Origin: a virus
UHGV virus genome: UHGV-0045958
Length of the DNA: 40,732 nt
Strand: one strand, 5' to 3'
Shown here: positions 1 through 40,732 of the stretch, one piece after another
Position numbering within the stretch: position 1 is the first letter of the stretch
How the letters are laid out: each line of letters begins with the position of its first letter
The notes under the pieces: generated by a model
Databases searched by the model: none
Told to the model about the DNA's origin: nothing
The model's input: the letters and a program-made list of their open reading frames with translations, nothing else
Translations under genes and position numbers: made by a program

Positions 1-49
1 TACAACACTTTTTTCCTGAGATGGTGACGGATATTCCATATGGTGTTTG

Positions 50-1168
50 TCAAATAACCAACTTAACCCATTCCTGACCTCGAGTATCGTTATAGCGATC
101 GGTGGTTGCCTGGACTTTATGTCCTAGTAATGTTTTTGTATCGATACCCTGTGCACGGTACAGCCGTTCTGATAGAGAGCGTTGTTCATGAAATGTTGGC
201 GGAGTTTTTCCTGCTGGTGGAATTATCCCAGCCAGATCCCGTGCTTTGGCAAAGTAGTCGCTCAGGTTGTCTTTACTCATCGGCTTCGGTTGTTTCTGGT
301 GCCGACTATGGATTAGATATGGACTTAATATTCTGTCTCGGCACCCATCAATAACTTCTTTTAACGTTATCCCAATGGCATCACAGCGTAGTGTAAGCGG
401 TAACGCCAGACGCATTCCGGTTTTTCCCTGGGTGATATGCAAGTGTTCGTTCCACACATCTGAAAAACGCATGTGGCAAATGTCATCACGGCGCTGACCA
501 GTAACAATCGCAAGAAGCATTGCGTTACGGATAAAGTGTTTTTCAGGCGTTGCATTGTAAATTTTTTGCCAGTCTTCCATGGTGAGCCTGGCTCTGGTTA
601 CTTTAGGGATCGGTTTACGGGTAGCCTCCGGAGGATTCCATCCAGGAGGAACTTCCCCTGCATGCTGTGCTTCTTTATAAATATCAACCCATAATCCACG
701 ATTTACTCTCGCTGTGCTGACCATGTCTTTATCCAGCCACTCATCCAGTATTAATGCAAAGTCTCTTACTTCCAGTTCTTTCAATGGGTGGTTTCCCAGA
801 CGGGAAACCAGGTATGCAGCCATTCGAGTTTTTTCTTTGTGAGTTGTAGCTGCAATATCTCCATTTTTCAGTCGCGTGTCCTGTATTTTCAGATATCGAT
901 CAACCCATGCCTTTAATCTGATACCCCGACGTTTTGTTGCTGACAGACTTTCATCAATTTTGCGCATGAAATATTCAGCTTCTGCTGCAGCTATTCGCTG
1001 ATTGGCTGTGGAAGCGATTTTTTCTGCCTTACCTTTGTCTGTTCCGAGTCCGTGAAATTTTCCAGTCACAGGATTTTTATACTGGTAGTAAACTCTGCCA
1101 GTTCTGCGATCAAACTTTTCGTAAAGACCGGCTACGTCAGTGCTGTTTTTTCGTGGCCTCGGTGACAT
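50..1168 (-). CDS. int: phage integrase (tyrosine recombinase)
   Basis: 372-aa ORF at the prophage left end; C-terminal region looks like a tyrosine recombinase catalytic domain (HxxR...Y context, ...LGHKVQATTDRYND); start overlaps the xis candidate upstream. Confidence 0.88.
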   Translation of the reverse strand: MSPRPRKNSTDVAGLYEKFDRRTGRVYYQYKNPVTGKFHGLGTDKGKAEKIASTANQRIAAAEAEYFMRKIDESLSATKRRGIRLKAWVDRYLKIQDTRLKNGDIAATTHKEKTRMAAYLVSRLGNHPLKELEVRDFALILDEWLDKDMVSTARVNRGLWVDIYKEAQHAGEVPPGWNPPEATRKPIPKVTRARLTMEDWQKIYNATPEKHFIRNAMLLAIVTGQRRDDICHMRFSDVWNEHLHITQGKTGMRLALPLTLRCDAIGITLKEVIDGCRDRILSPYLIHSRHQKQPKPMSKDNLSDYFAKARDLAGIIPPAGKTPPTFHEQRSLSERLYRAQGIDTKTLLGHKVQATTDRYNDTRGQEWVKLVI

Positions 1169-1406
1169 GAGTTAAAATCTCCTTCAGTGCATCATCATCG
1201 CCAGTATGAATTTCCGGCGCAATTCCCGTTTCACCAGGCCCAACAAATACTGCTCGGCGATCTATCAGCCAACGCCCACGAATTTTTTGTGGCCTTGGAA
1301 CGATGTATCCTAGTTTTCCGTATTTCACCAGGGTAGTGTTTGTTATTGGGAGACTGAACCGTTTTGGTTTCCACTCGTCGAGCGTTATCAGGTACTGTTC
1401 GCTCAT
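1137..1406 (-). CDS. xis: excisionase-like protein
   Basis: Small ORF directly upstream of and overlapping int, in the canonical xis position; ATG at 1406 has a GGAG about 9 nt upstream, and GTG at 1415 is an alternative start. Identity is by position and size only. Confidence 0.6.
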   Translation of the reverse strand: MSEQYLITLDEWKPKRFSLPITNTTLVKYGKLGYIVPRPQKIRGRWLIDRRAVFVGPGETGIAPEIHTGDDDALKEILTHVTEATKKQH

Positions 1407-1467
1407 GGCTATCACTCCGGAACGCGCCAGTTGCAGAATATCAACGACAACTGGCGACGGTTGAACA

Positions 1468-3909
1468 TTAAAAATCAGCCTGACTCGGGATCAGTTTTTG
1501 CCAGATAACTGAAACGTATTTTGCCTGGTAACGGGCGTCATCAAGTGCATTATGGCGCTCACCTTCGAATGGAATAGCCGTTCTGGCATCGAAGTCTATG
1601 GCTTTCCCCAGCTCAACGATTGTGCGTACATCGCGATCGTTGTAGTAACGCCACGGGCAGGGGATCCCCTGCCGTTCGTATGAACGGCGCAAAATCGTGT
1701 TGTCGAAGTTGGCTCCATTTCCCCAGACCTGAACAAAAAATTCACCGGAGTTTTCGTCGATAAATTCCCGCAATTGTAACAGTGCATCATCTAACGGGAT
1801 TTCATCGGTCATAATGGCAGATTGCGCTTCGCGTGATTGCTTAAGCCACCATTTAATGGTGTCCCGATCAATGACTCCGCCAGCAGTTTCCAGATCGATA
1901 GTCTTACTAAATTCCGGTCCCATATCTCCGGTTTGCGGATCGAAAAATATTGCACCTATTGAGATGATCGGGGCATCAGGATTTTTTCCCATGGTTTCAA
2001 GGTCGATCATTAGATGGTCACACGTCCTGCTGGTGGATGTGATTTCTTGATGACCGTTCACCTTAATTGAGTGATCTGCCGTCTCGCCAGTTTCATTATC
2101 GCTATCGTGATGCTGATTGCCGCCAGTGTTCTCCTTGTGTGGATGTTCAGCGCCTTCCATTTCCTCCGGATCATCTTCCTGAACTTCAACCTGATACTCT
2201 TCATCGAATGTTTCCTGGTATGTTGCGTCGCCCATCACCGCGCCACAATCAGGGCAGTTGCCGCCGCCGGTCTGACCGCAGGCGGTGCAGACTTTTTCCA
2301 CTTCCTGTTGCGCCACTGGTTCGGATTGTTTCGTTTCTGGCTCGTTTTGTAACGCATTTGGGCTGTTTTGTTCCGCTTTTTGGTCGTTCCGTTCCGATTC
2401 ATGCTGGTTCTGGTTCACAGAATCGCGAGTCTGGATCCCTTTGACCCATTTCGGATCATTAGGGTCGCTAATCCCCTCAACAAATTCACCACGCGATACA
2501 GCAAGTAACTTATCGGCGTCAGGCTGGCTGATATTGGCTGCCTGCATAATTTTGTTTACTTCGTCAGCGGTGACTTTTACTTGGTTAGCGGAACTCACCT
2601 GCGACTGAGCATCCAGCGACTGCGCGTTCTGGCCATGTTCAGTTGTATCCGGTTCCATTGTTTCAGTTGTTGCCTGTTCACCTGCCATTGCGTCAGATGG
2701 TTGTGGTTTTTCTTCTTCTGTTTCACGCTCAGTAACCACCTCGCGGTTAATTTCTTCCAGGATATCTTTTTCCGGCGTATGCCGGGCAGCTGTGAGAGTT
2801 TCCTTGCTGGGGTTCTCGTGATCAGTTTCCGTCAAATAGGCGTTGATATACCCCTGAAGGCGTCCCGGGTAGTGATAAAATTCAGGGTGTGCGCTTCGGA
2901 TAAGTGCAAAAATAGCGGCGCGGGAATAGTCCAGAATACCCGGGGTTGCACGAAGTGCTGCGGACCATTCTTTGAACGGACTTTCTTTGTTCAGGACTAC
3001 TTCTTTTGCGCGACGATAAACGCTGCCCGGAATTTCATAAATATTAAAATCCATCGGAAGTGTGGCTGCTGCAATCTCCACATCCAGTGTGTCGAGGGTG
3101 TGTACTAAATTCGGATTGCGATCGGTTTTGTTCCCACCGCCAGCATTAGCACCGGAAGCCGTGCGGGTGATGCGTGAAACACGATTTCCTTTCATCCACT
3201 CTTTTGTCAGCAGACCCCGATCAGTGTAGTCAGCGTCTAGGTATGCTTCGAAAAAAGCAGTTATTAGTCCCAGGTCTGAATTACCAGGATTAGGGAAAAC
3301 TTTGTCAGTGTCACGAACCAGTTTGTGGAGGTCGCGAATCTCCAGCGAGTCGAGCAGACTGGTTTTATGCGAAATAGCCAGGGCAGTAACAGCCGGTAGT
3401 TCTTCAGCCCGTGCAATGTGTAATGCCTGGAGTTCGTCGCGTGAAACGTGCGTTACTGGTTTTTCGCTGCCGTGTTGAGCAAGCCAACGAATGGGCAGTT
3501 CCTGACCGGAGACAGGCAGAAGCATGCTCTCCTCAATCTCAGTCATGGCTTCGCCGTTGATGTTGGTATTGTCAGTGCTGGCTGGTTTGTCCTGAACAGA
3601 GGGGGAAGGGCCGATAAATGTCATTGTGATGCCATCTTTCCCGCCTTTTTCATAGCGGTTGCAGAATTCAGTATCAAACACGCCTTCTGGCGGAAGGTCG
3701 TCAACAACGGGCAAATTGACGCGGACGGGTTTTTTAAAGTCGTCTTCATCATAATCGTTGTCATCCATTGCGGTAATGCAGCGGGAGATTGCAACAGATA
3801 ATTTTTTTGCTGTAGTCCAGTAAAAACCACCTTTAATTCCTAGGCGTTTTCTTACTTTGTCATTTTTTGCTTCGCAATATAGTGCAAATTCTTCTTTATC
3901 AGTGCTCAT
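1468..3909 (-). CDS. large exonuclease-family protein with C-terminal DnaQ-like (DEDDh) 3'-5' exonuclease domain
   Basis: 813-aa ORF; C-terminal ~180 aa carries DEDDh-type motifs ([11 protein letters not shown] ... [11 protein letters not shown]); central Glu/Gln/Ser-rich low-complexity linker with a CxxC-x9-CxxC zinc ribbon ([16 protein letters not shown]). Confidence 0.8.
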
Positions 3910-4002
3910 TATTGGTAAACCTCATCACAGATTTAAGGGTGAACAAATCTCTGCCATTGCTGACATATAAGAATGAAACTGGATATTTATTACGGTGCTG
4001 TT

Positions 4003-4194
4003 TTAAAATCCTGCCGGGATTTCGTTATTATCCTGGTGAATAACTTTATCGACCGGATAACAGTTGCCTGGAATTTTCTGTTCGGTTGCTGCTGCCATAC
4101 ATTCCTGCATTGTTCTGTGAACACTGACTGCAATATCAACTGGCTCTCCGGAAACAAGAAAAACCGTCAGAATAAGTGCAAATACTGGATTCAT
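4003..4194 (-). CDS. ydfD: YdfD-like small membrane (lysis) protein
   Basis: 63-aa product from the internal Met (MNPVFALILTVFLVSGEPVD...) with a hydrophobic N-terminus; its start overlaps the dicB stop (ATGA), as in the Qin dicB-ydfD arrangement. Confidence 0.6.
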   Translation of the reverse strand: MNPVFALILTVFLVSGEPVDIAVSVHRTMQECMAAATEQKIPGNCYPVDKVIHQDNNEIPAGF

Positions 4195-4379
4195 TGTGCA
4201 CATCCTTTTGGCATCAGACGTAAACGGGCCAGCATTGAAACAATGCATACTTTATTTAATAACTCCCGTTCGTGTTTTCTTTTGTTAATGGCATCTTCAG
4301 TAAATACAGGATTACTGATAGTGACACCAATTTCAAAACAACCTTCAGACGTATTAACGTTTGGTAATAACGTTTTCAT
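4191..4379 (-). CDS. dicB: DicB-like cell division inhibitor
   Basis: 62-aa product MKTLLPNVNTSEGCFEIGVTISNPVFTEDAINKRKHERELLNKVCIVSMLARLRLMPKGCAQ closely matches recalled Qin DicB; start taken at the internal Met of the 97-aa track ORF. Confidence 0.8.
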   Translation of the reverse strand: MKTLLPNVNTSEGCFEIGVTISNPVFTEDAINKRKHERELLNKVCIVSMLARLRLMPKGCAQ

Positions 4380-4548
4380 TATCGCGCCCTCAACAATGAG
4401 TTTTGTGATGCGGTGCCTGGTGCCTCCAGGTGACGTTAACCAGTTAACAATTAACGCCGGATACAGAGAATCCACCCATAACACTGTTTTTGGTTTTAAC
4501 TGTTCCGCGTGCGCTTAGCCGCATTCACCGCATCACAAAATTCACTTT

Positions 4549-4606
4549 AAAAAGGGCGGCAGAGCAGTCACGGAGTAAAACTGATACCGCCAAACGTCAC
4601 CAGAAA
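4549..4606 (-). ncRNA. dicF: DicF small RNA (ftsZ-targeting sRNA) with intrinsic terminator
   Basis: Minus-strand sequence 5'-TTTCTGGTGACGTTTGGCGGTATCAGTTTTACTCCGTGACTGCTCTGCCGCCCTTTTT-3' matches the recalled DicF sequence, ends in a GC stem plus U-tract, and lies immediately upstream of dicB. Confidence 0.8.
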
Positions 4607-4947
4607 ATTGATAACAGAGGGCGTTGCAGTGGGGTTGTCACTTAAGCGTATGGTCAACCTGACAACCCGGTGTCCTCAACGGGGGAAGGAATAACCCCGC
4701 CATACTTACCGCCGCGCCATTTCGCGGATTGCCACAACCGGAAGCGCACGGTCGACGAAAATTTAACGACAGGCTATCTATGAACCAGCTACCTCGCCGT
4801 GCGCTTTCGCGTTATGGTCTGACTTTTCAGGGAAATATCCTTTCAGTAAACTGTCAGTGCCGGATGCTCACCCGTGTCCGGCGCACGCACTCCACCTCAC
4901 CCGTGGAGAACTCCTTAATTACCAACCTTAGCTTCGTTGGTTATCTA

Positions 4948-5166
4948 TTAACGCGGGTATGTAATCATTCTGGCAATGCTTAATGCCGCTGCTTTTTCCA
5001 GCCTGGTGATATCCTGCTCCAGAGCGGACAGATTTTCAGCCTGCTTAGCCCTGGCTTCATTGGCCCATTTCAAATCCTGCGCTGCATTAATTTTCTGGCG
5101 CATCCACTCATAAAGTTCATCATCGGTATAGTCTGGCGCGATGATGACGGGTTCTCGTTTCTGCAT
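4948..5166 (-). CDS. YdfC-like hypothetical protein
   Basis: 72-aa ORF with a strong RBS (AAGGAG about 6 nt upstream of ATG at 5166), in the position of Qin ydfC upstream of dicF. Confidence 0.55.
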   Translation of the reverse strand: MQKREPVIIAPDYTDDELYEWMRQKINAAQDLKWANEARAKQAENLSALEQDITRLEKAAALSIARMITYPR

Positions 5167-5258
5167 GTCGGCTCCTTGTGGTTAGCGTTGCCTGCTTTTA
5201 ACCACGTCAGGCGAGGTGGTATCCTCTGAGGGGTCTGTTACTCGAGAGGAAATTGGTT

Positions 5259-5459
5259 ATGAATACAATCAAGTTTTCTTGCCCAGAATGTGGTGGCGAA
5301 GTCTTTGACACATCCTTTAAACCGCAGGGCTCTGACAGTTTCGCGGGAGCCATCTGCAAAAATTGTGGTCACCTTGTAACTGAAGATGAGTCCTCGCAGT
5401 TTGATGACGAAATCGTTGACAATATCTTCGGTGCACTCACCAGAGACTTTCTGAAGTAA
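5259..5459 (+). CDS. small zinc-ribbon protein (hypothetical)
   Basis: 66 aa with paired CPECGG ... CKNCGH motifs and an acidic C-terminus; GAGAGGA RBS about 9 nt upstream of ATG 5259. It lies antisense to an overlapping 118-aa minus-strand ORF (5238..5594), so the strand assignment is uncertain. Confidence 0.35.
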   Translation: MNTIKFSCPECGGEVFDTSFKPQGSDSFAGAICKNCGHLVTEDESSQFDDEIVDNIFGALTRDFLK

Positions 5460-5890
5460 AGGCGCATACCGCTTAGTTACCGCTCTGATAATTCTTACCT
5501 GTCCGGCAATGGCGCTGATATCAATATAAAGCGCCATCGCTGTTTCTTTGCTGATCCCTGGACGCCTTCCATTCTGATGTTTGACTTCGCCCACTGAGAA
5601 ATCCTCTGTTTCCCCTTAACGCCGGGGTAGCGGAACAAAAACCTGCTGCATAGTTATTAAAGTTGAACCCTGCCGTCATGTTCTTACGCCTCGGGCTGGC
5701 TACTTAACCCCTGACCACTGCCTGGTAACTCGAAGTATTGCCCTGCATTCTGTAGGATGGGGTGAGGGAATGAATGAAGTTTAGAAAAACGAACTTTTCA
5801 GGTCAATGTTTTTTTATCAAAACATTTTAAGCAGGCAGCTGTTAAGCCATCACCACGATGGCATACAGTTAATCAAATAGATGAGGTTGG

Positions 5891-6529
5891 TTAAATATCT
5901 TGTTGAATTTTAAAGCATACGCCCAATATGCAAGATAGATCATCCAGCATAATTGAAGGGTAGCGAGGATTCGTGGGGACTAAAAGAATATCCGGCCCTT
6001 CTATCTCCAGTTTACGAATGACAGGTGTTGTGGTCCCTTTGGGTAAGGCAAGGACAATATTTCCTGGTTGTACGGTTCGATCGGGATCAACAAAAACTGT
6101 TGAACCATTTGGGATGGAAACTCCCCCACCAGATGTTGACATACTGTCACTCTCTAGAACAACTGCAAAGGTATTGACCGGGATTTCTCCGACAAGCTGC
6201 ACACAAGAGGTTATTGAGGAATTTTTCATATAATCACTCCAGCTTGCTGCCTGCTGAAGTGATAGTAGCGGAACCGTTTTTATCGGCGGTAAAGATAGAT
6301 CAAGCGAATCACCTGTATTTAACTCTCCTCCATTAAGAAGCCAATTTTCGTTTACTTTCAATATTTTTGCCAGTGAACTTATGTAACGCGAGGACGGCGC
6401 TCCTCCACCGTTCATCCATTGACTTACGGAGCCTTTTGATGCGCCAGTGCCATTGACAAGGTCTTTGCCTTTCAGGTTTAGCGCATGCATACGTTGGGTT
6501 ATGCGTTCAGATATAGTTTGCTTGCTCAT
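5891..6529 (-). CDS. cI: CI-like repressor (HTH XRE domain + S24 LexA-like peptidase domain)
   Basis: 212 aa; N-terminal HTH and C-terminal S24-like autocleavage domain architecture; divergent from the cro-like gene across a 91-bp intergenic region. Confidence 0.85.
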   Translation of the reverse strand: MSKQTISERITQRMHALNLKGKDLVNGTGASKGSVSQWMNGGGAPSSRYISSLAKILKVNENWLLNGGELNTGDSLDLSLPPIKTVPLLSLQQAASWSDYMKNSSITSCVQLVGEIPVNTFAVVLESDSMSTSGGGVSIPNGSTVFVDPDRTVQPGNIVLALPKGTTTPVIRKLEIEGPDILLVPTNPRYPSIMLDDLSCILGVCFKIQQDI

Positions 6530-6620
6530 GTTTTGATTTTAAAACACAGATGGTTTTGTTTCTTGACTTTCTTTGGTTTTGATTATTAAACTTTTGACGT
6601 TCAGTTTTATGGAGCGACTC
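6530..6620. promoter_or_regulatory. divergent immunity-region promoter/operator region (candidate pRM/pR with repeated TTTTGA(T/C) motifs)
   Basis: 91-bp AT-rich spacer between the cI and cro-like starts; TTGACT -35-like hexamer at 6563-6568; about four spaced copies of GTTTTGAT-like motifs that could be operators. Confidence 0.45.
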
Positions 6621-6863
6621 ATGAAAAAATCAGAAGTATTAGGCTATTTTGGCGGAGTTGTTAAAACAGCCGCAGCTCTAGGAACGTCAAAAACCACAGT
6701 CAGCATGTGGGGGGAAGAGGTTCCGTGGAAATGGGCGTTGCTAATTCAGGCAGTCACTGCCGGGGCGCTCAAATATGAGTTACACATACCGACGGTTGTC
6801 ATTCCCGGTTCTGATCATAATCCGCCTTCTAACCAAGGGGGGATTCATGAAAATCAAGCATGA
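6621..6863 (+). CDS. Cro/YdaS-like HTH regulator
   Basis: ATG 6621 preceded by GGAG; product MKKSEVLGYFGGVVKTAAALGTSKTTVSMWGEEV... is HTH-like and sits divergent to the repressor. Confidence 0.7.
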   Translation: MKKSEVLGYFGGVVKTAAALGTSKTTVSMWGEEVPWKWALLIQAVTAGALKYELHIPTVVIPGSDHNPPSNQGGIHENQA

Positions 6864-7272
6864 ACACATCCGCATGGCGATGAATGCCTGGGCGCATCCG
6901 GACGGCGAAAAAGTACCGGCTGCGAAAATTACCAAAGCGTATTTCGAGCTGGGAATGACGTTCCCGGAACTGTATGACGACAGCCATCCGGAAGCCCTGG
7001 CTCGCAATACCCAGAAAATTTTCCGCTGGGTGGAGAAAGACACCCCTGATGCAGTTGAAAAAATTCAGGCGTTGTTACCAGCGATCGAAAAGGCAATGCC
7101 ACCTTTGCTGGTGGCCAGAATGCGCAGCCACAGTTCAGCTTATTTTCGGGAGTTGGTGGAGACGCGGGAGCGACTGGTGAGAGACGCTGATGATTTTGTC
7201 GCAGTGGCAATCGCCGGTTTCAATCAGATGAACCGTGGTGGCCCGGCAGGAAATGCTGTGGCAGTACATTGA
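6847..7272 (+). CDS. YdaT-like protein (CII-position gene)
   Basis: Starts MKIKHEHI..., as recalled for Rac YdaT; G-rich RBS (AAGGGGGG) upstream of ATG 6847; overlaps the end of the cro-like gene. Confidence 0.7.
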   Translation: MKIKHEHIRMAMNAWAHPDGEKVPAAKITKAYFELGMTFPELYDDSHPEALARNTQKIFRWVEKDTPDAVEKIQALLPAIEKAMPPLLVARMRSHSSAYFRELVETRERLVRDADDFVAVAIAGFNQMNRGGPAGNAVAVH

Positions 7273-7343
7273 CTGACAATAGTCATATCGAATCGCTTCC
7301 GGCAACTCGTGAGTAAAAAGATTCGGTATCAGAAGAGGTGAGT

Positions 7344-8414
7344 ATGGCTAACGCCTGGCTCAGATTATGGCATGACATGCCAAATGACCCTAAGTGGCGA
7401 ACAATTGCCAGGGTGTCAGGGCAGCCAATTGCAACAGTGATGGCAGTGTATATCCACCTCCTGGTGAGCGCGTCACGAAATGTCACGCGAGGTCACATTG
7501 ATGTCACGACAGAAGATTTGGCAAGTGCGCTCGACGTGACAGAAGAGGTAATTGATTCAATTTTGCAGACGATGCAGGGGCGGGTACTTGATGGTGATTT
7601 AATCACTGGATGGGAAAAACGCCAGGTGCTGAAAGAGGACAACGGCAATATTTCGCAAACCGCAAAATCTCCGGCAGAGCGCAAGAGGGCGCAGCGAGAG
7701 AGGGAAAGAAAGCGGGAACAAAATGGCGATTGTCACGGCGAGTCACGAAATGTCACGCACATGTCACGACGAGTCACGACAGATAAAGATACAGATAAAG
7801 ATACAGATCAAGAAGATCAAAACACTATGGTCCATGGCGTAAAAAACGCCACGAACCAGGCAGGGGATGTTCAGACCGTCACTCCTGGCCAGCCCGCAGG
7901 CACGACACCGGAAGCCGATTCAGCGTATGCGCTGAAAGCCGATTCGGGCGCTGTGCAGCAGGTGATGACCGCAAGGCAGGAGCAATCACACCAACTTCAG
8001 CAGCCTGAAGCCGATTCCGCCATTCAGCGGGAAGCCGATCGGGTAGTCCCGGAAAACACCGGGCAGCCTGTGGGACGAGTGGATTATCCTGATGTGTTCG
8101 AACAGGTCTGGCGGGAATACCCGTTGCGTGCCGGGGCAAACCCGAAGAAATCCGCTTTCAGTGCCTGGAAAGCCAGATTACGCGAGGGGGTGCCACCAGA
8201 GGCCATGCTGGATGGCGTGAGGCGTTACGCAAGATACCTTGCGGCTACCGGGAAAACGGGAACGGAATTTGTTCAGCGAGCGACGACGTTTTTTGGACCG
8301 GACCGGAATTTTGAAAACCCCTGGCTGCTCCCGGTAAGCGGCACGAACAACCAGCGTTGTGTGAATCATATTTCTGAACCGGATAACGAAATTCCGCCGG
8401 GCTTCAGGGGGTAA
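7344..8414 (+). CDS. replication initiation protein, O-like
   Basis: O-like N-terminus (WLRLWHDMPNDPKWRTIARVSGQ); the coding sequence carries GTCACG iteron arrays followed by an AT-rich tract, as lambda ori lies inside O. Start taken at ATG 7344 (track start GTG 7338). Confidence 0.8.
   Translation: MANAWLRLWHDMPNDPKWRTIARVSGQPIATVMAVYIHLLVSASRNVTRGHIDVTTEDLASALDVTEEVIDSILQTMQGRVLDGDLITGWEKRQVLKEDNGNISQTAKSPAERKRAQRERERKREQNGDCHGESRNVTHMSRRVTTDKDTDKDTDQEDQNTMVHGVKNATNQAGDVQTVTPGQPAGTTPEADSAYALKADSGAVQQVMTARQEQSHQLQQPEADSAIQREADRVVPENTGQPVGRVDYPDVFEQVWREYPLRAGANPKKSAFSAWKARLREGVPPEAMLDGVRRYARYLAATGKTGTEFVQRATTFFGPDRNFENPWLLPVSGTNNQRCVNHISEPDNEIPPGFRG
7471..7512. repeat. iteron cluster 1 (four GTCAC(G/A) repeats at about 10-bp phasing)
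   Basis: cGTCACGaaatGTCACGcgagGTCACAttgatGTCACGac read directly from the sequence. Confidence 0.55.
7731..7830. repeat. candidate origin of replication: five GTCACG iterons at 10-bp spacing plus AT-rich repeats
   Basis: tGTCACGgcgaGTCACGaaatGTCACGcacatGTCACGacgaGTCACGacag followed by gataaagatacagataaagatacagatcaagaagatcaaaac (GATAAAGATACA x2). Confidence 0.6.
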
Positions 8415-8454
8415 GTGTTAATTTCTGGTCATGAGGTAATTTTCAGGAGGGCTT

Positions 8455-8877
8455 GTGGCAAAAGTTTTTACACAAGAAGAGCGGGAAAAAATTAAAGGAC
8501 AGGTTCTTGAACTCGTACGCCAGAGTGGGCGCGAGACGTTACGACAACTGGAAGCTAAAACTGGGGCAACAAGATATCTGATGAGCGTTCTGGCCAGAGA
8601 GCTGGTTGCCAGTGGCGATGTATACAATTCTGGCTACGGGTTATTCCCGTCTGAACAGGCTCGTAAAGACTGGCAAAATGCCCGCAAAAAATTATCGAGG
8701 GCAAAGCTGAAGAAACCGGTTGTGGTTGATCCGGACCTTATCTGGTCGTTACCTGACGGAGAAATACGTCGCTACGACAGTCGCCTAAACATAATCTGTC
8801 GCGAGTGCCGGAAGAGTGAAGCTATGCAGCGTGTACTGGCTTTCTATCAGGGTAATTTTCAGGAGGCGGTACTGTGA
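8455..8877 (+). CDS. hypothetical protein (possible wHTH regulator or replication accessory)
   Basis: 140-aa ORF with GTG start and AGGAGG 4 nt upstream; basic, helix-rich; no family recognised. Confidence 0.5.
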   Translation: MAKVFTQEEREKIKGQVLELVRQSGRETLRQLEAKTGATRYLMSVLARELVASGDVYNSGYGLFPSEQARKDWQNARKKLSRAKLKKPVVVDPDLIWSLPDGEIRRYDSRLNIICRECRKSEAMQRVLAFYQGNFQEAVL

Positions 8878-8934
8878 GTGAAATTAGCTATCAGGCTTCA
8901 ATTACCGCTGGCATTCGCATCAAAGGAGAGGAGC

Positions 8935-9291
8935 ATGGAAATAAAACCAGAGGATGAGTTAAGCAATATCGTTTTATTTCCGGTAAAAGAGGATGACCCT
9001 CGTAATCAGGTTAATTTTCTTTATGAGCCATCGGAAAGACCATATTGTCATCACGCCTCTGTCCGGGTTGACGAAAAAGAGCGTCAGGTCCGCTGTAAAA
9101 TCTGCGGTGCAGTTGTGGAGCCATTTGACTGGATGCTCTCTGTGGCGAAAAGAGAAACCAGACTGGCAGATGATGTAAGGCTCTTGCGTCAGGAGGAGCG
9201 GGAAAGGCGAAAAAATATAGAAAAGCTAATTCAGATTGAGCGTAACGCGAAAGCGCGGATACGCAGGGCGACAAAATCCAGAACTGAATAA
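8935..9291 (+). CDS. hypothetical zinc-ribbon / coiled-coil protein
   Basis: ATG 8935 with strong RBS (AAAGGAGAGGAG); CHH...CKICG motif and Arg/Glu-rich C-terminus; GTG 8878 is an alternative start. Confidence 0.45.
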   Translation: MEIKPEDELSNIVLFPVKEDDPRNQVNFLYEPSERPYCHHASVRVDEKERQVRCKICGAVVEPFDWMLSVAKRETRLADDVRLLRQEERERRKNIEKLIQIERNAKARIRRATKSRTE

Positions 9292-9383
9292 TTAAATTTA
9301 GCTCTGTTAAAAATTTAATCCTTAACCGGAGGGATTTCTGCACCCTCAGAACATCAGGAGGCCCCCCCCCAAGGGGGGGGGGG

Positions 9384-9448
9384 NNNNNNNNNNNNNNNNN
9401 NNNNNNNNNNNNNNNNNNNNNNNNNNNNNNNNNNNNNNNNNNNNNNNN
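9384..9448. other. assembly gap (65 N) flanked by C/G homopolymer hairpin sequence
   Basis: N-run; flanks gccccccccc aagggggggggggg / gggagggggggg. Confidence 0.95.
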
Positions 9449-9467
9449 GGGAGGGGGGGGTAGTTAA

Positions 9468-9650
9468 ATGCGAAAGTTTAAAATAATTATTGAAACGGGA
9501 ATAGCCGGTGGAGATTTCGAGGATGAATTCGAAGTGGATGATGATGCGACGCCTGATGAAATACATGACGAAGCAAAAGATATTTTCTTTAACTACTGCA
9601 ATTACTCATATCACGAAATAAAAGACGAAGAGGAAGAACAAAATGGCTGA
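9468..9650 (+). CDS. hypothetical small acidic protein
   Basis: 60-aa ORF; G-rich sequence upstream of ATG; its stop overlaps the next ATG (ATGGCTGA). Confidence 0.4.
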   Translation: MRKFKIIIETGIAGGDFEDEFEVDDDATPDEIHDEAKDIFFNYCNYSYHEIKDEEEEQNG

Positions 9651-9819
9651 TTTTGGTTCAACTAAATACAACGTCAGTTTTGAAGAATGGCATGAACTGT
9701 TAATGGACTATGCAGAGTTACGTGGTGGCAGTGCTGCTGATGCTGAAGCATGGCGTGATGATTATGAAGCAGGAAAAACTCCGGTCGAAGCATATTGTGA
9801 TGAGTGGGGCGATGAATGA
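9643..9819 (+). CDS. hypothetical small acidic protein (58 aa)
   Basis: ORF MADFGSTKYNVSFEEWHELLMDYAELRGGSAADAEAWRDDYEAGKTPVEAYCDEWGDE translated by hand; absent from the track (under 60 aa); overlapping start/stop with neighbours suggests translational coupling. Confidence 0.35.
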   Translation: MADFGSTKYNVSFEEWHELLMDYAELRGGSAADAEAWRDDYEAGKTPVEAYCDEWGDE

Positions 9820-10073
9820 GCGAGGTTAATTATCAGGAAGGGCATGAAACGGCGGGGCAAGCAAAAACAGTGGCATGGCGATATCGCTACGTGAAAAAAA
9901 AGGCGTTACGGACTTTCAGGAGAAGTAGTGGTCTGGTGACTGGAAATATGTACCGAAAAAAGAGGATTGTAACGACAGGCCGAACTATGAAATTCAGGCC
10001 TTATTCACTGCCCCGCCAGTCCCGGTTACATCAGAAGAACTGGTTAAAGCTGTGCACTTTTATGAACAACTAA
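9816..10073 (+). CDS. hypothetical basic ORF, possibly frameshifted (alternative -1 product would end at 10132)
   Basis: ATGA overlap with the upstream ORF; contains two in-frame A_AAA_AAG heptamers (9896-9902, 9956-9962); the -1 frame downstream encodes a more protein-like peptide with no start codon of its own. Confidence 0.25.
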   Translation: MSEVNYQEGHETAGQAKTVAWRYRYVKKKALRTFRRSSGLVTGNMYRKKRIVTTGRTMKFRPYSLPRQSRLHQKNWLKLCTFMNN

Positions 10074-10302
10074 AACGCGAAAATCCACCAGCATCCGGAA
10101 ACCTGATTACAGATTCCCAGATAAGGCAATGAGCTACCTGGCGCAGAACGGGCTGATAAGTATGGGGAATGTTTTACGATGAATATTTAGACTAAAGAGT
10201 TTGTAACGCTATGTAAGTGATTTTTTCTGGTTTAGATATTTATATGTTCGGCCAAATTGAGGTGTGTTTAAATGTAATTGCACATTGATTGTAGGAGGAA
10301 TA

Positions 10303-10482
10303 ATGAAAAACGCATTGCAGTTTTTGTTTGTTGCGTTCTGGTTGTTCGTATCATGTATGCCCATCATCTTCACAGCAAGGTATATGGAAAAAGTTGATGT
10401 TTTGATATTAATATTTGGATATATAAATGCCCTTTTTTTAGGGGTGTTCATGGCGGTCATGTGCATTGAATACTGGCGGTAA
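10303..10482 (+). CDS. small hydrophobic membrane protein (59 aa, two predicted TM segments)
   Basis: Strong RBS (GTAGGAGGAATAATG); product MKNALQFLFVAFWLFVSCMPIIFTARYMEKVDVLILIFGYINALFLGVFMAVMCIEYWR; lies in an AT-rich island. Confidence 0.45.
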   Translation: MKNALQFLFVAFWLFVSCMPIIFTARYMEKVDVLILIFGYINALFLGVFMAVMCIEYWR

Positions 10483-10559
10483 ATACAGCGAACGCCATTG
10501 GTTTAGTTGGATATTTACTGTGCCGGACAAAAACGGTTTGCGGGGAAATCTTAGTTAAG

Positions 10560-10741
10560 TAGAATGACTGCGGGTGCTTGAGGCTATCTGTCTCAGGCAT
10601 GAACACCAAAAGGCAGATAGAGAAAAGCCCCAGTTAACATTACGCGTCCTGCAAGACGCTTAACATTAATCTGAGGCTCAATCTATGAACGGCAAATCTA
10701 GGTTAGCCTCTTACGTGCCGAAAGGCAAGGAGAAGCAGGCT
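10560..10741. promoter_or_regulatory. hok mRNA leader with in-frame mok-like upstream start (ATG 10685); expected location of an antisense Sok-like RNA
   Basis: Inferred from hok-family type I toxin-antitoxin organisation; the ORF from 10685 extends hok by 19 codons in frame; no Sok sequence was verified. Confidence 0.3.
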
Positions 10742-10897
10742 ATGAAGCAGCAAAAGGCGATGTTAATCGCCCTGATCGTCATCTGTTTAACCGTCATTGT
10801 GACGGCACTGGTAACGAGGAAAGACCTCTGCGAGGTACGAATCCGAACCGGCCAGACGGAGGTCGCTGTCTTCACAGCTTACGAACCTGAGGAGTAA
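10742..10897 (+). CDS. hokD: Hok/Gef-family type I toxin (HokD/RelF-like)
   Basis: 51-aa product MKQQKAMLIALIVICLTVIVTALVTRKDLCEVRIRTGQTEVAVFTAYEPEE matches recalled HokD (RelF); AAGGAG RBS upstream. Confidence 0.8.
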   Translation: MKQQKAMLIALIVICLTVIVTALVTRKDLCEVRIRTGQTEVAVFTAYEPEE

Positions 10898-10967
10898 GAG
10901 ACCTGGCGGGGGAGAAATCCCTCGCCACCTCTGATGTGTCAGGCATCCTCAACGCACCCGCACGTAA

Positions 10968-10992
10968 CCCGCTTCGGCGGGTTTTGTTTTTT
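10968..10992 (+). terminator. intrinsic terminator downstream of hok
   Basis: CCCGC-ttcg-GCGGG stem-loop followed by ttttgtttttt. Confidence 0.6.
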
Positions 10993-11064
10993 CCTGGCAT
11001 TCTGGTTTACAATTCGCACGCCAGCCTGAACAACTGGCACCTGCTGCGCCAGCAGAGACAACCG

Positions 11065-11343
11065 ATGGCGCACGATACCAAATTACACAATTCTAATGAT
11101 TCTGCCGTCTTTGCCAGTAGGTGCGGACGGCGTTTTCACGCATTCAAATCAGACTGGTTCCAGCATCCTCCATGCACTGAAGAGCAGGCGGAATGGATAA
11201 TTCAGTGTTACCGCAGGCGCGGATACGAGGTTAAGAAAGCTCTTAGCCTCGACTACCGTCACTGGATAATCTCAGTCAGACTCCCTTACTCCGAACGCCC
11301 ACCGCGTTCATCCCGCACATACCAGCAACGGATCTGGAGGTAA
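11065..11343 (+). CDS. hypothetical protein (Rem-position gene)
   Basis: Track ORF 10936..11343 trimmed to the first ATG downstream of the hok terminator; weak RBS; sits in the position of Qin rem between hokD and ydfU. Confidence 0.4.
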   Translation: MAHDTKLHNSNDSAVFASRCGRRFHAFKSDWFQHPPCTEEQAEWIIQCYRRRGYEVKKALSLDYRHWIISVRLPYSERPPRSSRTYQQRIWR

Positions 11344-11344
11344 C

Positions 11345-12403
11345 GTGCGGATATTACTTCGACCTGTTCTGGTACCGGAACTCGGGCTGGTGGTCCTTAG
11401 GCCGGGCCGTGAATCCATGCAAGTATTTCATAACCCTCGAGTGCTGGTGGAGCCTGAACCGAAAAGCATGCGCGGTCTGCCGTCCGGAGTCGTCCCTGCC
11501 GTTCGCCAGCCGCTGGCGGAGGATAAATCATTACTGCCATTTTTCAGCGATGATCGGGTGATTCGTGCTGCTGGCGGCGCTGGGGCACTGTCTGACTGGC
11601 TGTTGCGTCATGTCAAATCCTGCCAGTGGCCTCATGGTGACTATCATCACAGTGAAACCGTCATTCACCGTTACGGTACCGGCGCGATGGTGTTGTGCTG
11701 GCACTGTGACAACCAGTTGCGGGACCAGACATCAGAATCACTCGGGCAACTTGCTCATCAAAACTTGTCAGCATGGATGATTGACGTCATCCGTCACGCA
11801 ATCAGCGGTACGCAGGAGAGGGAGTTATCGCTGGCCGAATTATCCTGGTGGGCGGTCTGCAATCAGGTGGCTGATGCGCTTCCGGAGTCTGTATTGTGTC
11901 GTTCACTGGGATTACCGGTGGAAAAAATCCGCTCCGTATACCGTGAGAGTGACATCGTACCGGGAGAACAGACTGCCACCAGCATACTGAAGCAGCGCAC
12001 AAAAAATATTGCGCTGCCACTTCACGTCCACCAGCAACAGCCCCCACTCCAGGAAAAGACGTTAGTAAGCATCGCCGTTGATCCGGAGTCTCCGGTTCAG
12101 TATCTCCAGCGCCAGAAACCACAACGGGAAGAGATGCCTGTATACACGCGCTGGGTAAAAACGCAGAAATGCATGACGTGCGGTAATCAGGCAGATGATC
12201 CGCATCACATCATTGGTCATGGCCTGGGAGGTATGGGAACAAAGGCTGATGATTTGTTTGTTATTCCGCTGTGCCGTAAATGTCATAACGAACTGCACGC
12301 CGGGGTAAAAGATTTTGAAGAAAAACACGGCAGCCAGCTGTTGTTGCTGATTCGTTTTTTAATGCACGCGAGAAATTCGGGTGTCCTGAAGTGGAAAGCA
12401 TGA
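11345..12403 (+). CDS. DUF968-family protein (YdfU-like)
   Basis: 352 aa with GGAGG RBS before a GTG start; C-terminal Cys/His-rich region (CMTCGNQADDPHHIIGHG...CRKCHNELH); size and position match Qin YdfU. Confidence 0.65.
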   Translation: MRILLRPVLVPELGLVVLRPGRESMQVFHNPRVLVEPEPKSMRGLPSGVVPAVRQPLAEDKSLLPFFSDDRVIRAAGGAGALSDWLLRHVKSCQWPHGDYHHSETVIHRYGTGAMVLCWHCDNQLRDQTSESLGQLAHQNLSAWMIDVIRHAISGTQERELSLAELSWWAVCNQVADALPESVLCRSLGLPVEKIRSVYRESDIVPGEQTATSILKQRTKNIALPLHVHQQQPPLQEKTLVSIAVDPESPVQYLQRQKPQREEMPVYTRWVKTQKCMTCGNQADDPHHIIGHGLGGMGTKADDLFVIPLCRKCHNELHAGVKDFEEKHGSQLLLLIRFLMHARNSGVLKWKA

Positions 12404-12784
12404 ATGACTGAACGCATAGAATTTGTTTTGCCTTACCCGCCGACGGTGAATACCTACTGGCGACGTCATGGCAATACGTATTTCATCTCGGAGGCCGGAA
12501 AGCGTTATCGCCGTGATGTGGCGCTAATTGTTCGCCAGCAGCGGCTGAAATTAAACCTGTCCGGAAGGCTGGCGATAAAGGTGATTGCAGAGCCACCGGA
12601 TAAGCGTCGTCGCGACCTGGACAATATCCTGAAAGCACCGCTGGATGCGCTGACGCATGCGGGAGTGTTAATGGACGATGAGCAGTTTGATGAAATCAAT
12701 ATCGTTCGTGGTCAGCCAGTATCTGGTGGACGTCTGGGGGTGAAGATTTACCCCATAATGCATGAAGAGCAGGTCAAAAAATGA
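12404..12784 (+). CDS. rusA: RusA Holliday junction resolvase
   Basis: 126 aa with RusA-like motifs (YPPTVNTYWR ... DKRRRDLDNILKAPLDALTHAGVLMDDEQ). Confidence 0.85.
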   Translation: MTERIEFVLPYPPTVNTYWRRHGNTYFISEAGKRYRRDVALIVRQQRLKLNLSGRLAIKVIAEPPDKRRRDLDNILKAPLDALTHAGVLMDDEQFDEINIVRGQPVSGGRLGVKIYPIMHEEQVKK

Positions 12785-13602
12785 AACTGGAAGATTTACC
12801 GAAATACTACTCCCCAAAATCCCCTGGCCTGACCGATGCATCGGCCTCAACGTCAAAAGATGCGCTGAGTATCACTGATGTGATGGCCGCGCAGGGCATG
12901 ACACAGAATCGGGCTGAGATGGGGTTTTCTGCGTTCCTGGGGAAAATGGGCATCAGTATGAATGACAGGGCGCGGGCAACAGAATTACTGGCAGATTATG
13001 CACTCAGTCGGTGCGATCGTGTTGCGGCGTTGAGAAAACTTCCGGCAGAAATAAAACCGTTAGTGATGCGCATTATGGCTTCGTACGCTTTTGAGGATTA
13101 TGCCCGCAGCGCAGCGAGTAAAAAGCAGTGCCCTTGTTGCTATGGGGAAAAATTTATTGAAAGCGTAGTTTTTACAAACAAGGTCCAGTATCCGGATGGT
13201 AAGCCGCCGGTATGGGCAAAGTGTACGAAAGGTGTGTATTCGTCTTACTGGGAAGAATGGAAAAAAGTCAGGGAGGTGGTAAAAGTTGCCTGTCCGGAGT
13301 GTGGCGGAAAGGGTGAGGTTTCCACCGCCTGTAAGGATTGCCGTGGGCGTGGTGTCGCCATTCATCGTGAAGAGTCGGTAAAACGTGGTATGCCTGTTAT
13401 CAGAGACTGCCAGCGTTGTGGTGGTCGTGGCTATGAAAGACTACCATCAACGGAGACATTTAATGCTATATGCGAGGTGACAAACCAGATAACACGCGCG
13501 TCATGGGAAAAAACAGTTAAGAAATTCTATGATGCGCTGGTGACCCGGTTTGATATTGAAGAAGCATGGGCTGAGCGGCAGTTAAAAAAGGTAACTAGGT
13601 AA
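12781..13602 (+). CDS. late-gene antiterminator Q-like protein (QuuQ-type, Cys-rich)
   Basis: 273 aa with several CxxC pairs (CPCCYGEK, CPECGGKGE, CKDCRGRG, CQRCGGRG); immediately upstream of a pR'-like promoter and tR'. Confidence 0.7.
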   Translation: MKLEDLPKYYSPKSPGLTDASASTSKDALSITDVMAAQGMTQNRAEMGFSAFLGKMGISMNDRARATELLADYALSRCDRVAALRKLPAEIKPLVMRIMASYAFEDYARSAASKKQCPCCYGEKFIESVVFTNKVQYPDGKPPVWAKCTKGVYSSYWEEWKKVREVVKVACPECGGKGEVSTACKDCRGRGVAIHREESVKRGMPVIRDCQRCGGRGYERLPSTETFNAICEVTNQITRASWEKTVKKFYDALVTRFDIEEAWAERQLKKVTR

Positions 13603-13607
13603 CAAGG

Positions 13608-13635
13608 TTGATTTTTCCGGAATCTGTGGTAAATT
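13608..13635 (+). promoter_or_regulatory. late promoter pR'-like (TTGATT-N16-TAAATT)
   Basis: -35 TTGATT at 13608-13613 and -10 TAAATT at 13630-13635, directly after the Q stop; resembles lambda pR' (TTGACT/TAAATT). Confidence 0.55.
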
Positions 13636-13684
13636 CGTCATAATAATGGGCTTTTTATGCCTGACGTTAGAAGAGTTTCTACAA

Positions 13685-13706
13685 CCCGCCGCCGAGCGGG
13701 TTTTTT
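13685..13706 (+). terminator. tR'-like intrinsic terminator (end of a short 6S-like late leader RNA)
   Basis: CCCGC-cgccga-GCGGG followed by TTTTTT, about 45 nt downstream of the predicted pR' start. Confidence 0.55.
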
Positions 13707-13745
13707 ATTGCGGAATTAATTACGGACCGTTATTATTCTACTCCC

Positions 13746-13821
13746 GGCCCTTTAGCTCAGTGGTGAGAGCGAGCGACTCATAATCGCCAGGTCGCTGGTT
13801 CAAATCCAGCAAGGGCCACCA
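13746..13821 (+). tRNA. ileZ: tRNA-Ile2 (CAU anticodon; ileX/ileZ-like), possibly tRNA-Met
   Basis: 76-nt cloverleaf GGCCCUU..AGCUCAGUGGUGAGAGC..CUCAUAA..GGUCGCUGGUUCAAAUCCAGCAAGGGCCACCA with encoded CCA; very similar to recalled E. coli ileX. Confidence 0.8.
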
Positions 13822-13919
13822 TCACAAACCGCCATTAGCTTATCAGGAAGAGCAGACGACACGATAACAGGGTTGTTGGTGCGGGGGCGGGTCCCCGATG
13901 GCGGTCCATTATCGGTATT

Positions 13920-13995
13920 CAGCGTTGTTAGCTCAGCCGGGCAGAGCAATTGCCTTCTAAGCAGCTGTGGTTGCACTCCTGTTGTTTCTGGTGGT
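13920..13995 (+). pseudogene. degenerate tRNA-Arg(UCU)-like remnant
   Basis: The 5' half resembles argU (UUAGCUCAG D-arm, anticodon loop CUUCUAA), but the T-arm and 3' acceptor strand do not form. Confidence 0.3.
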
Positions 13996-14163
13996 GATGG
14001 TGGACTTCAGCAGCCGGATAATGTCGGTGCTGTCTGATGGTGTTTTGGTGGCGGGTGTGTGGTTGTTGCTTTCCCGTTGCTGAAAAAGAAAGCATCAGGC
14101 GATTAGCAGGGTATCAGTTACCCGTTGAAATTTTTAAATACCTCACAATTCCACAGCTTGATG

Positions 14164-14364
14164 ATTGTCTGGCTGCCGGAGAATTTGTTAAAAATTACAT
14201 CGCATGGTGAATCCCCCTCAGCGGCGGGGCATCTGGCAAAGTGTATGATCCAGAGAACATGCAAATTCAGTAGACAGGCTGAATTTACCGGGAGGCCCCT
14301 GGCACCATGCGACAGACAGAAATTAGGCTATACTTCAGCCCCTCTCCGGAGGGGCTTTTCTGTG
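14164..14364 (+). repeat. structured terminator-capped element, copy A (candidate sRNA or late-leader element)
   Basis: Shares with copy B a promoter-like 5' block, the gcatggtg/caccatgc long-range complement, a ccgggaggc block and an identical AGCCCCTC-tccg-GAGGGGCT terminator followed by a T-tract. Confidence 0.5.
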
Positions 14365-14632
14365 CAGGATGTGTCACAGTTTCCTGAATTCTGAGTACTG
14401 TCCTGTTACTCAGGGTGCTATATTTTCTGACGTGATGAAAGTCTGCCGGAAGGCGGAACGTATCGGAAATGACCCAGTAGAGAAAACGTTGACTCAGATA
14501 CCGATGCTGAGTTACCGGGAAACCGGCATCACATGACCGCTATCCTTCCAGGCTCGCTCCGGCGGGCCTTTTTACTGCAGAAAACAGTTTTCCCGTAAAA
14601 TGCCACGTTGCTCATAATTCAGGCTGGCGATT

Positions 14633-14830
14633 ATTGTCTGGCCGGCGGGAAGTTTGTTAAAAAATTTCGCATGGTGAATCCCCCTGTGCGGAGGGGTAAT
14701 CAGCGAGTAGGTATATGGGATAATCGCGGATTCAGGTGCTGGTACTGAATTCACCGGGAGGCACCCGGCACCATGCAATGGCACATAGCGCCACTCTCCA
14801 GCCCCTCTCCGGAGGGGCTGTTTATATTGA
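14633..14830 (+). repeat. structured terminator-capped element, copy B
   Basis: Imperfect duplicate of copy A with the same terminal hairpin (14800-14819). Confidence 0.5.
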
Positions 14831-14854
14831 TTTTGTCAGATGTGAGTAAACTCC

Positions 14855-15190
14855 TTATGGACTTTGTTGTTTTAGTCCATAAGGACATATTTGCAGAATG
14901 CAACGGTTATTAAAGCATTCATTCAATACGTTATCTGTATTTGTAGGGCATTCCTGGCTGTTTTTGATTAAATTCCAGAATGTTTTATTGAATGGTACTA
15001 CGTTGTAAATGGTTACAGGTAGCACTTTGTTATTGAGCATGATACCTGTGTGAGTCAGTGTAAATATACTTTCAGGAGGTAAGAAAGCATCCGATTGATA
15101 CCAGATTATTAATTTTACTTTACTCCATATGACTGAAAAAGATATTCCGCATGATGGCTGGATAACTGTATCAATTACAATCCACTTCAT
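14855..15190 (-). CDS. hypothetical protein (AT-rich moron, 111 aa)
   Basis: Reverse-strand ORF in a markedly AT-rich island; AAGGAAG RBS 5 nt upstream of ATG; 11-bp inverted repeat ccttatggact/agtccataagg (14853-14884) at its 3' end. Confidence 0.5.
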
Positions 15191-15450
15191 TTAGCTTCCT
15201 TGTTTATGCCTTGCTGGTGATGTTCTGAAAAGTATAAATGATATTTTTGAATATAAACCATAGAGCAGAATTATTTTTCTGATGTTGTTTATTGTTTATT
15301 TAAATGCAGGGTGGTTTATATCTCGTCTTGTAGTTTATCCATGCATATCTGCTTGATGATCAGGTTTCTATTTAAGGTATGGTTTTGTGTTTTTTCTGTG
15401 TTACATGTCTGGTATTTTAAAGAATTATTTTTCAGATGGTGGAAAGAACC

Positions 15451-15639
15451 ATGGCATTTAAACACTATGATGTTGTCAGGGCGGCGCCGCCGTCAGATCT
15501 TGCGGAAAAGCTGACACATAAACTGAAAGAGGGCTGGCAGCCGTTTGGTAGTCCGGTGGCCATAACCCCTTATACCCTGATGCAGGCGATTGCAGCAGAA
15601 GGTGATGTGGTGGTCAGTGGTGCAACTGAGCCGGAGTGA
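15451..15639 (+). CDS. small hypothetical protein upstream of the holin
   Basis: 62-aa product MAFKHYDVVRAAPPSDLAEKL...; GGAAAG RBS-like sequence 7 nt upstream of ATG 15451; track ORF starts at 15436. Confidence 0.5.
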   Translation: MAFKHYDVVRAAPPSDLAEKLTHKLKEGWQPFGSPVAITPYTLMQAIAAEGDVVVSGATEPE

Positions 15640-15946
15640 TACTACGTCATCGTACTGGCCCGGCATTCCAGACCATAAAAGACGGTCTGGCAGTGGGACT
15701 AAATGCACTGACGCTGACGGATATTACCAAAAATGCAACGTATGGCGTTGAGATAGAAAGTCTGGTGCTGGAGATAAATACACCGGCATCATCATAAAAA
15801 GTGAGCCAGTCAAATGGAAGGTATCGTTAAACTCACCGGTAGTGTCAGTGGATCGTCTGAGACGCTTGCATGAGTTATCAGAGCCATCAGTAGTTAACTG
15901 GTGGCTTTTTTATTGTTGTCAGCTTCCGGATAACGGGAGACGGGGT

Positions 15947-16162
15947 ATGGACCAGATGGAAAAAATCACAACAGGTGTGTCATACACCACGTCAGCGGTG
16001 GGAACGGGCTACTGGTTCCTGCAGTTGCTGGACAGGGTTTCCCCGTCTCAGTGGGCGGCAATAGGCGTGCTGGGGAGTCTGCTGTTTGGGCTGCTGACAT
16101 ATCTGACTAACCTGTATTTCAAAATCAGAGAGGACCGTCGTAAGGCGGCACGGGGAGAGTAA
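15947..16162 (+). CDS. holin, phage 21 S-like (pinholin) with dual-start motif
   Basis: [71 protein letters not shown] resembles recalled S21; two in-frame ATGs (15947, 15956). Confidence 0.8.
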
Positions 16163-16166
16163 TTCA

Positions 16167-16517
16167 ATGACTCAAAACTATGAACTGATTGTGAAAGGGA
16201 TCCGCAATTTTGAGAATAAAGTTACGGTAACTTTAGCGTTACGGGACAAAAAACGCTTTGACGGTGAAATTTTTGACCTGGACATCTCGCTGGACCGTGT
16301 TGAAGGTGCCGCGCTGGAGTTTTATGAGGCAGCAGCCAGAATGAGTATCAGACAGGTCTTCCTGGATGTTGCTGCCGGGTTATGTGAAGGGGATGAGCAG
16401 TCGCCGGAAAAGCGCCCCGTAATTTTAGAGGCGCAGAATGTATGGATAACCTACAAAGGAAAGCTACCGGGAAGAATTACTGGTTCTCTGAAGACTCCTC
16501 CGGAATCACAACCTTAA
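16167..16517 (+). CDS. hypothetical protein between holin and endolysin (YdfR-position)
   Basis: 116-aa acidic protein with an RBS; the same position as ydfR in the Qin lysis cassette. Confidence 0.5.
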   Translation: MTQNYELIVKGIRNFENKVTVTLALRDKKRFDGEIFDLDISLDRVEGAALEFYEAAARMSIRQVFLDVAAGLCEGDEQSPEKRPVILEAQNVWITYKGKLPGRITGSLKTPPESQP

Positions 16518-16580
16518 GTCACTGACCGGAACAGATAAACCTGTCCGTGGGCAGAAACCGATAAATCCTGATAAATATCC

Positions 16581-17114
16581 ATGAACGCAAAAATCAGATA
16601 CGGCCTGTCGGCTGCCGTTCTGGCACTGATTGCCGTCGGTGCGCCCGCGCCTGATATTCTCGACCAGTTTCTGGATGAAAAAGAAGGTAACCACACAACG
16701 GCATACCGCGATGGGTCCGGCATCTGGACCATCTGTCGGGGTGCCACGATGGTGGATGGAAAACCCGTTTTTCCCGGTATGAAACTGTCGAAGGAAAAAT
16801 GCGACCAGGTCAACGCCATTGAGCGTGATAAGGCGCTGGCATGGGTGGAGCGCAATATTAAAGTACTACTGACCGAACCACAAAAAGCGGGTATAGCGTC
16901 ATTCTGTCCCTATAACATTGGCCCCGGTAAGTGTTTCCCGTCGACGTTTTATAAGCGGCTGAATGCCGGTGATCGTAAGGGCGCATGCGAGGCGATTCGC
17001 TGGTGGATAAAAGATGGTGGGCGCGATTGCCGCATACGTTCAAATAACTGCTATGGACAGGTTATTCGTCGTGACCAGGAAAGCGCATTAGCCTGTTGGG
17101 GGATAGAGCAGTGA
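16581..17114 (+). CDS. SAR endolysin (T4-lysozyme-like muramidase, R21/P1 Lyz type)
   Basis: N-terminal weakly hydrophobic signal-anchor-release segment ([18 protein letters not shown]) followed by a lysozyme-like domain ([14 protein letters not shown]...). Confidence 0.85.
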
Positions 17115-17572
17115 GCAGAGTCGCCGCGATTATTTATGCTTTGGTTATCTGCATCATCGTCTGCCTGTCGTGGGCGGTCAATCATTACCGTGATAACGCC
17201 ATCGCCTACAAAGAACAGCGTGATAAAAAAGTCAGTGAGCTGAAGCAGGCGATCGCCACTATCGCTGACATGCAGCAGCGTCAGCGTGATGTTGCTGCAC
17301 TCGATGCAAAGTACTCGAGAGAATTAGCCAATGCGAAAGCTGAAAATGAAACTCTGCGCGCTGATGTTGCCGCTGGTCGTCGTCGGTTGCACATCAAAGC
17401 AGTCTGTCAGTCAGTGCGTGAAGCCACCACCGCCTCCGGCGTGGATAATGCAACCAGCCCCCGACTGGCAGACACCGCTGAACGGGATTATTTCACCCTC
17501 AGAGAGAGGCTGATCACAATGCAAAAACAACTGGAAGGAACCCAGAAGTATATTAATGAGCAGTGCAGATAG
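17111..17572 (+). CDS. Rz i-spanin
   Basis: N-terminal TM segment then coiled-coil; highly similar to recalled lambda Rz; GTG start with GGGGGA RBS. Confidence 0.8.
17331..17513 (+). CDS. Rz1 o-spanin lipoprotein (embedded in Rz, +1 frame)
   Basis: Lipobox LPLVVVGC followed by a Pro-rich segment; entirely nested within Rz. Confidence 0.75.
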
Positions 17573-17603
17573 AGCTGCCCATATCGATGGGCAACTCATG
17601 CAA

Positions 17604-17897
17604 TTATTGTGAGCAATACACACGCGCTTCCAGTGGAGTATAAATGCCTAAAGTAATAAAACCGAGAAATCCATTTACGAATGTTTGCTGGGTTTCTGTT
17701 TTAACAACATTTTCTGCGCCGCCACAAATTTTGGCTGCATCAACAGTTTTCTCCTGTCCAATTCCCGAAACGAAGAAATGATGGGTGATGGTTTCCTTTG
17801 GTGTTACTGCTGTCGGTTTGTTTCCAACAGTAAACGTCTGTTGAGCACATCCTGTAATAAGCATTGCCAGAGCGGCAGAAAACAACATTTTTTTCAT
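17604..17897 (-). CDS. bor: Bor lipoprotein (serum resistance)
   Basis: MKKMLFSAALAMLITGCAQQTFTV...EARVYCSQ is near-identical to recalled lambda Bor; 97 aa from the internal Met of the track ORF. Confidence 0.85.
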   Translation of the reverse strand: MKKMLFSAALAMLITGCAQQTFTVGNKPTAVTPKETITHHFFVSGIGQEKTVDAAKICGGAENVVKTETQQTFVNGFLGFITLGIYTPLEARVYCSQ

Positions 17898-18422
17898 CTT
17901 ATTATCCTGCATTGTTAAAAACGGCAGAATCCTATGTGACAACAATTAAACGATAGTTAAATGGATTGATGAAAATTAAAACTATATAGGTGGATGCTCA
18001 GCCTATTGGAGGTAGTCAGGATTTGAATGTCAGTCTGTTGTCGGCATTCTGGCAATGCAATTTGGATAAAGCGGGGATTAAAAAGATAGAGGCGAGCCGG
18101 TCAGGTAGAAATGAATCAGGCTCAAAGTGAAGCGGAAAAGGTCTGTGGCACAAGCTGATGCAGCCATAATTACAGCCTGATGATTTGTGGAATGAAACAT
18201 GTTGAACCTCCTTAATTGATGTTATTCGAGTGATGAAGGCATTCTGTCCTTCTATAGTGTCCAGTAAATCAAACAGGAAACTTGTCCAACGTGTTGGACA
18301 AGCCTCTCCATTAGTGAGTTGTATTGATCACAACTCTACAAAGAATTCATTACTGGGTAGATGAAAATAGTTTCACTATGAATGGAGGAGGCTATGTCGG
18401 TGGCTTCTTCATTGGAGTACAT

Positions 18423-18773
18423 ATGCCCCCACGAATCCCACGCGCCTGCCGTAAGCGTGGATGTGCAGGTACAACCACAGACAGTTCTGGTTACTGCGAT
18501 AAACATCGTGGCGAAGGATGGGTACAGCATCAACGCGGACTGAGCCGCCACCAGCGTGGCTATGGCTCGAAATGGGATGCCATACGTGCGCGCATACTGA
18601 AGCGTGATAATCATCTGTGTCAGAACTGCCTGCGCAATGGGAGAGCCGTTGAAGCCAGAACTGTGGACCACATCATTCCGAAAGCTCATGGTGGCACGGA
18701 TGCAGACAGTAACCTGCAGAGTCTGTGCTGGCCCTGTCATAAAGCAAAAACAGCGCGCGAACGCCTCAATTGA
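18423..18773 (+). CDS. HNH endonuclease (terminase-associated)
   Basis: HNH motifs (CQNCLRNG...VDHIIPKAHGG...NLQSLCWPCH); immediately upstream of terS, as in HK97-like packaging modules. Confidence 0.8.
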   Translation: MPPRIPRACRKRGCAGTTTDSSGYCDKHRGEGWVQHQRGLSRHQRGYGSKWDAIRARILKRDNHLCQNCLRNGRAVEARTVDHIIPKAHGGTDADSNLQSLCWPCHKAKTARERLN

Positions 18774-18920
18774 TAACAGTTCCCATCTGTAGGGGAGGGG
18801 CAGGTCAAATCTCTGCAACCCTGGCTGCTCAGTACCGCCGCCTGACCTTTCCTCGCATCGCCGCAGGTTCGAAAACTTTTTTTTGGAATGTGATTAAATG
18901 ATTGATAGGTAAAATCGATT

Positions 18921-19403
18921 ATGTCTGGACCCCCGAAAACCCCGCCACGCCTGCATTTGATACGAGGTAACCCCTCAAAGCGGCCAGTTAAAGACTCCAA
19001 AAAAACCGCTAAAAAGGATGAAAAAGGTCTCCCTAAAATTCCGCAACATTTAGGGGCGCAGGGGAAGTACTGGTTCAGGCGAATGGCGGAAGAGCTGAAT
19101 GCGGAAGGGATCATTTCTCAGCTCGATGCACGTGCGCTCGAGTTACTGGTGGAAGCCTACACCGAATACCGGCATCACTGCGAAATACTCGATGTTGAGG
19201 GTTATACCTACCGCACGGAAACGCAGAATGGCGATGTGCTGATCAAGGCACACCCGGCTGCTGCGATGAAGGCTGATGCCTGGAAGCGGATTCGGGCGAT
19301 GCTTGCAGAGTTTGGTATGTCACCGGCAAGCCGGGCGAAAGTAAATACCGCCGGACCGGATGATGTTGATCCGCTGGCAGAGCTTTTAAAAGCGAGAGAC
19401 TGA
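18921..19403 (+). CDS. terminase small subunit (P27 family)
   Basis: 160 aa; position between the HNH gene and the large terminase; sequence typical of the family. Confidence 0.8.
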   Translation: MSGPPKTPPRLHLIRGNPSKRPVKDSKKTAKKDEKGLPKIPQHLGAQGKYWFRRMAEELNAEGIISQLDARALELLVEAYTEYRHHCEILDVEGYTYRTETQNGDVLIKAHPAAAMKADAWKRIRAMLAEFGMSPASRAKVNTAGPDDVDPLAELLKARD

Positions 19404-21160
19404 TGGCAAAAGTGGCTGACGGGATCCGCTACGCCGAACGTGTTGTTGCAGGAGAAATTGTTGCTGGCGAATTTGTCCGTCTGGCCTGCCAGCGTTTTCT
19501 TGATGATCTGAAGTACGGCGAAGAGCGGGGGATTTATTTCAGTGAACCCCGTGCACAGCACATCCTTAATTTCTACAAATTTGTACCCCATGTGAAAGGG
19601 GCGCTGGCAGGTCAGCCCATTGAGTTGATGGACTGGCATGTGTTTATCCTCATTAATATTTTTGGTTTTGTCATTCCGCTGGTGAATGAAGAAACCGGGG
19701 AAGTTGTCATGCGCAGCGATGGCAGTGGACGCCCGGTGATGGTGCGCCGGTTCCGGACAGCATACAACGAAGTTGCCCGTAAAAACGCAAAATCAACCCT
19801 GTCATCGGGTATCGGTCTGTATATGACGGGGGCAGATGGTGAAGGCGGGGCTGAGGTGTATTCAGCCGCAACCACGCGTGACCAGGCCAGAATTGTGTTT
19901 GAAGACGCCAAAAATATGGTCAGAAAAGCCCGGTCGACACTCGGGCGGTTGTTTGATTTCAACAAGCTGGCGATTTACCAGGAGCAGAGCGCATCAAAAT
20001 TTGAACCGCTTTCCTCGGATGCAAACAACCTGGACGGTCTGAACATCCACTGCGCCATTATTGATGAGCTGCATGCTCATAAAACCCGTGACGTGTGGGA
20101 CGTTCTGGAAACGGCAACCGGTGCCCGTCTGCAGTCTCTGTTATTTGGCATCACCACGGCTGGCTTTAACAAGGAAGGGATTTGCTACGAGCAGCGCGAT
20201 TACGCCATTAAGGTATTGCGAGGCTATAACAGCGACGTGGAGGGCGCGGTAAAAGACGACTCCTACTTTGCGATCATTTACACGCTCGATGAGGGAGATG
20301 ATCCGTTTGATGAAACGGTCTGGCAGAAAGCGAATCCTGGCCTGGGCATCTGTAAACGCTGGGATGATCTGCGTCGTCTGGCGAAAAAAGCGAAGGAGCA
20401 GGTCTCTGCGCGGGTGAATTTTTTTACCAAACACATGAATGTGTGGGTCACTGCCGAATCTGCCTGGATGGATATGATTAAGTGGGAGAAGTGCGAATAC
20501 ATTGCTCCACAACATGAGCTGAAAACATATCCCATGTGGGTCGGCGTCGACCTTGCTCATAAGATTGATATCTGTGCGGCGGCAAAACTCTGGCGAACCG
20601 ATAACGGACATGTTCATGCTGATTTTAAATTCTGGCTTCCGGAAGGACGGCTGGAGCGATGCTCGCGGCAGCAGGCAGAACTTTACCGGAAGTGGGCGGA
20701 GATGGATAAGCTCATCCTGACGGATGGTGATGTTATCGATCATGCTCAGATAAAAAGTGACTTACTGGAATGGATTGGCGGTGAAAACCTCAGGGAACTG
20801 GGATTTGACCCGTGGAGCGCAATGCAGTTCAGCCTGGCACTGGCTGAAGAAGGGATACCGCTGGTGGAGGTTCCGCAGACGGTCCGCAATCTGTCAGAGG
20901 CCATGAAGGAAACGGAATCACTGGTTTATGCCGGGCGTTTCCATCACAGCAATCATCCGGTCATGAACTGGATGATGTCTAACGTTACGGTAAAACCGGA
21001 CAAAAACGACAACATCTTCCCGAATAAATCCACGCCTGAAGCCAAAATCGACGGCCCTGTTGCGCTTTTTACGGCCATGAGCCGCTTTCTGGTAAATGGC
21101 GGGGGCGTGAATGACTTTCTGTCCACGCTTGATCCTGATGAGGACCTGTTAATTCTGTGA
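19403..21160 (+). CDS. terminase large subunit
   Basis: 585 aa; N-terminal ATPase and C-terminal nuclease architecture; start overlaps the terS stop. Confidence 0.9.
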   Translation: MAKVADGIRYAERVVAGEIVAGEFVRLACQRFLDDLKYGEERGIYFSEPRAQHILNFYKFVPHVKGALAGQPIELMDWHVFILINIFGFVIPLVNEETGEVVMRSDGSGRPVMVRRFRTAYNEVARKNAKSTLSSGIGLYMTGADGEGGAEVYSAATTRDQARIVFEDAKNMVRKARSTLGRLFDFNKLAIYQEQSASKFEPLSSDANNLDGLNIHCAIIDELHAHKTRDVWDVLETATGARLQSLLFGITTAGFNKEGICYEQRDYAIKVLRGYNSDVEGAVKDDSYFAIIYTLDEGDDPFDETVWQKANPGLGICKRWDDLRRLAKKAKEQVSARVNFFTKHMNVWVTAESAWMDMIKWEKCEYIAPQHELKTYPMWVGVDLAHKIDICAAAKLWRTDNGHVHADFKFWLPEGRLERCSRQQAELYRKWAEMDKLILTDGDVIDHAQIKSDLLEWIGGENLRELGFDPWSAMQFSLALAEEGIPLVEVPQTVRNLSEAMKETESLVYAGRFHHSNHPVMNWMMSNVTVKPDKNDNIFPNKSTPEAKIDGPVALFTAMSRFLVNGGGVNDFLSTLDPDEDLLIL

Positions 21161-21177
21161 AACAGCTTATTACTGAT

Positions 21178-21315
21178 ATGACCGGGCTGATCGGTTTCGG
21201 TTTGCTCACTGCTGGCGTTTATCTGTATGCAGGTCTGCCAGCGTCTCTGATGCTGTCGGGCTGTTTGTTGCTGCTTTATGCACTGGTAGTGTCCATGAGG
21301 AGAAAACATGCTTCT
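21178..21315 (+). CDS. small hydrophobic ORF between terminase and portal (45 aa)
   Basis: Hand-translated MTGLIGFGLLTAGVYLYAGLPASLMLSGCLLLLYALVVSMRRKHAS; overlaps the portal start. Confidence 0.3.
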
Positions 21316-22534
21316 TGATGCTCTGTTTCGCAGTGAGTCTCTGGAAAATCCCTCGGTTCCGGTAACCGGAGAGGCCGCTGAGACGGATAATATTTTTGCC
21401 CGGGATGTGTATGTCAGTCCGGAAACATCCATGAAGCTGGCTGCTGTCTATGCCTGTATTTATGTTATTTCATCCAGTGTGGCTCAGATGCCCCTGCATG
21501 TGATGCGAAAAACGAATGAGCATGTTCAGCCTGCACGCGATCATCCGTTGTTCTGGCTCGTTCATGATGAACCTAATGCCTGGCAGACCAGCTATAAGTG
21601 GCGGGAACTGAAGCAGCGTCATGTGCTGGGGTGGGGCAATGGTTATACGTGGGTAAAACGTAATCGTCGTGGAGAGGTTACCAGCCTTGAATGCTGTATG
21701 CCATGGGAAACCACGTTACTTAACACCGGTGGGCGTCATACTTACGGGGTGTATAACGAAGAGGGTGCATTTGCGGTAAGTCCGGACGACATGATCCATA
21801 TCAGGGCGCTGGGAAACAATCAGAAAATGGGACTGAGCCCGATCATGCAGCATGCTGAAACCATTGGTATGGGAATGAGTGGCCAGCAGTATACCAGCGC
21901 CTTTTTTAACGGTAATGCCCGTCCTGCCGGTATTATTTCTGTGAAAAATGAACTGAACGAACAGAGCTGGGGCAGGCTTAAAAATATGTGGCAGCGGGCG
22001 GTGACAGCGCTTCGCAGCCAGGAAAATAAAACCATGCTGTTGCCTGCGCAACTGGATTACCGCGCTCTGACAGTTTCTCCGGTGGATGCTCAGATCATTG
22101 ATATGACCAAGCTGAACAGGTCGATGATTGCAGGGATTTTTAATGTCCCGGCGCACATGATTAATGACCTGGAAAAAGCCACATTTTCGAATATTACGCA
22201 GCAGGCGATTCAGTTTGTTCGCTACACGATGATGCCCTGGGTTGCGAACTGGGAGCAGGAGCTTAACCGTCGCCTGTTTACCCGTACAGAACGGGCTGCC
22301 GGGTATTACGTTCGTTTTAACCTCACGGGGTTGCTCCGTGGGACCCCACAGGAGCGTGCGCAGTTCTATCACTTTGCCATTACAGATGGCTGGATGAGTC
22401 GGAATGAAGCCAGGGCATTTGAGGATATGAACCCGGTTGACGGTCTGGATGAAATGCTGGTCAGCGTAAATGCAGCAAATCCGTTGAATAACTTTAAAGA
22501 TACGAAAGGCAAAGAGGAAAAGAACGATGAATGA
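21308..22534 (+). CDS. portal protein (HK97 family)
   Basis: 408 aa; GAGGAG RBS; position after the terminase. Confidence 0.9.
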   Translation: MLLDALFRSESLENPSVPVTGEAAETDNIFARDVYVSPETSMKLAAVYACIYVISSSVAQMPLHVMRKTNEHVQPARDHPLFWLVHDEPNAWQTSYKWRELKQRHVLGWGNGYTWVKRNRRGEVTSLECCMPWETTLLNTGGRHTYGVYNEEGAFAVSPDDMIHIRALGNNQKMGLSPIMQHAETIGMGMSGQQYTSAFFNGNARPAGIISVKNELNEQSWGRLKNMWQRAVTALRSQENKTMLLPAQLDYRALTVSPVDAQIIDMTKLNRSMIAGIFNVPAHMINDLEKATFSNITQQAIQFVRYTMMPWVANWEQELNRRLFTRTERAAGYYVRFNLTGLLRGTPQERAQFYHFAITDGWMSRNEARAFEDMNPVDGLDEMLVSVNAANPLNNFKDTKGKEEKNDE

Positions 22535-23126
22535 CCGTGAAACGCGCTGTTACAGCGGGGAGGTGCGGGCGGAACAATATGATAATGCCCCGACCCACAT
22601 TCTGGGGTATGGCTCGGTATTTAACAGTCGTTCAGAACCTCTGTGGGGATTTCGTGAAATCATCAAGCCGGGGGCTTTTGATGATGTACTGAATGATGAT
22701 GTACGTGGCTTGTTTAATCATGATCCTAATTTCATTCTCGGACGAAGTTCTGCCGGCACATTGTCATTGTCGGTGGATGAACGCGGTTTACGTTATGACA
22801 TTGTTGCACCGGATACTCCGACTATTTGTGACCTGGTGCTGTCTCCAATGTTGCGTGGTGACATTAACCAGTCCTCGTTCGCGTTTCGTGTCGCCCGTGA
22901 CGGAGAGAGCTGGTATGAAGACGACGAGGGGATTGTTATCCGGGAAATCACGCGCATTTCTCGTCTGTATGACGTCAGCCCGGTGACATATCCGGCCTAT
23001 CAGGACGCAGACTCCGGTGTCCGCTCAATGAAAGCCTGGCAGGAAGCGCGGGCGAGTGGTGCGCTGAAGAAAGCTGTTAATGAACGAATGGCGCGTGAGC
23101 GCCTTTTGACCCTTCTTAATGCATAA
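22527..23126 (+). CDS. prohead protease (HK97 family)
   Basis: 199 aa; start overlaps the portal stop. Confidence 0.85.
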   Translation: MNDRETRCYSGEVRAEQYDNAPTHILGYGSVFNSRSEPLWGFREIIKPGAFDDVLNDDVRGLFNHDPNFILGRSSAGTLSLSVDERGLRYDIVAPDTPTICDLVLSPMLRGDINQSSFAFRVARDGESWYEDDEGIVIREITRISRLYDVSPVTYPAYQDADSGVRSMKAWQEARASGALKKAVNERMARERLLTLLNA

Positions 23127-23140
23127 GGATACTACTGACG

Positions 23141-24358
23141 ATGAAACTTCATGAGATGAAGCAAAAACGAAACACCATTGCAAAGGATATGCGTGCACTG
23201 CATGAAAAAATTGGTGATAACGCATGGACTGATGAGCAACGGGCAGAGTGGAACAGGGCGAAAGCTGAGCTGGATGCGCTGGATGAGCAAATCGCCCGTG
23301 AAGAAGAGTTGCGCCGTCAGGATCAGGCATATGTGGATGAGTCCGGGCCGGAAGAGCGCCAGAATAATGAGGCGGAGAACGGGAAAAAGGCGGTGGAAGA
23401 GAAGCGTGCTGCGGCATTTAACCGTTTTCTGCGTGCCGGATTTGCAGAACTGAATGCTGAAGAGCGTAATCTGATGCGTGAACTGCGGGCTCAGAGTGTA
23501 ACAACGGATTCTCAGGGCGGATATACGGTGCCCACGCAGATGCGTAACAAAATCATTGACACCATGAAGGCTTATGGCGGGATTGCCAGTGTGGCGCAAC
23601 TTCTGACCACATCAACCGGGCAGGATATCACCTGGTCAACGTCTGATGGCACGACTGAAGAGGGCGAACTGCTGGCGGAAAATACAGCCGCAACGGAACA
23701 GGATGTGACGTTCGGGACCGCTATTCTGGGGGCTAAAAAGCTGTCATCAAAAATAATTCGTGTGTCCAATGAGCTGCTCCAGGACAGTGGGGTGGATATT
23801 GAATCTTATCTGGCAAACCGTATTGCCCAGCGTATTGGTCGTGGAGAGGCAAAATATCTGGTTCAGGGGACCGGAACGGGATCACCGTTACAGCCAAAAG
23901 GGCTGGCAGCGTCGGTGACGGGAACCATCCAGACTGCAGCCTCTGCCGCTTTCACCTGGAAAGAAATGAATGCCCTGAAACATGCCATTGATCCGGCATA
24001 TCGTGGTGGGCCGAAATACCGCTGGGCATTCAATGATGCCACATTGCAGACTATTGAAGAGATGGAGGATGGACAGAAACGCCCGTTATGGCTGCCGGAT
24101 ATTGCAGGCGGTACGCCGGCTACTGTGCTGGGGATCCCTTATGTTATTGATCAGGCTATTGACGGGATTGGTACTGGAAAAAAATTCATTTTCCTGGGGG
24201 ATTTCAACCGCTTTATCATTCGCCGCGTTACTTATATGGAACTGAAACGTCTGGTTGAGCGTTATGCTGAGTTTGATCAGGTGGCATTTCTGGCTTTCCA
24301 TCGTTTTGACTGTGTGCTGGAAGATGTGGCAGCCATCAAGGCGCTCACTGGCAAATAA
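23141..24358 (+). CDS. major capsid protein (HK97 fold) with N-terminal coiled-coil delta domain
   Basis: 405 aa; N-terminal ~100 aa are Glu/Arg-rich coiled-coil. Confidence 0.9.
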   Translation: MKLHEMKQKRNTIAKDMRALHEKIGDNAWTDEQRAEWNRAKAELDALDEQIAREEELRRQDQAYVDESGPEERQNNEAENGKKAVEEKRAAAFNRFLRAGFAELNAEERNLMRELRAQSVTTDSQGGYTVPTQMRNKIIDTMKAYGGIASVAQLLTTSTGQDITWSTSDGTTEEGELLAENTAATEQDVTFGTAILGAKKLSSKIIRVSNELLQDSGVDIESYLANRIAQRIGRGEAKYLVQGTGTGSPLQPKGLAASVTGTIQTAASAAFTWKEMNALKHAIDPAYRGGPKYRWAFNDATLQTIEEMEDGQKRPLWLPDIAGGTPATVLGIPYVIDQAIDGIGTGKKFIFLGDFNRFIIRRVTYMELKRLVERYAEFDQVAFLAFHRFDCVLEDVAAIKALTGK

Positions 24359-24380
24359 CCACTCGTTGTTCAGTTACAGA

Positions 24381-24401
24381 CCGCGCCGACGCGGTTTTTT
24401 T
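24381..24401 (+). terminator. intrinsic terminator after the capsid gene
   Basis: CCGCG-ccga-CGCGG followed by TTTTTTT. Confidence 0.6.
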
Positions 24402-24434
24402 ATGCCCGCACAGTGTTGCGGGCAGGAGTTTCTG

Positions 24435-24752
24435 ATGGCAGCAATAGTGGAAAAACTCAGGGCGCAGTGCCGTATTGATACAGATGATGCAACTGATGAT
24501 GAGTTACTGATGCTGTATTTCCGGGCTGCCTGCCGCAAGGCAGAAAATTTTATCAACCGTAAGCTTTATGAGGAGACGGTGCCGGAAGGTGATCCTGAAG
24601 GGGTGCTTATAGCTGATGATGTTTTGCTGGCGCTCATGTTGCTGGTCGGGCACTGGTGCGAAAACCGGGAAAATTCCTCAGATGTCAGTAAGGCACCAGT
24701 CCCGTTTGGTTTTTCTTCTCTGCTGGAGCCTTATCGTTTTATTCCTTTGTAG
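24435..24752 (+). CDS. head-tail connector protein (gp6-like)
   Basis: Track ORF 24255..24752 trimmed to ATG 24435 downstream of the terminator, with GGAG RBS. Confidence 0.7.
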   Translation: MAAIVEKLRAQCRIDTDDATDDELLMLYFRAACRKAENFINRKLYEETVPEGDPEGVLIADDVLLALMLLVGHWCENRENSSDVSKAPVPFGFSSLLEPYRFIPL

Positions 24753-24760
24753 GAGGAGAC

Positions 24761-25099
24761 ATGCAGGCGGGCAGATTACGTGATCGCGTAATTATTCTGA
24801 ATGTCACCACCGCCCGCTCTCCGTCAGGGCATCCGGTGGAGACGGTGACGGAGGGAGCTACCGTATGGGCAGAAGTTAAGGGTATCAGCGGGAGGGAGAT
24901 AATCTCAGGCGGAGCAGAAACCGCTCAGGCTACGGTCAGAGTCTGGATGAGATTCCGGCGCGATGTGACAGCGACTTCACGTCTGAAAGTGCTGACCGGT
25001 GCATTTAAAGGGGCCATTCTGGGTATAGAAGGTCCACCAATACCGGATGCACGCGCTACCCGGCTTGAAATACTCTGCAGCCTGAAGGGGAATGTGTGA
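24761..25099 (+). CDS. head closure / head-tail adaptor protein
   Basis: 112 aa in conserved order; GGAGGAG RBS. Confidence 0.7.
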   Translation: MQAGRLRDRVIILNVTTARSPSGHPVETVTEGATVWAEVKGISGREIISGGAETAQATVRVWMRFRRDVTATSRLKVLTGAFKGAILGIEGPPIPDARATRLEILCSLKGNV

Positions 25100-25545
25100 T
25101 GGATTTCAGTCTTGATTTTTCCGGCCTGGCGGATATTGCACGGGATTTGGAGACGCTCAGCAGGGCAGAAAACAATAAGGTTCTGCGCGATGCCACCCGT
25201 GCCGGTGCTGAAGTTATGCGGGATGCAGTTGTTGAACGTGCGCCGGAGCGAACCGGGAAACTGAAGAAAAATGTGGTTGTTCTCACTCAGCGTTCAAAGC
25301 GTCGGGGGGAAATTATCTCGGGTGTCCACATTCGCGGACGGAACCTGCGAACCGGAAACAGTGATAACAGCATGAAAGCCAGCGATCCCCGAAATGCATT
25401 TTACTGGCGCTTTGTGGAGCTGGGAACGATAAACATGCCCGCGCATCCATTCATTCGCCCGGCTTTCGATACGACAGAGGAGCTGGCGGCGCAGGTTGCC
25501 ATACAGCGAATGAATCAGGCTATTGATGAGGTCTTAAGTAAATGA
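25096..25545 (+). CDS. HK97 gp10-family tail component
   Basis: 149 aa in conserved order; overlapping starts and stops. Confidence 0.7.
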   Translation: MMDFSLDFSGLADIARDLETLSRAENNKVLRDATRAGAEVMRDAVVERAPERTGKLKKNVVVLTQRSKRRGEIISGVHIRGRNLRTGNSDNSMKASDPRNAFYWRFVELGTINMPAHPFIRPAFDTTEELAAQVAIQRMNQAIDEVLSK

Positions 25546-25886
25546 GGGAGGGCACACTGTATTCCCTGTTGTCTCAGCTGGCCGGAGGACAGGTTTATCC
25601 TTATGTGGTCCCGCTGACGGAGGGAAAGCCTGCAGTATCTCCGCCGTGGCTGGTGTTTTCTGTGGTGTCTGACACGGTATCTGATGTGCTTGATGGGCAG
25701 GCTGAATCCAGAATTACCGTGCAGATCGATGTCTGGGCGACAGTACCTGATGACGCAGATAATATTCGTGAGCAGGCGCTTGATGCGGTAAGAAAACTGG
25801 CACCCTCCGTTATTTCTAAAACGCAGGGTTATGATCCTGACTCCCGTCTGAGCAGAGCCACGCTTGAATTCCAGGTAATAGCCTGA
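25542..25886 (+). CDS. tail completion protein (DUF3168-like)
   Basis: 114 aa in conserved order. Confidence 0.65.
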   Translation: MREGTLYSLLSQLAGGQVYPYVVPLTEGKPAVSPPWLVFSVVSDTVSDVLDGQAESRITVQIDVWATVPDDADNIREQALDAVRKLAPSVISKTQGYDPDSRLSRATLEFQVIA

Positions 25887-25937
25887 GGTCATTAATGATT
25901 TTACCCACCCCCCGCCGGGGGGGGGTTTTTTTTTTTT

Positions 25938-25959
25938 NNNNNNNNNNNNNNNNNNNNNN
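25938..25959. other. assembly gap (22 N) inside a C/G/T homopolymer hairpin region
   Basis: N-run; flanks ccccgccggggggggg ttttttttttt / cccccccccc ggggggggggg ttttttttt. Confidence 0.95.
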
Positions 25960-26006
25960 CCCCCCCCCCGGGGGGGGGGGTTTTTTTTTATTTTCAGGAG
26001 ACGAGT

Positions 26007-26711
26007 ATGTCCTCTAATTTTGAGCGTTCGCAACTGACGAAAATTATGATTTCGTCTGCACCGGTAACAGCAGAAACCCTGGATTCTGCCAGCTATCTTG
26101 GCCTGAGCTGTACAATCAAAGAGGTGCAGTTTACCGCAGGACAAAAGCAGGATATTGATGTCACCACGCTGTATTCTGTTGAGCAGGAAAATATTAACGG
26201 TCTTGGGGCTGCTTCAGAGATTTCCATGTCAGGCAACTTTTATCTGAATGCTGCCCAGAACGCGTTGCGCAGTGCCTATGACAATGACACCACGTATGGC
26301 TTTAAAGTTATTTTTCCGTCAGGCAACGGATTTACCTTTATGGCAGAGGTGCGTCAGCATACCTGGTCTGCAGGAACCAATGGTGTTGTGGCTGCAACGT
26401 TTTCTCTGCGCCTGAAAGGTAAGCCTGTGCTGACGACAGAGCAGCTGAAAGTGAAGGTCGATTTAAAAAGCACGCTGCGGGTTGCTTCCGGAGCGAAACT
26501 TGAAATGGCGGTTGAGGGTGTGGGTGGTGTGCCGCCTTATTCTTATGCCTGGAAAAAAGGTGGTTCTCCTGTTTCCGGACAGACGGCGGCAACGTTCAGT
26601 AAGGCATCAGCAGCATCCGGTGATGCCGGTGCGTATACCTGCGAGATTTCTGATTCAGCGAGCCCGGTTAACAAAGTGACCTCCACTTCCTGCACTGTAA
26701 CCGTCAGTTAA
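26007..26711 (+). CDS. major tail protein with C-terminal Ig-like domain
   Basis: 234 aa; lambda V-like; the C-terminal ~90 aa look like a Big_2-type domain. Confidence 0.85.
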   Translation: MSSNFERSQLTKIMISSAPVTAETLDSASYLGLSCTIKEVQFTAGQKQDIDVTTLYSVEQENINGLGAASEISMSGNFYLNAAQNALRSAYDNDTTYGFKVIFPSGNGFTFMAEVRQHTWSAGTNGVVAATFSLRLKGKPVLTTEQLKVKVDLKSTLRVASGAKLEMAVEGVGGVPPYSYAWKKGGSPVSGQTAATFSKASAASGDAGAYTCEISDSASPVNKVTSTSCTVTVS

Positions 26712-27097
26712 TGAGGATGGATGTGATGACTAAAAATATCCGTAATCTGGCACTGGCAACGATGTCGGGGTTTCGCCATAAAACCGTTGATGTGCCTGAA
26801 TGGGAGGGAGCAACGGTTGTGTTACGGGAACCTTCTGCAGAAGCCTGGTTGCGCTGGCAGGAGATCGTTAAAGCAAAAGATGATGAGACACCGTTATCCG
26901 TTGCGGAGCGCGCCCGCCGAAATCTGGAGGCAGATGTTGAACTGTTCATTGATGTTCTGTGTGATACCGGACTGCAACCCGTATTTTCAGAGGATGATCG
27001 TGAACAGGTGATTGCCGTGTATGGCCCGGTGCATGCGCGGCTTCTTCGGCAGTCTCTGGAACTGATCAGTGATGCCGGCGAGGTTAAAAAAAAGTAG
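26711..27097 (+). CDS. tail assembly chaperone (G-like)
   Basis: 128 aa ending at the slippery A_AAA_AAG heptamer (27088-27094) directly before its stop. Confidence 0.7.
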   Translation: MRMDVMTKNIRNLALATMSGFRHKTVDVPEWEGATVVLREPSAEAWLRWQEIVKAKDDETPLSVAERARRNLEADVELFIDVLCDTGLQPVFSEDDREQVIAVYGPVHARLLRQSLELISDAGEVKKK

Positions 27098-27399
27098 CGC
27101 TTCCGGGGATGCGTTTTCTGATGATGCTGGCGCTCAGGATGGGGCGCACATTGTCAGAGTTACGCCGGGAAATGTCCGCATCAGAAATCATGATGTGGGC
27201 AGAATTTGACAGGTTCAGCCCGCTGGGGGACGAACGGGCTGATTTCCGGGCTGCCCAGATTGTTTCAGCTATTTACGGTGCGCAGGGGGTCAAAGTGTCA
27301 CTGAATGATGCGCTTCTTCAGTGGGAGAAGGAGCAGACAGAAGGCGCTTCAGATCCATTTGCCGGACTGGAAAACGCGCTTTTAATAGTGTCTCAGTGA
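26711..27399 (+). CDS. tail assembly chaperone G-T fusion made by programmed -1 frameshift
   Basis: The downstream ORF (27109..27399) is in the -1 frame relative to G; slipping at A_AAA_AAG reads through into the T-like frame. Confidence 0.6.
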
Positions 27400-27407
27400 G
27401 TCAACAT

Positions 27408-27429
27408 AACCGCTTCGGCGGTTTTTTTT
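27408..27429 (+). terminator. terminator-like hairpin upstream of the tape measure gene
   Basis: CCGC-ttcg-GCGG followed by TTTTTTTT. Confidence 0.5.
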
Positions 27430-27439
27430 CGTCCGGAGA

Positions 27440-30400
27440 ATGAGTGTGGCGACATTACGTGAACTGATTATTAAAATCTCGGCAAACTCCCGGTCATTCC
27501 AGTCAGAGATCTCCCGGGCTTCGCGTATGGGGCAGGATTACTACCGCACCATGCAGAACGGAGGCCAACAGTCTGCTGCTGCCTCCCGTGAAATGCGGCG
27601 TGCACTGGCAGAAGTGACGGATCAGATAAATACAGCTAAATCTTCGGCACTGAATATGGCGGGGGCATTTGCCGGGGCTTTTGCTACCGGTCATCTTATT
27701 TCTCTCGCCGATGAGTGGAATTCAGTAAATGCCCGTCTGAAGCAGGCCTCACAGTCCAGTGATGATTTTCAGGCATCACAGCGTGAATTAATGGCGATCA
27801 GCCAGAGAACGGGGACGGCGTTTTCTGATAACGCCAGCCTTTTTGCCCGTTCTGCAGCTTCCATGCGGGAGTATGGTTACAGTTCTGAGGAGGTACTGAA
27901 AGTCACCGAGGCGATCTCCACGGGCCTGAAATTATCCGGTGCCAGTACAGCAGAAGCCAGTTCGGTGATCATGCAGTTCAGTCAGGCACTGGCGCAGGGA
28001 GTGCTGCGCGGTGAAGAGTTTAACTCGGTGAATGAGAACGGCGATCGTGTTATTCGTGCGCTGGCTGCGGGAATGGGGGTTGCCCGTAAGGATCTGAAGG
28101 CCATGGCGGATAACGGAAAACTGACCGCCGATAAGGTTGTTCCTGCACTGATTAGTCAGCTTGGGGCGTTGCGTGATGAATATGCAGCAATGCCTGATAC
28201 TGTTTCATCCTCTGCAACCAAAGTTGAAAACGCCTTTATGGCCTGGGTTGGTGGTGCGAACGAGGCAAGCGGAGTGACAAAGACACTCTCCGGTGTGCTG
28301 AATGGTGTTGCAGACAATATTGATACCGTGGCTGCTGCAGCTGGCGCACTGGTTGCCGTCGGGGTAGCCCGATATTTTGGCAATATGGCGTCGTCTGCTG
28401 GATCTGCAACTGCCGGATTAATTACTGCAGCCAGAAACGAAGTGGCTCTTGCTGAAGCGCAACTTCGGGGGACACAGATAGCAACCGCCAGAGCGCGTGC
28501 GGCGGTTTATCGTGCGCAACAGGCGGTTGTTGCTGCTCGCGGTACCGAAAGGCAGGCCGCAGCAGAAGCGAAGCTGACAGCTGCTCAGGCGTCACTTACC
28601 CGTAATATTGCGGCCAGAACAGCGGCGCAGACAACGCTGAATACTGTCACGTCAGTGGGGAGTCGTCTGTTAAGTGGTGCGCTGGGGCTGGTTGGTGGTG
28701 TGCCGGGACTCGTCATGCTGGGGGCGACGGCCTGGTACACGATGTATCAGAATCAGGAGCAGGCCAGAGAATCTGCACGCCAGTATGCCGCAACAATCGA
28801 CGAAATTCGCCAGAAAACGTCGGCAATGTCGCTTCCTGAAGCGTCAGATAATGAGGAAAAGACGCGGCAGGCACTTGATGAGCAAAACAGGTTAATTGAC
28901 GAGCAGAAAAGTAAGATTAAATCCTTACAGGAAAAAATTGCTGGCTATCAGTATGTGCTGGCAAACCCGGGCTGGACAACCGATAACGGTTTTATGATTA
29001 ACCACATGACGTCGGTAAAAACAGTCACAGAAGGGCTTGCAGAAGCAACAAATCAACTGGCAGTTGAACAGTCCCGTCTCACACAAATGCAGGGCAAAGC
29101 GCAATCCATTCAGGATGTGCTTGCCGGGCTGGAGGAGCGGCGGGTTGCGTTGATCCGTCAACAGGCGGCGGAACAAAACAAAGCGTATCAGTCCCTGTTG
29201 ATCATGAATGGGCAGCATACCGAGTTTAATCGCCTTCTTGGGCTTGGTAATGAATTACTTCAGCAGCGACAGGGGTTGGTGAATGTACCGTTACGGCTAC
29301 CACAGGCAACCCTGGATGATAAACAGCAGACCGCACTGAATAACAGCAAGCGCGAACTGGCTCTGTCCCGCCTTAAGGGGGAAGCGCGTGAGCGTGCTCG
29401 ACTGGGCTATGCTGCGGATGATCTTGGCTTTGTGGGAGAGGCGTATCAGACAGCCAGACAGAATTATATCAATAACTCACTGGATGCCTGGCGAAATAAC
29501 CAGGCAAATAAACCCAAAGCGCATAAAAAGACCGAAGCGGAAAAAACAGAAGATATTTATAAACGGCTGATTAAACAGCAAAAAGAACAGATAGCACTGG
29601 CAGGGCAGAATACTGAACTGGCTAAGATGAAATATCAGGTCAGTCAGGGCGAATTATCAACCCTGTCAGAAGCGCAGAAAAAAACGCTTTTGCAGAATGC
29701 AGCACTCATCGACCAGAAAAAGATTCGTGAGCAGCTTGCTGCGTATGAAAGCAGCCTGGCGGACAGTAATGCCAGTACCCGGGCGTCTAACGACGCGCAG
29801 TTACTGGGATATGGTGAAGGCTCACGGATGCGTGAACGACTCCAGGAAATGTGGAGTATCCGGCATGAGTTTGAGCAGAAAAATAACGAGCTGCTGAGAC
29901 AGTATCAGGCCGGAGAAATTGAAGAAGCCCTGTGGAAACAGGAGAAAGAACTGAATAAAAAATATCTGGAAGAGCGTCTCAGCGATCAGCAGGATTATTA
30001 TGCAAAGGCCGATGCTTTACGTAATAACTGGAATGCAGGACTCCAGGAGGGGCTGACCAACTGGGCAGACAGTGCCACCGATTATGCTTCGCAGGCGGCA
30101 GATGCTGTCGTTTCCACTATGGACGGGCTGGTATCAAATATTTCCGATGCACTGGCCGGAAATGTTGTGGACTGGAGGAACTGGGGGAGTTCAGTTCTCC
30201 GGGAAGTTTCAAAAATTCTGATGAATGCAGCCATTGTTAACGGACTGAAATCACTCTCCGGTGCCGGAGGGTGGCTTGGTACGGTCGGCGGATGGATTTC
30301 GGGGGCAGTGGCAAACGCAAAAGGTGGTGTTTACACATCGGCAAATCTGAGTGCTTACAGTAACACTATTGTGGATACACCGACGTATTTTGCTTTTGCG

Positions 30401-30673
30401 AAGGGGGCCGGGTTGATGGGCGAGGCCGGGCCTGAAGCAATCATGCCACTGACACGGGCAGCGGACGGCTCTCTTGGGGTCAGGGCCATTGGAGATGTGA
30501 ATGGTGGCGGTGGATTTGTTTATTCTCCCGTGTATCACATCAGCATTCAGAATCAAGGGAGCAATGGCGAGATAGATGCGCGCTCAGCCAGGGGACTGGT
30601 GGATCTGATCGACAGCAGGGTTGTGTCAATTATGCAGTCATCGCGTCGGGATGGAGGATTGTACAGTGCCTGA
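27440..30673 (+). CDS. tail tape measure protein
   Basis: 1077 aa, Ala/Gln-rich and helical; lambda H-like position. Confidence 0.9.
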   Translation: MSVATLRELIIKISANSRSFQSEISRASRMGQDYYRTMQNGGQQSAAASREMRRALAEVTDQINTAKSSALNMAGAFAGAFATGHLISLADEWNSVNARLKQASQSSDDFQASQRELMAISQRTGTAFSDNASLFARSAASMREYGYSSEEVLKVTEAISTGLKLSGASTAEASSVIMQFSQALAQGVLRGEEFNSVNENGDRVIRALAAGMGVARKDLKAMADNGKLTADKVVPALISQLGALRDEYAAMPDTVSSSATKVENAFMAWVGGANEASGVTKTLSGVLNGVADNIDTVAAAAGALVAVGVARYFGNMASSAGSATAGLITAARNEVALAEAQLRGTQIATARARAAVYRAQQAVVAARGTERQAAAEAKLTAAQASLTRNIAARTAAQTTLNTVTSVGSRLLSGALGLVGGVPGLVMLGATAWYTMYQNQEQARESARQYAATIDEIRQKTSAMSLPEASDNEEKTRQALDEQNRLIDEQKSKIKSLQEKIAGYQYVLANPGWTTDNGFMINHMTSVKTVTEGLAEATNQLAVEQSRLTQMQGKAQSIQDVLAGLEERRVALIRQQAAEQNKAYQSLLIMNGQHTEFNRLLGLGNELLQQRQGLVNVPLRLPQATLDDKQQTALNNSKRELALSRLKGEARERARLGYAADDLGFVGEAYQTARQNYINNSLDAWRNNQANKPKAHKKTEAEKTEDIYKRLIKQQKEQIALAGQNTELAKMKYQVSQGELSTLSEAQKKTLLQNAALIDQKKIREQLAAYESSLADSNASTRASNDAQLLGYGEGSRMRERLQEMWSIRHEFEQKNNELLRQYQAGEIEEALWKQEKELNKKYLEERLSDQQDYYAKADALRNNWNAGLQEGLTNWADSATDYASQAADAVVSTMDGLVSNISDALAGNVVDWRNWGSSVLREVSKILMNAAIVNGLKSLSGAGGWLGTVGGWISGAVANAKGGVYTSANLSAYSNTIVDTPTYFAFAKGAGLMGEAGPEAIMPLTRAADGSLGVRAIGDVNGGGGFVYSPVYHISIQNQGSNGEIDARSARGLVDLIDSRVVSIMQSSRRDGGLYSA

Positions 30674-31007
30674 GCCTGAAGTTTTTAACTGGATCCCCCG
30701 TGAGGGGATGGAGACGACACGAAAGCCATCAGTTATTACGGTAAAGTTTGGTGACGGATATGAACAGCGACGGGCTGGTGGTCTGAATGCGGATCTGAAA
30801 ACGTTTAAACCGGTATTTCGTGTCACAGATGAATATTCCCGTGCCGCGCTGGACAGTTTTTTATCCCGTCATGCCGGGATTCGTGCTTTTTTGTGGCGTC
30901 CGCCAAAACACAACAGGACTGTCCGGGTTGTCTGCAGGGAGTGGAGCATTTCGGATAATGCCATGTATACCGATTTTAACTGTACCTTTGAAGAGGTCAC
31001 TCACTGA
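30666..31007 (+). CDS. minor tail protein M
   Basis: Similar to lambda M (VKFGDGYEQR ... FLWRPP); GTG start with GGAGGA RBS. Confidence 0.8.
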   Translation: MPEPEVFNWIPREGMETTRKPSVITVKFGDGYEQRRAGGLNADLKTFKPVFRVTDEYSRAALDSFLSRHAGIRAFLWRPPKHNRTVRVVCREWSISDNAMYTDFNCTFEEVTH

Positions 31008-31705
31008 TGCAGGATATACAGCAGGAAACACTCAATGAGTGCACTAAAACGGAGCAATCCGCGCTGGTCGTGCTCTGGGAAATTGATCTGACAGAGGTCG
31101 GCGGAGATCGTTATTTCTTCTGTAATGAGCAGAACGAAAAAGGTGAACCAGTCACCTGGCAGGGGCGGCAGTATCAGGCTTATCCCATTCAGGGAAGCGG
31201 ATTTGAGATGAACGGCAAAGGAGCCAGTGCAAGGCCAACGCTTAAAGTCTCTAATCTGTACGGCATGGTCACCGGGATGGCGGAAGATATGCAGAGTCTG
31301 GTCGGCGGAACGGTGGTCCGGCGTAAGGTTTACGCCCGTTTTCTGGATGCGGTGAACTTCGTCAACGGAAACAGTTACGCCGATCCGGAGCAGGAGGTGA
31401 TCAGCCGCTGGCGCATTGAGCAGTGCAGCGAACTGAGCGCGGTGAGTGCCTCCTTTGTACTGTCCACGCCGACGGAAACGGATGGCGCTGTTTTTCCGGG
31501 ACGTATCATGCTGGCCAACACCTGCACCTGGACCTATCGCGGTGACGAGTGCGGTTATAGCGGTCCGGCTGTCGCGGATGAATATGACCAGCCAACGTCC
31601 GATATCACGAAGGATAAATGCAGCAAATGCCTGAGCGGTTGTAAGTTCCGCAATAACGTCGGCAACTTTGGCGGCTTCCTTTCCATTAACAAACTTTCGC
31701 AGTAA
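31007..31705 (+). CDS. minor tail protein L
   Basis: 232 aa; lambda L-like, with a C-terminal Cys cluster. Confidence 0.85.
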   Translation: MQDIQQETLNECTKTEQSALVVLWEIDLTEVGGDRYFFCNEQNEKGEPVTWQGRQYQAYPIQGSGFEMNGKGASARPTLKVSNLYGMVTGMAEDMQSLVGGTVVRRKVYARFLDAVNFVNGNSYADPEQEVISRWRIEQCSELSAVSASFVLSTPTETDGAVFPGRIMLANTCTWTYRGDECGYSGPAVADEYDQPTSDITKDKCSKCLSGCKFRNNVGNFGGFLSINKLSQ

Positions 31706-31710
31706 ATCCC

Positions 31711-32454
31711 ATGACACAGACAGAATCAGCGATTCTGGCGCACGCCCGGCGATGTGCGCCAGCGGAGTCGTGCGGCTTCGTGGTAAGCACGCCGGAGGGG
31801 GAAAGATATTTTCCCTGCGTGAATATCTCCGGTGAGCCGGAGGCGTATTTCCGTATGTCGCCGGAAGACTGGCTGCAGGCAGAAATGCAGGGTGAGATTG
31901 TGGCGCTGGTCCACAGCCACCCCGGTGGTCTGCCCTGGCTGAGTGAGGCCGACCGGCGGCTGCAGGTGCAGAGTGATTTGCCGTGGTGGCTGGTCTGCCG
32001 GGGGGCGATTCACAAGTTCCGCTGTGTGCCGCATCTTACCGGGCGGCGCTTTGAGCACGGGGTGACGGACTGTTACACGCTGCTCCGGGATGCTTACCAT
32101 CTGGCGGGAATTGAGATGCCTGATTTTCATCGTGAGGATGACTGGTGGCGTAACGGCCAGAATCTCTATCTGGATAATCTGGAGGCGACGGGGCTGTATC
32201 AGGTGCCGTTGTCAGCGGCACAGCCGGGCGATGTGCTGCTGTGCTGTTTTGGTTCATCGGTGCCGAATCACGCCGCAATTTACTGCGGCGACGGCGAGCT
32301 GCTGCACCATATTCCTGAACAACTGAGCAAACGAGAGAGGTACACCGACAAATGGCAGCGACGCACACACTCCCTCTGGCGTCACCGGGCATGGCACGTA
32401 TCTGCCTTTACGGGGATTTGCAACGATTTGGCCGCCGCATCGACCTTCGTGTGA
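31711..32454 (+). CDS. tail assembly protein K (JAB/MPN + NlpC/P60 domains)
   Basis: 247 aa; HSHP metalloprotease motif and NlpC/P60-like region. Confidence 0.85.
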   Translation: MTQTESAILAHARRCAPAESCGFVVSTPEGERYFPCVNISGEPEAYFRMSPEDWLQAEMQGEIVALVHSHPGGLPWLSEADRRLQVQSDLPWWLVCRGAIHKFRCVPHLTGRRFEHGVTDCYTLLRDAYHLAGIEMPDFHREDDWWRNGQNLYLDNLEATGLYQVPLSAAQPGDVLLCCFGSSVPNHAAIYCGDGELLHHIPEQLSKRERYTDKWQRRTHSLWRHRAWHVSAFTGICNDLAAASTFV

Positions 32455-32999
32455 AAACGGGGGCCGAAGCCATCCGGGCGCTGGCCATGCAGATCCCGGC
32501 GTTTCGTCAGAAACTGAGCGATGGCTGGTATCAGGTGCGCATTGCCGGGCGTGATGCAGGCGAAAACGAATTATCAGCCCGTCTTAATGAGCCGCTGAAA
32601 AATGGTGCCGTGATCCACATCGTTCCGCGTCTTGCGGGAGCAAAAAGTGGCGGTGTGTTTCAGGCGGTGCTGGGTGCGGCGCTGATTGCAGTGGCGTGGT
32701 GGAACCCTGTGGGCTGGCTGGGAGCTGCGGCTGTATCGGGCATGTATGCTGCGGGGGCCAGTATGATCCTTGGCGGTGTGGCGCAGATGCTGGCACCGAA
32801 AGCCAGAACTCCCCGTACACAGACAACGGATAACGGTAAGCAGAACACCTATTTCTCCTCACTGGATAACATGGTTGCCCAGGGCAATGTTCTGCCCGTT
32901 CTGTACGGTGAAATGCGCGTGGGGTCGCGGGTGGCTTCTCAGGAGATCAGCACGGCAGACGAAGGGGACGGTGGTCAGGTTGTGGTGATTGGTCGCTGA
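32352..32999 (+). CDS. tail assembly protein I
   Basis: N- and C-terminal regions near-identical to recalled lambda I; start overlaps the end of K. Confidence 0.85.
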   Translation: MAATHTLPLASPGMARICLYGDLQRFGRRIDLRVKTGAEAIRALAMQIPAFRQKLSDGWYQVRIAGRDAGENELSARLNEPLKNGAVIHIVPRLAGAKSGGVFQAVLGAALIAVAWWNPVGWLGAAAVSGMYAAGASMILGGVAQMLAPKARTPRTQTTDNGKQNTYFSSLDNMVAQGNVLPVLYGEMRVGSRVASQEISTADEGDGGQVVVIGR

Positions 33000-33020
33000 T
33001 GCAAAACGTTTTATGTGAAA

Positions 33021-33040
33021 CCGCCTCAGGGCGGTTTTGT
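33021..33040 (+). terminator. hairpin with U-tract between I and J (candidate attenuator)
   Basis: CCGCC-tcag-GGCGG followed by TTTTgTcgTTT. Confidence 0.4.
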
Positions 33041-33059
33041 CGTTTCTGGAGCGTGAGGA

Positions 33060-36000
33060 ATGGGTAAAGGCAGCAGTAAGGGGCATACCCCGCGCGAAGC
33101 GAAGGACAACCTGAAATCATCCCAGATGCTGAGCGTGATAGACGCCATCAGTGAAGGGCCGGTTGAAGGTCCGGTGGATGGATTAAAAAGCGTGCTGCTG
33201 AACAGTACGCCGGTGCTGGACACTGAGGGGAATACCAACATCTCCGGTGTCACGGTGGTGTTCCGTGCCGGTGAGCAGGAGCAGACACCGCCGGAGGGGT
33301 TTGAATCCTCCGGCTCCGAGACGGTGCTGGGTACGGAAGTGAAATATGACACGCCGATCACCCGCACCATCACGTCTGCAAACATCGACCGTCTGCGCTT
33401 TACCTTCGGTGTGCAGGCACTGGTGGAAACCACCTCAAAGGGGGACCGGAATCCGTCGGAAGTTCGCCTGCTGGTTCAGATACAGCGTAATGGTGGCTGG
33501 GTGACGGAAAAAGACATCACCATTAAGGGCAAAACCACCTCGCAGTATCTGGCCTCGGTGGTGGTGGATAACCTGCCGCCGCGCCCGTTTAATATCCGGA
33601 TGCGCAGGATGACGCCGGACAGCACCACAGACCAGCTGCAGAACAAAACGCTCTGGTCGTCATACACCGAAATCATCGATGTGAAACAGTGCTACCCGAA
33701 CACGGCACTGGTCGGCGTACAGGTGGATTCGGAGCAGTTCGGCAGCCAGCAGGTGAGCCGTAATTATCATCTGCGCGGGCGCATTCTGCAGGTGCCGTCG
33801 AACTATAACCCGCAGACGCGGCAATACAGCGGTATCTGGGACGGAACGTTTAAACCGGCATACAGCAACAACATGGCCTGGTGTCTGTGGGATATGCTGA
33901 CCCATCCGCGCTACGGCATGGGGAAACGTCTTGGTGCGGCGGATGTGGATAAATGGGCGCTGTATGTCATCGGCCAGTACTGCGACCAGTCGGTGCCGGA
34001 CGGCTTTGGCGGCACGGAGCCGCGCATCACCTGTAATGCGTACCTGACCACACAGCGCAAGGCGTGGGATGTGCTCAGTGATTTCTGCTCGGCGATGCGC
34101 TGTATGCCGGTATGGAACGGGCAGACGCTGACGTTCGTGCAGGACCGACCATCAGATAAGGTGTGGACCTATAACCGCAGTAATGTGGTGATGCCGGATG
34201 ATGGCGCGCCGTTCCGCTACAGCTTCAGCGCCCTGAAAGACCGCCATAATGCCGTTGAGGTGAACTGGATTGACCCGGACAACGGCTGGGAGACGGCGAC
34301 AGAGCTTGTTGAAGATACGCAGGCCATTGCCCGTTACGGTCGTAACGTCACGAAGATGGATGCCTTTGGCTGTACCAGCCGGGGGCAGGCGCACCGCGCC
34401 GGGCTGTGGCTGATTAAAACGGAACTGCTGGAAACGCAGACCGTGGACTTCAGCGTGGGTGCGGAAGGGCTTCGCCATGTACCGGGGGATGTCATTGAAA
34501 TCTGCGATGATGACTATGCGGGTATCAGCACCGGCGGGCGCGTGCTGGCGGTGAACAGCCAGACCCGGACGCTGACGCTCGACCGTGAAATCACGCTGCC
34601 ATCCTCCGGTACCACGCTGATAAGCCTGGTTGACGGTCAGGGTAATCCGGTCAGCGTGGAGGTCCAGTCCGTCACCGACGGCGTGAAGGTGAAAGTGAGC
34701 CGGGTTCCTGATGGTGTTGCAGAATACAGCGTGTGGGGGCTGAAGTTGCCGACGCTGCGCCAGCGCCTGTTCCGCTGTGTGAGTATCCGTGAGAACGATG
34801 ACGGCACGTATGCCATCACCGCCGTGCAGCATGTACCGGAAAAAGAAGCCATCGTGGATAACGGGGCGCACTTTGACGGCGACCAGAGCGGCACGGTGAA
34901 TGGTGTCACGCCGCCAGCGGTGCAGCACCTGACTGCCGAAGTCACCGCAGACAGCGGGGAATATCAGGTGCTGGCGCGCTGGGACACGCCGAAGGTGGTG
35001 AAGGGCGTGAGCTTCCTGCTCCGTCTGACCGTAACAGCGGATGACGGCAGTGAGTGGCTGGTCAGCACGGCCCGGACGACGGAAACCACTTACCGCTTCA
35101 CACAACTGGCGCTGGGGAACTACAGGCTGACAGTCCGGGCAGTAAATGCGTGGGGGCAGCAGGGCGATCCGGCGTCGGTATCGTTCCGGATTGCCGCACC
35201 GGCAGCGCCGTCGCGGATTGAGCTGACGCCGGGCTATTTTCAGATAACCGCCACGCCGCATCTTGCGGTTTATGATCCGACGGTACAGTTTGAGTTCTGG
35301 TTCTCGGAAAAGCGGATTACCGATATCAGGCAGGTTGAAACCACAGCACGCTATCTTGGCACGGCGCTGTACTGGATAGCCGCCAGTATCAATATCAAAC
35401 CGGGCCATGATTATTACTTTTATATCCGCAGTGTGAACACCGTTGGCAAATCGGCATTCGTGGAGGCTGTTGGTCAGCCGAGTGATGATGCATCCGGTTA
35501 TCTGGATTTTTTCAAAGGCGAGATAGGGAAAACCCATCTGGCTCAGGAGCTGTGGACGCAGATTGATAACGGTCAGCTTGCGCCTGACCTGGCTGAAATC
35601 AGGACGTCCATTACGGATGTCAGCAATGAAATCACGCAGACCGTCAATAAGAAACTGGAAGACCAGAGTGCGGCAATTCAGCAGATACAGAAGGTTCAGG
35701 TTGATACAAATAATAACCTGAACAGCATGTGGGCTGTGAAGCTGCAGCAGATGCAGGACGGACGCCTTTATATCGCGGGTATTGGTGCCGGTATTGAGAA
35801 CACCCCTGACGGCATGCAGAGTCAGGTGCTGCTGGCGGCAGACAGGATTGCGATGATTAATCCTGCGAATGGCAACACAAAGCCGATGTTTGTTGGGCAG
35901 GGCGATCAGATATTCATGAACGAAGTGTTCCTGAAACGCCTGACGGCTCCCACCATTACCAGCGGCGGTAATCCTCCGGTATTTTCCCTGACACCGGACG

Positions 36001-36539
36001 GGCGGCTGACGGCGAAAAATGCCGATATCAGCGGTAACGTGAATGCGAACGCCGGGACGCTCAACAACGTCACGATTAACGAGAACTGTCGGGTTCTGGG
36101 AAAACTGTCCGCCAACCAGATTGAAGGCGATCTCGTTAAAACAGTGGGCAAAGCTTTCCCCCGGGACTCCCGTGCACCGGAACGGTGGCCATCAGGGACC
36201 ATCACCGTCAGGGTTTATGACGATCAGCCGTTTGACCGGCAGATTGTTATTCCGGCGGTGGCATTCAGCGGCGCTAAACATGAGCGGGAGAATAACGATA
36301 TTTATTCGTCATGCCGCCTGATAGTACGGAAAAACGGTGCTGAAATTTATAACCGTACCGCGCTGGATAATACGCTGATTTACAGTGGTGTTATTGATAT
36401 GCCTGCCGGTCACGGTCACATGACACTGGAGTTTTCGGTGTCAGCATGGCTGGTAAATAACTGGTATCCCACAGCCAGTATCAGCGATTTGCTGGTTGTG
36501 GTGATGAAGAAAGCCACTGCAGGCATCACGATTAGCTGA
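33060..36539 (+). CDS. host specificity protein J (central tail fibre)
   Basis: 1159 aa; lambda J-like size and position. Confidence 0.9.
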
Positions 36540-36571
36540 ATTTTATAACCCAGATACGGGCGCCAGAAATG

Positions 36572-36627
36572 NNNNNNNNNNNNNNNNNNNNNNNNNNNNN
36601 NNNNNNNNNNNNNNNNNNNNNNNNNNN
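36572..36627. other. assembly gap (56 N) splitting a terminator hairpin (duplicated flank cagaaatg)
   Basis: Flanks ggcgccagaaatg / cagaaatggcgcctttttt; collapsing the duplication restores GGCGCC-agaaat-GGCGCC plus a T-tract. Confidence 0.95.
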
Positions 36628-36670
36628 CAGAAATGGCGCCTTTTTTATTGCAGAAAAGCGAGAGGTAATT

Positions 36671-37270
36671 ATGCGTAAAGTTTATGCAGCTATTTTGTCC
36701 GCAGCCATCTGTCTGGCCGTATCAGGTACGCCTGCATGGGCGTCTGAACACCAGTCCACACTGAGCGCAGGGTATCTTCATGCCCGTACGAACGTCCCCG
36801 GCAGCGATAATCTGAACGGGATTAACGTGAAATACCGTTATGAATTTACGGACACGCTGGGGCTGGTGACGTCATTCAGTTATGCCAATGCCAAAGATGA
36901 GCAAAAAACGCATTACAGCGATACCCGCTGGCATGAAGATTCCGTGCGTAACCGCTGGTTCAGCGTGATGGCGGGGCCGTCTGTGCGCGTGAATGAATGG
37001 TTCAGCGCGTATGCGATGGCGGGTATGGCTTACAGCCGTGTGTCGACTTTCTCCGGGGATTATCTCCGCGTAACTGACAACAAGGGGAAAACGCACGACG
37101 TGCTGACCGGAAGTGATGACGGTCGCCACAGCAACACGTCTCTGGCGTGGGGGGCTGGCGTGCAGTTTAACCCGACCGAATCCGTGGCCGTTGATGTCGC
37201 TTATGAAGGTTCCGGCAGTGGCGACTGGCGCACTGACGGTTTCATCGTGGGTGTCGGTTATAAATTCTGA
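36671..37270 (+). CDS. lom: Lom outer membrane protein (Ail/Lom family)
   Basis: Signal peptide (MRKVYAAILSAAICLAVSGTPAWA) and beta-barrel-like sequence ending in F; lambda lom position after J. Confidence 0.85.
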   Translation: MRKVYAAILSAAICLAVSGTPAWASEHQSTLSAGYLHARTNVPGSDNLNGINVKYRYEFTDTLGLVTSFSYANAKDEQKTHYSDTRWHEDSVRNRWFSVMAGPSVRVNEWFSAYAMAGMAYSRVSTFSGDYLRVTDNKGKTHDVLTGSDDGRHSNTSLAWGAGVQFNPTESVAVDVAYEGSGSGDWRTDGFIVGVGYKF

Positions 37271-37314
37271 TTAGCCAGGTAACACAGTGTTATGACAGCC
37301 CGCCGGTTCAGGCG

Positions 37315-37386
37315 NNNNNNNNNNNNNNNNNNNNNNNNNNNNNNNNNNNNNNNNNNNNNNNNNNNNNNNNNNNNNNNNNNNNNNNN
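37315..37386. other. assembly gap (72 N) splitting a terminator hairpin (duplicated flank ccggttcaggcg)
   Basis: Flanks gcccgccggttcaggcg / ccggttcaggcgggctttttt; collapsing the duplication restores GCCCGCC-ggttca-GGCGGGC plus a T-tract. Confidence 0.95.
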
Positions 37387-37418
37387 CCGGTTCAGGCGGG
37401 CTTTTTTGTGGGGTGAAT

Positions 37419-40400
37419 ATGGCAGTAAAGATTTCAGGTGTACTGAAAGACGGCACAGGAAAACCGGTACAGAACTGCACAATCCAGCTGAAAGCAAAAC
37501 GTAACAGTACCACGGTGGTGGTGAACACGCTGGCCTCAGAAAATCCGGATGAAGCCGGGCGTTACAGCATGGACGTTGAGTACGGTCAGTACAGCGTTAT
37601 TCTGTTGGTGGAAGGATTCCCGCCGTCACATGCCGGGACCATCACCGTGTATGAAGATTCCCGACCCGGTACGCTGAATGATTTTCTCGGTGCCATGACG
37701 GAGGATGATGCCCGTCCTGAGGCACTGCGCCGTTTTGAACTGATGGTGGAAGAGGTGGCGCGTAACGCGTCCGCGGTGGCACAGAACACGGCAGCCGCGA
37801 AGAAGTCAGCCAGCGATGCCAGCACATCAGCCCGTGAGGCGGCAACCCGTGCGACTGATGCTGCAGGCTCAGCACGTGCAGCCAGCACGTCAGCCGGACA
37901 GGCCGCGTCGTCGGCTCAGTCAGCGTCTTCCAGCGCAGGAACGGCATCAACAAAGGCCACTGAAGCATCAAAAAGTGCTGCCGCCGCAGAGTCTTCAAAA
38001 AGCGCGGCAGCCACCAGTGCCGGTGCAGCGAAAACGTCGGAAATGAATGCCGCAGCATCACAAAAATCTGCGGCCACATCTGCATCCACCGCGACCACGA
38101 AAGCGTCAGAAGCTGCCACCTCAGCCCGGGATGCGTCGGCTTCAAAAGTGGCGGCAAAATCATCAGAAACGAGCGCTGCCTCGAGCGCCGGCAGTGCAGC
38201 TTCCTCGGCAACGGCAGCAGGAAATTCCGCGAAGGCCGCAAAAACGTCTGAGACGAATGCGGATAACAGCGCACAGGCGGCAGCAGACTCACAAACTGCA
38301 TCGGCAAACTCCGCGACAGCAGCCAAAAAATCAGAAACCAACGCGAAAAATAGTGAGGCAGCAGCAAAGGTCAGCGAAACCAACGCTAAAGCGTCAGAGA
38401 ACAAGGCGAAAGAATATCTCGACAAGGTCGGGGGACTCGTCAGCCCGATGACGCAATACGATTGGCCCGTTGTTACTGGTAATGAGTCTTTTTACATAAA
38501 GATCGCGAAACTTTCCGATCCCGGAAGCGGCAATTGCCATGTAACGCTAATGGTTACTAATGCCGGTAACTACGGCTCCCCTTACGGAAACATTGACTTT
38601 ATCGAGATCTCGGCGCGCGGTCTGCCTTCTTTGCTTAGTGCGGATAATGTTTCTCGTCATCTGAGTATACGCCGCTTAGGGTCAACCGGGCTGACCGATA
38701 ACAACCAGATGCGTTACGGCCTGGTTAAAGGTGACGGCTTTATTGAGGTTTGGGCCTTCCAGCGCGCATTTATCAACGGCGCAAAGGTTGCGGTGCTGGC
38801 GCAGACGGCACGCCCGGAATTATACATTCCAGACGGATTTGTTAAGCAAACCGCCGCGCCTTCTGGATATGTTGAAAGCCCCGTTGTAAGGATTTACGAC
38901 CAGTTAAACAAGCCGACTAAAGCAGATTTGGGTCTTTCTAATGCTATGCTTACAGGCGCTTTCGGTCTTGGCGGTAGCGGGATATCAACAAACGGCAAGA
39001 TGAGCGATGTAGAGATCTTAAAAGCTCTGCGTGACAAAGGTGGTCATTTCTGGCGCGGTGATAAGCCGACCGGAAGCACGGCGACCATTTATAGCCACGG
39101 TTCTGGTATATTCTCGCGGTGCGGCGATACGTGGTCAGCGATCAATATCGACTACTCAACCGCGAAGATTAAGATCTATGCCGGCAACGATGCCCGGCTT
39201 AACAACGGGACTTTTAGCATCAATGAGCTATACGGCTCGGCAAACAAGCCGTCGAAATCGGATGTTGGACTTGGCAACGTAACTAACGATGCGCAGGTGA
39301 AAAAATCCGGCGATGTTATGTCTGGTGATCTTGATATATTGAAAGAAACGCCATCTATCAGGCTAAAATCAGCAAAAGGAACCGCTCATCTGTGGTTCAT
39401 GAACAACGACGGAAGCGAGCGCGGCGTTGTTTGGTCGCCTGAAAACAACGAATCACTTGGCGAAATCCACATCAGGGCGAAAAACACAAAAGGTGAATCA
39501 AGTGGTGATTTTATTGTTCGCCACGACGGGAGGGTTGAGGCCCGCAATCTAAAAATAACTTACAAAATCAGCGCAGCCACCGCAGAATTTGCAAACACAA
39601 GCACCAGTTCCGATAACACTACGGTAAGCATCAAAGGATCTCAGCATACGCCTTTGGTTTTAACGAGCAACAACACAATTAAAAACTTGTCCATTGGGTT
39701 TAAGGTTGATGATGTTGATCAAAAATACCTGGGTATAGCTGGTGACGGTGATTTGTATTTTGGTAGTTATTCTGACCACACAAAAAACAGCAAAGTAATC
39801 ACACAAGCAAAACTCGATAGCGGGGTGACGGTAGGCGGTAAAACAACCTTTTCTGACTTTGCCACATTTAACGCAGGTATGGCGGGATCTATCGAGCCGG
39901 AAACCATTGACAACAAGACTATTGATTTAAACGACTTGATCATTGCTAATACAGTGGCTGGATCTGTTAAATACTATCAATGCAAAACTGTTGCAGGTGG
40001 TGCATATATTACCAATAAGCCTGACGGCGTAAGCGGTAACTTTTTGCTACGTGTAGAATCTACTCGTAAAACTACGGGTTCAGATTATGCGATCATGCAA
40101 ACGCTGATTGGCAGCGACACAAAACGCATATACGTTCGCTTTGTTGTCAATGGAAACTGGACGGAGTGGAGTCAGGTAGTTGTTTCAGGATGGAATCAGG
40201 ATGTAACCGTCAGGTCGTTAACCTCGACGACTCCATCAAAATTAGGCGGCGGGCGTGTTGATGTGCTGGGGAGTACGTCAGATTACAGTAGTATGAATTG
40301 TGCTGTGCGCGGTGTTGATAGCACTGGAACCAATTCGGCGTGGTCGGTAGGCACATCAGAAAGCACAGGCAAAATGTTGTTCCTGAAAAACCACAGAAGC

Positions 40401-40732
40401 AGCGCTCAAGTGCTGTTAAATGGCGATGATGGAGCGGTTCAACTACTAAGTGGCACTGTTAACGGTGCTACAGCGCAGGCGCTAACCATCAACAAAGATG
40501 AGGTTAACTCAACTGCCGATTTAGTAATTAGAAAACAAACAGGGACTGGCAATCGTTTTGCTTTACTTAATTCAGGTAATTCAGAACTACCAGTTAGTAT
40601 CAGGGTGTGGGGTTCCAGTACTCGACAAAACGTTTTTGAGGTTGGAACGTCTGCTGCGTATCTGTTTTATGCGCAAAAAACAACAGACGGGCAAAACCTT
40701 ACTGAACCGCCCCGGGTTTCCTGGAGAGTGTT
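37419..40732 (+). CDS. stf: side tail fibre protein Stf (3' end runs off the window)
   Basis: Hand translation from ATG 37419 gives MAVKISGVLKDGTGKPVQNCTIQLKAKRNSTTVVVNT..., near-identical to the recalled lambda Stf N-terminus, followed by an Ala/Ser/Thr-rich repetitive region. Missing from the ORF track because no stop occurs before the window end. Confidence 0.85.
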   Translation, partial: MAVKISGVLKDGTGKPVQNCTIQLKAKRNSTTVVVNTLASENPDEAGRYSMDVEYGQYSVILLVEGFPPSHAGTITVYEDSRPGTLNDFLGAMTEDDARPEALRRFELMVEEVARNASAVAQNTAAAKKSASDASTSAREAATRATDAAGSARAASTSAGQAASSAQSASSSAGTASTKATEASKSAAAAESSKSAAATSAGAAKTSEMNAAASQKSAATSASTATTKASEAATSARDASASKVAAKSSETSAASSAGSAASSATAAGNSAKAAKTSETNADNSAQAAADSQTASANSATAAKKSETNAKNSEAAAKVSETNAKASENKAKEYLDKVGGLVSPMTQYDWPVVTGNESFYIKIAKLSDPGSGNCHVTLMVTNAGNYGSPYGNIDFIEISARGLPSLLSADNVSRHLSIRRLGSTGLTDNNQMRYGLVKGDGFIEVWAFQRAFINGAKVAVLAQTARPELYIPDGFVKQTAAPSGYVESPVVRIYDQLNKPTKADLGLSNAMLTGAFGLGGSGISTNGKMSDVEILKALRDKGGHFWRGDKPTGSTATIYSHGSGIFSRCGDTWSAINIDYSTAKIKIYAGNDARLNNGTFSINELYGSANKPSKSDVGLGNVTNDAQVKKSGDVMSGDLDILKETPSIRLKSAKGTAHLWFMNNDGSERGVVWSPENNESLGEIHIRAKNTKGESSGDFIVRHDGRVEARNLKITYKISAATAEFANTSTSSDNTTVSIKGSQHTPLVLTSNNTIKNLSIGFKVDDVDQKYLGIAGDGDLYFGSYSDHTKNSKVITQAKLDSGVTVGGKTTFSDFATFNAGMAGSIEPETIDNKTIDLNDLIIANTVAGSVKYYQCKTVAGGAYITNKPDGVSGNFLLRVESTRKTTGSDYAIMQTLIGSDTKRIYVRFVVNGNWTEWSQVVVSGWNQDVTVRSLTSTTPSKLGGGRVDVLGSTSDYSSMNCAVRGVDSTGTNSAWSVGTSESTGKMLFLKNHRSSAQVLLNGDDGAVQLLSGTVNGATAQALTINKDEVNSTADLVIRKQTGTGNRFALLNSGNSELPVSIRVWGSSTRQNVFEVGTSAAYLFYAQKTTDGQNLTEPPRVSWRV

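Follow-up and report, generated by a model that had tools for sequence, protein, structure and literature searches.

The complete ORF of 813 codons at 1468..3909 on the minus strand of the window (the whole stretch of 40,732 nucleotides analysed here) encodes a RecE protein whose nuclease has been swapped, rather than an exonuclease extended by a new N-terminal part. A RecE N-terminal module, which makes up two-thirds of RecE, is joined to a predicted DEDDh exonuclease, and we are highly confident both of this mosaic architecture and of the finding that the partner gene tracks the C-terminal nuclease cassette. The mosaic is a variant of the known RecE family, common yet unstudied, and a literature search for the RecE N-terminal region combined with a DEDDh domain found nothing. 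RecE/RecT is a workhorse of recombineering, and the PD-(D/E)XK nuclease domain of RecE makes 3' tails and docks RecT. In the mosaic, this 5'-3' nuclease has given way to a whole DEDDh domain of the DexA/Rv2179c type, predicted to act as a 3'-5' exonuclease.

Modules of the 813-residue protein

The initial annotation had placed the 813-aa ORF and its strand correctly, as confirmed by the ORF list, and had left about 400 residues at the N-terminus unassigned. This region can be assigned: residues 57-189 (3343-3741, minus strand) matched the Pfam family Exonuc_VIII (PF06630, E=1.5e-35), and BLASTP aligned residues 58-615 with residues 50-591 of Rac RecE at 59% identity over 558 residues. At the DNA level, the homology to Rac recE ends at window position 2073. 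AlphaFold2 gave a confident fold for residues 1-398 (2716..3909, minus strand), which form a folded module homologous to the RecE N-terminal domain and include a helical core common to the YdfE family (residues 261-395; 2725-3129, minus strand). No relative of this predicted fold was found among solved or viral structures, and comparison with the Rad52, Red-beta, RecT, Erf and Gp2.5 folds revealed no structural similarity. The module is acidic (pI 5.15, net charge -17). The domain search suggested earlier for the N-terminus thus led to a recombination protein, though to a region of it for which no annealing or recombination activity is known and whose role is unexplained (PMC11611040). The proposal that the N-terminus has a different function stands insofar as the module is the non-nuclease part of the protein; however, it belongs to RecE and is not novel. 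Our search with residues 1-450 recovered only near-identical E. coli fragments without diversity, and the family diversity was drawn from a protein library clustered at 50%.

Residues 399-628 (2026..2715, minus strand) form an acidic tether rich in Q, N, S and T (pI 4.26, net charge -33). It is predicted to be disordered, with pLDDT <50 across nearly all of residues 400-625 in the AlphaFold2 model, and the acidic low-complexity linker described previously was therefore borne out. The zinc ribbon placed within it was not: the CxxC-x8-CxxC sequence at residues 541-556 (2242..2289, minus strand) was modelled with a pLDDT of about 57 and without strands, and on this model it would be a motif only, possibly a zinc knuckle. 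The same CxxC-x8-CxxC occurs in Rac RecE and in 6/84 family representatives (>=450 aa), from both nuclease classes. Because the RecE alignment reaches residue 615, the linker and the Cys motif are inherited from RecE and mark no new fusion joint.

The C-terminal DEDDh domain, a predicted 3'-5' exonuclease recognised in the initial annotation (residues 629-813 plus the stop codon; 1468..2025, minus strand), was confirmed by profile, catalytic residues and fold. Residues 632-803 matched PF16473 (Rv2179c-like) in Pfam with E=1.2e-67 and 227 bits against a cut-off of 27. D636, E638, D736, H786 and D791 align with D7, E9, D119, H186 and D191 of T4 DexA; these five DEDDh catalytic residues were invariant in six aligned sequences and conserved across the fusion family, and the Exo I (DxE), Exo II (D) and Exo III (H-x4-D) motifs are all present. 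The top Foldseek matches were T4 DexA (8KEL), RNase T, Orn and DnaQ, all with probability 1.0. Among them 8KEL was the nearest solved fold (E=3e-7), and it was also matched by a PDB sequence search. T4 DexA is a 3'-5' DNA exonuclease (T4 annotation; PMC12153337). Residues 1-180 of the mEp235 exonuclease (182 aa) align in tblastn to window positions 2022-1492 at 58% identity; the DEDDh domain is the equivalent of an entire stand-alone phage exonuclease gene. As for the original nuclease, tblastn of the window with the RecE 600-866 nuclease region gave no match, BLASTP and tblastn alignments to RecE stop at RecE residue 591, and the NCBIfam exoVIII equivalog (NF007259) was matched over positions 1-602 of 877 only, scoring 944 bits against a cut-off of 1269.

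Of the cluster representatives at 50% identity, about 14 had the RecE N-terminal region followed by DEDDh, and the architecture is also present in further enterobacterial prophages that differ in integrase and insertion site. A near-full-length copy (coverage >=80%) was detected in 1245 complete E. coli genomes, and among E. coli genomes that gave any match the median number of RecE-related places was 2 and the maximum 9. Purifying selection acts on the N-module (dN/dS 0.10-0.12 at dS 0.31-0.34), and selection on the tether is relaxed (dN/dS 0.35-0.41). In one ST131 strain, a 99% identical linker and DEDDh domain were carried on a YdfE_N-type N-terminus of only 20% identity.

Genomic setting and the missing annealing partner

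The exonuclease gene sits in a Qin-like lambdoid prophage, adjoined by potC, and its position between xis and dicB had been given correctly. The ORF list and RefSeq annotation place the integrase at 50..1168, the excisionase gene (xis) at 1137..1406 directly 3' of the exonuclease gene, ydfD (DUF1482) at 4003-4194 and dicB at 4191-4379, all on the minus strand. The coordinates of xis were carried over by offset from a RefSeq prophage with a 100% identical exonuclease gene, and the ORF list contained no gene in the interval between the exonuclease gene and xis. ydfD and dicB lie directly upstream in the same leftward operon, followed further upstream by the DicF sRNA (4554..4605, minus strand; Rfam RF00039, 76.7 bits), a marker of the Qin-type dicB operon. 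Window positions 3918-5166 are 96% identical to ydfD-dicB-dicF-ydfC of K-12 Qin, and this identity stops 9 bases upstream of the exonuclease start codon (3909). When the surroundings of the gene were scanned for promoters and terminators, the counts equalled the shuffled expectation. A 100% identical ORF occurs in many E. coli chromosomes under the label 'exonuclease', and in phage record ON470612 under the label 'exodeoxyribonuclease VIII'. Within E. coli the fusion gene is very common, and the lineages that carry it include ST131 and EHEC.

The earlier statement that no bet/recT/erf-like gene is visible was upheld by tblastn, Pfam, PHROGs and annotation alike. In tblastn of the window, lambda Bet, two RecT proteins, mEp235 Erf, SSB and Abc2, and lambda Exo and Gam all failed to give a match at E<0.1, the best RecT value being E 0.23. 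Ten early-region ORFs scanned against Pfam and PHROGs yielded no annealing protein, and none was annotated in the early region of two records (RefSeq, GenBank) with a 100% identical exonuclease gene; the Sak, Sak4 and Gp2.5 classes were covered through the HMM scans of ORFs only. A 5'-3' dsDNA exonuclease of the lambda Exo/RecE/YqaJ type was likewise not found: neither lambda Exo nor the RecE nuclease domain had a match in the window.

Comparison of related loci showed that the neighbouring gene changes with the nuclease. DEDDh-type fusions had no partner gene in 7/7 loci (the window, L008, L010, L011, L018, L019 and L020, several of which are related Qin-like prophages), and the fusion gene runs directly into xis. 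The PD-(D/E)XK type was followed by RecT in 3/3 loci and the third nuclease type by Gp157 (Sipho_Gp157) in 2/2 loci, the latter with overlapping stop and start codons; the samples behind this rule are small (7, 3 and 2 loci). The annealing protein would be missing because the partner gene travels with the replaced C-terminal nuclease end, and as a reason for its absence the rule is a correlation. In a profile-profile test, the third C-terminal domain gave no signal against the RecE nuclease or lambda Exo, and the RecE-lambda Exo control gave none either. We also considered whether stand-alone DEDDh homologues always lie beside an annealase. This holds in mEp235, where the exonuclease gene lies within an Erf-SSB-exonuclease-Abc2 recombination module, yet other phages differ: the annotations of Morganella IME1369_02, Aeromonas phiARM81ld and Bas95 show no annealase near the DEDDh genes, many of the neighbours being hypothetical.

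Possible roles of the fusion protein

Our overall reading, to which we give about an even chance, is that the protein acts as a partner-independent, tethered 3'-end exonuclease and not as part of a two-component recombinase. The mechanistic part of this explanation is tentative. The gene order suggests expression from the early-left operon after prophage induction, upon which a single polypeptide would trim or degrade DNA 3' ends without a partner. Its acidic N-module probably binds protein rather than DNA and serves for targeting, judging by its charge, the tether and the modularity, and the long flexible leash may hold the nuclease at whatever cellular site RecE is targeted to. A broader idea, which we regard as speculative and rather unlikely, is that the RecE N-module and acidic tether together make up an autonomous, nuclease-agnostic delivery or host-interaction device of previously unclassified fold, used with at least three unrelated nuclease cassettes. 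If it were true, the cassettes would be PD-(D/E)XK with RecT, phrog_7838-type with Gp157, and DEDDh by itself; the last of these would define a phage pathway for DNA 3'-end processing that needs no annealase, possibly used for blunting host RecBCD/RecA processing or destroying competitor DNA, and a clean handle would be gained on the role of the first 600 residues of RecE.

A recombination function with annealing or strand-exchange proteins acting in trans, in which the 3'-5' exonuclease trims flaps or 3' tails, is unlikely in our view. T4 DexA takes part in intron homing (PMC12153337), and O157 prophages with ExoVIII-type proteins have been interpreted as a recombination system (PMC2669165). 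These proteins could be supplied by the host (RecA/RecFOR) or by other prophages in the same cell (RecT/Bet), in keeping with the multiple RecE-related places in E. coli genomes (median 2, up to 9). The gene also fills the exact recE-recT slot before xis-int, and its nearest stand-alone homologue (mEp235, 58%) is a member of the Erf-containing module described above. However, the RecT-docking nuclease domain is gone (the RecE-RecT interaction being prior knowledge), a 3'-5' exonuclease destroys the 3' tails needed by annealases, and stand-alone homologues are also found far from any annealase.

We consider it improbable that the gene encodes a prophage defence nuclease of the 'HREX' kind, whose DEDDh domain would degrade the 5hmC-type DNA of superinfecting T-even phages and protect the lysogen. 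Defence genes are often carried by prophages, the DEDDh domain of the window is a DexA homologue, and EcD, a DexA homologue of E. coli, digested T4 DNA in vitro and gave plasmid-borne protection from T4 (PMC12153337). However, EcD is a different protein, its primers encoding a MIDTET... start and a ...TIPETYD end; by primer sequence, the EcD gene had no exact match in viral or genome collections and is probably synthetic or strain-specific. The fusion has not retained the proposed 5hmC-recognition residues: Y756 aligns with DexA W152 and A770 with D169. Loss of the tetramer-forming DexA D90 is said to give HREX specificity (PMC12153337); in our alignment D90 falls on D708, and is thus retained, and S87 on P705, though a shift by one column would give A709. 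Furthermore, PADLOC defence models did not match the fusion, the gene ends a lytic early-left operon and has no promoter signal of its own, and a defence function leaves the RecE N-module unexplained.

The substrate could be RNA, as the Pfam family of the domain takes its name from Rv2179c, a 3'-5' exoribonuclease of M. tuberculosis, and RNase T and oligoribonuclease are close structural neighbours. Nevertheless, the nearest solved relative by both sequence and fold is the DNA exonuclease DexA, and the genomic slot and the fusion partner belong to DNA-metabolism functions, so that an exoribonuclease working on host or phage RNA 3' ends instead of DNA appears quite improbable. Nothing suggests that the N-module replaces the annealing protein. 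Full-length RecE, and not its nuclease domain alone, boosts linear-linear recombination according to a citation within PMC11611040, and the module is strongly conserved with an unclassified fold; still, a new kind of SSAP supplying annealing or recombination is very improbable because the module is acidic, matches none of the SSAP folds compared above, and co-occurs with RecT, which genomes with the module and the RecE nuclease still always carry (3/3 loci). Finally, defects are frequent among the lambdoid prophages of E. coli, and earlier work classed most ExoVIII-type systems as not intact (PMC2669165), but a non-functional relic of a decaying prophage, left after illegitimate recombination deleted the recE 3' end and recT, is largely refuted by the frame that is intact through 813 codons, the full set of conserved catalytic residues, the N-module dN/dS of about 0.1 and the recurrence of the architecture, which about 14 clusters below 50% identity share across prophages that differ in integrase and insertion site.

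The tethered 3'-end exonuclease remains our preferred reading. Strong purifying selection, maintained despite the swapped nuclease and the lost RecT, argues that the N-region has a function of its own, independent of 5'-3' resection and of RecT, and the natural chimeras offer ready-made 'domain-swap mutants' for this region of RecE. They also correct a widespread annotation habit: such fusions go by the names 'exodeoxyribonuclease VIII', 'RecE family' or '3'-5' exoribonuclease', and a RecET-type recombination system is sometimes counted as present, or as lost, in prophages that carry them. Practical consequences are modest: the gene, though common, has no phenotype attached.

Comparison with known systems

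Rac RecE (exonuclease VIII) shares with the window protein the folded N-domain, the acidic tether and CxxC-x8-CxxC, and its gene occupies the same leftward-operon slot before xis-int. In contrast to Rac RecE, the window protein lacks the PD-(D/E)XK 5'-3' nuclease, having a domain of another fold and predicted polarity, and its gene lacks an adjacent recT. The YdfE family (the K-12 Qin pseudogene ydfE and its full-length relatives) takes the identical slot after ydfD in Qin-like prophages, and its helical core (Pfam YdfE_C) corresponds to window residues 261-395, whereas the first 220-250 residues or so differ, being of the YdfE_N type. Some YdfE_N-type proteins bear the very same linker and DEDDh domain; many YdfE-type proteins end in the third nuclease-like domain (phrog_7838), with Gp157 following. 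K-12 YdfE itself was rejected as a homologue of the N-terminus, as BLASTP found no similarity to the 306-aa fragment and the link runs only via the YdfE_C core. Lambda Red (Exo/Bet/Gam) and the 'SynExo' recombinases share the lambdoid neighbourhood and presumably the expression timing, but the window has no counterpart of their 5'-3' exonuclease, annealase or Gam.

Among the DEDDh enzymes, EcD/'HREX' (Kang et al., NAR 2025, PMC12153337) is an E. coli DexA homologue of the same class as the window domain; it is, however, a different, stand-alone protein, and its proposed specificity residues are not conserved in the window protein. T4 DexA (8KEL) has the DEDDh fold and the five catalytic residues in common with the window domain, which differs in missing the DexA insertions and in having Y and A in place of W152 and D169. 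The mEp235 exonuclease is 58% identical to the window domain over the full length of the mEp235 protein. Both DexA and the mEp235 exonuclease are free proteins of about 180-230 aa, whereas the window domain is tethered to a RecE module of 628 aa.

Genomic position and mosaic structure of the gene

The exonuclease fusion gene (1468-3909, minus strand) formed 813 codons without interruption in the ORF list, and its place in the leftward early operon is distal. Downstream are the excisionase gene xis (1137-1406) and the integrase gene int (50-1168), while ydfD/DUF1482 (4003-4194), dicB (4191-4379), the DicF sRNA (4554-4605; Rfam 76.7 bits) and ydfC (4948-5166) lie upstream; neighbour names were taken from a RefSeq-annotated E. 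coli chromosome with a 100% identical exonuclease gene. The remaining window contains a cI/cro/YdaT-type immunity region, a replication initiator, DUF968/HNH, RusA, Q, and lysis and structural genes. The element is a Qin-like lambdoid prophage whose insertion adjoins potC.

The segment 3918-5166 (ydfD-dicB-DicF-ydfC) was 96% identical to K-12 Qin (3824-5071 of locus L003), and this identity ended 9 bases upstream of 3909, where the exonuclease gene begins with its start codon. Matches to Rac recE DNA covered 3118-3571 (92% identical) and 2073-2718 (75% identical), ending at 2073. Judged by these alignments, the window is a DNA-level mosaic; the joint coincides with the start of RecE's own nuclease domain, and the exchange is limited to that domain.

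Several other features were observed. Between ydfC and the repressor, a 118-aa protein (PHROG 21318; 5238-5594, minus strand) overlaps a 68-aa ORF with two CxxC motifs on the opposite strand (5253-5459, plus), labeled 'ECs_2282 family putative zinc-binding protein' in RefSeq; either may be the real gene. The nin-like region has a hok/sok-type toxin-antitoxin locus (10572-10897, plus; Rfam sok, 112 bits), the sok match overlapping a 70-aa ORF (10685-10897) at which related records have hokD or 'host killer protein'. A tRNA with anticodon CAT (13746-13821, plus) was called tRNA-Met by ARAGORN and the phage record; the tRNA at the equivalent position downstream of Q in a RefSeq E. coli chromosome (L001) is annotated tRNA-Ile, as would be expected of an Ile2-type tRNA with lysidine modification. 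Beyond Q and this tRNA are two copies of the STnc100 sRNA family (14172-14365 and 14641-14829, plus; 138 and 132 bits) about 470 bases apart, and on the opposite strand an ORF (14855-15190) matches iraM (anti-adaptor) of related records in position and length. In the phage record ON470612 (Escherichia phage vB_EcoS-640R1, 'partial genome'), the prophage early region is joined to over 13 kb of chromosomal DNA of the host (potC, potD, cobB, nagK, lolCDE, ycfT, mfd). Because the two are contiguous, either a prophage region was submitted under a phage name or the record reflects flanking host DNA that had been packaged (lateral transduction).

A RecE N-terminal module joined to a DexA-like exonuclease

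The N-terminal region, unassigned in the initial annotation, was matched by Pfam Exonuc_VIII (PF06630) at residues 57-189 (E=1.5e-35). BLASTP aligned residues 58-615 to residues 50-591 of Rac RecE from K-12 with 59% identity; RecE sequence therefore makes up the folded N-domain as well as the acidic linker with its Cys motif. The NCBIfam exoVIII equivalog model aligned over positions 1-602 of 877 with 944 bits, below its 1269-bit cut-off, and by membership tests the fusion is not an ExoVIII equivalog. AF2 modeled residues 1-398 (the N-module) with mean pLDDT of 90.5 from an 88-sequence alignment, in a fold that comprises a small alpha/beta unit, a few strands and two helical sub-domains, with a disordered loop at 103-111. 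A Foldseek search of the N-module against predicted viral structures gave no match at E<=0.001. The acidic linker was as described previously: residues 399-628 had a pI of 4.26 and a net charge of -33, and pLDDT was below 50 across nearly all of 400-625. As for the zinc ribbon claimed within it, CxxC-x8-CxxC was present at 541-556, but pLDDT there was only about 57, no strands were predicted and only 6 of 84 family representatives (at least 450 aa) had the motif, so that 'zinc ribbon' is a motif-level suggestion at most, for an optional insert.

The C-terminal DEDDh exonuclease domain was confirmed by Pfam PF16473 (Rv2179c-like; residues 632-803, E=1.2e-67). T4 DexA (8KEL/8KEN) was the only match among solved proteins in sequence searches; it also ranked first when the full-length model was searched with Foldseek, ahead of RNase T, oligoribonuclease and DnaQ domains. 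DexA D7, E9, D119, H186 and D191 correspond to D636, E638, D736, H786 and D791, which were invariant in an alignment of the window protein, T4 DexA, the stand-alone mEp235 exonuclease and three diverged fusions; at the residue level, the DEDDh active site is intact. The product of the stretch 2022 to 1492 corresponds to residues 1-180 of the enzyme of lambdoid phage mEp235, which has 182 aa (58% identity). By its sequence, the protein is a genuine member of the DexA/Rv2179c subfamily of DEDDh exonucleases, carried on the RecE N-terminal module, and we hold this account of a swapped-in domain with high confidence.

Nuclease cassettes, partner genes and selection

The initial annotation had also reported no annealing partner, and this held. 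On the window, tblastn with lambda Bet/Exo/Gam, Rac RecT, Gifsy-type RecT and mEp235 Erf/SSB/Abc2 gave nothing below E=0.1. Pfam and PHROGs searches of ten early-region ORFs found no annealing protein, the matches being a replication initiator, DUF977/Ren-like, DUF968/HNH, a CII-like activator and small unknowns. In small samples of loci (3 PD-(D/E)XK, 2 phrog_7838 and 7 DEDDh), the next gene varied with the C-terminal cassette. RecT was the next gene after the PD-(D/E)XK type in Rac, Salmonella phage FSL SP-016 and one 33%-identical relative. Sipho_Gp157 followed the phrog_7838 type with overlapping stop and start codons at both loci (L012 7001-9921, L023 5001-7996), and the two may be an uncharacterized nuclease-partner pair. 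The DEDDh type led directly to xis or DUF4224 and then int, and no annealing protein was found from repressor to int in the window, three diverged enterobacterial prophages (44%, 36% and 33% identical) and three E. coli prophages at other attachment sites. Since the next gene depends on the cassette, absence of Bet/RecT/Erf is expected of a DEDDh cassette and is not an anomaly. Annealases are loaded on the 3' tails that a 5'-3' exonuclease makes, and the part of RecE with which RecT interacts is the nuclease domain, which is absent here; the missing partner is therefore mechanistically sensible. Directly upstream of the fusion gene, the three diverged prophages carry a small gene (L008 7522-7860, L010 476-826, L011 6533-6859) for a 108-116 aa protein with an Rrf2-family Pfam match, where the window has ydfD/dicB.

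Residues 1-400 matched just 213 clusters among 1.84 billion cluster representatives, so the RecE-N family is small, and it is mostly from enterobacterial phage. When C-termini of the 84 listed representatives of at least 450 aa were typed locally, about 20 had the RecE PD-(D/E)XK nuclease and about 14 the DEDDh domain (30-72% identical to the window protein). A third set had only the core 261-395 in common, with YdfE_N and YdfE_C as precomputed Pfam hits. Nine representatives ended in phrog_7838 ('exonuclease' in PHROGs), for which no solved relative was found among PDB sequences and local Pfam gave no match; seven of the nine belonged to this third set, and the other two had an Exonuc_VIII-type N-terminus. 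In K-12, the slot after ydfD is taken by ydfE, a pseudogene truncated by IS2. Since its full-length relatives and RecE have the helical core 261-395 in common, ydfE is what remains of a gene from this same family.

Copies covering at least 80% of the fusion gene were present in 1245 of 5426 complete E. coli genomes, and sampled hits placed the linker and DEDDh half (~98% identical) on a different N-terminus in many others; in one ST131 strain the N-terminus was only 20% identical and the DEDDh part 99%. The fusion is not a one-off. In pairwise comparisons with two ~91% identical copies, dN/dS was 0.10-0.12 for the N-module (dS 0.31-0.34) and 0.35-0.41 for the tether, and the DEDDh part hardly differed (dS 0.017). 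It follows that the N-module is under selective maintenance while joined to DEDDh, and the overall pattern is one of cassette exchange.

Possible roles and relation to known systems

The gene combines a conserved N-module with a tether that is long, acidic and disordered, and it has a distal early-operon position and no partner gene. After induction, the protein may work by itself, digesting DNA from 3' ends as a 3'-5' exonuclease while its N-module tethers it to whatever RecE's N-module binds; it would not be a two-component recombinase. We propose this mechanism tentatively, at somewhat less than even odds. Alternatively, the protein could help recombination with host or co-resident annealases, for which the genomic slot and the Erf-SSB-exonuclease-Abc2 module of mEp235 speak. 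It could also be an HREX-like defence nuclease: EcD, an E. coli DexA homologue, is reported to digest T4 DNA and protect cells (PMC12153337, 2025). However, EcD is a different protein, the proposed specificity residues are not conserved here (W152 aligned to Y756, D169 to A770; D90 appears retained) and PADLOC gave no match for the fusion. An exoribonuclease is a further candidate, and RefSeq names for the protein include '3'-5' exoribonuclease' besides 'exonuclease' and 'RecE family exodeoxyribonuclease'. That the N-module is a new annealase is disfavored by its acidity (pI 5.15, net charge -17; the corresponding part of Rac RecE is likewise acidic), which argues against DNA annealing and suggests protein binding. 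A decaying relic is contradicted by the N-module dN/dS and the recurrence of the fusion.

The architecture is already held in databases, with PF06630 and PF16473 paired in precomputed Pfam hits and the fusion assigned to phrog_607, phrog_2082 and phrog_20376; our literature search found no paper on the domain swap or the cassette-partner rule. In a study of O157 prophages, genes of this kind were simply classed under an 'Exo VIII-type' recombination system, mostly not intact (PMC2669165). By membership tests, the fusion does not belong to the SynExo recombinases, and it is of most use as a natural experiment that probes RecE's unexplained N-terminal region.

Follow-up and report, generated by a model that had tools for sequence, protein, structure and literature searches.

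The dicBF genes are best described in the Qin prophage of Escherichia coli K-12 (ydfABC-dicF-dicB-ydfDE). There the small RNA DicF represses ftsZ and pairs with the ftsZ, xylR and pykA mRNAs (PMC5069750), and it arises by processing of a polycistronic transcript initiated at dicBp, the equivalent of the phage PL promoter (PMC10448788). DicB acts through MinC and, together with MinC, acts on ManYZ, protecting the cell against phage (PMC6832061). Lysis by the neighbouring YdfD goes through IspG (PMC8835842). In 2016 the Vanderpool group reported that DicB and DicF hits were absent from about 2000 sequenced phage genomes (PMC5069750); in 2023 one functional phage, mEp460_ev081, was named as carrying genes similar to dicB and dicF (PMC10448788).

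Beyond K-12, the same block is present in full-size lambdoid CP-933 prophages of O157:H7 (PMC5069750), where a genome can hold several DicF copies (PMC6832061). These prophages have been described as defective and include variant copies of DicF, whereas the copy considered here equals K-12 DicF. The temperate coliphages Tritos, Evi and mEp460_ev081 also carry dicF and dicB, differing in their immunity regions and in the first genes of the left operon. A functional relative may be seen in lambda Kil and Rac KilR, which share the map position within the PL operon between the repressor and exo. They likewise arrest division upon induction (PMC3961180), but the proteins are unrelated to DicB, and lambda Kil depends on ZipA for its inhibition of FtsZ assembly (PMC3961180), whereas DicB works via MinC.

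We analysed a stretch of 40,732 nucleotides (UHGV virus genome UHGV-0045958; hereafter the window) that carries a ydfC-dicF-dicB-ydfD block at 4003-5166 on the minus strand, with all four features lying where a preliminary description had placed them. Comparison with K-12 Qin by blastn gave one ungapped-like, colinear alignment of 1249 nt at 96% identity, running from the exact ATG of ydfC (5166) to 3918, shortly before the exonuclease gene; judged from this alignment, the match is far beyond chance. Homology to Qin spans ydfC through the ydfD-proximal intergenic region only, apart from a 28-nt stretch of the leader. Within these bounds ydfC, a 340-nt spacer, dicF, a 173-nt spacer, dicB and ydfD are colinear in the two prophages, and the ATGA overlap, the terminator and the orientation relative to the repressor gene are all the same.

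Outside the block the two loci diverge. In place of the Qin genes ydfA and ydfB, the window has a different module, a 118-aa ORF lying antisense to a zinc-ribbon gene. The Qin repressor is the 135-aa DicA, under the antirepressor Rem (PMC10448788), whereas the window encodes a 212-aa protein with HTH and S24 domains. Where Qin has the pseudogenes ydfE and intQ, the window has an intact exonuclease-xis-int segment without similarity to them. A closer match is the isolated phage Tritos, in which CI, small ORFs, ydfC, an annotated DicF, dicB, ydfD and exonuclease VIII follow in that order, and whose block is 97% identical to that of the window; Tritos differs in having ydfA-like and ydfB-like ORFs and a 139-aa CI, and mEp460_ev081 differs in its DicA-like and Rem-like regulators (PMC10448788).

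The protein-coding members of the block were assigned by profile searches and by comparison with K-12. The 62-aa dicB product (4379..4191, minus strand) matched PF05358 with 135.4 bits (cut-off 27) and NF049927 with 134.3 bits (cut-off 100) over residues 1-62 of 62, and 60 of its 62 residues are those of K-12 DicB, the substitutions being Q36H and I44V. This near-identity suggests that the protein would inhibit division in a MinC-dependent manner. The 63-aa ydfD product (4194..4003, minus strand; DUF1482) matched PF07358 with 87.9 bits against a cut-off of 25 and shares 56 of 63 residues with its K-12 counterpart. Its start codon overlaps the dicB stop in an ATGA that can be read directly at 4191-4194. 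For YdfC (72 aa, 5166..4948, minus strand) the profile searches returned no Pfam or NCBIfam match; it was recognised from its similarity to K-12 (71 of 72 residues the same) and from phrog_1744 (134 bits), and PGAP labels it YdfC in identical genomes. Three plus-strand ORFs that overlap the block in antisense (181 aa at 3973-4518, 84 aa at 4729-4983 and 51 aa at 4490-4645) were judged spurious, as no family supports them and they are absent from the PGAP calls.

The 53-nt dicF gene (4606..4554, minus strand) was identified both by Rfam and by its identity to K-12. The DicF model RF00039 gave 76.7 bits at 4605..4554, well above the gathering score of 48 (E 2e-15), with model positions 1-52 matched in full, and all 53 nucleotides are the same as in K-12 dicF (b1574), the 5′ and 3′ pairing regions included. 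The intrinsic terminator (4591..4549, minus strand) is also identical in sequence to that of K-12 and consists of a hairpin of -15.9 kcal/mol followed by UUUUU, as expected of a Rho-independent 3′ end. RNAduplex paired DicF with the K-12 ftsZ leader at -38.5 kcal/mol, a value that was non-discriminating, as 20 of 300 shuffled DicF sequences did equally well; because this generic run did not discriminate, target pairing is assigned from the sequence identity and from PMC5069750. Taken together, these comparisons bear out the preliminary description in its identification of ydfC, DicF, dicB and ydfD, for which family models (RF00039, PF05358 and PF07358) and K-12 sequences agree, and in its statement that the DicF terminator and the dicB/ydfD overlap are preserved.

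The spacer between ydfC and dicF (4607..4947, minus strand) is 96.8% identical to K-12 and corresponds to the leader of the DicF precursor. In K-12 an RNase III species of 190 nt has been described, with processing sites given in PMC10448788; by analogy, the last ~125-135 nt of the spacer (about 4738..4607) would form the 5′ part of this species. The stretch 4738..4615 is conserved independently in Stx2c phages, the cdtI phage, phage 2H10 and the 'dicF-like region' of the P1 ban leader. Of the 36 pairs in its consensus fold, 4 show compensatory changes in an alignment of only 4 sequences.

The 173-nt stretch between dicF and dicB, a spacer in current annotation, contains a structured RNA domain of ~130 nt (4407..4536, minus strand) that ends 27 nt before the dicB ATG. 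The Rfam model STnc100 (RF02076) scored 38.8 bits here (E 2e-6), under its gathering score of 47, and matched at model positions 21-154 only, with the terminator hairpin absent; the RNA is thus related to the STnc100 core and is not a family member by the Rfam threshold. Our own covariance model (R1) gave 130.6 bits on the element. In the element alignment 93.4% of cells were paired, compared with 30-41% in slid controls, and 15 of the 29 pairs showed compensatory changes, which support the fold; the closing helix is GAUGCGGUG/CACCGCAUC. Different phages have the same RNA a short way upstream of dicB, of kil or of tciA, and they include P1 and D6, where no DicF lies upstream. In Rac-type and Stx-type relatives kil fills the dicB slot, preceded by a hairpin at the DicF position and by the same STnc100-like leader.

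Upstream of the block, a promoter scan identified a candidate PL-like promoter (5778..5824, minus strand) with a -35 box TTGACC at 5806..5801, a 17-nt spacer and a -10 box TAAACT at 5783..5778; its assignment is a prediction from sequence. An 18-bp palindrome of the repressor type, TGTTTT-N6-AAAACA (5807-5824), adjoins the -35 box, and a second copy lies in the cI-cro intergenic region (6529-6546), followed by two TGGTTTTG(A/T)T repeats at 6551-6564 and 6574-6587, 23 bp apart. The gene for the CI-like repressor (212 aa, 5891..6529, minus strand) lies upstream on the same strand and was assigned by Pfam (Peptidase_S24, 49.4 bits; HTH_3, 20.8 bits) and by phrog_4 'transcriptional repressor' (138 bits). 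A same-strand repressor gene together with putative operator repeats common to the leftward and rightward promoters is the arrangement of a PL-type operon, to which this region would accordingly appear to belong. The linker of the repressor reads QAAS, without Ala-Gly, so that its RecA-stimulated self-cleavage is not assured.

Between the candidate promoter and ydfC, the promoter and terminator scan found no terminator-like site on the minus strand. A conserved 28-nt leader stretch containing CCCCgGCGTTAAGGGG (5609..5636, minus strand) is 96% identical to the 5′ leader of K-12 ydfA, and nothing else upstream of ydfC resembles K-12; a wider leader (5764..5609) is common to Tritos and other phages. 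Folding of the leader at 5772..5595 was no more stable than that of shuffled sequence (z +0.82). The PL transcript would have to cross a zinc-ribbon gene of convergent orientation (5259-5459, plus strand). Where the strands overlap at 5238-5594, this plus-strand gene is backed by NCBIfam, and the 118-aa minus-strand ORF has a Shine-Dalgarno-like AGAGGA and a PHROG match.

Similarity searches near PL revealed no N-like antiterminator and no nut or put element, which is weak evidence of their absence. The minus-strand ORFs between PL and ydfC (52 aa at 5521-5679 and 118 aa at 5238-5594) were discarded as N-like candidates, their only matches being PHROGs of unknown function. An RNA like the HK022 put element, either as the PL leader or as the STnc100-like element, was likewise rejected, given that the leader folds no better than its shuffles; a search of the whole HK022 genome with our STnc100-like covariance model, the only put-related test, returned nothing at E<=1. 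No N-like, nut or put element having been found, nothing recognised in the window accounts for efficient passage of the DicF terminator towards exo-xis-int. The transcripts detected in K-12 measured 1146 nt and 1608 nt, and none was longer.

On its other side the block is followed, in the same operon and on the minus strand, by genes for an 813-aa exonuclease (1468..3909), an excisionase (1137..1406) and a lambda-type integrase (50..1168). The exonuclease combines the N-terminal part of Exonuc_VIII with an Rv2179c-like 3′-5′ exonuclease (Pfam). The excisionase was assigned by Pfam Exc (23 bits) and by the PGAP label 'excisionase' in an identical genome, and the integrase by Pfam Arm-DNA-bind_1 and Phage_integrase; in identical genomes it adjoins potC. 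Neither the exonuclease nor the integrase is an intact form of K-12 ydfE or intQ, to which tblastn showed no similarity. The Pfam annotation of both flanks therefore places the block between a CI-like repressor and exonuclease-xis-int, as previously proposed. The window further holds uninterrupted ORFs for integrase, excisionase, exonuclease, repressor, cro, replication, Q and lysis, and for terminase, portal, protease, capsid, tail and J; the tail-fibre ORF, of at least 1145 aa, runs past the window end.

To place the locus among its relatives, its distribution was surveyed. Among 5426 complete E. coli genomes, 2687 (about half) contain the whole block, with a median of 2 places per genome and a maximum of 10, and the block is kept in many defective prophages; about 80 records of the phage collection match some part of it. 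A dicBF block in the early-left operon is thus an already known, ordinary arrangement. The preliminary description, which had presented the locus as a Qin-type block inside an otherwise intact operon, had this relationship back to front: the block is a standard component of this lambdoid lineage, and it is Qin that represents such a phage in degraded form.

Taken together, the data very probably reflect a dicBF module in its native setting, the PL-type early-left operon of a lambdoid prophage integrated next to potC, where it would stop host division during lytic growth. In this model, identities, order, overlaps, terminator, promoter and operator candidates and distribution come from the present analysis, and processing, targets and phenotypes from K-12 experiments; expression from PL upon induction, control by the CI-like repressor and the timing upon induction are what we infer. 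In the lysogen, the repressor would bind the 18-bp palindrome by the -35 box and keep the operon off. Upon induction, leftward transcription would run through the leader, ydfC and the structured spacer, and RNase III followed by RNase E would release DicF, as in K-12, with the intrinsic terminator providing its 3′ end. Polymerases reading through this terminator would go on to dicB, ydfD, exonuclease, xis and int. DicF with Hfq would block ftsZ translation and also repress manX, xylR and pykA, while DicB would bind MinC and take it to the division ring; the DicB-MinC complex would further inhibit ManYZ, blocking DNA injection by lambda-like phages. YdfD is a small membrane protein that is lytic if overproduced. 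The expected net effect is that host division stops and competing phages are probably excluded, the role that Kil and KilR play from the same map position; relative to Kil, the module has YdfD and an sRNA arm (DicF) in addition. The earlier reading of the locus as a kil-like division shut-off is consistent with the K-12 experiments, the PL-like promoter and palindrome upstream and the presence of kil in the equivalent slot of relatives.

The block might instead chiefly serve the lysogen, in conversion or defence, through leaky or stress-induced expression, with DicF regulating the host in stationary phase or low oxygen, DicB excluding phages that need ManYZ and division arrest being a side effect. 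We regard this as a serious possibility, if on balance not the one to be expected. In K-12 a repressed prophage supplies DicF that builds up in stationary phase, and dicBp turns on spontaneously in about 1% of cells (PMC10448788), transient dicBF expression protects against lambda (PMC6832061), and work cited in PMC6832061, as summarised there, has the four DicF orthologs of EHEC made microaerobically and promoting virulence gene expression; retention of the block in defective prophages points the same way. However, the block occupies a delayed-early slot, from repressor to exo-xis-int, in which relatives have kil, and the K-12 work found no separate promoter for it (PMC10448788). Service to the lysogen and a lytic role are, moreover, compatible.

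That the prophage is defective and the block a domesticated remnant as in Qin, with no induction-coupled role, seems unlikely. The identical record ON470619 was not accepted as a proven virion, being a PHASTER 'intact' prediction from a clinical isolate of which only mixed lysates were tested; as a software prediction that takes in host flank, it leaves room for a defect, as do the frameshifted prohead protease and other pseudogenes in the near-identical prophage of strain 4/2-1 and the lack of a recognised N-like antiterminator. Against this, the genes from integrase to J are all uninterrupted ORFs in the window, and the left-operon architecture is shared with the isolated phage Tritos. Least probable of all is an internal promoter or separate RNA unit in the dicF-dicB spacer that would drive dicB and ydfD and place DicF and DicB under independent control. 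The DicF terminator does stand between PL and dicB, the spacer, conserved and structured, accompanies dicB, kil or tciA even where no DicF lies upstream (P1, D6), and one older study, as noted in PMC10448788, proposed a promoter upstream of dicB; yet the promoter scan of the minus strand at 4380-4553 found no site.

For a native early-left dicBF module, the structured leader ahead of dicB, kil and tciA is perhaps the sole part worth further work. We tentatively suggest, while thinking it rather doubtful, that this ~130-nt RNA is a portable 5′ leader for unrelated phage genes (dicB, kil and tciA of P1 and D6), mostly division inhibitors, perhaps controlling their translation, stability or processing; if so, DicF, the STnc100-like leader and the inhibitor gene would make up one composite cassette. 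The window itself illustrates cleanly that, in full-length lambdoid prophages, dicBF is part of the early-left operon. Because an identical DicF is here paired with a CI-type (S24) repressor, it also offers a convenient natural system in which to ask how dicBF benefits the phage as opposed to the host.

The preliminary description had recognized a Qin-type ydfC-dicF-dicB-ydfD block at window 4003-5166, and all four elements were found where it had placed them. Reading from right to left on the minus strand, ydfC (5166..4948; 71 of 72 amino acids identical to K-12 YdfC) is followed by a 342-nt non-coding stretch, dicF (4606..4554), a second non-coding stretch of 173 nt, dicB (4379..4191) and ydfD (4194..4003). 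The 53-nt dicF gene is identical to that annotated in K-12 MG1655, and identity to the K-12 proteins extends to 60 of 62 residues for DicB and 56 of 63 for YdfD. Aligned by blastn, the block and K-12 gave a single alignment of 1249 nt at 96% identity, running from the exact ydfC ATG (5166) to 3918, a few bases short of the exonuclease start; the 190-nt DicF precursor region differs from K-12 at only a few positions. Rfam matched DicF at 4605..4554 over the full model (76.7 bits, gathering score 48), and both cut-offs of the curated DicB and DUF1482 models were exceeded by wide margins. The DicF terminator is preserved as a hairpin of -15.9 kcal/mol followed by UUUUU, as is the ATGA overlap joining the dicB stop to the ydfD start (4191-4194), confirming the original observation.

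Of 5426 complete E. coli genomes, 4756 matched some part of the block; in 2687 it was present at a coverage of at least 80%, the number of places per genome having a median of 2 and a maximum of 10. In the phage collection ~80 records match some part of it. Because the block is this widespread, because in window-identical genomes PGAP already labels ydfC, dicB and ydfD, and because the isolated temperate coliphage Tritos has the same order (CI, small ORFs, ydfC, DicF, dicB, ydfD, exonuclease VIII) with DicF annotated, the block is already known and very common, and the finding as stated is nothing new.

The block had been described as lying between a CI-like repressor and exonuclease-xis-int, and these flanks were recovered. 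Upstream, a repressor gene (5891-6529, minus strand; 212 aa, HTH_3 and Peptidase_S24 domains) points away from a P22-Cro-like and a YdaT-like gene; downstream, on the strand of the block, follow an exonuclease, an excisionase and a lambda-type integrase. The exonuclease (1468-3909, minus strand, 813 aa) matches RecE/Exonuc_VIII in its N-terminal part and carries a C-terminal Rv2179c-like (DEDD-type) 3'-5' exonuclease domain; it falls short of the exodeoxyribonuclease VIII cut-off in NCBIfam, and nothing resembling bet or gam was seen beside it. Qin homology to the window ends at the ydfC ATG, with 28 nt in common further upstream, and the exonuclease and integrase were rejected as versions of K-12 ydfE and intQ, showing no similarity to those remnants. 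The block is thus one exchangeable module among others and has not been inserted into an operon foreign to it. What sets this copy apart locally is no more than its pairing with an S24-type CI in place of DicA plus Rem, which is ordinary module shuffling. The S24 domain of the repressor has DSM and RKL motifs. Since its linker reads QAAS and lacks the Ala-Gly dipeptide expected by comparison with lambda CI, RecA-stimulated self-cleavage would not be assured. In strain 4/2-1 the neighbour of the same block is a 339-nt gene whose sole annotation is 'LexA family protein'.

In the rest of the window, the replication, Q, lysis, terminase, portal, protease, capsid, tail and J genes are all uninterrupted, and the window ends within a tail-fibre ORF that is at least 1145 aa long. 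The first 25 kb are 100% identical to GenBank ON470619 ('phage vB_EcoS-813R8'), a record predicted 'intact' by PHASTER in a carbapenemase-producing clinical isolate and not obtained by sequencing a virion. That record includes host genes from potC onward, and in complete genomes the same prophage adjoins potC. The early-right region holds a hok/sok-type toxin-antitoxin locus (10572-10747, plus strand; Rfam sok 112 bits), at which identical genomes have hokD annotated, and directly downstream of the Q gene is a tRNA (13746-13818, plus strand), called tRNA-Met (CAT) in one annotation and tRNA-Ile by PGAP. Two moron-type genes of the late region lie on the opposite (minus) strand and are annotated in identical records: the anti-adaptor iraM (14855-15190) and the serum-resistance lipoprotein gene bor/iss (~17604-17900).

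A promoter scan placed a sigma-70-like site, TTGACC-17-TAAACT, at 5806..5778 on the minus strand, with an 18-bp palindrome, TGTTTTTTTATCAAAACA (5807-5824), abutting its -35 box. The cI-cro intergenic region contains TGTTTTGATTTTAAAACA (6529-6546) and two TGGTTTTG(A/T)T repeats 23 bp apart, and this layout is the pattern expected of putative OL and OR sites for one repressor. Leftward transcription from the 5806..5778 site would run through a ~175-nt leader, a 118-aa ORF (5594..5238, minus strand; GTG at 5594 preceded by AGAGGA; matching phrog_21318), ydfC and then the rest of the block; from the promoter to ydfC, the same scan detected nothing like a terminator on this strand. Family searches, leader folding and a covariance model found no N-like protein, nut or put element. 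The 118-aa ORF is antisense to a 66-aa zinc-ribbon gene of the ECs_2282 family (5259-5459, plus strand; called by PGAP; NCBIfam 57 bits versus 37), itself followed by a GC hairpin on the plus strand; window 5238-5594 thus holds two antisense overlapping ORFs in the path of the early-left (PL) transcript, and annotators differ on the strand. Upstream of ydfC, the only K-12 similarity is a 28-nt stretch containing CCCCgGCGTTAAGGGG (5636..5609, minus strand; 1971-1998 in comparison locus L001) just before the first left-operon ORF, the K-12 counterpart lying 11 nt before the ydfA start. A wider 156-nt leader (5764..5609) is common to phages with differing immunity regions and differing downstream genes.

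The dicF-dicB spacer contains a structured RNA. A permissive Rfam scan aligned 4542..4402 with the STnc100 core (model positions 21-154), scoring 38.8 bits (E 2e-6) where the gathering score is 47. STnc100 hits under that threshold were likewise obtained for the K-12 spacer and for the regions preceding kil in Shigella phage 75/02 Stx and tciA in P1. The element spans ~130 nt (4407-4536, minus strand), with copies in comparison loci L001 (2953-3082), L005 (3338-3463), L006 (2609-2740), L008 (4220-4350), L009 (1498-1637), L010 (1497-1623) and L011 (1774-1905). An alignment of ten copies gave a four-helix fold with 93.4% of cells paired, a value biased in favour of the fold, since the structure was derived from the alignment that tests it; controls in which the 3' partners were slid by 1-3 columns gave 30-41%. 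Compensatory changes in 15 of 29 pairs strongly support the fold, and the closing helix and GGAGGCACC hairpin match the STnc100 structure given independently by Rfam. For every dicB, kil and tciA leader, a covariance model built on this alignment scored 98-131 bits, compared with 78-81 bits for true STnc100 copies; a search of HK022 with it found nothing. IMG/VR was scanned with the 5' motif, and among the 120 viral contigs listed the first downstream ORF was DicB-like in 52, Kil-like in 16, TciA-like in 1 and another ORF in 11, with 40 left unassigned by a simple parser; among these matches the offset to the start codon is constant within each class. In different phages the start codon of dicB, kil or tciA follows the element at a constant short distance, and the obvious guess is a leader affecting expression, processing or stability of the downstream gene. 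In a 2026 preprint on STnc100 relatives, no reference to dicB or DicF was found. The late region of the window also carries two full STnc100 copies (14172-14365 and 14641-14829, plus strand; 138 and 132.5 bits), arranged one behind the other after the Q antiterminator gene and tRNA; each is closed by a terminator hairpin, and the pair adjoins a DUF3927/TciB-like gene and iraM.

Directly upstream of DicF, ~125 nt (4738..4615, minus strand) form the 5' part of the 190-nt RNase III species. This stretch is kept independently in Stx2c phages, a cdtI phage, phage 2H10 and the P1 ban-operon leader, where it is annotated 'dicF-like region'; copies lie at 2501-2623 in L004 and 2001-2094 in L005. Covariation is thin (4 of 36 pairs compensatory, in 4 sequences only). 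In a Stx2c phage another hairpin-plus-U-tract stands in DicF's place, which suggests a family of sRNAs with a common processing platform and differing 3' parts.

The earlier interpretation of the block as a kil-like module is supported by its position, since in Shigella phage 75/02 Stx, PhiR5_2 and vB_EcoS-666R9 the place of dicB is taken by kil, which follows a DicF-position hairpin and is flanked by the repressor side and exonuclease VIII. Because the sequences are nearly identical, the K-12 mechanism can be carried over. K-12 DicF is cut from a polycistronic RNA starting at dicBp, the PL equivalent, by RNase III to a 190-nt and by RNase E to a 53-nt species; transcripts of 1146 nt (ending at the DicF terminator) and 1608 nt (ending after ydfD) were both detected, and the authors saw no evidence for an internal promoter (PMC10448788). 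The DicF 3' region pairs with ftsZ mRNA and its 5' end with xylR (PMC5069750). DicB and MinC act at the septum, and their complex blocks ManYZ-dependent phage DNA entry (PMC6832061; PMC10448788). YdfD lyses cells when overproduced and is an inhibitor of the MEP pathway at the IspG step (PMC8835842). From this mechanism and the nearly unchanged precursor region, we read the module as a host-division shut-off, and probably a superinfection-exclusion device, that would fire with the early-left operon, and we infer its control by the window's own CI and its timing on induction.

Follow-up and report, generated by a model that had tools for sequence, protein, structure and literature searches.

The sequence analysed here, referred to as the window, is a stretch of 40,732 nucleotides (40.7 kb) of a virus genome (UHGV-0045958), and all the repeats, the tract and the palindrome described below lie within the reading frame of one of its genes (Table 1). 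The product of this gene matched phrog_3729 "replication initiation protein" (E=7e-257) and is named "phage replisome organizer" by NCBI, in a cluster with 5786 members; PHROG replisome-organizer families were matched as well (E=7e-6 and 1e-4). The whole protein gave no Pfam match at E<=0.01, and at E<=10 the only families retrieved were Phage_rep_org_N, HTH_Crp_2 and PhyR_sigma2. The gene had been called "O-like" in an initial annotation made from the sequence alone. This label could not be retained, as Phage_rep_org_N was matched at a sub-threshold level only and homology to lambda O was rejected on the ground that Pfam Phage_rep_O was unmatched even at E<=10. Some phage records name this gene DnaT (primosomal protein I).

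Table 1. Features of the initiator locus, in window coordinates.
Feature	Coordinates	Strand	Basis
Replication initiator gene, "phage replisome organizer" type, 356 aa	7344..8414	+	ORF
N-terminal domain coding region, aa 1-128, presumed iteron-binding	7344..7727	+	weak profile matches
Array 1: four direct GTCAC(G/A) iterons	7472..7508	+	sequence; matching array in 57/71 loci
Inverted iteron copy (CGTGAC on + strand)	7535..7540	-	missed by the initial annotation
Array 2: five direct GTCACG iterons	7732..7778	+	phased array of at least 3 copies here in 71/77 loci
Purine-rich, AT-rich tract, candidate DNA unwinding element	7779..7826	+	composition, stability, 61/71 loci
Palindrome, 13-nt arms, 5-nt loop	7828-7840/7846-7858	.	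repeat search; missed by the initial annotation
C-terminal helical domain, aa 244-332	8073..8339	+	AF2 pLDDT ~90; phrog_1701 "DnaD-like helicase loader"
Last 24 residues, like C-terminal end of E. coli DnaT	8340..8411	+	PDB 6aep, NCBIfam DnaT

The N-domain aligned with PF09681 (Phage_rep_org_N) over profile positions 1-119 of 121, scoring 16.6 bits where the cut-off is 23.3 (E=0.008), a match that was seen in one of nine diverse members of the initiator family. HTH_Crp_2 matched weakly over aa 39-79 (E=0.015). In the AF2 model of the initiator (mean pLDDT 60.5, with the N-domain moderately confident), the helices of this domain span residues 2-11, 16-25, 29-49, 56-63 and 67-77, and a Foldseek search of the model against the PDB returned nothing significant (best E=2.2). 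By analogy, and from the weak HTH match, we presume that the N-domain is the DNA-binding domain; its conservation extends from Enterobacterales to cyanophages. The linker between the domains (aa 128-243) is disordered in the AF2 model, and the C-terminal domain that follows is presumably a module recruiting the host machinery or helicase. At the very end of the protein, residues 333-356 aligned with residues 73-96 of PDB 6aep "Primosomal protein 1" (E=0.003), and the NCBIfam DnaT model NF002770 was matched at E=7e-4 with 19.3 bits (cut-off 201), in an alignment likewise limited to the last 24 residues. Homology over the full length of DnaT was rejected, since only these 24 residues align. The DnaT preprimosome paper is silent on the role of DnaT's last residues.

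No helicase and no helicase-loader or P-like gene was found downstream of the initiator in this phage, where a DUF977/Ren-like gene (8455-8877) and then a gene for a Zn-ribbon protein follow; relatives of the locus do carry DnaC, DnaB or a primase-helicase. A CII/YdaT-like protein is also encoded nearby.

Two GTCACG arrays had been described in the initial annotation, and we found both at the positions given there. Array 1 consists of GTCACG at 7472, 7482 and 7503 and GTCACA at 7492 (spacing 10, 10 and 11) and encodes aa 43-56, which take in a helix end and a loop. The inverted copy starts 32 bp downstream of the start of its last direct iteron. Array 2, about 260 bp further downstream with about 225 bp in between, has GTCACG at 7732, 7742, 7752, 7763 and 7773. 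Its spacing of 10, 10, 11 and 10 corrects the "exact 10-bp phasing" that had been ascribed to it, one step being 11. The two arrays have in common a 17-nt string, GTCACGAAATGTCACGC, and a terminal 11-nt string, GTCACGACAGA. Array 2 encodes aa 130-145, or aa 130-161 together with the tract, in the disordered linker.

As had been noted earlier, only the second array is followed by AT-rich repeats: the tract begins directly after Array 2, and no unstable tract adjoins Array 1. By TRF, the tract opens with 2.9 copies of ACAGATAAAGAT (7779-7813), which are followed by GATCAAGAAGATCAAAAC. Over its 48 nt the tract is 71% AT and 71% purine. Among the 40-bp stretches of 6500-9300 it is the least stable one, and relative to the entire window it ranks at the 99.7th percentile. 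The palindrome adjoins it and is terminator-like on the minus strand.

We then compared the clustering of the hexamer with chance expectation. Nine of the 23 GTCACG copies in the window fall within 307 bp. The largest same-strand cluster in 50 nt held five copies, compared to at most two in 100 Markov-1 simulations, and the gene contains eight copies, compared to 1.8 on average and at most 6 in 2000 synonymous-codon permutations in which the protein and the codon set were held fixed. Chance was thus excluded. No second GTCACG cluster, which might have represented an oriR-like site, was detected elsewhere in the 40.7-kb window.

Repeats inside a gene might also be a mere by-product of a repeated peptide motif (SRNVT.. 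or ..VTT), and SRNVT is indeed encoded in both arrays, at aa 44-48 and 134-138. However, individual copies of the hexamer start at any of the three codon positions and are translated as VT, GH/CH or (A/E/M)SR, indicating that the repeat belongs to the DNA and not to the peptide. Moreover, a period of 10-11 nt is incompatible with a codon repeat, and the repeats are destroyed by synonymous permutation. The third-codon positions are also constrained: in 25 GTCAC-class genes with a mean nucleotide identity of 69%, their conservation was 0.94 inside the Array 1 hexamers versus 0.55 outside (Mann-Whitney p=5e-6), and nearly all third positions in Array 1 and the inverted copy are four-fold degenerate. 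The initial annotation had itself envisaged that related genes might reveal a simple codon-repeat protein feature. This did not hold, as the relatives conserve both the DNA motif and its phasing while the array peptides differ wholly between iteron classes. On the strength of reading frames, synonymous permutation and third-position constraint, the peptide explanation was rejected, and we give it a virtually negligible probability.

In a further step, homologous loci were collected, genome contigs being searched with a 6-sequence alignment. Both phages and genomes, the latter limited to one per species, contributed loci, covering Enterobacterales, Pseudomonadales, Burkholderiales, Sphingomonadales, Desulfovibrionales and cyanophages. 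For an array to be called, a spacing of 9-12 bp was required, and purine-only or AT-only words were left out. A phased linker array of at least three copies was present in 71 of 77 anchored loci. In 57 of these 71 (80%), the N-domain region carried a phased array of the same 5-mer with at least two copies (at least three in 49), compared to 112 of 3355 mismatched-class control pairs (3.3%), all these counts being taken over loci irrespective of phylogeny. Array 1 was absent from the remaining 14 loci, 12 without any copy and two with one, and is thus not essential to the family.

The iteron differs by lineage, with GTCACG, GTAACG, GTGACG, GCAACG, CGAACGC and others, and both arrays and the inverted copies switch together. 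For example, locus L116 uses GTCACG and its sister L117 GTAACG, and the inverted copy, which lies at a matching relative position (~150) in most GTCAC-class loci, becomes CGTTAC in L117. Another GTAACG locus, L122, is nested among GTCACG loci, and an NJ tree suggests several independent switches. In the genomes compared that have both arrays, the two always share one iteron variant. The iteron core is conserved over 6-8 bp, and all copies are direct, with a start-to-start distance of 10-11 bp (~10.3 bp) that places the sites on one helix face. In 61 of the 71 loci, a purine tract beginning with YAGA starts no more than 6 nt after the last iteron; these tracts average 76% purine and 64% AT and are read in all three frames. 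Array 1 keeps its positions in Aeromonas and Pseudomonas phages. Both arrays gain iterons by 7-aa (21-nt) indels, as in L093. The copy number changes in steps of 21 nt (7 codons, two iterons), which leaves the reading frame as well as the 10.5-bp phasing intact. The helical phase between the two arrays did not appear constant across homologues by inspection, a comparison that is confounded by the reading frame. At closer range, 73 of 78 near-identical E. coli prophage copies retain every iteron, and an IMG/VR scan, whose 80 copies are all near-identical and from E. coli, showed the iterons to be nearly invariant. Sequence and comparison show that selection maintains the two arrays at the DNA level, whatever peptides they encode.

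Shigella phage 75/02 Stx offered an instance of exchange. Its initiator has a different N-domain, with homology only from aa 158 onward (BLASTP), and the junction lies right after the tract, at the palindrome. The C-terminal domain is 64% identical to that of the 75/02 Stx protein, "primosomal protein I". The 75/02 Stx locus has its own matched repeats, AAGGGGCTTC, two in the N-domain and two just before the A-rich tract. The palindrome is kept in this phage, where the loop-closing pair has changed from T:A to A:T, a single compensatory pair among what are only two independent DNA sequences of the palindrome in the loci compared. These alignments indicate that the N-domain and the iterons are exchanged between phages as one module, as in lambda O.

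This has a bearing on the protein that binds the repeats. They could be the target of another factor, either a host protein or the CII/YdaT-like or DUF977 protein, in which case the origin could lie elsewhere, and the fold search indeed gave no support for a DNA-binding fold in the initiator. Against this, swapping the N-domain swaps the repeats too while the C-domain stays, and the iteron variant follows the N-domain lineage in E. coli, Ralstonia, Sphingomonas and Desulfovibrio, where neighbouring genes and C-terminal domains differ. The window, moreover, holds no further GTCACG cluster. We regard binding by another factor as very improbable.

We also considered whether Array 1 has any function of its own. 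It could be a relic duplication of Array 2, maintained by gene conversion and tolerated in a protein loop. The 17-nt and 11-nt strings shared by the arrays fit such an origin, as do the loss of Array 1 in some lineages and its place in the one part of the N-domain alignment that is prone to indels, and gene conversion from Array 2 could partly uphold the similarity of the two arrays. However, a relic would hardly be expected to persist in 80% of loci, down to N-domain identities of ~30% and through at least five iteron variants, with its 10-11 bp phasing kept and its four-fold degenerate sites near-invariant. In many loci it is accompanied by the conserved inverted copy, for which Array 2 has no counterpart to convert from, and a non-homologous N-domain family has the same two-site layout. 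A functionless Array 1 is therefore quite improbable. The description of the upstream array as a "duplicated initiator-binding site", offered in the initial annotation, is a fair one for an element that is genuine, under selection as DNA, and built from the iteron of Array 2.

Taken together, these observations make it fairly probable that the region is a bipartite, lambda-style phage replication origin embedded in the initiator gene. The earlier proposal of a lambda-style ori is borne out as far as anatomy is concerned, since the elements lie in the gene and between its domains in 71 loci and include the least stable tract; it does not extend to the iterons, which are short and spaced by ~10.3 bp. 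We infer that both arrays are bound by the N-domain of this gene's own product. Array 2, as the core initiator-binding array, would form the core origin together with the tract and the palindrome. The tract would be opened by initiator oligomers assembled at Array 2, and recruitment of the host helicase system would fall to the C-terminal domain. Array 1 and the inverted copy would serve as an auxiliary initiator-binding array. In the arrangement that we prefer, which is speculative, initiator at Array 1 would contact initiator at Array 2, looping out the ~225 bp in between, and the larger initiation complex so formed would favour melting.

The main alternative to looping is that Array 1 has a control role. 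As a negative control element, it could act by titration, by handcuffing with Array 2 on the same or a sister molecule, or by blocking transcription or translation of the initiator gene when occupied, much like the control iterons and inverted half-iterons of iteron plasmids. Array 1 has the iteron of Array 2 without an adjoining unstable tract, and a conserved inverted copy lies alongside; inverted repeats serve autorepression in the iteron plasmids pSC101, F and R6K. It also lies within the transcription unit from the early rightward promoter region, and 20% of loci do without it, which would suit an accessory control element. However, a scan for promoter-like sites, whose overall count was at chance level, detected none overlapping Array 1, and classical operator-type autorepression therefore does not apply. 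Furthermore, a limit on copy number would be of little gain to a lytic or induced phage. We thus consider negative control by Array 1 rather unlikely.

Whether by looping, which we prefer, or by such control, the coding sequence of the binding domain might belong to the system itself, either as a second half that the origin cannot do without or as a built-in handcuffing switch. We regard this stronger version as less likely than not. If it is true, the protein would bind the DNA encoding its own binding domain as well as the linker array, through a loop of ~225 bp, to fire or to limit replication. The family as a whole would then have a "self-encoding" bipartite origin, in which binding specificity, the two sets of sites and the loop residues of the binding domain are locked in joint evolution. 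In this version, the restart primosome may be the route to the host helicase for a module that has no helicase loader of its own and carries a DnaT-like tail.

The general kind of origin, with iterons and an AT tract inside the initiator gene, is already known. For the origin of this initiator family, no description was found in the searchable literature, a search for replisome organizers and iterons in E. coli returned nothing on the family, and the paper on the Eru replication region of Stx phages does not mention iterons or origins. Of 5426 complete E. coli genomes, 2078 carry the initiator, more than a third, and the module of initiator and origin counts among the most common ones for prophage replication in this species, with relatives in O157 prophages, across Proteobacteria and in cyanophages. 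The comparative data provide a ready origin map, comprising the iteron core, its phasing, the unwinding tract and the palindrome. Moreover, GTCACG, GTAACG, GTGACG, GCAACG and CGAACGC form a natural series of specificity switches that could help to understand how this class of initiator reads DNA and that is usable for orthogonal origin/initiator pairs. The second, conserved array in the coding sequence of the binding domain clearly exemplifies the overlap of a protein code with a DNA-signal code, and its role, as an origin enhancer or a control element, is open to direct test, since synonymous changes suffice to remove the sites.

In lambda, the iterons are 18-19 bp long with internal dyad symmetry, and a palindrome follows the AT-rich tract. 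The locus described here resembles lambda ori in O, and the origins of the Stx phages 933W and P27, in that the origin lies in the gene, between the parts encoding the N- and C-domains. As in lambda, a run of candidate initiator-binding repeats is directly followed by an A+T-rich tract, and a palindrome comes after the tract. Unlike in lambda, the iterons are direct, with a core of 6-8 bp every 10-11 bp, and the initiator is not an O homologue. A second array with an inverted copy lies ~260 bp upstream in the coding region of the DNA-binding domain, and no P-like gene follows the initiator. Iterons and an AT-rich tract inside O have been described for lambda and Stx phages, and extra upstream iterons occur in some relatives, with six in Stx phages (PMC7466680).

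The non-AAA+ initiator G38P of Bacillus phage SPP1 is similar in that its gene contains an origin, oriL, in which "AB boxes" adjoin an AT-rich unwinding element, and G38P also binds a second locus, oriR, outside gene 38 in another part of the genome (PMC5737612). The present initiator is like G38P, and like lactococcal and Lactobacillus replisome organizers, in having repeats in its own gene next to a candidate unwinding element; NCBI and PHROG name it a replisome organizer, and it gave a weak end-to-end match to Phage_rep_org_N. In contrast to the SPP1 system, its homology is sub-threshold and its second array is inside the same gene, and SPP1, unlike this phage, encodes its own helicase and loader. 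Another arrangement of two sets is found at the parC centromere of plasmid R1, where the phased iterons form two groups of five and one protein coats each group on its own (PMC2241845). Unlike the present locus, parC is a non-coding partition site and promoter and not a replication origin.

Paired arrays also occur in replicons with two clusters of one repeat. Iteron plasmids (P1 incC/incA, F, R6K and pSC101) have helix-phased direct repeats of 17-22 bp in non-coding DNA that are bound by their own initiator. In these plasmids, a second array outside the minimal origin is a proven negative regulator that acts by handcuffing, and inverted repeats overlap the rep promoter. The present locus is similar, in the manner of P1 incA, in having a second array of the same iteron outside the Array 2 origin, and an inverted copy; it differs in that every site is inside coding sequence and no promoter takes part. 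In satellite phage P4, one short repeat forms two clusters, ori and crr, ~4.5 kb apart, both of which are bound by the alpha protein, a primase-helicase that serves as the initiator, and the second cluster is required in cis for replication. Our locus shares with P4 the two separated clusters of one short repeat, whereas, unlike in P4, its repeats are at the same time read as part of a putative DNA-binding domain.

We located the initiator gene, whose start was taken as the ATG two codons downstream of the GTG given by the ORF listing, in the early-right operon of a Qin/Rac-like lambdoid prophage, preceded by genes for a P22-Cro-like and then a CII/YdaT-like protein and followed by one for a DUF977/Ren-like protein. 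The set of Rfam matches above gathering score (see table) is consistent with such a prophage. Runs of N (masked or unresolved) were present at 9384-9448, 25938-25959, 36572-36627 and 37315-37386. Identical or 97-98% identical genes were found in seven E. coli phage records, under the names "DNA replication protein O", "primosomal protein I" or "replisome organiser". The protein falls into a cluster of 5786 members named "phage replisome organizer" and into phrog_3729, "replication initiation protein", and its N-domain (aa 1-128) together with the origin DNA was detected in 2078/5426 complete E. coli genomes.

The initial annotation had called the gene O-like, but the initiator is not homologous to lambda O, and the whole protein had no Pfam match at E<=0.01. 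The N-domain alone matched Phage_rep_org_N end to end but below threshold (E=0.008), and showed a weak HTH match at aa 39-79. The AF2 model placed five helices of moderate confidence in aa 1-79, disorder in aa 128-243 and a confident helical C-domain in aa 244-332; a Foldseek search of this model against the PDB gave nothing significant. The last 24 residues (GTNNQRCVNHISEPDNEIPPGFRG; aa 333-356, window 8340-8411) are similar to the C terminus of E. coli DnaT (E=0.003 for PDB 6aep; E=7e-4, far under the cut-off, for NCBIfam DnaT), and ..IPPGFRG is the C-terminal end of many relatives sharing the C-domain. A 2026 paper on the preprimosome gives no role to the DnaT residues matched. No helicase or helicase-loader gene was found downstream of the initiator (8455-9291), where the DUF977/Ren-like gene is followed by that of a Zn-ribbon protein; in loci with the same N- or C-domain (L001, L003, L004, L008 and L010), DnaC, DnaB or a primase-helicase is encoded directly downstream. 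The disordered middle of the gene contains a 36-nt direct repeat (7908-7943 and 8004-8039; 75% identity, 96 nt apart) encoding PEADS.. motifs, and exactly 32 residues of this region are missing from common 324-aa variants of the protein.

Coordinates of the features described, in the window unless another locus is named
Feature	Position	Strand	Detail
Initiator ORF	7344-8414	+	356 aa; only long ORF in 7000-8400
Array 1	GTCACG 7472, 7482, 7503; GTCACA 7492	+	spacing 10, 10, 11
Inverted GTCACG copy	7535-7540	-	
Array 2	GTCACG 7732, 7742, 7752, 7763, 7773	+	spacing 10, 10, 11, 10
A-rich tract	7779-7826	coding strand	48 nt; 71% AT, 71% purine
Palindrome	7828-7840/7846-7858		13-nt arms, 5-nt loop; adjoins 3' end of tract
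CI-like S24 repressor	5891-6529	-	same operon neighbourhood
DicF antisense RNA	4554-4605	-	Rfam
sok antitoxin RNA (hok/sok)	10572-10747	+	Rfam
tRNA	13746-13818	+	Rfam
sRNA STnc100, two tandem copies	14172-14365, 14641-14829	+	Rfam
AAGGGGCTTC, two direct copies	L001 (Shigella phage 75/02 Stx) 2578-2598		11 bp apart; N-domain coding part
AAGGGGCTTC, two inverted copies	L001 2832-2852		11 bp apart; just before (CAGGAA)n A-rich tract

Both iteron arrays were present where they had been annotated, although the phasing, described as exactly 10 bp, includes one 11-bp step in each array, and the inverted copy and the palindrome had been overlooked. GTCACG is not enriched over the whole window (23 observed versus 18.8 expected); 9 of the 23 are packed into 307 bp. 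The biggest same-strand cluster per 50 nt holds five copies, and never exceeded two in 100 Markov-1 simulations. On the coding strand of the gene, we counted eight copies against a mean of 1.8 and a maximum of 6 in 2000 synonymous-codon permutations. Successive hexamers begin at codon positions 3, 1, 2, 1 in array 1 and 2, 3, 1, 3, 1 in array 2, and are read as ASR, VT, GH, VT and as CH, ESR, VT, MSR, VT, respectively. Thus, the iterons are a property of the DNA, since all frames are used, the period is 10-11 nt and synonymous permutation loses them; an origin as a mere codon-repeat feature of the protein, the outcome named beforehand as refuting, is ruled out. In the protein, array 1 encodes aa 43-56 (the tail of helix 29-49 plus the next loop) and the inverted copy aa 64-66, between helices 56-63 and 67-77, while the disordered linker holds array 2, tract and palindrome together.

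A set of 25 distinct GTCAC-class genes, all equally long, was then compared (mean nucleotide identity, 69%). Conservation at third codon positions was 0.94 in the array 1 hexamers and inverted copy versus 0.55 at other third positions (p=5e-6), and the constrained positions of array 1 are mostly four-fold degenerate. All ten sites were intact in 73/78 near-identical E. coli prophage copies. Length variants among related initiators (P0003, P0022, P0057 and P0094) carry seven more residues (21 nt, two iterons) in array 1 and additional iterons in array 2, and array 1 of E. albertii L093 is made up of six copies. Within the N-domain alignment, the array 1 position is the sole indel-prone part. 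Two-iteron steps are the only route that preserves both the reading frame and the 10.5-bp period, and the alternation of 10- and 11-bp spacings is explained by such paired addition.

Array 2 is followed directly by 2.9 copies of ACAGATAAAGAT, which lie inside the 48-nt A-rich tract. The tract is the least stable 40-bp stretch within 6500-9300; it departs from the gene mean by 3.6 SD and ranks at the 99.7th percentile for the whole window. Across the family (54 nt past the last linker iteron in 71 loci, L003-L011 and L092-L164), it averages 76% purine and 64% AT, and in 61/71 loci a YAGA-initiated purine-rich tract starts at most 6 nt from the last iteron. On the purine strand, AGA comes up about every 6 nt, often as (AGATAA)n or (AGATAC)n and also as (AGAGAC)n. 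The three frames are used in 53, 14 and 4 loci, giving peptides such as DKDK, DTDT, REEK or QIRE; the tract is therefore a DNA-level element too, and not just an acidic linker. Its AGA periodicity hints that it may be a sequence-specific single-strand or melting element. On the minus strand, the palindrome has a terminator-like score, as a hairpin that precedes the T-rich complement of the tract.

In a survey of 74 further loci from many orders, one genome per species, loci were anchored on the protein motifs DPKW and W..RQ, and the iteron 5-mer was defined from the linker zone alone before the N-domain zone was tested for a phased array. Array 2, which abuts the conserved unstable purine tract, was universal in the sense that 71/77 anchored loci had three or more phased copies in the linker. 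Array 1 was frequent yet dispensable, the same word being phased in the N-domain zone of 57/71 loci (80%), with at least three copies in 49; words from other-class loci, used as a control, gave such arrays in 112/3355 cases (3.3%). The core varies chiefly at positions 1-3 (GTCACG, GTAACG, GTGACG, GCAACG, CGAACGC, ACTACG), and where close N-domains have different iterons, the change extends to all sites. In Erwinia L116, both arrays consist of GTCACG and the inverted copies read CGTGAC; in its sister, Enterobacter L117, the corresponding sites are GTAACG and CGTTAC throughout. Marinobacter L122 carries GTAACG inside a GTCACG clade. The peptides at the array positions change along with the variant.

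N-domain relatives, sought by tblastn with the N-domain as query, occurred in phages of Aeromonas, Pseudomonas, Ralstonia, Microcystis and others. Aeromonas phage pAEv1818 and Pseudomonas phage P7869 (N-domains 73-74% identical) have GTCAC at identical gene positions (129, 139, 149, 160; inverted, 193; 389 onward), despite differing C-terminal domains. Metagenomic phage L006 (48% identity) carries GAACGC in both arrays, and Ralstonia phage Hennie (38%) GCAACG, with inverted copies after array 1 too; L007, L010 and L011 have the linker array only. P0057, P0094 and related prophage proteins (E. coli O157 and others; H47-H49) share the N-domain and iteron region at 85-88% nucleotide identity, with a Pfam PF17948 (DnaT-like ssDNA-binding) C-terminal domain instead; array 1 of some has two extra iterons.

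The N-domain of the Shigella phage 75/02 Stx initiator is unrelated, but from aa 158 onward the protein is 64% identical to the window initiator. The homology junction lies immediately past the tract, and the palindrome, on the shared side, is kept with one compensatory base-pair change in this single relative compared. The matched repeats of phage 75/02 Stx itself, AAGGGGCTTC, occupy both places, so the two-site layout is not confined to one N-domain family. This swap indicates that N-domain and repeats move together as a specificity module, as they likewise do in lambdoid O genes.

The feature is real: the sequence and the comparisons establish two arrays of one iteron, DNA-level selection on both and their co-variation across lineages. 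The N-domain of the encoded protein probably binds the iterons, because the variant tracks the N-domain lineage and not host, neighbouring genes or C-domain. Array 1 might cooperate with array 2 through DNA looping. Alternatively, it could hold back replication or expression, the role that control iterons and inverted repeats have in iteron plasmids. However, a promoter-like scan showed no promoter involved at array 1, and copy control is of little use to a phage origin, for which reasons we rate positive cooperation, itself speculative, somewhat above negative control. On the model of lambda and Stx phages (PMC7466680) and of SPP1 oriL (PMC5737612), array 2 and the tract would be where the DNA melts and the helicase enters. 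The searchable literature held no account of this origin anatomy, the second array, the indel rule or the purine tract. Origins in which the initiator gene itself contains iterons and an AT tract are already well known as a type; what appears new is the origin anatomy of an initiator family that is very common but uncharacterised, a second array, conserved and co-varying, within the binding-domain coding sequence, the 21-nt indel rule and the conserved purine hexamer-repeat tract.

Follow-up and report, generated by a model that had tools for sequence, protein, structure and literature searches.

A DnaT-like tail on the phage initiator as a candidate link between an initiator-only lambdoid replication module and host DnaB-DnaC

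The replication module of the virus genome UHGV-0045958 encodes an O-like initiator followed by two small genes, ORF1 and ORF2, and no helicase loader. The feature under study, positions 8455-9291, was analysed within a window of 40,732 nt, the whole stretch of DNA available. The module is best explained as an 'initiator-only' lambdoid replication module. We consider it probable on balance that a DnaT-like tail at the C-terminus of the initiator recruits the host DnaB-DnaC, with ORF1 being of the Ren type and ORF2 dispensable. In the proposed mechanism the origin-bound initiator would capture the host DnaB6-DnaC6, and DnaB would be loaded at the unwound AT-rich region of the origin. The tail would serve as the docking peptide for the DnaC-type loader-DnaB complex, and ORF1 would close the replication module while standing outside helicase loading. 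The loader-less architecture is already on record; what is new is its likely basis in mimicry of the DnaT tail, together with a rule that relates tail type to loader type.

Gene order of the module and search for a helicase loader

The window is a Qin/Rac-like lambdoid E. coli prophage. Its first genes are, in this order, integrase, excisionase, RecE without RecT and DicB/DicF. A cI-like repressor (5891-6529, minus strand), a Cro/DicC-like gene ending at 6863 and a YdaT/CII-like gene (6847-7272) precede the O-like gene, and ORF1 and ORF2 are followed by small nin-type ORFs, hok/sok, YdfU (DUF968), RusA and Q. Lysis genes and HK97-like structural genes come after Q. RecE (exonuclease VIII; 813 aa, 1468-3909, minus strand) has no adjoining RecT-like annealing protein, an arrangement that corresponds to the 'Tritos-type' recombination module, a class tied to recombination-dependent growth in a Chi-site study of 2025. 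The YdfU-like DUF968 protein (11345-12403, plus strand), a conserved member of the nin region, matches PF06147 with 212 bits and has a C-terminal HNH-type nuclease signature (HNHc_6). Rfam matches comprise the DicF sRNA (4554-4605, minus strand) and, on the plus strand, the sok antitoxin RNA (10572-10747; hok-like ORF at 10685-10897), a tRNA (13746-13818) and two tandem copies of the sRNA STnc100 located 3' of Q (14172-14365 and 14641-14829).

Positions 7300-9340 are 100% identical to the induced phages vB_EcoS-640R1 and 813R8, and the module was present at a coverage of at least 80% in 680 of 5426 complete E. coli genomes. Four N runs in the window (9384-9448, 25938-25959, 36572-36627 and 37315-37386) look like assembly or masking artefacts rather than biology. 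Around the first of them, homopolymer C/G runs and 65 N (9355-9465, no strand) stand in for a short GC hairpin, GGCCGCCCGAAAGGGCGG, located 3' of ORF2. In the phage record ON470612, which is 100% identical, the sequence runs on through 9384-9448, and its alignment, with only the short hairpin at this place, excludes a gene hidden in the N run.

The O-like gene (7344-8414) is followed by ORF1 (8455-8877) and ORF2 (8935 or 8878 to 9291). The initial annotation had described two small ORFs of 140 and about 118 aa after the O-like gene, and no P-like or DnaC-like ORF. Both ORFs were found at their places, and the lack of a loader was borne out by tblastn, a Walker A scan and profile scans of the early region. 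The loader families sought were DnaC/IstB AAA+ proteins, lambda P (PF06992) and DnaB-type helicases. A tblastn search for DnaC and P across the window, as the initial annotation had proposed, was run in six frames with E. coli DnaC, lambda P and Rac YdaV as queries and returned chance fragments only, the best of them a 19-aa stretch within the tail-gene region with an E-value of 0.008. The Walker A motif [AG]xxxxGK[ST] is absent from the stop-to-stop ORFs of at least 80 aa on both strands of the window, and among the early-region ORFs no P, DnaC/IstB or DnaB family came up in Pfam, PHROG or NCBIfam. ORF1 and ORF2 gave no loader or helicase match in Pfam, PHROG, NCBIfam or PADLOC. A defence or anti-defence role found no PADLOC match for the O-like protein, ORF1 or ORF2.

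No DnaC-, P- or YdaV-like sequence occurs in the complete genomes of Tritos and LLS, both of which form plaques, and the loader-less module is present in identical form in induced virions. The loader-less form therefore works. LLS, the published prototype of the O-only group, and 33 other lambdoid phages (34/314) were reported to encode only an O homologue, their replication being 'not yet understood' (Genome Res 2025, PMC12315714); the accessible text of that study gives no mechanism for O-only replication and does not mention the tail. The window module resembles that of LLS in its single O-type gene, in the lack of a helicase or loader and in a DnaT-like tail on the O protein, which in LLS (PQ299149, 34213-35067) ends with ...VDTKIPEGFRG. 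In contrast to the window protein, LLS O has other N- and C-domains (HTH_36-like by eye), and the next gene encodes a DNA methyltransferase, not a DUF977 protein. The Eru replication types of Stx phages (PMC8044961) were considered as well and are different modules, built on helicase genes.

The two genes downstream of the initiator

ORF1 (8455-8877, plus strand) encodes 140 aa and has a GTG start with AGGAGG 5 nt upstream. It belongs to the Ren family/DUF977 ('LygF'), as it matches PF06163 (DUF977) with 102 bits (cut-off 22) and phrog_142, 'Ren-like exclusion protein', with an E-value of 9e-48 over residues 1-139. Lambda Ren also matches phrog_142 (E 1.6e-41) and gave no match to PF06163 at E ≤ 0.1. 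In BLASTP, ORF1 and Ren share 12 identities over 20 residues (E 4e-7), including a common C-terminal motif (NIICRECRKSEAMQRVLAFY vs NLVFKECRQSAAMKRVLAVY); the conserved motif at the C-terminus of ORF1 is CRECRKSEAMQRVLAFY. Weak helix-turn-helix profile matches and the resemblance to Ren suggest that the N-terminus is apparently a winged helix-turn-helix. An identification of ORF1 with Rac YdaW was dropped, as Pfam assigns YdaW to DUF1627 and not to DUF977.

Genes of the Ren family occur in the orders O-P-ren in lambda, initiator-DnaC-like-DUF1627-DUF977 in long modules and initiator-DUF977 in the window. They end the replication module with or without a loader, and ORF1 is therefore regarded as a homologue of Ren in both position and sequence and not as a loader. 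Lambda ren is not known to be required for replication, which counts against ORF1 as a loader substitute. The initial annotation had reckoned with the case that both proteins match characterised nin-region families unrelated to replication; this proved right for ORF1, through the Ren family, and not for ORF2.

ORF2 (118 aa, 8935-9291, plus strand) has an ATG start with GGAGAGGAG upstream, belongs to phrog_1621 and combines a zinc-ribbon-like CxH...CxxC motif with a basic helical tail. The alternative start, GTG at 8878, would yield 137 aa and is the one annotated in ON470612. The ATG at 8935 is more likely; the PHROG match begins at residue 20 of the 137-aa form. The protein scored 21.2 bits against Zn_Ribbon_TF (cut-off 29), with CHH...CKIC seen in the sequence. 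Its 150 homologues are all from Enterobacterales and all 'hypothetical', and phrog_1621 has no function label. Among 80 near-identical modules, about 23 have ORF2 after DUF977. Tritos lacks ORF2, and LLS lacks both ORF1 and ORF2. Homologues of ORF2 were also found beside Ea22-type genes in Stx phages. We infer that ORF2 is a mobile, dispensable accessory gene.

These distributions bear on a reading in which ORF1, ORF2 or both are non-homologous helicase-loading or accessory factors that replace P or DnaC. The two genes occupy the location of P in lambda, a DUF977 gene lies directly after the initiator in 80/80 near-identical loci, and the N-terminus of ORF1, apparently a winged helix, may bind DNA. 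However, DUF977 is also found in modules that already possess a DnaC-like loader, just as Ren follows P, and the occurrence of ORF2, limited to part of the modules and extending to the Ea22 regions of Stx phages, also counts against this reading. Since plaque-forming O-only phages lack ORF2 (Tritos) or both genes (LLS), neither is expected to be a loader substitute, and we judge this reading very improbable. The suggestion in the initial annotation of an accessory role in replication for the small proteins is likewise unsupported, given the Ren-family membership of ORF1, its co-occurrence with DnaC-like loaders and the limited incidence of ORF2.

The initiator, its internal origin and its C-terminal tail

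The O-like initiator (356 aa, 7344-8414, plus strand) was identified as a 'phage replisome organizer' from its PHROG match, cluster name, homologue alignment and AF2 model. The gene starts at 7338 or 7344, and the ATG at 7344 agrees with the MANAWL start of the homologues. The protein matches phrog_3729, 'replication initiation protein', from end to end (E 7e-257), and 'phage replisome organizer' is the NCBI name of its 90% cluster. It gave no match to PF04492 (Phage_rep_O) at E ≤ 0.1, a profile against which lambda O scores 123 bits, and with TIGR01714 (phage_rep_org_N) it reached 15.5 bits (E 0.015), below the cut-off of 49.8. The protein consists of an N-terminal DNA-binding domain, an acidic low-complexity linker that holds the origin, a conserved helical C-domain and the DnaT-like tail.

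In the homologue alignment one and the same linker and C-terminal region occurs with at least three unrelated N-domains. This points to a lambda-O-like logic, in which the half that recognises the origin varies and the effector half is conserved. The helical C-domain (aa ~245-330, 8076-8333, plus strand) is assigned to no Pfam family and belongs to a very large family of 4083 representative clusters at E ≤ 1e-3. Its AF2 model (mean pLDDT 80.7) shows three helices and a short one, followed by a disordered tail. The full-length AF2 model had a mean pLDDT of 51 and was not used for a fold search because this value is too low. Kinship of the C-domain to the CTD of DnaT, the C-domain of YdaU or that of lambda O is unsupported, with hhalign probabilities of 21%, 18% and 0.1%, respectively.

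The origin lies within the initiator gene. A first iteron cluster (7472-7541, plus strand) has four direct GTCACR copies at spacings of 10, 10 and 11 bp and an inverted copy at 7535, and a second (7732-7779, plus strand) has five direct GTCACG copies spaced by 10, 10, 11 and 10 bp. In total ten GTCACR sites fall within 331 bp of the O-like gene, where the rest of the window would predict 0.22, and the 10-11 bp spacing places the repeats in helical phase. Adjoining the second cluster is an AT-rich 12-bp tandem repeat, ACAGATAAAGAT, present three times (7779-7814, plus strand) with up to 70% AT, which is the probable DNA-unwinding element of the origin. The same repeat codes for the acidic TDKDTDKDTD linker. 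Among homologues (302-374 aa variants) the copy number of the TDKD/TDTD repeat and the length of the adjoining linker vary (alignment columns ~230-250), and origin repeats and linker length co-vary.

Iterons and an AT-rich region within the initiator gene are the functional hallmark of the lambda O family, and both are present here. The resemblance to lambda O/P extends to the position of the module after cI, cro and cII and before a Ren-family gene, to the two-domain initiator with the origin in its own coding sequence (cf. the ori-lambda annotation) and to the mosaic boundary at the linker. Unlike in lambda, the N-domain is not Phage_rep_O, a P gene is lacking and the C-terminal tail is DnaT-like, whereas the initiator upstream of P ends with '...LDLTNTDWIYGVDL'.

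The DnaT-like tail, QRCVNHISEPDNEIPPGFRG, comprises the last ~20 residues of the initiator (…ISEPDNEIPPGFRG; 8352-8411, plus strand) and is predicted to be disordered. It matches DnaT chains in the PDB (6aep, E 0.003; 2ru8, E 0.027; also 9zbt_D) and positions 156-179 of NCBIfam NF002770 (E 7e-4). A tblastn search of the window with DnaT residues 155-179 gave an E-value of 7e-6 and 60% identity over 25 aa. The extreme C-terminal tail ...SEPDxxIPPGFRG, a criterion for DnaT, is thus found on the O-like protein. This likeness accounts for related phage genes being labelled 'primosomal protein I'. YdaU, the Rac initiator encoded upstream of the DnaC-like YdaV, has the same tail, ...VSLPDSAIPPGFRG.

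In the E. coli dnaT-dnaC operon, the motif likewise lies directly upstream of a DnaC gene, and the C-terminal 20 residues of DnaT and the O-like protein are near-identical. The likeness ends there. The phmmer and NCBIfam matches to DnaT are confined to O-like residues 333-356, with no trace of the N-terminal oligomerisation/PriB-binding domain, and the three-helix ssDNA-binding CTD of DnaT (residues ~89-153; PF17948) was not detected by Pfam or hhalign. The two proteins also differ in targeting, which relies on sequence-specific iterons for the O-like protein and on PriA/PriB for DnaT.

In the literature on DnaT and the preprimosome we found no function for the C-terminal tail of DnaT. The cryo-EM structures of the preprimosome used DnaT 84-153, and the tail (154-179) is outside the models, which leaves it free for a role in recruiting DnaB/DnaC. 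The authors of these structures state that the way DnaB/DnaC is recruited is not understood. They favour the N-terminal domain of DnaT as the recruiter, which counts against a role of the tail.

Tail type and loader type among phages

The tail was surveyed in IMG/VR with the pattern PDxxIPxGFRG-stop, which gave 120 loci, all of them ends of initiator-type ORFs. The next gene was DnaC-like in 66 loci, Ren/DUF977-like in 39, of another type in 10 and P-like in none, while 5 had no flank; these counts and those of the reverse test below take no account of phylogeny, and many loci are near-identical. About 49 of the 120 tail-bearing initiators have no loader next to them. The ten other next genes, which include a RuvC-like protein and a methylase, both identified by eye, could encode loaders of another kind. 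The tail occurs on at least five unrelated types of DNA-binding N-domain, namely the O-like one, two others, DUF1376/YdaU and that of lambda O. In the reverse test, 49 of 50 diverse DnaC-like loader genes had a tail-bearing initiator upstream, and none of 159 P-type loaders was preceded by a DnaT-like tail. The initiators upstream of P-type loaders end with '…LDCPDW.DD' or '…LDLTNTDWIYGVDL'.

The same pairing is seen among the relatives of the window protein. Full-length homologues of 45-52% identity that carry the tail have an IstB/DnaC-like AAA+ gene next, abutting or overlapping. In a Serratia homologue with a different tail (…LDCQEWQS…FDDE) the next gene is lambda-P-like, as it also is in a relative whose N-domain is the same but which has a true DnaT CTD and ends with …LDCPDWCDD. 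A further relative (L178) matches the window at 96% identity on both flanks, 7000-8418 and 8748-9363. The stretch between them, from the initiator stop to the point corresponding to position 8748, holds genes for a 248-aa DnaC-like protein and a DUF1627 protein as well as the 5' part of a DUF977 gene. This DnaC insertion at the junction indicates that the window module is the short form of one that exists with its own DnaC. The Rac ydaU-ydaV and long lambdoid modules (initiator, DnaC-like, DUF1627, DUF977) share the C-terminal tail and the terminal DUF977 gene with the window. In contrast to them, the window has no DnaC paralogue and no DUF1627 gene, and its N-domain is of the replisome-organizer type rather than DUF1376.

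Along their full length, the DnaC-like loaders of phages share 45-50% identity with E. coli DnaC. Because the tail tracks DnaC-type loaders and the phage has no loader of its own, host DnaC-DnaB is most likely borrowed. The initial annotation had suggested, as its other alternative, that the O-like C-terminus recruits host factors directly; the association of the tail with DnaC-type loaders and the similarity of these loaders to host DnaC favour this proposal at the level of sequence. A contact between tail and DnaC is suggested by gene order, and the partner might instead be DnaB, PriA, PriB or another protein. As the tail-coding end and the DnaC-like gene are adjacent, mosaic co-inheritance without functional coupling could also give part of the association.

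The origin of the motif in DnaT, a partner of PriA and PriB, raises the alternative that the initiator acts as a site-specific DnaT, its tail and acidic linker plugging into the PriA-PriB primosome. Loading would then depend on PriA, without direct contact to DnaC or DnaB. This would agree with the complete DnaT CTD (PF17948) on some tail-bearing phage initiators and with the acidic TDKDTDKDTDQED linker of the O-like protein, since the acidic linker of DnaT binds PriB. In the cryo-EM structures, however, PriA is docked through the DnaT 84-153 bundle and not through the tail, and the O-like protein lacks that bundle. Moreover, the alternative offers no reason for the association of the tail with DnaC-type loaders or for its absence where the loader is of the P type. 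We regard it as unlikely.

Loading might also not be directed to the origin at all. The initiator would only open or mark the origin or start one round, and at D-loops formed by RecE or RecBCD-Chi the host PriA-PriB-DnaT-DnaC pathway would load DnaB. The window contains RecE without RecT, a 'Tritos-type' Rec module, and the 2025 study found LLS, an O-only phage, to be Chi-rich and to show better growth when RecBCD is present. Nevertheless, theta initiation would still require the loading of a first helicase, and neither the conserved, loader-type-specific tail nor the full origin of iterons and AT-rich region is accounted for. Purely recombination-based loading is, in our assessment, quite improbable, and recruitment of host DnaB-DnaC through the tail is retained as the preferred explanation.

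Initiators partnered with P (L006, L091, L214-L373) have an acidic Trp tail, '...LDCPDW[CRH]DD' or '...LDCQEWQS...FDDE', or the lambda O end given above. Further tail classes among relatives of the C-domain read '...LPDWLKD' and '...HGFxxRDY...'; for the tail classes P0179 and P0134 the contigs are too short to show the neighbouring genes. A scan of genome contigs with a single protein as the query yielded one close relative and one spurious match. There are hints of a general 'tail code' that pairs initiators with loader types. A possible exception to a strict rule linking tail and DnaC is DopC of Cellvibrionales/Oceanospirillales, in which HHpred revealed a 'DnaT_C' motif in combination with an O-like HTH N-terminus (Brezellec et al. 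2017, PMC5509034). DopC thus shares the O-like N-terminus and the DnaT-derived motif with the window protein. It differs in being encoded by a domesticated chromosomal gene without iterons and in being paired with the P-like DopE, not with DnaC (PMC5509034).

In three IMG/VR proteins (L149, L180 and L212) a DNA-binding N-domain is joined to an entire DnaT CTD and the tail. Downstream of their genes lies no loader, but a gene for a RuvC-like protein (as judged by eye) or unnamed genes. They look like origin-targeted DnaT proteins, in keeping with the idea of dnaT-dnaC as an initiator-loader pair domesticated from a phage.

We tentatively propose, as a real possibility, that the tail shared by DnaT and the phage initiators is a portable docking peptide for the DnaC-family loader-DnaB complex, and that the acidic 'LD..DW' tail serves P-type loaders in the same way. 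If this is true, the O-only lambdoid phages (Tritos, LLS and the phage of the window) would mimic DnaT to capture host DnaB-DnaC. For annotation, the tail type of an initiator would predict the loader used and the dependence on host DnaC. The O-only replication described as 'not yet understood' (PMC12315714) becomes directly testable, the candidate link being one short, mutable peptide. The module concerned is very common, with its 680 of 5426 complete E. coli genomes, and belongs to inducible prophages.

Follow-up and report, generated by a model that had tools for sequence, protein, structure and literature searches.

Combining homology searches with a comparison of alleles, we suggest that ORF3 of a chain of three small ORFs and the peptide encoded in its -1 frame are, with high probability, the two halves of one decayed phrog_660 gene, and that the A_AAA_AAG heptamers in ORF3 are by-products of this decay rather than a recoding signal. 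In the model that we favor, the ancestor would have been a single-frame prophage accessory gene that was coupled in translation to the two small genes, both intact, that precede it. Its inactivation would have involved (i) a premature TAG stop at 9926-9928 and (ii) expansion of the Lys-Lys run at 9894-9901 from A6 to A8, most likely by replication slippage, with both lesions superimposed on earlier deletions of 90 nt and 61 nt. Initiation at 9816 would then give an 85-aa product in which the final 59 residues are out-of-frame read-through, and slipping by -1 at 9956-9962 would be no more than incidental, its product still being without the invariant WxGDWKY block of the family. Coordinates throughout refer to the window, i.e. 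the whole stretch of 40,732 nucleotides that was analysed.

The intact orthologues in the same context, the defined lesions, the lack of a sequencing artefact and the relaxed constraint together point to a pseudogene. RefSeq already labels the locus in this way; it is an ordinary, already known prophage pseudogene with multiple lesions, and no new biology is implied.

Source and organization of the small-ORF cluster

As judged from its sequence, the cluster is part of a lambdoid Escherichia coli prophage. Positions 9455-10250 align without gaps to complete chromosomes such as that of strain M217 with a sole mismatch at 9458, beside a gap of Ns, and from 9459 to 10250 all bases are identical to complete E. 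coli genomes, including the M217 locus. A 341-nt search found at least 99% identity in 586 complete-genome records. The window itself is a draft, in which a run of Ns at 9384-9448 with aberrant poly-C and poly-G flanks lies 20 bases upstream of ORF1. The cluster consists of the following ORFs:

9468..9650, + strand: ORF1, 60 aa, intact, a DUF7167-family protein
9643..9819, + strand: ORF2, 58 aa, intact; phrog_519, a family of unknown function
9816..10073, + strand: ORF3 in its present-day form, 85 aa; ancestral sequence in residues 1-26 only, the remainder out-of-frame read-through

As the first-pass annotation had described, the three ORFs are chained by overlapping stop and start codons. The ATG of ORF2 (9643-9645) and the TGA of ORF1 (9648-9650) share the 8-nt overlap ATGGCTGA, and the ATG of ORF3 (9816-9818) and the TGA of ORF2 (9817-9819) share the 4-nt overlap ATGA. 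Both overlaps are found at identical positions in loci in which the third gene is intact (AVS0744, DG341-1 and ECCNB12-2) and, therefore, the chaining is ancestral and represents ordinary translational coupling.

In profile HMM searches, ORF1 matched phrog_1997 (E 9e-31) and ORF2 matched phrog_519 (E 4.5e-23); ORF1 also passed the gathering cut-off of Pfam DUF7167 (PF23768; E 7.9e-15, 55.1 bits against a cut-off of 24.4). In M217, the two proteins are WP_001224662.1 (ORF1) and WP_000753060.1 (ORF2), and the genes are arranged in the order Cro/CI, YdaT, a replication-region protein, DUF977, a hypothetical protein, DUF7167 (ORF1), a hypothetical protein (ORF2), the pseudogene, hokD, a hypothetical protein, DUF968, RusA and the antiterminator. 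This gene order places the cluster in the early region with the replication genes on one side and Q on the other. A search against Rfam found no RNA family within 9468-10132. In some strains ORF1 itself is pseudogenised.

A single-frame ancestor with intact homologues

The remains of the third gene are distributed over three reading frames:

9816..10182, + strand: phrog_660-family pseudogene relic; 9816-9893 in the ancestral frame, 9902-10095 shifted by +2, 10096-10182 in the third frame

The -1 frame encodes exactly the peptide quoted in the first-pass annotation, EDCNDRPNYEIQ...SQIRQ. A single-frame protein was rebuilt by fusing residues 1-26 of ORF3 to the -1 frame and used as a search query, and this search retrieved 317 relatives including full-length proteins of 104, 119, 138 and 171 aa. 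Intact homologues carry both halves in a single frame, as in AVS0744 (104 aa), L013 (138 aa) and DG341-1 and ECCNB12-2 (171 aa), and the alignment of the intact proteins reads ...VAWRYRYV-KK-GVTDFQ-E/G-K/N-x-W-x-GDWKYVP-T/K-KEDCNDRPNYEIQALFTAPP... in one frame. Among 33 relatives, invariant residues flank the break on both sides, with W21-V26 upstream and W38, G40-Y44 and K48-F63 downstream. In AVS0744, the intact 104-aa protein (WP_001529162.1) is preceded by the same ORF1 protein and by a homologous 58-aa ORF2. Thus, as had been proposed, the C-terminal peptide represents true coding sequence that has no start codon of its own. The comparison of frames among homologues, which had been put forward as a check on frameshifting, gave single-frame intact genes and a two-frame layout that is specific to one allele.

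The profile searches agree with this picture. The match of the rebuilt protein to phrog_660 spans residues 2-99 (E 5.1e-28), as compared with residues 2-31 only for the actual 85-aa ORF3 (E 0.0072), and an intact 171-aa relative matches the same family with E 1.2e-72. All PHROGs families that were matched are of unknown function, and searches of Pfam and NCBIfam gave no match for ORF2, ORF3 or the intact ORF3 relatives. A PDB sequence search with the ancestral family returned just weak, spurious matches to AI-designed TIM barrels, and an AlphaFold2 model of the 171-aa relative based on a 33-sequence alignment (pLDDT 53.9, pTM 0.30) was too poor for a fold search.

Lesions in the third gene

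Comparison with the intact genes identifies the following features:

9894..9901, + strand: lesion 1, A8 homopolymer, +2 relative to the A6 of intact genes (DNA alignment and allele table)
9926..9928, + strand: lesion 2, premature TAG stop within the ancestral frame; CTG, ATG or TTG in intact genes
9929..10132, + strand: -1-frame stretch, open; ancestral coding sequence to about 10095, then an out-of-frame tail that ends at the TGA at 10130-10132
10072..10096, + strand: two older deletions, defined by comparison with the 171-aa gene (from the alignment; junctions approximate, with flanking microhomology)
10096..10182, + strand: remnant of the ancestral C-terminal end, 28 codons long and in the third frame; original stop TGA at 10180-10182

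At the site of lesion 1, the intact genes have GTG AAA AAA GGC, i.e. V-K-K-G. The older deletion near 10072/10073 removed 90 nt and is in-frame, and that near 10095/10096 removed 61 nt and is frame-changing. In the C-terminal relic, 15 of 26 residues agree with positions 146-171 of P0025, a 171-aa relative (pairwise E 4e-9). Because the 61-nt deletion left the true C-terminus stranded in the third frame, the last eleven residues of the -1-frame peptide, GNLITDSQIRQ, are themselves out of frame.

The suspicion that the gene had been inactivated is borne out by these data, but the damage lies elsewhere than was thought: the lesions are the first A-run and the TAG, not the second heptamer. The first-pass annotation had overlooked that the first site is an eight-A run at 9894-9901 and not only a heptamer, and that the -1 frame is closed by the TAG at 9926-9928 and open from 9929 only. 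In RefSeq, the equivalent of 9816-10132 is a PGAP pseudogene with the label 'frameshifted; internal stop' in M217, CFT073, DS26-1, RM10042 and others, and PGAP gives this label in all window-like genomes examined.

One relative, P0007, looked like an intact allele with Gln in place of the TAG but was rejected as evidence for a CAG ancestor: its DNA has TAG twice, and the database translation is not standard decoding. One database 'protein' translates TAG as Gln.

Alleles across E. coli

The loci examined fall into four states with respect to the A-run and the nonsense codon:

Intact (AVS0744, DG341-1, ECCNB12-2, L013): A6; CTG, ATG or TTG in place of TAG; ORF of 104-171 aa
A6 + TAG (RM10042, PhiR42_1, 300709): ORF from ATG of 36 aa
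A7 + TAG (DS26-1, CP53, CFSAN061770, IBS28): ORF from ATG of 40 aa
A8 + TAG (the window, M217, CFT073): ORF from ATG of 85 aa

When 20,395 complete-genome records were searched for exact matches to short allele-specific sequences, A6 was found in 665, A7 in 61, A8 in 584 and A9 in 1; these numbers are drawn from heavily sampled clinical clones, so that the records are not independent events. A 56-mer specific for A6 + TAG had an exact match in 474 complete-genome records. The allele counts were obtained by blastn with queries of 40-43 nt (a 42-mer for A8), a length at which the band of at least 99% identity is equivalent to an exact match; blastn was preferred to megablast, the low-complexity filter of which would, by our own estimate, probably mask the A7 and A8 runs.

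The TAG is present together with A6, A7 and A8 in the loci examined and all TAG-free genes have A6, and from this we infer that the nonsense mutation arose first and that the run drifted in length later. This order appears to be the most economical one. Val4 and Thr18 are common to the A7 and A8 alleles, and Ile4 and Pro18 are found in the A6 + TAG alleles as well as in the intact genes; the sharing of Val4 and Thr18 would fit a single sub-lineage in which the A-run expanded. On the TAG background, lesions have continued to differ among alleles, with runs of A6, A7, A8 and A9 and, in RM10042-type alleles, extra stops and a 4-nt deletion.

In two rare A8 + TAG alleles, L016 and L017, a 105-aa ORF is open again owing to +1 insertions, which differ between the two. 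In L016 an additional T is found right behind the TAG, and in L017 an additional A within CCGAAC. These two alleles came from a protein search, which preferentially retrieves long ORFs, and are very few among many genomes. We treat the insertions as chance events, although they could be a sign that the C-terminal part is still under some selection.

The slippery heptamers and the case for recoding

Both heptamers described in the first-pass annotation are present and agree in phase with ORF3:

9896..9902, + strand: heptamer 1, A_AAA_AAG, part of the mutated A8 run; in X_XXY_YYZ phase with ORF3
9956..9962, + strand: heptamer 2, A_AAA_AAG, ancestral AAA AAA GAG (Lys-Lys-Glu); in X_XXY_YYZ phase with ORF3

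Their phase follows from the codon starts of ORF3, which are divisible by 3. On both strands of the whole window, AAAAAAG occurs 17 times as compared with 8.8 +/- 3.0 in shuffled sequences, and 1 of 100 shuffles reaches 17. The motif is, therefore, mildly enriched window-wide, and its occurrence twice in an ORF of 85 codons is explained by ancestry and not by selection for slippage.

The history of heptamer 2 is visible in the other alleles. The intact 138-aa gene of L013 reads CCG AAA AAA GAG at this site, in phase 0, and three of the four intact genes have ACAAAAG (ACA AAA GAG). The heptamer 2 site lies in phase 0 in A6 alleles, in phase 1 in A7 alleles and in phase 2 in A8 alleles, i.e. it is the +2 shift upstream that turns phase 0 into phase 2 and brings heptamer 2 into slippery phase. 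In all four A7 loci examined, the ORF stops before heptamer 2 (40 aa) and, thus, the two-frame geometry is not conserved. The recoding-like geometry is confined to one allele and is an automatic consequence of the lesion. The mechanism preferred in the first-pass annotation, a -1 shift at heptamer 2, is not supported: the homologues are continuous in one frame, and the arrangement is not conserved among alleles.

In E. coli reporter experiments, the background with neither motif nor stimulator was 0.055%, unstimulated motifs reached just 2.1-10 times that value, and A_AA.A_AA.G was among the best motifs only with stimulators present (PMC4066793). We looked for such elements around both heptamers. 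The 70 nt downstream folded no better than shuffled sequences in pseudoknot-free predictions (z = -0.49 and +0.31, the former for heptamer 2), and no Shine-Dalgarno-like (GGAGG-like) element was seen by eye 8-14 nt upstream of either heptamer. The reporter data on unstimulated motifs suggest that a -1 slip at 9956-9962 would occur at well under 1%. Given that A_AAA_AAG is among the most shift-prone heptamers in E. coli (PMC4066793), some transframe product is likely made from this allele, and this counts against a reading as pure decay. A further counterpoint to decay is that the A8 + TAG allele is common (584 records) and that its shifted frame happens to take ribosomes past the TAG.

Programmed recoding or a selected 'saviour indel', in which the +2 run bypasses the TAG and a -1 slip at 9956-9962 leads back to the ancestral frame and yields, at a low level, a 105-aa protein whose C-terminal half is functional, could in principle account for these observations, but we consider it very unlikely. 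Corrective frameshifting and saviour indels form a recognised class (PMC5009743) and the geometry is exact, with heptamer 2 in phase; the -1 frame, which from heptamer 1 ends on the TAG, is open across heptamer 2, from 9929 to 10132. However, heptamer 2 is older than the lesions and represents ordinary KKE codons in intact genes. The A_AAA_AAG motif ranks among the most slippery in E. coli (PMC4066793), but a stimulatory structure was not found in the folds described above, and without a stimulator the motifs gave only 2.1-10 times the background of 0.055% (PMC4066793). The slip would create the junction ...GNMYRKK-EDCNDRP... (MYRKKEDCNDRPNYEIQALF), in which out-of-frame sequence takes the place of 18 ancestral residues, among them the invariant W38, G40, D41, W42, K43 and Y44, and the C-terminal 11 residues of the transframe product are already out-of-frame read-through from the older deletion. 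A8 is the commonest TAG-bearing allele and the rare L016 and L017 alleles reach the same rescue by +1 insertions at the DNA level; set against this, A6 + TAG and A7 + TAG persist in hundreds of genomes, where a rescue of this kind is impossible. If recoding were nevertheless to take place, the prophage would go on making small amounts of a chimera that retains the conserved C-terminal half, and the +1 revertants L016 and L017 would be the fixed form of the same rescue.

Phase variation, polymerase slippage and assembly error

Alternatively, the third gene may be phase-variable, i.e. a contingency gene switched by the length of the A-run, or RNA polymerase slippage on A8 may restore the frame. 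Run length varies in the population between A6 and A9, and long A-runs are known sites of polymerase slippage (reviewed in PMC5009743). Efficient transcriptional slippage usually needs nine or more A or T, and here the run is just A8; a transcript with one A less (A7) stops at 40 aa. In alleles in which the ancestral frame is restored (A6 or A9), translation meets the TAG 8 codons further on and gives a peptide of 36-37 aa. Slippage at A8, whether by polymerase or by ribosome, is therefore of no help, the TAG being eight codons downstream in the restored frame. The TAG lineage is without any ON state and the intact alleles examined are all A6, and we regard both variants of this explanation as very improbable.

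That the gene is truly intact and appears broken by a homopolymer-length error in the draft assembly has next to no probability: the Ns and the aberrant poly-C and poly-G close upstream of ORF1 would be in keeping with such an error, but the base-for-base match of 9459-10250 to complete chromosomes and the exact match of the A8 42-mer in 584 complete-genome records show that A8 is not a draft error, and correction of the run would leave the TAG at 9926-9928 in place. Of the three possibilities that the first-pass annotation had left side by side, the data retain the inactivating mutation; they do not support the programmed frameshift and, as far as public assemblies go, exclude the homopolymer error.

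Comparison with known systems

The window contains a site with which ORF3 can be compared directly. The tail assembly chaperone ORF at 26711-27097 (Phage_TAC_1, E 2.7e-58) ends in A_AAA_AAG TAG at 27088-27097, with the heptamer at 27088-27094, and the -1 frame at 27091-27396, in which a start codon is absent, encodes a minor tail protein T domain (Phage_tail_T, E 2.2e-19). The G/GT programmed frameshift is well known in long-tailed phages, and the arrangement at 27088-27094 matches this known case, so that this heptamer would be a genuine A_AAA_AAG frameshift site of the G/GT type. At the G/GT site, in contrast to ORF3, the -1 frame encodes a distinct conserved family and the heptamer lies at the end of the zero-frame ORF.

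ORF3 resembles dnaX and G/GT in that the same A_AAA_AAG heptamer is in X_XXY_YYZ phase and overlaps a -1 ORF without a start codon. It differs from dnaX, where a Shine-Dalgarno-like element precedes the heptamer and a stem-loop follows it; neither was found at ORF3. It differs from G/GT in that the position of the G/GT site is conserved across phages, whereas the homologues of ORF3 are single-frame and the geometry is allele-specific. The herpesvirus thymidine kinase gene, with its G-run, is an example of a 'saviour indel plus compensatory frameshifting' (PMC5009743). There as here, the gene is inactivated by an indel in a homopolymer, and slippage at a low level could in principle yield traces of the full-length protein; in the prophage gene, however, there is a second, independent nonsense lesion and the rescued product is without the invariant residues.

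The closest parallels are the PGAP-flagged frameshift and nonsense pseudogenes of defective or mosaic lambdoid prophages, in which a single-frame ancestor, identifiable lesions and strain-variable states are found. Compared with these, nothing substantive differs in the decayed phrog_660 gene; its oddity is that the +2 shift bypasses the TAG and sets Lys-Lys-Glu codons in slippery phase. More generally, a gene broken at a homopolymer can bring Lys-Lys codons into X_XXY_YYZ phase beside a start-less -1 ORF and in that way mimic programmed frameshifting; the present case is resolved by comparing alleles, the intact with those in varied lesion states. In phage records with naive gene calls, the 85-aa read-through ORF still appears among the proteins.

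A likely programmed frameshift site in the tail assembly chaperone gene

The sequence suggests that an A_AAA_AAG heptamer among the tail genes is a genuine programmed -1 frameshift site.

26711-27396, + strand: tail assembly chaperone ORF and its -1 frame, with Phage_TAC_1 and Phage_tail_T domain matches
27088-27094, + strand: A_AAA_AAG heptamer at the end of the tail assembly chaperone ORF

The ORF matches Phage_TAC_1 (E 2.7e-58) and is closed by a TAG directly 3' of the heptamer, and a Phage_tail_T domain (E 2.2e-19) follows 3' of the heptamer in the -1 frame without a start codon of its own. In long-tailed phages this layout, Phage_TAC_1 and then Phage_tail_T in the -1 frame, is known as the G/GT arrangement.

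Decay and apparent restoration in the small-gene cluster

In RM10042 (169-351 of locus L005) and 300709 (42-224 of locus L011), both strains in which ORF3, the decayed phrog_660-family gene, carries the six-A run together with the TAG nonsense codon (A6+TAG), the annotation lists the upstream DUF7167 gene equivalent to ORF1 as a further pseudogene, interrupted by an internal stop. Thus, the small-gene cluster as a whole is under decay in some lineages.

At two other loci with relatives of the ORF3 gene, a 105-aa open frame is restored on the A8+TAG background (eight-A run and TAG) by two independent second-site +1 insertions (L016 801-1118 and L017 801-1118), one of a T immediately 3' of the TAG and the other of an A in CCGAAC. 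These insertions may be compensatory changes, neutral chance events or sequencing errors. At a further locus, the database protein P0007 (gene at L014 310-639, Logan contig ERR13094092_9664) shows Gln at two positions where the DNA has TAG, and translation of the gene by the standard bacterial code does not give P0007. P0007 is an artefact of gene calling, through which a pseudogene seems intact.

Flanking regions of the cluster

Upstream of ORF1, 9363-9460 is an assembly artefact.

9384-9448: run of N with poly-C and poly-G tracts on its flanks

Complete genomes have a short GC-rich hairpin (GGCCGCCCGAAAGGGCGG) just upstream of ORF1, which is replaced in the window by the N/poly-C/poly-G stretch. 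The sole mismatch to the complete E. coli genome M217 in the aligned region (9455-10250), at 9458, lies at the edge of this artefact.

On the other side of the cluster, two ORFs overlap on opposite strands.

10303-10482, + strand: 59-aa ORF (MKNALQFLFVAFWLFVSCMPIIF...)
10209-10466, - strand: opposite-strand ORF

The 59-aa ORF, preceded at 5 nt by a canonical AGGAGG, appears to encode a small two-helix membrane protein; it has no Pfam or NCBIfam matches and the RefSeq annotation of M217 has nothing at its position. In the phage record ON470612.1 the name 'hornerin', apparently a mis-annotation, is given to the opposite-strand ORF and not to the 59-aa ORF.

Toxin-antitoxin and RNA genes

The prophage also carries a type I toxin-antitoxin module and several RNA genes.

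10572-10897, + strand: hok/sok-type type I toxin-antitoxin module
10572-10747, + strand: sok (Rfam match, 112 bits)
Inside 10685-10897, + strand: Hok toxin ORF (hokD in the M217 annotation)
4554-4605, - strand: DicF antisense sRNA (76.7 bits)
13746-13821, + strand: tRNA-Met (CAT), just 3' of the Q-like antiterminator gene
14172-14365, + strand: sRNA STnc100, first of two tandem copies (138 bits)
14641-14829, + strand: sRNA STnc100, second copy (132.5 bits)

What the first reader, a model, noticed from the sequence alone, without database searches (positions are those of the whole stretch)
13603..13995. Stx-phage-like Q - pR' - tR' - tRNA module, but with no toxin genes
Immediately after Q lie a lambda-like late promoter (TTGATT-N16-TAAATT), a tR'-like terminator, an ileX/ileZ-like tRNA-Ile2(CAU) and a decayed tRNA-Arg(UCU)-like remnant. 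This is the arrangement that precedes stxAB in Stx phages; here the cargo is instead the structured repeats and the AT-rich ORF. The decayed second tRNA suggests cargo turnover at this site.
Basis: partly seen in the sequence, partly recalled or inferred. Interest (0 to 1): 0.45.

Follow-up and report, generated by a model that had tools for sequence, protein, structure and literature searches.

The report
Prophage late-gene switch with tRNA cassette
This is the ordinary late-gene control region of a common E. coli lambda-like prophage: an antiterminator gene, its promoter and terminator, then a small tRNA cassette of which one tRNA is intact and two are dead. Shiga-toxin phages carry the same cassette just before their toxin genes, but it is present, without toxin, in many more non-toxin prophages.

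Summary
Directly after a lambda-family Q gene (12781-13602) lie:
- a late promoter pR' (TTGATT-N16-TAAATT, 13608-13635) with a lambda-like pause element (AATAAT-GGG, 13642-13650);
- a terminator tR' (13683-13706);
- an intact tRNA-Ile2(CAU) (13746-13821), identical to ileZ of Stx phages;
- tRNA remnants.

Three corrections and additions:
- There are two remnants. One is an argN pseudogene (13829-13908). The other is the first 42 nt of argO (13922-13963), cut by a deletion rather than decayed.
- The tRNA cassette has its own conserved promoter (TTGCGG-N17-TATTAT, 13708-13736). It has lost its own terminator.
- STnc100 and the IraM-like ORF are not replacement cargo, because they also lie downstream of stxB in Stx phages. 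The slot that holds stx is between argO and STnc100. In the window it holds only a 5'-truncated tciB/DUF3927.

Relatives fill this slot with nothing, tciA-tciB, an unknown ORF, a methylase-like gene or stx2AB, so cargo turnover is supported.

Of 120 viral contigs with this ileZ, only 8 carry stx. The exact junction occurs in 321 of 5426 complete E. coli genomes. The module is a known kind and of low interest.

The parts
12781..13602 (+). Q late-gene antiterminator, lambda-Q family, 273 aa
   Evidence: Pfam PF03589 Antiterm, E 1.2e-54. Full-length tblastn match to lambda Q, 28.5% identity, E 9e-28. PGAP names it 'antitermination protein'.
13608..13635 (+). pR' late promoter: -35 TTGATT (13608-13613), 16-nt spacer, TGg-TAAATT -10 (13630-13635)
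   Evidence: Sequence read. Same layout as lambda pR' TTGACT-N17-TAAATT. Conserved position in 13 loci with Q relatives.
13642..13650 (+). Predicted transcription start and -10-like pause element AATAAT followed by GGG (sigma-dependent pause and Q-loading site, by analogy with lambda AACGAT-GGG)
   Evidence: Exactly 6 nt after the -10 hexamer in the window, in lambda and in all 13 relatives. Unique in the window, 0.04 expected by chance.
13642..13706 (+). Predicted short constitutive pR'-to-tR' leader RNA, about 65 nt (counterpart of lambda 6S RNA and of StxS)
   Evidence: Inferred from the promoter and terminator positions. Relatives give 54-71 nt. No Rfam family reaches its gathering score there.
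13683..13706 (+). tR' intrinsic terminator: hairpin 13683-13702 then T6
   Evidence: Terminator scan. Fold (-11.2 kcal/mol). An equivalent hairpin plus T-run in the 11 relatives folded.
13708..13736 (+). Dedicated promoter of the tRNA cassette: TTGCGG (13708-13713), 17-nt spacer, TATTAT (13731-13736), 9 nt before the tRNA 5' end
   Evidence: Unique in the window, 0 in 100 shuffles. 115 of 116 IMG/VR loci keep TTGnnn-N16/17-TAnnnT at this position in several unrelated upstream contexts. A transcription start site that appears to drive the tRNAs was mapped in Sakai Stx2a phage (PMC7547250).
13746..13821 (+). Intact tRNA-Ile2 (anticodon CAU, ileZ/ileX type, CCA encoded)
   Evidence: ARAGORN. Rfam tRNA 72.5 bits. 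76/76 identical to Stx2a phage ileZ, 68/76 to K-12 ileX, 54/76 to metT. C4-G69 and C5-G68 as in ileX. PGAP names it tRNA-Ile.
13829..13908 (+). argN pseudogene: acceptor and D arms kept, anticodon arm replaced, T loop altered
   Evidence: Alignments. Not called by ARAGORN or Rfam. Fold has a 3-nt loop where the anticodon loop should be, z-score -0.96. The same allele is in phiP27 and in E. coli L005.
13922..13963 (+). Truncated argO: nt 1-42 of tRNA-Arg(UCU), ending just after the anticodon loop
   Evidence: Alignments. blastn argO[1-42/77]. The 3' half and the cassette terminator (L003 3306-3325) are missing.
13967..14083 (+). 5'-truncated tciB/DUF3927 ORF (38 aa, GTG start created at the deletion junction)
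   Evidence: Pfam PF13064, E 5.8e-11, profile positions 11-39 of 53. phrog_1470 positions 10-43 of 54. The full-length 54-55 aa gene, preceded by TerB-like tciA, is in L032, L063, L104 and L077.
14172..14365 (+). First STnc100 sRNA copy. It marks the resumption of the backbone shared with Stx phages and carries the first terminator after the tRNA promoter
   Evidence: Rfam RF02076, 138 bits. Terminator 14337-14356. The shared backbone sequence AAATACCTCACAATTC starts at 14136.

Best explanation
The region is the late-gene antitermination switch of a Qin-like lambdoid E. coli prophage, followed by a partly destroyed copy of the mobile ileZ-argN-argO tRNA cassette.

How it most likely works:
- pR' fires constitutively.
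- RNA polymerase pauses at the -10-like AATAAT-GGG element, about +16/+17 (inferred).
- Without Q, transcription stops at tR' and gives an RNA of about 65 nt.
- With Q, made after induction, polymerase becomes terminator-resistant. It reads through tR', the tRNA block, the three STnc100 terminators and on into the holin, lysis and structural genes.

The tRNA cassette is an independent insert whose left edge is at about 13706-13708. It has its own sigma-70-type promoter, so tRNA-Ile2 is probably also made in the lysogen. After lysidine modification by host TilS the tRNA would decode the rare AUA codon. AUA is about twice as frequent in this prophage as in the host, and very frequent in its accessory genes.

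argN is a pseudogene. argO was cut in half by a deletion that also removed the cassette terminator, a TerB-like tciA gene and the 5' end of tciB.

The site between argO and STnc100 is a cargo ('moron') slot. In different relatives it is empty or holds tciAB, an unknown ORF, a methylase-like gene or stx2AB.

Shown here: the sequence features, their homology and their conservation. Inferred: promoter activity, the pause, Q dependence, and tRNA modification and use.
For: - Q family.
- pR' and pause element: same geometry as lambda. Conserved in 13 loci whose Q proteins are 40-98% identical, while the flanking sequence is not conserved. Unique in the window.
- tR'. Equivalent hairpins of -11 to -17 kcal/mol in the 11 relatives folded, giving leaders of 54-71 nt.
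- tRNA promoter: 115 of 116 loci, in contexts after tR', after a methylase gene and others. Unique in the window. A published transcription start site lies between tR' and stx2 and appears to drive the tRNAs (PMC7547250). The same promoter sequence is present in Sakai Sp5.
- tRNA-Ile2 identity.
- Remnants.
- Cassette terminator present in Stx2a_WGPS2 and absent here.
- Deletion junction and its tciA-tciB ancestor.
- Slot contents in 76 loci: 35 empty, 18 with an unknown ORF (about 625-700 nt), 13 with tciAB, 1 methylase-like, 7 stx2AB, 2 longer non-stx inserts.
- A Stx2 contig with the same Q-pR'-tR' directly next to the cassette.
- STnc100 downstream of stx2B.
- Codon use in the 99.9%-identical M217 prophage, per 1000 codons: ATA 8.1, AGA 5.6, AGG 5.7; iraM-like ORF 45 ATA per 1000.
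- Frequency: the 2.9-kb region at >=80% coverage in 967 of 5426 complete E. coli genomes, and the junction in 321.
Against: - No expression data for this prophage. Both promoters fall below the threshold of the simple consensus scan (8 of 12).
- The published transcription start site for the tRNAs was mapped in a different phage, and I did not see its exact coordinate.
- The prophage uses AGA and AGG heavily yet has lost both Arg tRNAs. The benefit of the cassette is therefore dispensable, and the codon-supply rationale is weak.
- The host codon frequencies used for comparison (about 4 ATA, 2 AGA and 1 AGG per 1000) are from memory, not computed here.
- The IMG/VR sample was chosen by an exact 47-mer and capped at 120 contigs with many near-duplicates. 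The counts are not prevalence estimates.
Confidence: 0.85

Rival explanations
1. The prophage is a former Stx phage that lost stxAB, and the truncated argO is the scar of toxin loss.
For: The tRNA block is 86-91% identical to that of Stx phages. A Stx2 contig shares the same Q-pR'-tR' type. The deletion starts exactly where the cargo slot begins.
Against: The sequence on the right of the junction is the interior of tciB. In relatives tciB follows tciA, not stx. In Stx phages stxB is followed after 75 nt by STnc100 with no tciB. There is no stx remnant. 112 of 120 contigs with this ileZ lack stx. An older stx-bearing history cannot be excluded.
Confidence: 0.07
2. The CAU tRNA is an elongator tRNA-Met, as ARAGORN and many phage annotations call it, not tRNA-Ile2.
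For: ARAGORN labels it tRNA-Met from the anticodon. Many GenBank phage records annotate the same gene as tRNA-Met (PMC7946995).
Against: 68/76 identity to K-12 ileX against 54/76 to metT. The acceptor-stem pairs C4-G69 and C5-G68 are shared with ileX and differ in metT/metU; that these pairs are TilS determinants is my own knowledge. PGAP, the phiP27 record and the Sakai annotation all call it tRNA-Ile / ileZ.
Confidence: 0.04
3. The tRNA and tRNA-like sequences are remnants of a bacterial integration site (attB hot spot) captured during prophage insertion, not phage cargo.
For: A recent preprint reads tRNA hits near prophage STnc100/Pas sRNAs as integration hot spots (10.64898/2026.05.13.724894).
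Against: The block lies inside the prophage between Q and the holin, about 13 kb from the integrase end. It is in the same internal position in deposited phage genome records such as phiP27 and the vB_EcoS phages. It carries its own conserved promoter and, when intact, its own terminator.
Confidence: 0.02
4. One or both 'remnants' are functional non-canonical RNAs, for example a tRNA-like processing signal or regulator, kept by selection.
For: The argN pseudogene still folds into a cloverleaf-like shape with an intact acceptor stem. The same allele is 99-100% identical in many contigs, and a close variant of it is in phiP27.
Against: The fold is not better than shuffled sequence (z -0.96). The argO half folds worse than shuffles (z +1.05). 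Neither reaches any Rfam threshold. Their conservation equals that of the flanking DNA. Loci with argN intact, pseudo or absent all exist.
Confidence: 0.05

Closest known systems
Phage lambda Q / pR' / 6S RNA / tR' late antitermination module
   Same: Q of the same Pfam family, PF03589. Promoter immediately after Q with a TAAATT -10, then a -10-like hexamer plus GGG exactly 6 nt downstream. An intrinsic terminator that ends a short constitutive RNA.
   Different: Q is 273 aa and only 28.5% identical to lambda Q. The spacer, which is the presumed Q-binding element, is unrelated. The leader is about 65 nt instead of lambda's roughly 194 nt (the lambda figure is my own knowledge; the sequence is). 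tRNA genes follow tR', which lambda lacks.
Stx2a phage Sp5/933W-type region: Q - pR' (StxS) - tR' - ileZ-argN-argO - stx2AB - STnc100
   Same: Same order of elements. ileZ is identical. The same tRNA promoter TTGCAG/TTGCGG-N17-TATTAT is present. STnc100 lies downstream. The pR'-tR' RNA of Sp5 is the characterised sRNA StxS (PMC7547250).
   Different: Sp5 has a different Q (144 aa, Q933 type) and a longer leader. A methylase-gene remnant lies between tR' and the tRNA promoter. All three tRNAs and the cassette terminator are intact. stx2AB occupies the slot. In the window argN is a pseudogene, argO is truncated, and the slot holds only a tciB fragment.
Stx2e phage phiP27: ileZ - (argN pseudogene) - argO - stx2e
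   Same: Best match among Stx-phage records to the tRNA block (91.5%). It carries the same argN pseudogene allele, so only ileZ and argO are annotated.
   Different: In phiP27 argO is intact, stx2e follows it, and the cassette follows a DNA methylase gene rather than tR'.
E. coli chromosomal ileX/ileY (tRNA-Ile2, lysidine-modified CAU)
   Same: 68/76 identical. Same anticodon loop and the same acceptor pairs 4-69 and 5-68.
   Different: Phage-borne. 8 substitutions, including the 6-67 pair (U-A instead of C-G) and the anticodon-stem top pair. Modification and charging were not tested.

Membership tests
Lambdoid Q-dependent late antitermination module (Q-lambda family) | Q protein belonging to PF03589 | tested here: met
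   E 1.2e-54. Full-length similarity to lambda Q.
Lambdoid Q-dependent late antitermination module (Q-lambda family) | Promoter just downstream of Q with a -10-like pause-inducing hexamer in the initial transcribed region | tested here: met
   TAAATT-N6-AATAAT-GGG. Same geometry in lambda and in 13 relatives. Chance expectation 0.04. This is sequence evidence only.
Lambdoid Q-dependent late antitermination module (Q-lambda family) | Intrinsic terminator shortly downstream of the promoter, upstream of the late genes | tested here: met
   Hairpin 13683-13702 plus T6.
Lambdoid Q-dependent late antitermination module (Q-lambda family) | Q-dependent read-through of tR' in vivo or in vitro | not testable with these tools
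   Needs a reporter fusion or in-vitro transcription.
tRNA-Ile2 (ileX/ileZ type) | Canonical tRNA with a CAU anticodon | tested here: met
   ARAGORN. Rfam 72.5 bits.
tRNA-Ile2 (ileX/ileZ type) | Closer to tRNA-Ile2 than to tRNA-Met, with the ileX-type acceptor pairs C4-G69 and C5-G68 | tested here: met
   68/76 against 54/76. Alignment. PGAP tRNA-Ile. The role of these pairs as TilS determinants is from my own knowledge.
tRNA-Ile2 (ileX/ileZ type) | Lysidine at C34 and charging with isoleucine | not testable with these tools
   Needs tRNA mass spectrometry or aminoacylation assays.
ileZ-argN-argO phage tRNA cassette | Three intact tRNA genes with their own promoter and terminator | tested here: not met
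   The promoter and ileZ are intact. argN is a pseudogene. argO is cut at nt 42 and the terminator is lost. This is a degraded copy of the cassette.
Stx-converting prophage | stxA and stxB between the tRNA cassette and the lysis genes | tested here: not met
   tblastn best hit E 0.36. The slot 13964-14135 holds a tciB fragment.
STnc100 sRNA (RF02076), context element | Score above the Rfam gathering threshold | tested here: met
   138 and 132.5 bits against a threshold of 47. A third copy scores 30 bits, below threshold.

The most novel reading that the evidence does not exclude
Two readings are not excluded.

(1) The constitutive pR'-tR' RNA of about 65 nt (13642-13706) may be a trans-acting regulatory sRNA of the lysogen, as StxS is in Stx phages. 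Its first ~27 nt are conserved among Q relatives only 40% identical.

(2) The loss of the argO terminator may place the tciB fragment and the first STnc100 copy under the constitutive tRNA promoter. That would rewire expression of a prophage sRNA in the 321 complete E. coli genomes that share this junction.
Probability: 0.15. Interest if true: 0.35.

Novelty: already known. Interest (0 to 1): 0.15.

Why it matters
It matters little as a discovery. The module is the textbook lambdoid late switch plus the phage tRNA cassette long known from Stx phages, and this exact sequence is present and annotated in hundreds of E. coli genomes.

Three points are useful:
- The stx genes occupy one well-defined cargo slot (argO terminator to STnc100). 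Most relatives leave this slot empty or fill it with other accessory genes, which helps in reading Stx-phage evolution and stx-negative look-alikes.
- The tRNA cassette is a self-contained unit with its own promoter and terminator. tRNA hits next to prophage sRNAs should therefore not be read as integration sites.
- The CAU tRNA is widely mis-annotated as tRNA-Met.

Tried and rejected
- The simple sigma-70 scan flags neither pR' nor the tRNA promoter, because both score 8 of 12. I relied on comparative conservation instead.
- RNAalifold on the 12 terminator segments gave no structure because MAFFT misaligned the 3' arms. I replaced it with single-sequence folds.
- Literature searches for ileZ/argN/argO found nothing relevant in the held library. 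The classical 933W and phiP27 papers are therefore cited from memory only.
- One search term was rejected by the tool.
- A Rfam hit of the leader to Trp_leader (25.7 bits, below the threshold of 41) and an antisense 'Plastid-ycf2' hit on the tRNA were dismissed as terminator or tRNA look-alikes.
- Small ORFs overlapping the remnants (13646-13783 +, 13800-13976 -, 13873-14037 +) were dismissed as spurious.
- The M217 locus was first assumed identical to the window. It is 99.9% identical with small indels, so the codon counts refer to that near-identical prophage.
- Rejected readings: an ex-Stx phage, an attB remnant, tRNA-Met, and functional tRNA-like remnants (see the rival explanations).

Full report
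**What is there.**
The window is a complete Qin-like lambdoid prophage of E. coli. It runs from int and xis through dicB, hokD, DUF968, rusA and Q, then the lysis, head and tail genes. It is 99.9% identical to a prophage of strain M217.

The 2.9 kb from Q to DUF1737 is found at >=80% coverage in 967 of 5426 complete E. coli genomes, many at 100% identity. It is also found in the deposited phage records vB_EcoS-640R1 and vB_EcoS-813R8.

**Q, pR' and tR'.**
- ORF 12781-13602 is a Q-lambda-family antiterminator: PF03589, E 1.2e-54, and 28.5% identical to lambda Q over its full length.
- Five bases after its stop codon lies TTGATT (13608-13613), then 16 nt, then TGgTAAATT (13630-13635).
- Six nt after that lies AATAAT-GGG (13642-13650).
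- Lambda pR' reads TTGACT-N17-TAAATT-N6-AACGAT-GGG. AACGAT there is the known -10-like element that induces the sigma-dependent pause where Q loads (my own knowledge).
- I fetched 16 loci encoding Q relatives from species-representative genomes. In 13 of them (Q 40-98% identical) the same geometry follows the Q stop: TTGnnn, 16-17 nt, TAnnnT, 6 nt, AAYRAT-RGG. The spacer sequences differ between Q subgroups, as expected for a Q-specific binding element.
- The composite pattern is unique in the window, with 0.04 expected by chance.
- The terminator hairpin 13683-13702 plus T6 is called by the scan and folds at -11.2 kcal/mol. The 11 relatives folded have an equivalent hairpin (-11 to -17 kcal/mol) that gives leaders of 54-71 nt.
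- I therefore accept pR' and tR' on sequence and comparative grounds. Activity, pausing and Q dependence are inferred.

**The tRNA.**
- 13746-13821 is a canonical tRNA with anticodon CAU (ARAGORN; Rfam 72.5 bits).
- It is 76/76 identical to ileZ of Stx2a phage WGPS2, 68/76 to K-12 ileX and 54/76 to metT.
- It shares the ileX acceptor pairs C4-G69 and C5-G68.
- PGAP, the phiP27 record and the Sakai annotation all call it tRNA-Ile / ileZ.
- The frequent 'tRNA-Met' label comes from reading the anticodon alone.

**Two remnants, not one.**
- 13829-13908 is an argN pseudogene. The acceptor and D arms are kept, but the anticodon arm is replaced and the T loop altered. It is not called by ARAGORN or Rfam. 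It folds with a 3-nt loop in place of the anticodon loop and no better than shuffled sequence. The same allele is in phiP27, which explains why that phage has only ileZ and argO annotated. It is also in E. coli L005.
- 13922-13963 is argO nt 1-42 with one mismatch. Homology ends abruptly after the anticodon loop.

**An overlooked promoter and a lost terminator.**
- Homology with Stx phages begins at 13706, right after the tR' T-run.
- It starts with TTGCGG (13708-13713), then 17 nt, then TATTAT (13731-13736), 9 nt before the tRNA 5' end. This pattern is unique in the window.
- Among 116 IMG/VR contigs with enough upstream sequence, 115 keep TTGnnn-N16/17-TAnnnT at this position. They do so whether the cassette follows tR', a DNA-methylase gene or other sequence, including contexts where the spacer sequence itself differs.
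[quoted passage not shown] Sakai Sp5 has the same TTGCAG-N17-TATTAT element.
- Intact cassettes end in their own terminator 14 nt after argO (L003 3306-3325). The window has lost it.
- The first terminator after the tRNA promoter is therefore that of STnc100 at 14337-14356. Read-through to that point is an inference.

**Relation to Stx phages and the cargo slot.**
- In phiP27, Stx2a_WGPS2 and Sakai Sp5 the order is tRNA promoter, ileZ, argN or its pseudogene, argO, terminator, stxAB, STnc100. STnc100 begins 75 nt after stx2B.
- A 77%-identical iraM-like ORF follows STnc100 in two Stx contigs.
- STnc100 and the AT-rich ORF are therefore backbone, not a substitute for stx. The AT-rich ORF is an IraM-family protein: NF007393, 162 bits against a cutoff of 121.
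Only 8 encode StxA.
- One of those, L052, has a Q 88% identical and a pR'-tR' 91% identical to the window, directly abutting ileZ-argN-argO-stx2AB. One deposited Stx2a phage, Stx2_EH1910, has this Q type.
- In 76 contigs with an intact argO and a downstream STnc100, the interval between them falls into these classes:

| Interval | Content | Contigs |
|---|---|---|
| 75-150 nt | empty | 35 |
| about 625-700 nt | unknown ORF of 115-118 aa (phrog_2873) | 18 |
| 775-825 nt | TerB-like tciA plus full-length 54-55 aa tciB/DUF3927 | 13 |
| 1125 nt | N6-methylase-like ORF | 1 |
| about 1400 nt | stx2AB | 7 |
| about 1425 nt | longer non-stx inserts | 2 |

**The window's junction.**
- To the right of 13963 the sequence aligns with the interior of tciB in L032 and L063.
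- The 38-aa ORF 13967-14083 covers only profile positions 11-39 of 53 of DUF3927, and positions 10-43 of 54 of phrog_1470.
- The window is therefore a deletion derivative of a tciAB-bearing arrangement. It has lost the argO 3' half, the cassette terminator, tciA and the start of tciB.
- The identical junction is present in an E. albertii prophage that still has an intact argN, in IMG/VR contigs with different upstream contexts, and in 321 of 5426 complete E. coli genomes. About 1650 further genomes match only the argO half, meaning they have an intact argO.
- The junction is an old event that has been spread by recombination among mosaic prophages.
- No trace of stx exists in the window.

**Codon context.**
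In the near-identical M217 prophage, ATA is 8.1, AGA 5.6 and AGG 5.7 per 1000 codons. ATA is concentrated in accessory genes, for example 45 per 1000 in the iraM-like ORF. From memory, E. coli averages about 4, 2 and 1 per 1000. The tRNA-Ile2 could help AUA decoding. However, the prophage has lost both Arg tRNAs while still using AGA and AGG heavily, so the cassette is dispensable.

**Verdict.**
- It is wrong about which sequences are the cargo and about how the second Arg tRNA was lost.
- It missed the argN pseudogene and the cassette's own promoter.
- The whole arrangement is a known kind, common in E. coli and already annotated. Interest is low.
- The only mildly novel possibilities left open are an StxS-like role for the 65-nt leader RNA and rewired expression of STnc100 from the tRNA promoter after the terminator loss.

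Noticed in passing
window 14172-14365, 14401-14576, 14641-14829: Two full STnc100 sRNA copies (138 and 132.5 bits) sit in tandem with a degenerate third copy between them (30 bits, below the gathering score of 47). Each ends in an intrinsic terminator. Most relatives have a single copy. Any late transcript must read through all three terminators.
   Followed up: partly
window 14855-15190 (- strand): The AT-rich ORF is an IraM-family anti-adaptor (NF007393, E 4.7e-48, above cutoff; phrog_4407). It is antisense to the late operon and has 45 ATA codons per 1000. A prophage copy could stabilise RpoS in the lysogen. Pfam finds nothing.
   Followed up: partly
L145 3123-3382 (Sakai Sp5, downstream of stx2B): In the archetypal Stx2a prophage, STnc100 (207.7 bits) lies 75 nt after stx2B, with the anti-sRNA AsxR on the opposite strand immediately after it. 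The window has no AsxR or AgvB match.
   Followed up: partly
L016 (contig binned as a Veillonella parvula MAG): This contig carries an Escherichia-type Q, pR' and tR'. Over the ~180 nt compared after the Q stop it is identical to the E. ruysiae locus L015. It is probably a mis-binned Enterobacteriaceae prophage contig.
   Followed up: no
bioRxiv 10.64898/2026.05.13.724894 compared with window 13708-13963: The preprint treats tRNA hits near prophage Pas/STnc100 sRNAs as signs of integration hot spots. In this window the tRNA sequence next to STnc100 is the phage-internal ileZ-argN-argO cassette, with its own promoter and far from the attachment sites.
   Followed up: partly
L020 3950-4026 (Entomohabitans teleogrylli): A distant Q relative (47% identity) also has a tRNA-Arg(UCU) about 40 nt after its tR'. 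tRNA genes may therefore have been placed at this position more than once.
   Followed up: no
window 15436-15639 and 15636-15797: PGAP marks the DUF1737 gene as a partial pseudogene, followed by a 53-aa hypothetical ORF. In Stx phages this region is followed by the large nanS-p esterase gene, which is absent here.
   Followed up: no

Follow-up and report, generated by a model that had tools for sequence, protein, structure and literature searches.

The closest described relatives of the locus analysed here are prophage small RNAs of EHEC and EPEC. Experimental work in EHEC has described members of the STnc100 family (Rfam RF02076, "Gammaproteobacterial sRNA STnc100") under the names EcOnc05, EcOnc06 and EcOnc27/sRNA103 (PMC4104026; PMC12711010). 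The EcOnc sRNAs were obtained by Hfq crosslinking, with sizes given by Northern blotting (PMC4104026), and EDL933 harbors 11 STnc100 copies, each with RNA-seq reads, of which STnc100_4 was positive in Northern analysis (PMC5331693). The family is located in lambdoid prophages between pR′ and the tRNAs (together with stx where it is present) and the lysis genes. PasD1 and PasD2 of EPEC E2348/69, which are homologues of EcOnc13, have been verified by Northern blotting and by RIL-seq, which has also provided targets for them (PMC8550237); a common origin of PasD and STnc100, with different seeds, is stated in a 2026 preprint. Also encoded in the lambdoid late region are StxS and lambda 6S RNA, likewise short terminated transcripts made in the lysogen, which start at pR′ directly after Q and are a substrate of Q antitermination; StxS binds Hfq (PMC7873438). 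AsxR and AgvB (RF02703 and RF02702) share the moron site and are usually convergent with STnc100-type units in EHEC prophages, for example Sakai Sp4 (PMC4104026), but they are RNAs of 51-60 nt, encoded on the opposite strand and unrelated in sequence.

The window, which is the whole stretch of 40,732 nucleotides of the UHGV virus genome UHGV-0045958, very probably carries three tandem, co-oriented small-RNA genes of the STnc100 family, termed units A, C and B in their order along the strand, with unit C diverged. This judgement is a joint one, and extends with the same strength to the reading of the three units as sRNA genes that are each transcribed independently, depend on Hfq and act in trans, located in the moron site that separates Q, pR′ and the tRNAs from the lysis genes. 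Units A and B have the long-range helix, the hairpins and the terminator in common with STnc100 and do not differ from it in any essential respect; the locus differs in that three units stand in tandem, one of which, unit C, belongs to a diverged subtype. Family membership, structure and covariation, terminators, synteny and the identity of one unit to a Northern-probed EHEC sRNA variant come from the present analysis, and transcription, Hfq binding and the location of the seed in the linker are derived from homologues in the literature. The units are thus members of a prophage small-RNA group that had been catalogued before, and the locus is an ordinary one of a known kind.

Family identity and position of the array

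The original prediction, which was made from the sequence alone, held that two imperfect repeats (14164-14364 and 14633-14830) form a tandem pair of RNA-like elements that fit no named RNA family. The repeats are real and lie at these coordinates, and the covariance-model search against Rfam that had been proposed as a check recovered both as end-to-end matches to RF02076, far beyond chance: unit A at 138 bits (14172-14365, model positions 1-206) and unit B at 132.5 bits (14641-14829, model positions 1-206), with E values of 1.7e-30 and 4.4e-29 for this one covariance model over the whole window. The curated gathering score of RF02076, which is the criterion of membership, is 47 bits and is exceeded about threefold by both units, so that a named family does fit, over its full length. 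The supposed pair is moreover a triple. A diverged unit C, which had been missed, lies between A and B at about 14401-14576 and matches RF02076 at 30 bits (E 3.5e-4), and it alone falls below the gathering score.

Blocks shared by A and B were delimited by a repeat search and comprise the 5′ block (14160-14194 and 14629-14663, 83% identity), the GCATGGTGAATCCCCC block (90% identity) and the CTGAATT.ACCGGGAGGC.CC.GGCACCATGC block (91% identity); the predicted ccgggaggc block, which forms a hairpin, is found in its place in both units. Unit B is the same variant as EcOnc05 of EHEC Sakai, the reverse complement of the published Northern probe being exactly 14698-14732, and the EcOnc06 Northern probe matches 14711-14745 with one mismatch.

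The repeats had also been placed at the position where Stx phages carry stx, and this holds for the array in its lambdoid prophage context, because the region is syntenic with the order Q - tRNAs - stx2AB - STnc100 of Stx2 phages; in Stx2 phage F004, STnc100 is annotated 75 nt after stx2B. In the window, the antiterminator gene Q (12781..13602, + strand; lambda-Q family, Pfam PF03589 at E 1.2e-54, "antitermination protein" in RefSeq) is directly followed, at 13609..13705 on the + strand, by what from its position is probably pR′ (TTGATT-16-TAAATT) with the first terminator tR′, the hairpin of which (13683-13702, followed by a T run) was recovered by a terminator scan. Next come a tRNA with anticodon CAT (ileZ-type; 13746..13821, + strand), found by both ARAGORN and Rfam, and decayed argN/argO remnants to about 13963, a stretch that is 85% identical to the ileZ-argN-argO cluster of F004. 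With RefSeq annotation of an identical locus as the source, the gene order is Q, pR′/tR′, the ileZ-type tRNA with decayed argN/argO, a DUF3927 ORF, the three sRNA genes, convergent iraM, DUF1737 and holin-lysozyme-Rz. This succession of Q, tRNA, units and lysis cassette agrees with the place that STnc100 has in the lambdoid prophages of Enterobacteriaceae, which is the late/moron region. EHEC prophages have a convergent partner of the AsxR/AgvB type, whereas here the partner is missing and iraM is convergent instead: AsxR and AgvB gave no gathering-score match over the window and none at E up to 1 over 13550-15500, and the convergent terminator of Sakai Sp4 (AAAAAAGCCCG...) is absent after unit B.

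The same arrangement recurs elsewhere. Among 165 loci, detectable homologues of Q, RusA and DUF968 are located upstream, and 91-98% of these matches share the strand of the units. Homologues of DUF1737, holin, lysozyme and Rz follow downstream, likewise on that strand, except that a few such matches fall inside the interval separating distant units and one lysozyme match is upstream. At 27 of the 165 loci the units form arrays of 2-5, and arrays of up to 5-6 units occur. An 801-bp stretch of the locus recurs identically, or over at least 80% of its length, in 655 of 5,426 complete genomes. A scan of genome contigs with the single pattern ACCGGGAGGCNCCNGG gave almost only chance matches, in high-GC genomes, with real units only in Kosakonia L195, Citrobacter L244, L255 and L230, and no taxonomic census can therefore be taken from it.

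The practical value of the assignment lies in annotation: none of the three genes is annotated by the NCBI pipeline, which draws a pseudo-CDS across one of them. With this locus, a non-Stx E. coli lineage gains as many as three prophage sRNAs, each with a putative seed of its own, and the family to which they belong is abundant and Hfq-bound in EHEC and EPEC, adjoins stx2 and is statistically linked to clinical outcome. Neither the annotation nor the seeds alter the kind of element that the units represent.

Structure of the 5′ domain

The 8-nt long-range complement of the original prediction is present in both repeats, with GCATGGTG (14202-14209 in unit A and 14669-14676 in unit B) facing CACCATGC (14303-14310 and 14769-14776), and the helix that they form is P1, the closing, outer helix of the Rfam STnc100 consensus. 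The compensatory substitutions that had been named as a check on this helix were found: all seven of its scored pairs (7/7) covary across 97 homologues, and unit C contributes three double changes. Across this set of 97 distinct sequences, the initial ~105 nt fold into a five-armed helical junction (six helices by the count of the tool) closed by P1, the remaining arms being hairpin P2, the variable arm P3, hairpin P4 and the invariant hairpin P5, CCGGG-AGGCA-CCCGG. RNAalifold predicted 27 pairs for the 97 distinct domains (alignment A2), with double changes in 20 of the 27. In this alignment 92.0% of cells are paired, compared with 40-48% when the partners are slid, the cells with double changes number 324 compared with 48-101, and the covariation score is 0.340 compared with 0.06-0.11; none of 500 shuffles attained any pairing or covariation measure.

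Folds of the single sequences of A, B and C have the same architecture, with z values of about -3. Unit A folds at -62.5 kcal/mol (z -3.0) into a multi-helix domain closed by P1, and unit B at -69.8 kcal/mol (z -3.0). The long-range helix, the internal hairpins and the 3′ terminator of the STnc100 consensus structure are all present, with few non-canonical pairs in the cmscan alignments. In unit C every STnc100 helix is kept with different sequences. Its P1 joins ACGUGAUG (14430-14437) to CAUCACAU (14527-14534), and comparison with A and B (alignment A1) reveals three of the eight pairs to be changed on both sides and one to be a C.A mismatch; in the fold from 14430 (-50.3 kcal/mol, z -2.9), six of the eight P1 pairs are formed. 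The subtype is also found in other loci, among them the L022 copy with a perfect 8-bp P1.

Stem covariation in homologues supports the earlier argument that constraint is exerted on RNA rather than on protein. It also bears on the possibility that the units encode, or are fragments of, small proteins of 89 aa (14125-14394), 55 aa (14369-14536) and 70 aa (14572-14784, - strand), which we consider barely conceivable. The 55-aa ORF does match phrog_23557 end to end (E 2.2e-45), unit B is overlain on the - strand by a fragment that RefSeq annotates as a pseudo-CDS, and ribosome footprints have been reported on some EDL933 copies (PMC5331693). However, the ORFs 14125..14394 (+) and 14572..14784 (-) over A and B, which exist as listed in the original prediction, are not conserved between the copies because they lie on opposite strands, and they have zero matches in PHROGs or NCBIfam. 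The 55-aa ORF is only 33 aa long in 85%-identical homologues, and its amino-acid differences fall in a hairpin where the RNA changes compensate, a pattern that points to constraint at the RNA level; phrog_23557 appears to be an ORF artefact over the diverged unit. The origin of the repeats from a decayed or encoded protein was rejected on these grounds, namely the lack of matches for the A and B ORFs, the truncated 55-aa ORF and the RNA covariation.

Loop and junction bases are near-invariant across very divergent units (GGUGAAUC and the AGGCA loop of P5) while the stems covary, although two conserved blocks served as search patterns for the homologues, so that their conservation is partly forced and the invariance of P5 and GUGAAUCCCCCU is inflated. 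Sequence conservation of the 5′ domain exceeds the need of a passive 5′ structure, and base pairing may therefore not be its whole function. Taken further, the 5′ domain itself might be the functional part, as a protein-binding or structured module (a decoy, a sponge, an RNase shield or a tRNA-like element), in which case the linker would not be a seed. The near-invariant loops would suit such a module, as would P1 (seven covarying pairs; eight complementary bases in A and B), which begins at the putative 5′ end and, as we read the structure, is immediately followed on the 3′ side by a 5-bp hairpin, in the manner of the acceptor/T-arm stack of a tRNA. Nevertheless, STnc100 is the only Rfam family to match, ARAGORN finds no tRNA-like gene there, the invariance is in part a product of the search patterns, and PasD has its RIL-seq chimeras and its target motif in the 3′ linker and not in the 5′ domain; a function confined to the 5′ domain is improbable.

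Predicted promoters and transcript starts

The promoter-like 5′ block of the original prediction corresponds in the alignment to TTGACT-18-TAAAAA, which precedes the 5′ end estimated from RNA-seq for the homologous sRNA PasD1, and by homology with this mapped start the block most likely represents a sigma-70 promoter. The coordinates given for PasD1 are NC_011601 1060260-1060432 (PMC8550237, Table S6), and the listed start is the G of GCATGGTG, which follows TTGACT-18-TAAAAA. PasD1 and PasD2 have the same promoter layout, a 5′ end at GCAUGGUGAAUCC and the same P1 5′ strand, and this architecture is shared with the window, as positions 1224-1268 of locus L289 align with its 5′ blocks and P1. 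PasD differs in its reduced 5′ domain, in which P5 has degenerated, and reaches 37.7 bits to RF02076, under the gathering score.

From these alignments, we infer the promoters and the exact 5′ ends of the three units. The putative promoter of unit A (14165..14194, + strand) consists of a -35 TTGTCT (14165-14170), an 18-nt spacer and an extended -10 TGt-TAAAAA (14186-14194), and that of unit B (14634..14663, + strand) consists of TTGTCT (14634-14639), an 18-nt spacer and TGt-TAAAAA (14655-14663), so that the hexamers are kept between A and B while the spacer differs. For unit C, the candidate is an extended -10 TGcTATATT (14416..14424, + strand), which aligns with the TTTGTTAAAAA block of A and B and has a weak -35. 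In a set of 158 distinct units, the top-scoring -35/-10 pair immediately before P1 reaches 7.75/12 compared with 6.59 for shuffled sequences, and 107 units score at least 8 compared with about 29 expected. The most likely transcript start is the first P1 base or a position adjacent to it.

A simple consensus scan called no + strand promoter for the 5′ blocks of A and B, where TTGTCT and TAAAAA are weak. The same kind of scan gave TTAACA-16-GACAAT on the minus strand of both 5′ blocks, a putative call that is taken to be the A/T-rich -10 region read backwards and was set aside because no conserved sequence lies downstream on that strand. TGGCAC in CCCCTGGCACCATGC and CTGGC in the 5′ block were also considered as sigma-54 elements, a reading that was rejected by eye, since the GG-to-GC spacing misfits the -24/-12 consensus.

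The Northern sizes given by Tree et al. are ~222 nt for EcOnc05, ~235/247 nt for EcOnc27, ~177 nt for EcOnc06 and ~187 nt for EcOnc13 (PMC4104026). Lengths predicted from a start at P1, 157-173 nt, are below the sizes of EcOnc05 and EcOnc27 and near only those of EcOnc06 and EcOnc13, and a start further upstream or processing is therefore possible; the Rfam STnc100 model itself starts 30 nt upstream of P1. Because these sizes range over ~177-247 nt and the probes would cross-hybridise among many genomic copies, they are unable to fix the 5′ end.

A promoter with a short terminated transcript downstream of Q is also what a late-promoter cassette (pR′-qut-tR′) would look like, and the units might be relict or alternative cassettes of this type, of another Q specificity and duplicated by recombination. 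StxS offers a precedent, as a pR′-derived short transcript that acts as an Hfq-binding sRNA (PMC7873438), and we read a -10-like GTGAAT at +6 to +12 of the predicted transcript. This alternative is nonetheless very improbable. A separate promoter-terminator pair lies directly after Q (13609-13705), and unlike StxS and lambda 6S RNA, which start at pR′ immediately after Q, the units appear to be driven by separate promoters located beyond it, occur as repeats, and form a larger and different structure. They occur three times from 14165 on, at least 560 nt downstream of Q and beyond the tRNAs and DUF3927; arrays reach 5-6 units, and the unit of Stx2 phages is downstream of stx2AB rather than at pR′. 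A constraint on RNA pairing is, moreover, not expected from a DNA site to which Q binds.

Terminators, linkers and proposed mode of action

Hairpins were recovered in all three units by the terminator scan, and the terminators AGCCCCTC-tccg-GAGGGGCT of A (14337-14356) and B (14800-14819) are identical, as had been predicted. The predicted RNA of unit A (14202..14362, + strand) contains a putative seed linker at 14311-14336, followed by the terminator at 14337-14356 and a U tract. In the RNA of unit C (14430..14575, + strand), the linker is at 14535-14549 and the terminator at 14550-14569, with UUUUU, and in that of unit B (14669..14826, + strand), the linker is at 14777-14798 and the terminator at 14799-14820, with a U-rich tail. 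A terminator is found within 110 nt in 109 of the 158 units, and the median lengths are 26 nt for the linker and 169 nt for the predicted RNA.

The linkers of A, C and B are 15-26 nt long, single-stranded, G-poor and wholly different from one another, and they are also unrelated to the linker of PasD. The linker is the least conserved segment of the family (mean pairwise identity 0.44; 14% G). This variable G-poor linker probably acts as the seed, by comparison with PasD, which has a similar domain order with the seed between P1 and the terminator; the PasD seed UGUGAG is in the corresponding 3′ linker, where RIL-seq has also placed the chimeras and the target motif (PMC8550237). PasD differs in the longer 3′ part that carries UGUGAG, and the window is devoid of the PasD seed region, the target of the probe CCTTGTGAGTTCTGGCTGCGCATG being absent from it at up to 7 mismatches. 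When the three linkers were compared by RNAduplex with both strands of the window, nothing exceeded shuffled linkers except the self-antisense matches, and no in-cis target can therefore be proposed.

In the mode of action that we favor, each unit would comprise a sigma-70 promoter, the structured 5′ domain of ~105 nt, the variable G-poor linker and a strong intrinsic terminator. In the lysogen, each unit would be transcribed on its own and would stop at its own terminator to yield an RNA of ~145-160 nt, which Hfq would bind at the terminator/U-tail and the linker, and the linker would base-pair with trans-encoded mRNAs or sRNAs; with three different linkers, three target sets are proposed. 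Upon induction, Q-modified polymerase from pR′ would read through all three terminators into the lysis genes, and the units would therefore also add to the terminator barrier that keeps the late genes Q-dependent.

Lambdoid late operons rely on terminators downstream of pR′. The units might accordingly act mainly in cis, as a stack of three intrinsic terminators, each behind a structured RNA, by which the lysis genes are shielded from transcription of pR′, tRNA and moron origin, so that lysis depends strictly on Q and the short RNAs are by-products. Such a role is suggested by the three strong terminators, which are co-oriented with late transcription and located between pR′ and the holin gene, and by the orientation of the units, which across loci is always that of Q and the lysis genes. 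A terminator, however, requires neither a promoter of its own nor a 105-nt domain in which 20 pairs covary, and for homologues both Hfq binding and chimeras with numerous mRNAs are documented (PMC4104026; PMC8550237). Insulation is compatible with trans-acting sRNA genes as a second function; as the sole function it is less convincing, and we consider a mainly cis-acting role possible but unlikely.

A more general proposal, which is speculative and which we put forward with considerable doubt, is that STnc100 and PasD represent a modular scaffold-plus-seed system, in which a deeply conserved 5′ domain, near-invariant in its loops and junctions, with a function of its own (factor binding or a 5′-end shield, for example) is fused to a short G-poor linker that varies from unit to unit and sets the targets, in phage-borne arrays of 2-6 independently promoted copies. 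If it is true, a single scaffold would carry three different target specificities in the window, one for each of the unrelated linkers. The literature covers this idea in part, through the common origin of PasD and STnc100 and the difference between their seeds.

Family identity and composition of the array

When the whole window was scanned against Rfam at gathering thresholds, the two repeats, unit A (14172-14365, 138 bits) and unit B (14641-14829, 132.5 bits), were found to be end-to-end matches to RF02076, 'Gammaproteobacterial sRNA STnc100', whose gathering score is 47. The element is an already known family, STnc100, which emerged from the covariance-model check suggested by the original prediction, where the units could not be assigned to any named RNA. 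The complement, repeats and terminators described there were all found within 14160-14830. The two units have three blocks in common, 83-91% identical and 466-469 nt apart in a repeat search. As read from the plus strand, the long-range closing helix P1 consists of GCATGGTG (14202-14209 in unit A, 14669-14676 in unit B) and CACCATGC (14303-14310 and 14769-14776); the terminators of the two units, at 14337-14356 and 14800-14819, both read AGCCCCTC-tccg-GAGGGGCT. In the RF02076 structure line, this 8-nt complement is a long-range helix around internal hairpins, the ccgggaggc block corresponds to the hairpin CCGGG-AGGCA-CCCGG, and the 3′ hairpin common to both units is the terminator.

A permissive scan of 13550-15500 detected a third RF02076 match between these units (unit C, 14401-14576, 30 bits, E 3.5e-4). 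In a three-unit alignment, every element is kept in unit C but with a different sequence: P1 is ACGUGAUG/CAUCACAU as opposed to GCAUGGUG/CACCAUGC in units A and B, with three of eight pairs changed on both sides and one C.A mismatch; the first hairpin is UCUGCC-GGAA-GGCGGA, the last is CCGG-GAAA-CCGG, and the terminator is AGGCUCGC-UCCG-GCGGGCCU followed by UUUUU. Because the middle unit retains every element in this way, the array is a triple rather than the tandem pair originally proposed. In addition to the diverged third unit, the present analysis adds the 5′ block as a probable promoter, covariation supporting a domain with five helical arms, a variable linker set against a constant scaffold, and a likely spurious PHROG family.

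Relatives of these units have been described in several contexts. In EDL933, there are 11 STnc100 copies, all with RNA-seq reads and one Northern-positive (PMC5331693), and eight Sakai prophages carry Hfq-crosslinked sRNAs, typically as convergent pairs, at conserved positions downstream of pR′ (PMC4104026; PMC7873438). The reverse complement of the EcOnc05 probe (Tree et al., PMC4104026) is identical to window 14698-14732, and the EcOnc06 probe (PMC4104026) matches 14711-14745 with one mismatch. EcOnc27/sRNA103 overlaps an STnc100 unit after stx2B (PMC12711010), and one phage record has STnc100 annotated 75 nt after stx2B. According to a 2026 preprint, PasD and STnc100 derive from a common ancestor, and STnc_100 has been detected in outer membrane vesicles (PMC12370729).

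Covariation and the possibility of protein coding

Two pattern scans of a viral contig collection yielded 168 loci (L001-L168), and nhmmer, using sequence only, produced 214 domain hits spread over 167 loci. Ninety-seven distinct 5′ domains, including units A, B and C and EPEC PasD1, were aligned with MAFFT, and RNAalifold predicted 27 pairs in six helices, 20 of which are changed on both sides in one or more sequences. Standard pairs are formed in 92.0% of cells, compared with 40-48% when the partners are slid by 1-3 columns; the corresponding values are 324 and 48-101 for cells changed on both sides, and 0.340 and 0.06-0.11 for the covariation score. Not one of 500 shuffles matched the observed value of any measure. 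Covariation extends to all seven P1 pairs across the 97 homologues, which supports the RNA interpretation by way of the long-range pairing. The last hairpin is invariant, partly by construction, since it served as a search pattern. Folded singly, units A, B and C each give a multi-helix domain closed by P1, followed by an open linker and a terminator (z about −3).

Protein coding was rejected. The two track ORFs over units A and B are present on opposite strands and have no hits in PHROGs or NCBIfam, in agreement with the original argument for constraint on RNA rather than protein. A 55-aa ORF over unit C (14369-14536, plus strand) matches phrog_23557, yet in homologues at 85% identity it is shortened to 33 aa, and the residues that differ coincide with compensatory changes in the RNA hairpin. 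Because such homologues do not preserve the ORF, the phrog_23557 family appears to result from misannotation of an sRNA gene.

Probable promoter, 5′ end and linker

PMC8550237 Table S6 gives PasD1 of EPEC E2348/69 the coordinates NC_011601 1060260-1060432 (173 nt). In the genome, this listed start falls on the G of GCATGGTGAATCC, with TTGACT, 18 nt, TAAAAA and 7 nt before it, and the 5′ blocks of the window units align with this layout. The alignment predicts, on the plus strand, a promoter of TTGTCT (14165-14170), 18 nt and TGt-TAAAAA (14186-14194) for unit A, the same layout at 14634-14663 for unit B, and an extended −10 element, TGcTATATT (14416-14424), for unit C. The hexamers are conserved between units A and B, and the spacer is different. 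Among 158 distinct units, the best −35/−10 pair 4-12 nt upstream of P1 has a mean score of 7.75/12 as against 6.59 in shuffled flanks, with 107 units scoring at least 8 where about 29 are expected, and near-consensus TTGACA/TAnnnT pairs are present in many divergent units. Because of the PasD1 start alignment, the conserved hexamers and this enrichment, the block originally termed promoter-like is probably a promoter, and Rfam model positions 1-29 would be promoter DNA, not RNA. A difficulty is that a start at P1 predicts 157-173 nt, shorter than the Northern sizes of EcOnc05 (~222 nt) and EcOnc27 (~235/247 nt; Tree et al., PMC4104026); EcOnc06 (~177 nt) and EcOnc13 (~187 nt) come near the prediction (PMC4104026).

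If the PasD1 start holds family-wide, the first ~29 RF02076 positions correspond to spacer and −10 (2489-2517 in L291, the stx2B region of Stx2 phage F004), and the outermost 3-bp helix of the model would be absent from the RNA. Variants at +90 and +103 have been linked to HUS (PMC12711010). On the assumption that this numbering runs from the stx2B stop of phage F004, they lie at about L291 2504 and 2517, and would then belong to the extended −10 and the discriminator, outside the body of the RNA.

In 109 of the 158 units a terminator is found no more than 110 nt from P1, and the intervening linker (median 26 nt) is the least conserved segment, with a mean pairwise identity of 0.44 as against 0.79 and 0.85 at the two domain ends. 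It is G-poor (14% G), and it is here that the PasD seed UGUGAG, deduced from target motifs in RIL-seq data, is located (PMC8550237). The linkers of units A (GACAGACAGAAAUUAGGCUAUACUUC), C (GACCGCUAUCCUUCC) and B (AAUGGCACAUAGCGCCACUCUCC) are mutually unrelated. A cis role of the units as a terminator barrier is probably real and is compatible with their being sRNA genes, but accounts for neither the 5′ domain nor the promoters. The 5′ domain may also have a function beyond base pairing.

Genomic setting and distribution

Upstream of the units, the order is hokD/sok, DUF968, RusA, Q (PF03589), a probable pR′/tR′, tRNA(CAT), decayed argN/argO and DUF3927; downstream are convergent iraM, DUF1737, holin, DUF1327/YdfR, lysozyme, Rz, iss/bor and terminase. 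Among detectable homologues in 165 loci, those of Q, RusA and DUF968 are all upstream (same strand in 91-98% of matches), and those of DUF1737, holin, lysozyme and Rz are downstream on the same strand, the exceptions being one upstream lysozyme match and a few matches that fall between units standing far apart.

The stretch at 13609-13705 (plus strand), which immediately follows the Q stop codon, contains a promoter-like site, TTGATT-16-TAAATT, a −10-like CATAAT a short way downstream of it, and a strong terminator (13683-13702) with a T run. This segment is probably pR′/tR′ with a leader RNA of ~60 nt; StxS, an Hfq-binding sRNA of Stx phages, is made at the equivalent position. That the STnc100 units are themselves a relict pR′ cassette is unlikely, given this separate promoter-terminator pair, the repetition of the units and their location after stx in Stx phages.

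After the intact tRNA(CAT), 13822-13963 (plus strand) is 85% identical to ileZ-argN-argO of phage F004. The middle of the argN equivalent is scrambled, the argO equivalent ends after the anticodon loop, and neither is called by ARAGORN or Rfam; for these reasons both appear to be decayed tRNA-Arg genes. In Sakai Sp4, the order is ileZ-argN-argO, terminator, STnc100 (138 bits) and convergent anti-sRNA. A small DUF3927 ORF (PF13064; 13967-14083, plus strand) immediately precedes the first unit, as one precedes PasD1 in E2348/69 (L289 1062-1220), and in 11 loci its homologues are found upstream of units at a median distance of 74 nt. An iraM homologue (14855-15190, minus strand; NF007393, 162 bits), encoding an anti-adaptor protecting RpoS, is convergent with unit B where EHEC prophages have a convergent anti-sRNA; 15 loci have iraM on the opposite strand, downstream of the units.

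Arrays of 2-5 units occur in 27 of the 165 loci, spaced mostly 220-270 nt apart, and by Rfam count one locus has up to six. An 801-bp stretch is matched at ≥80% coverage in 655 of 5,426 complete E. coli genomes and has some match in 2,862 of them, at up to 12 places per genome; the 354 matching records in the phage collection are mostly Stx-converting phages. The Salmonella-island Hfq-binding RNA isrI (RF01392) adjoins STnc100 units within arrays of two metagenomic viral contigs (L084 5220-5316; L063 8665-8763). Elsewhere in the window there are matches to the sok antitoxin RNA beside hokD (10572-10747, plus strand, 112 bits) and to DicF in the early region (4554-4605, minus strand, 76.7 bits), and just after the lysis cassette the late region has a second moron, a lipoprotein gene of the iss/bor type (increased serum survival; 17604-17945, minus strand).
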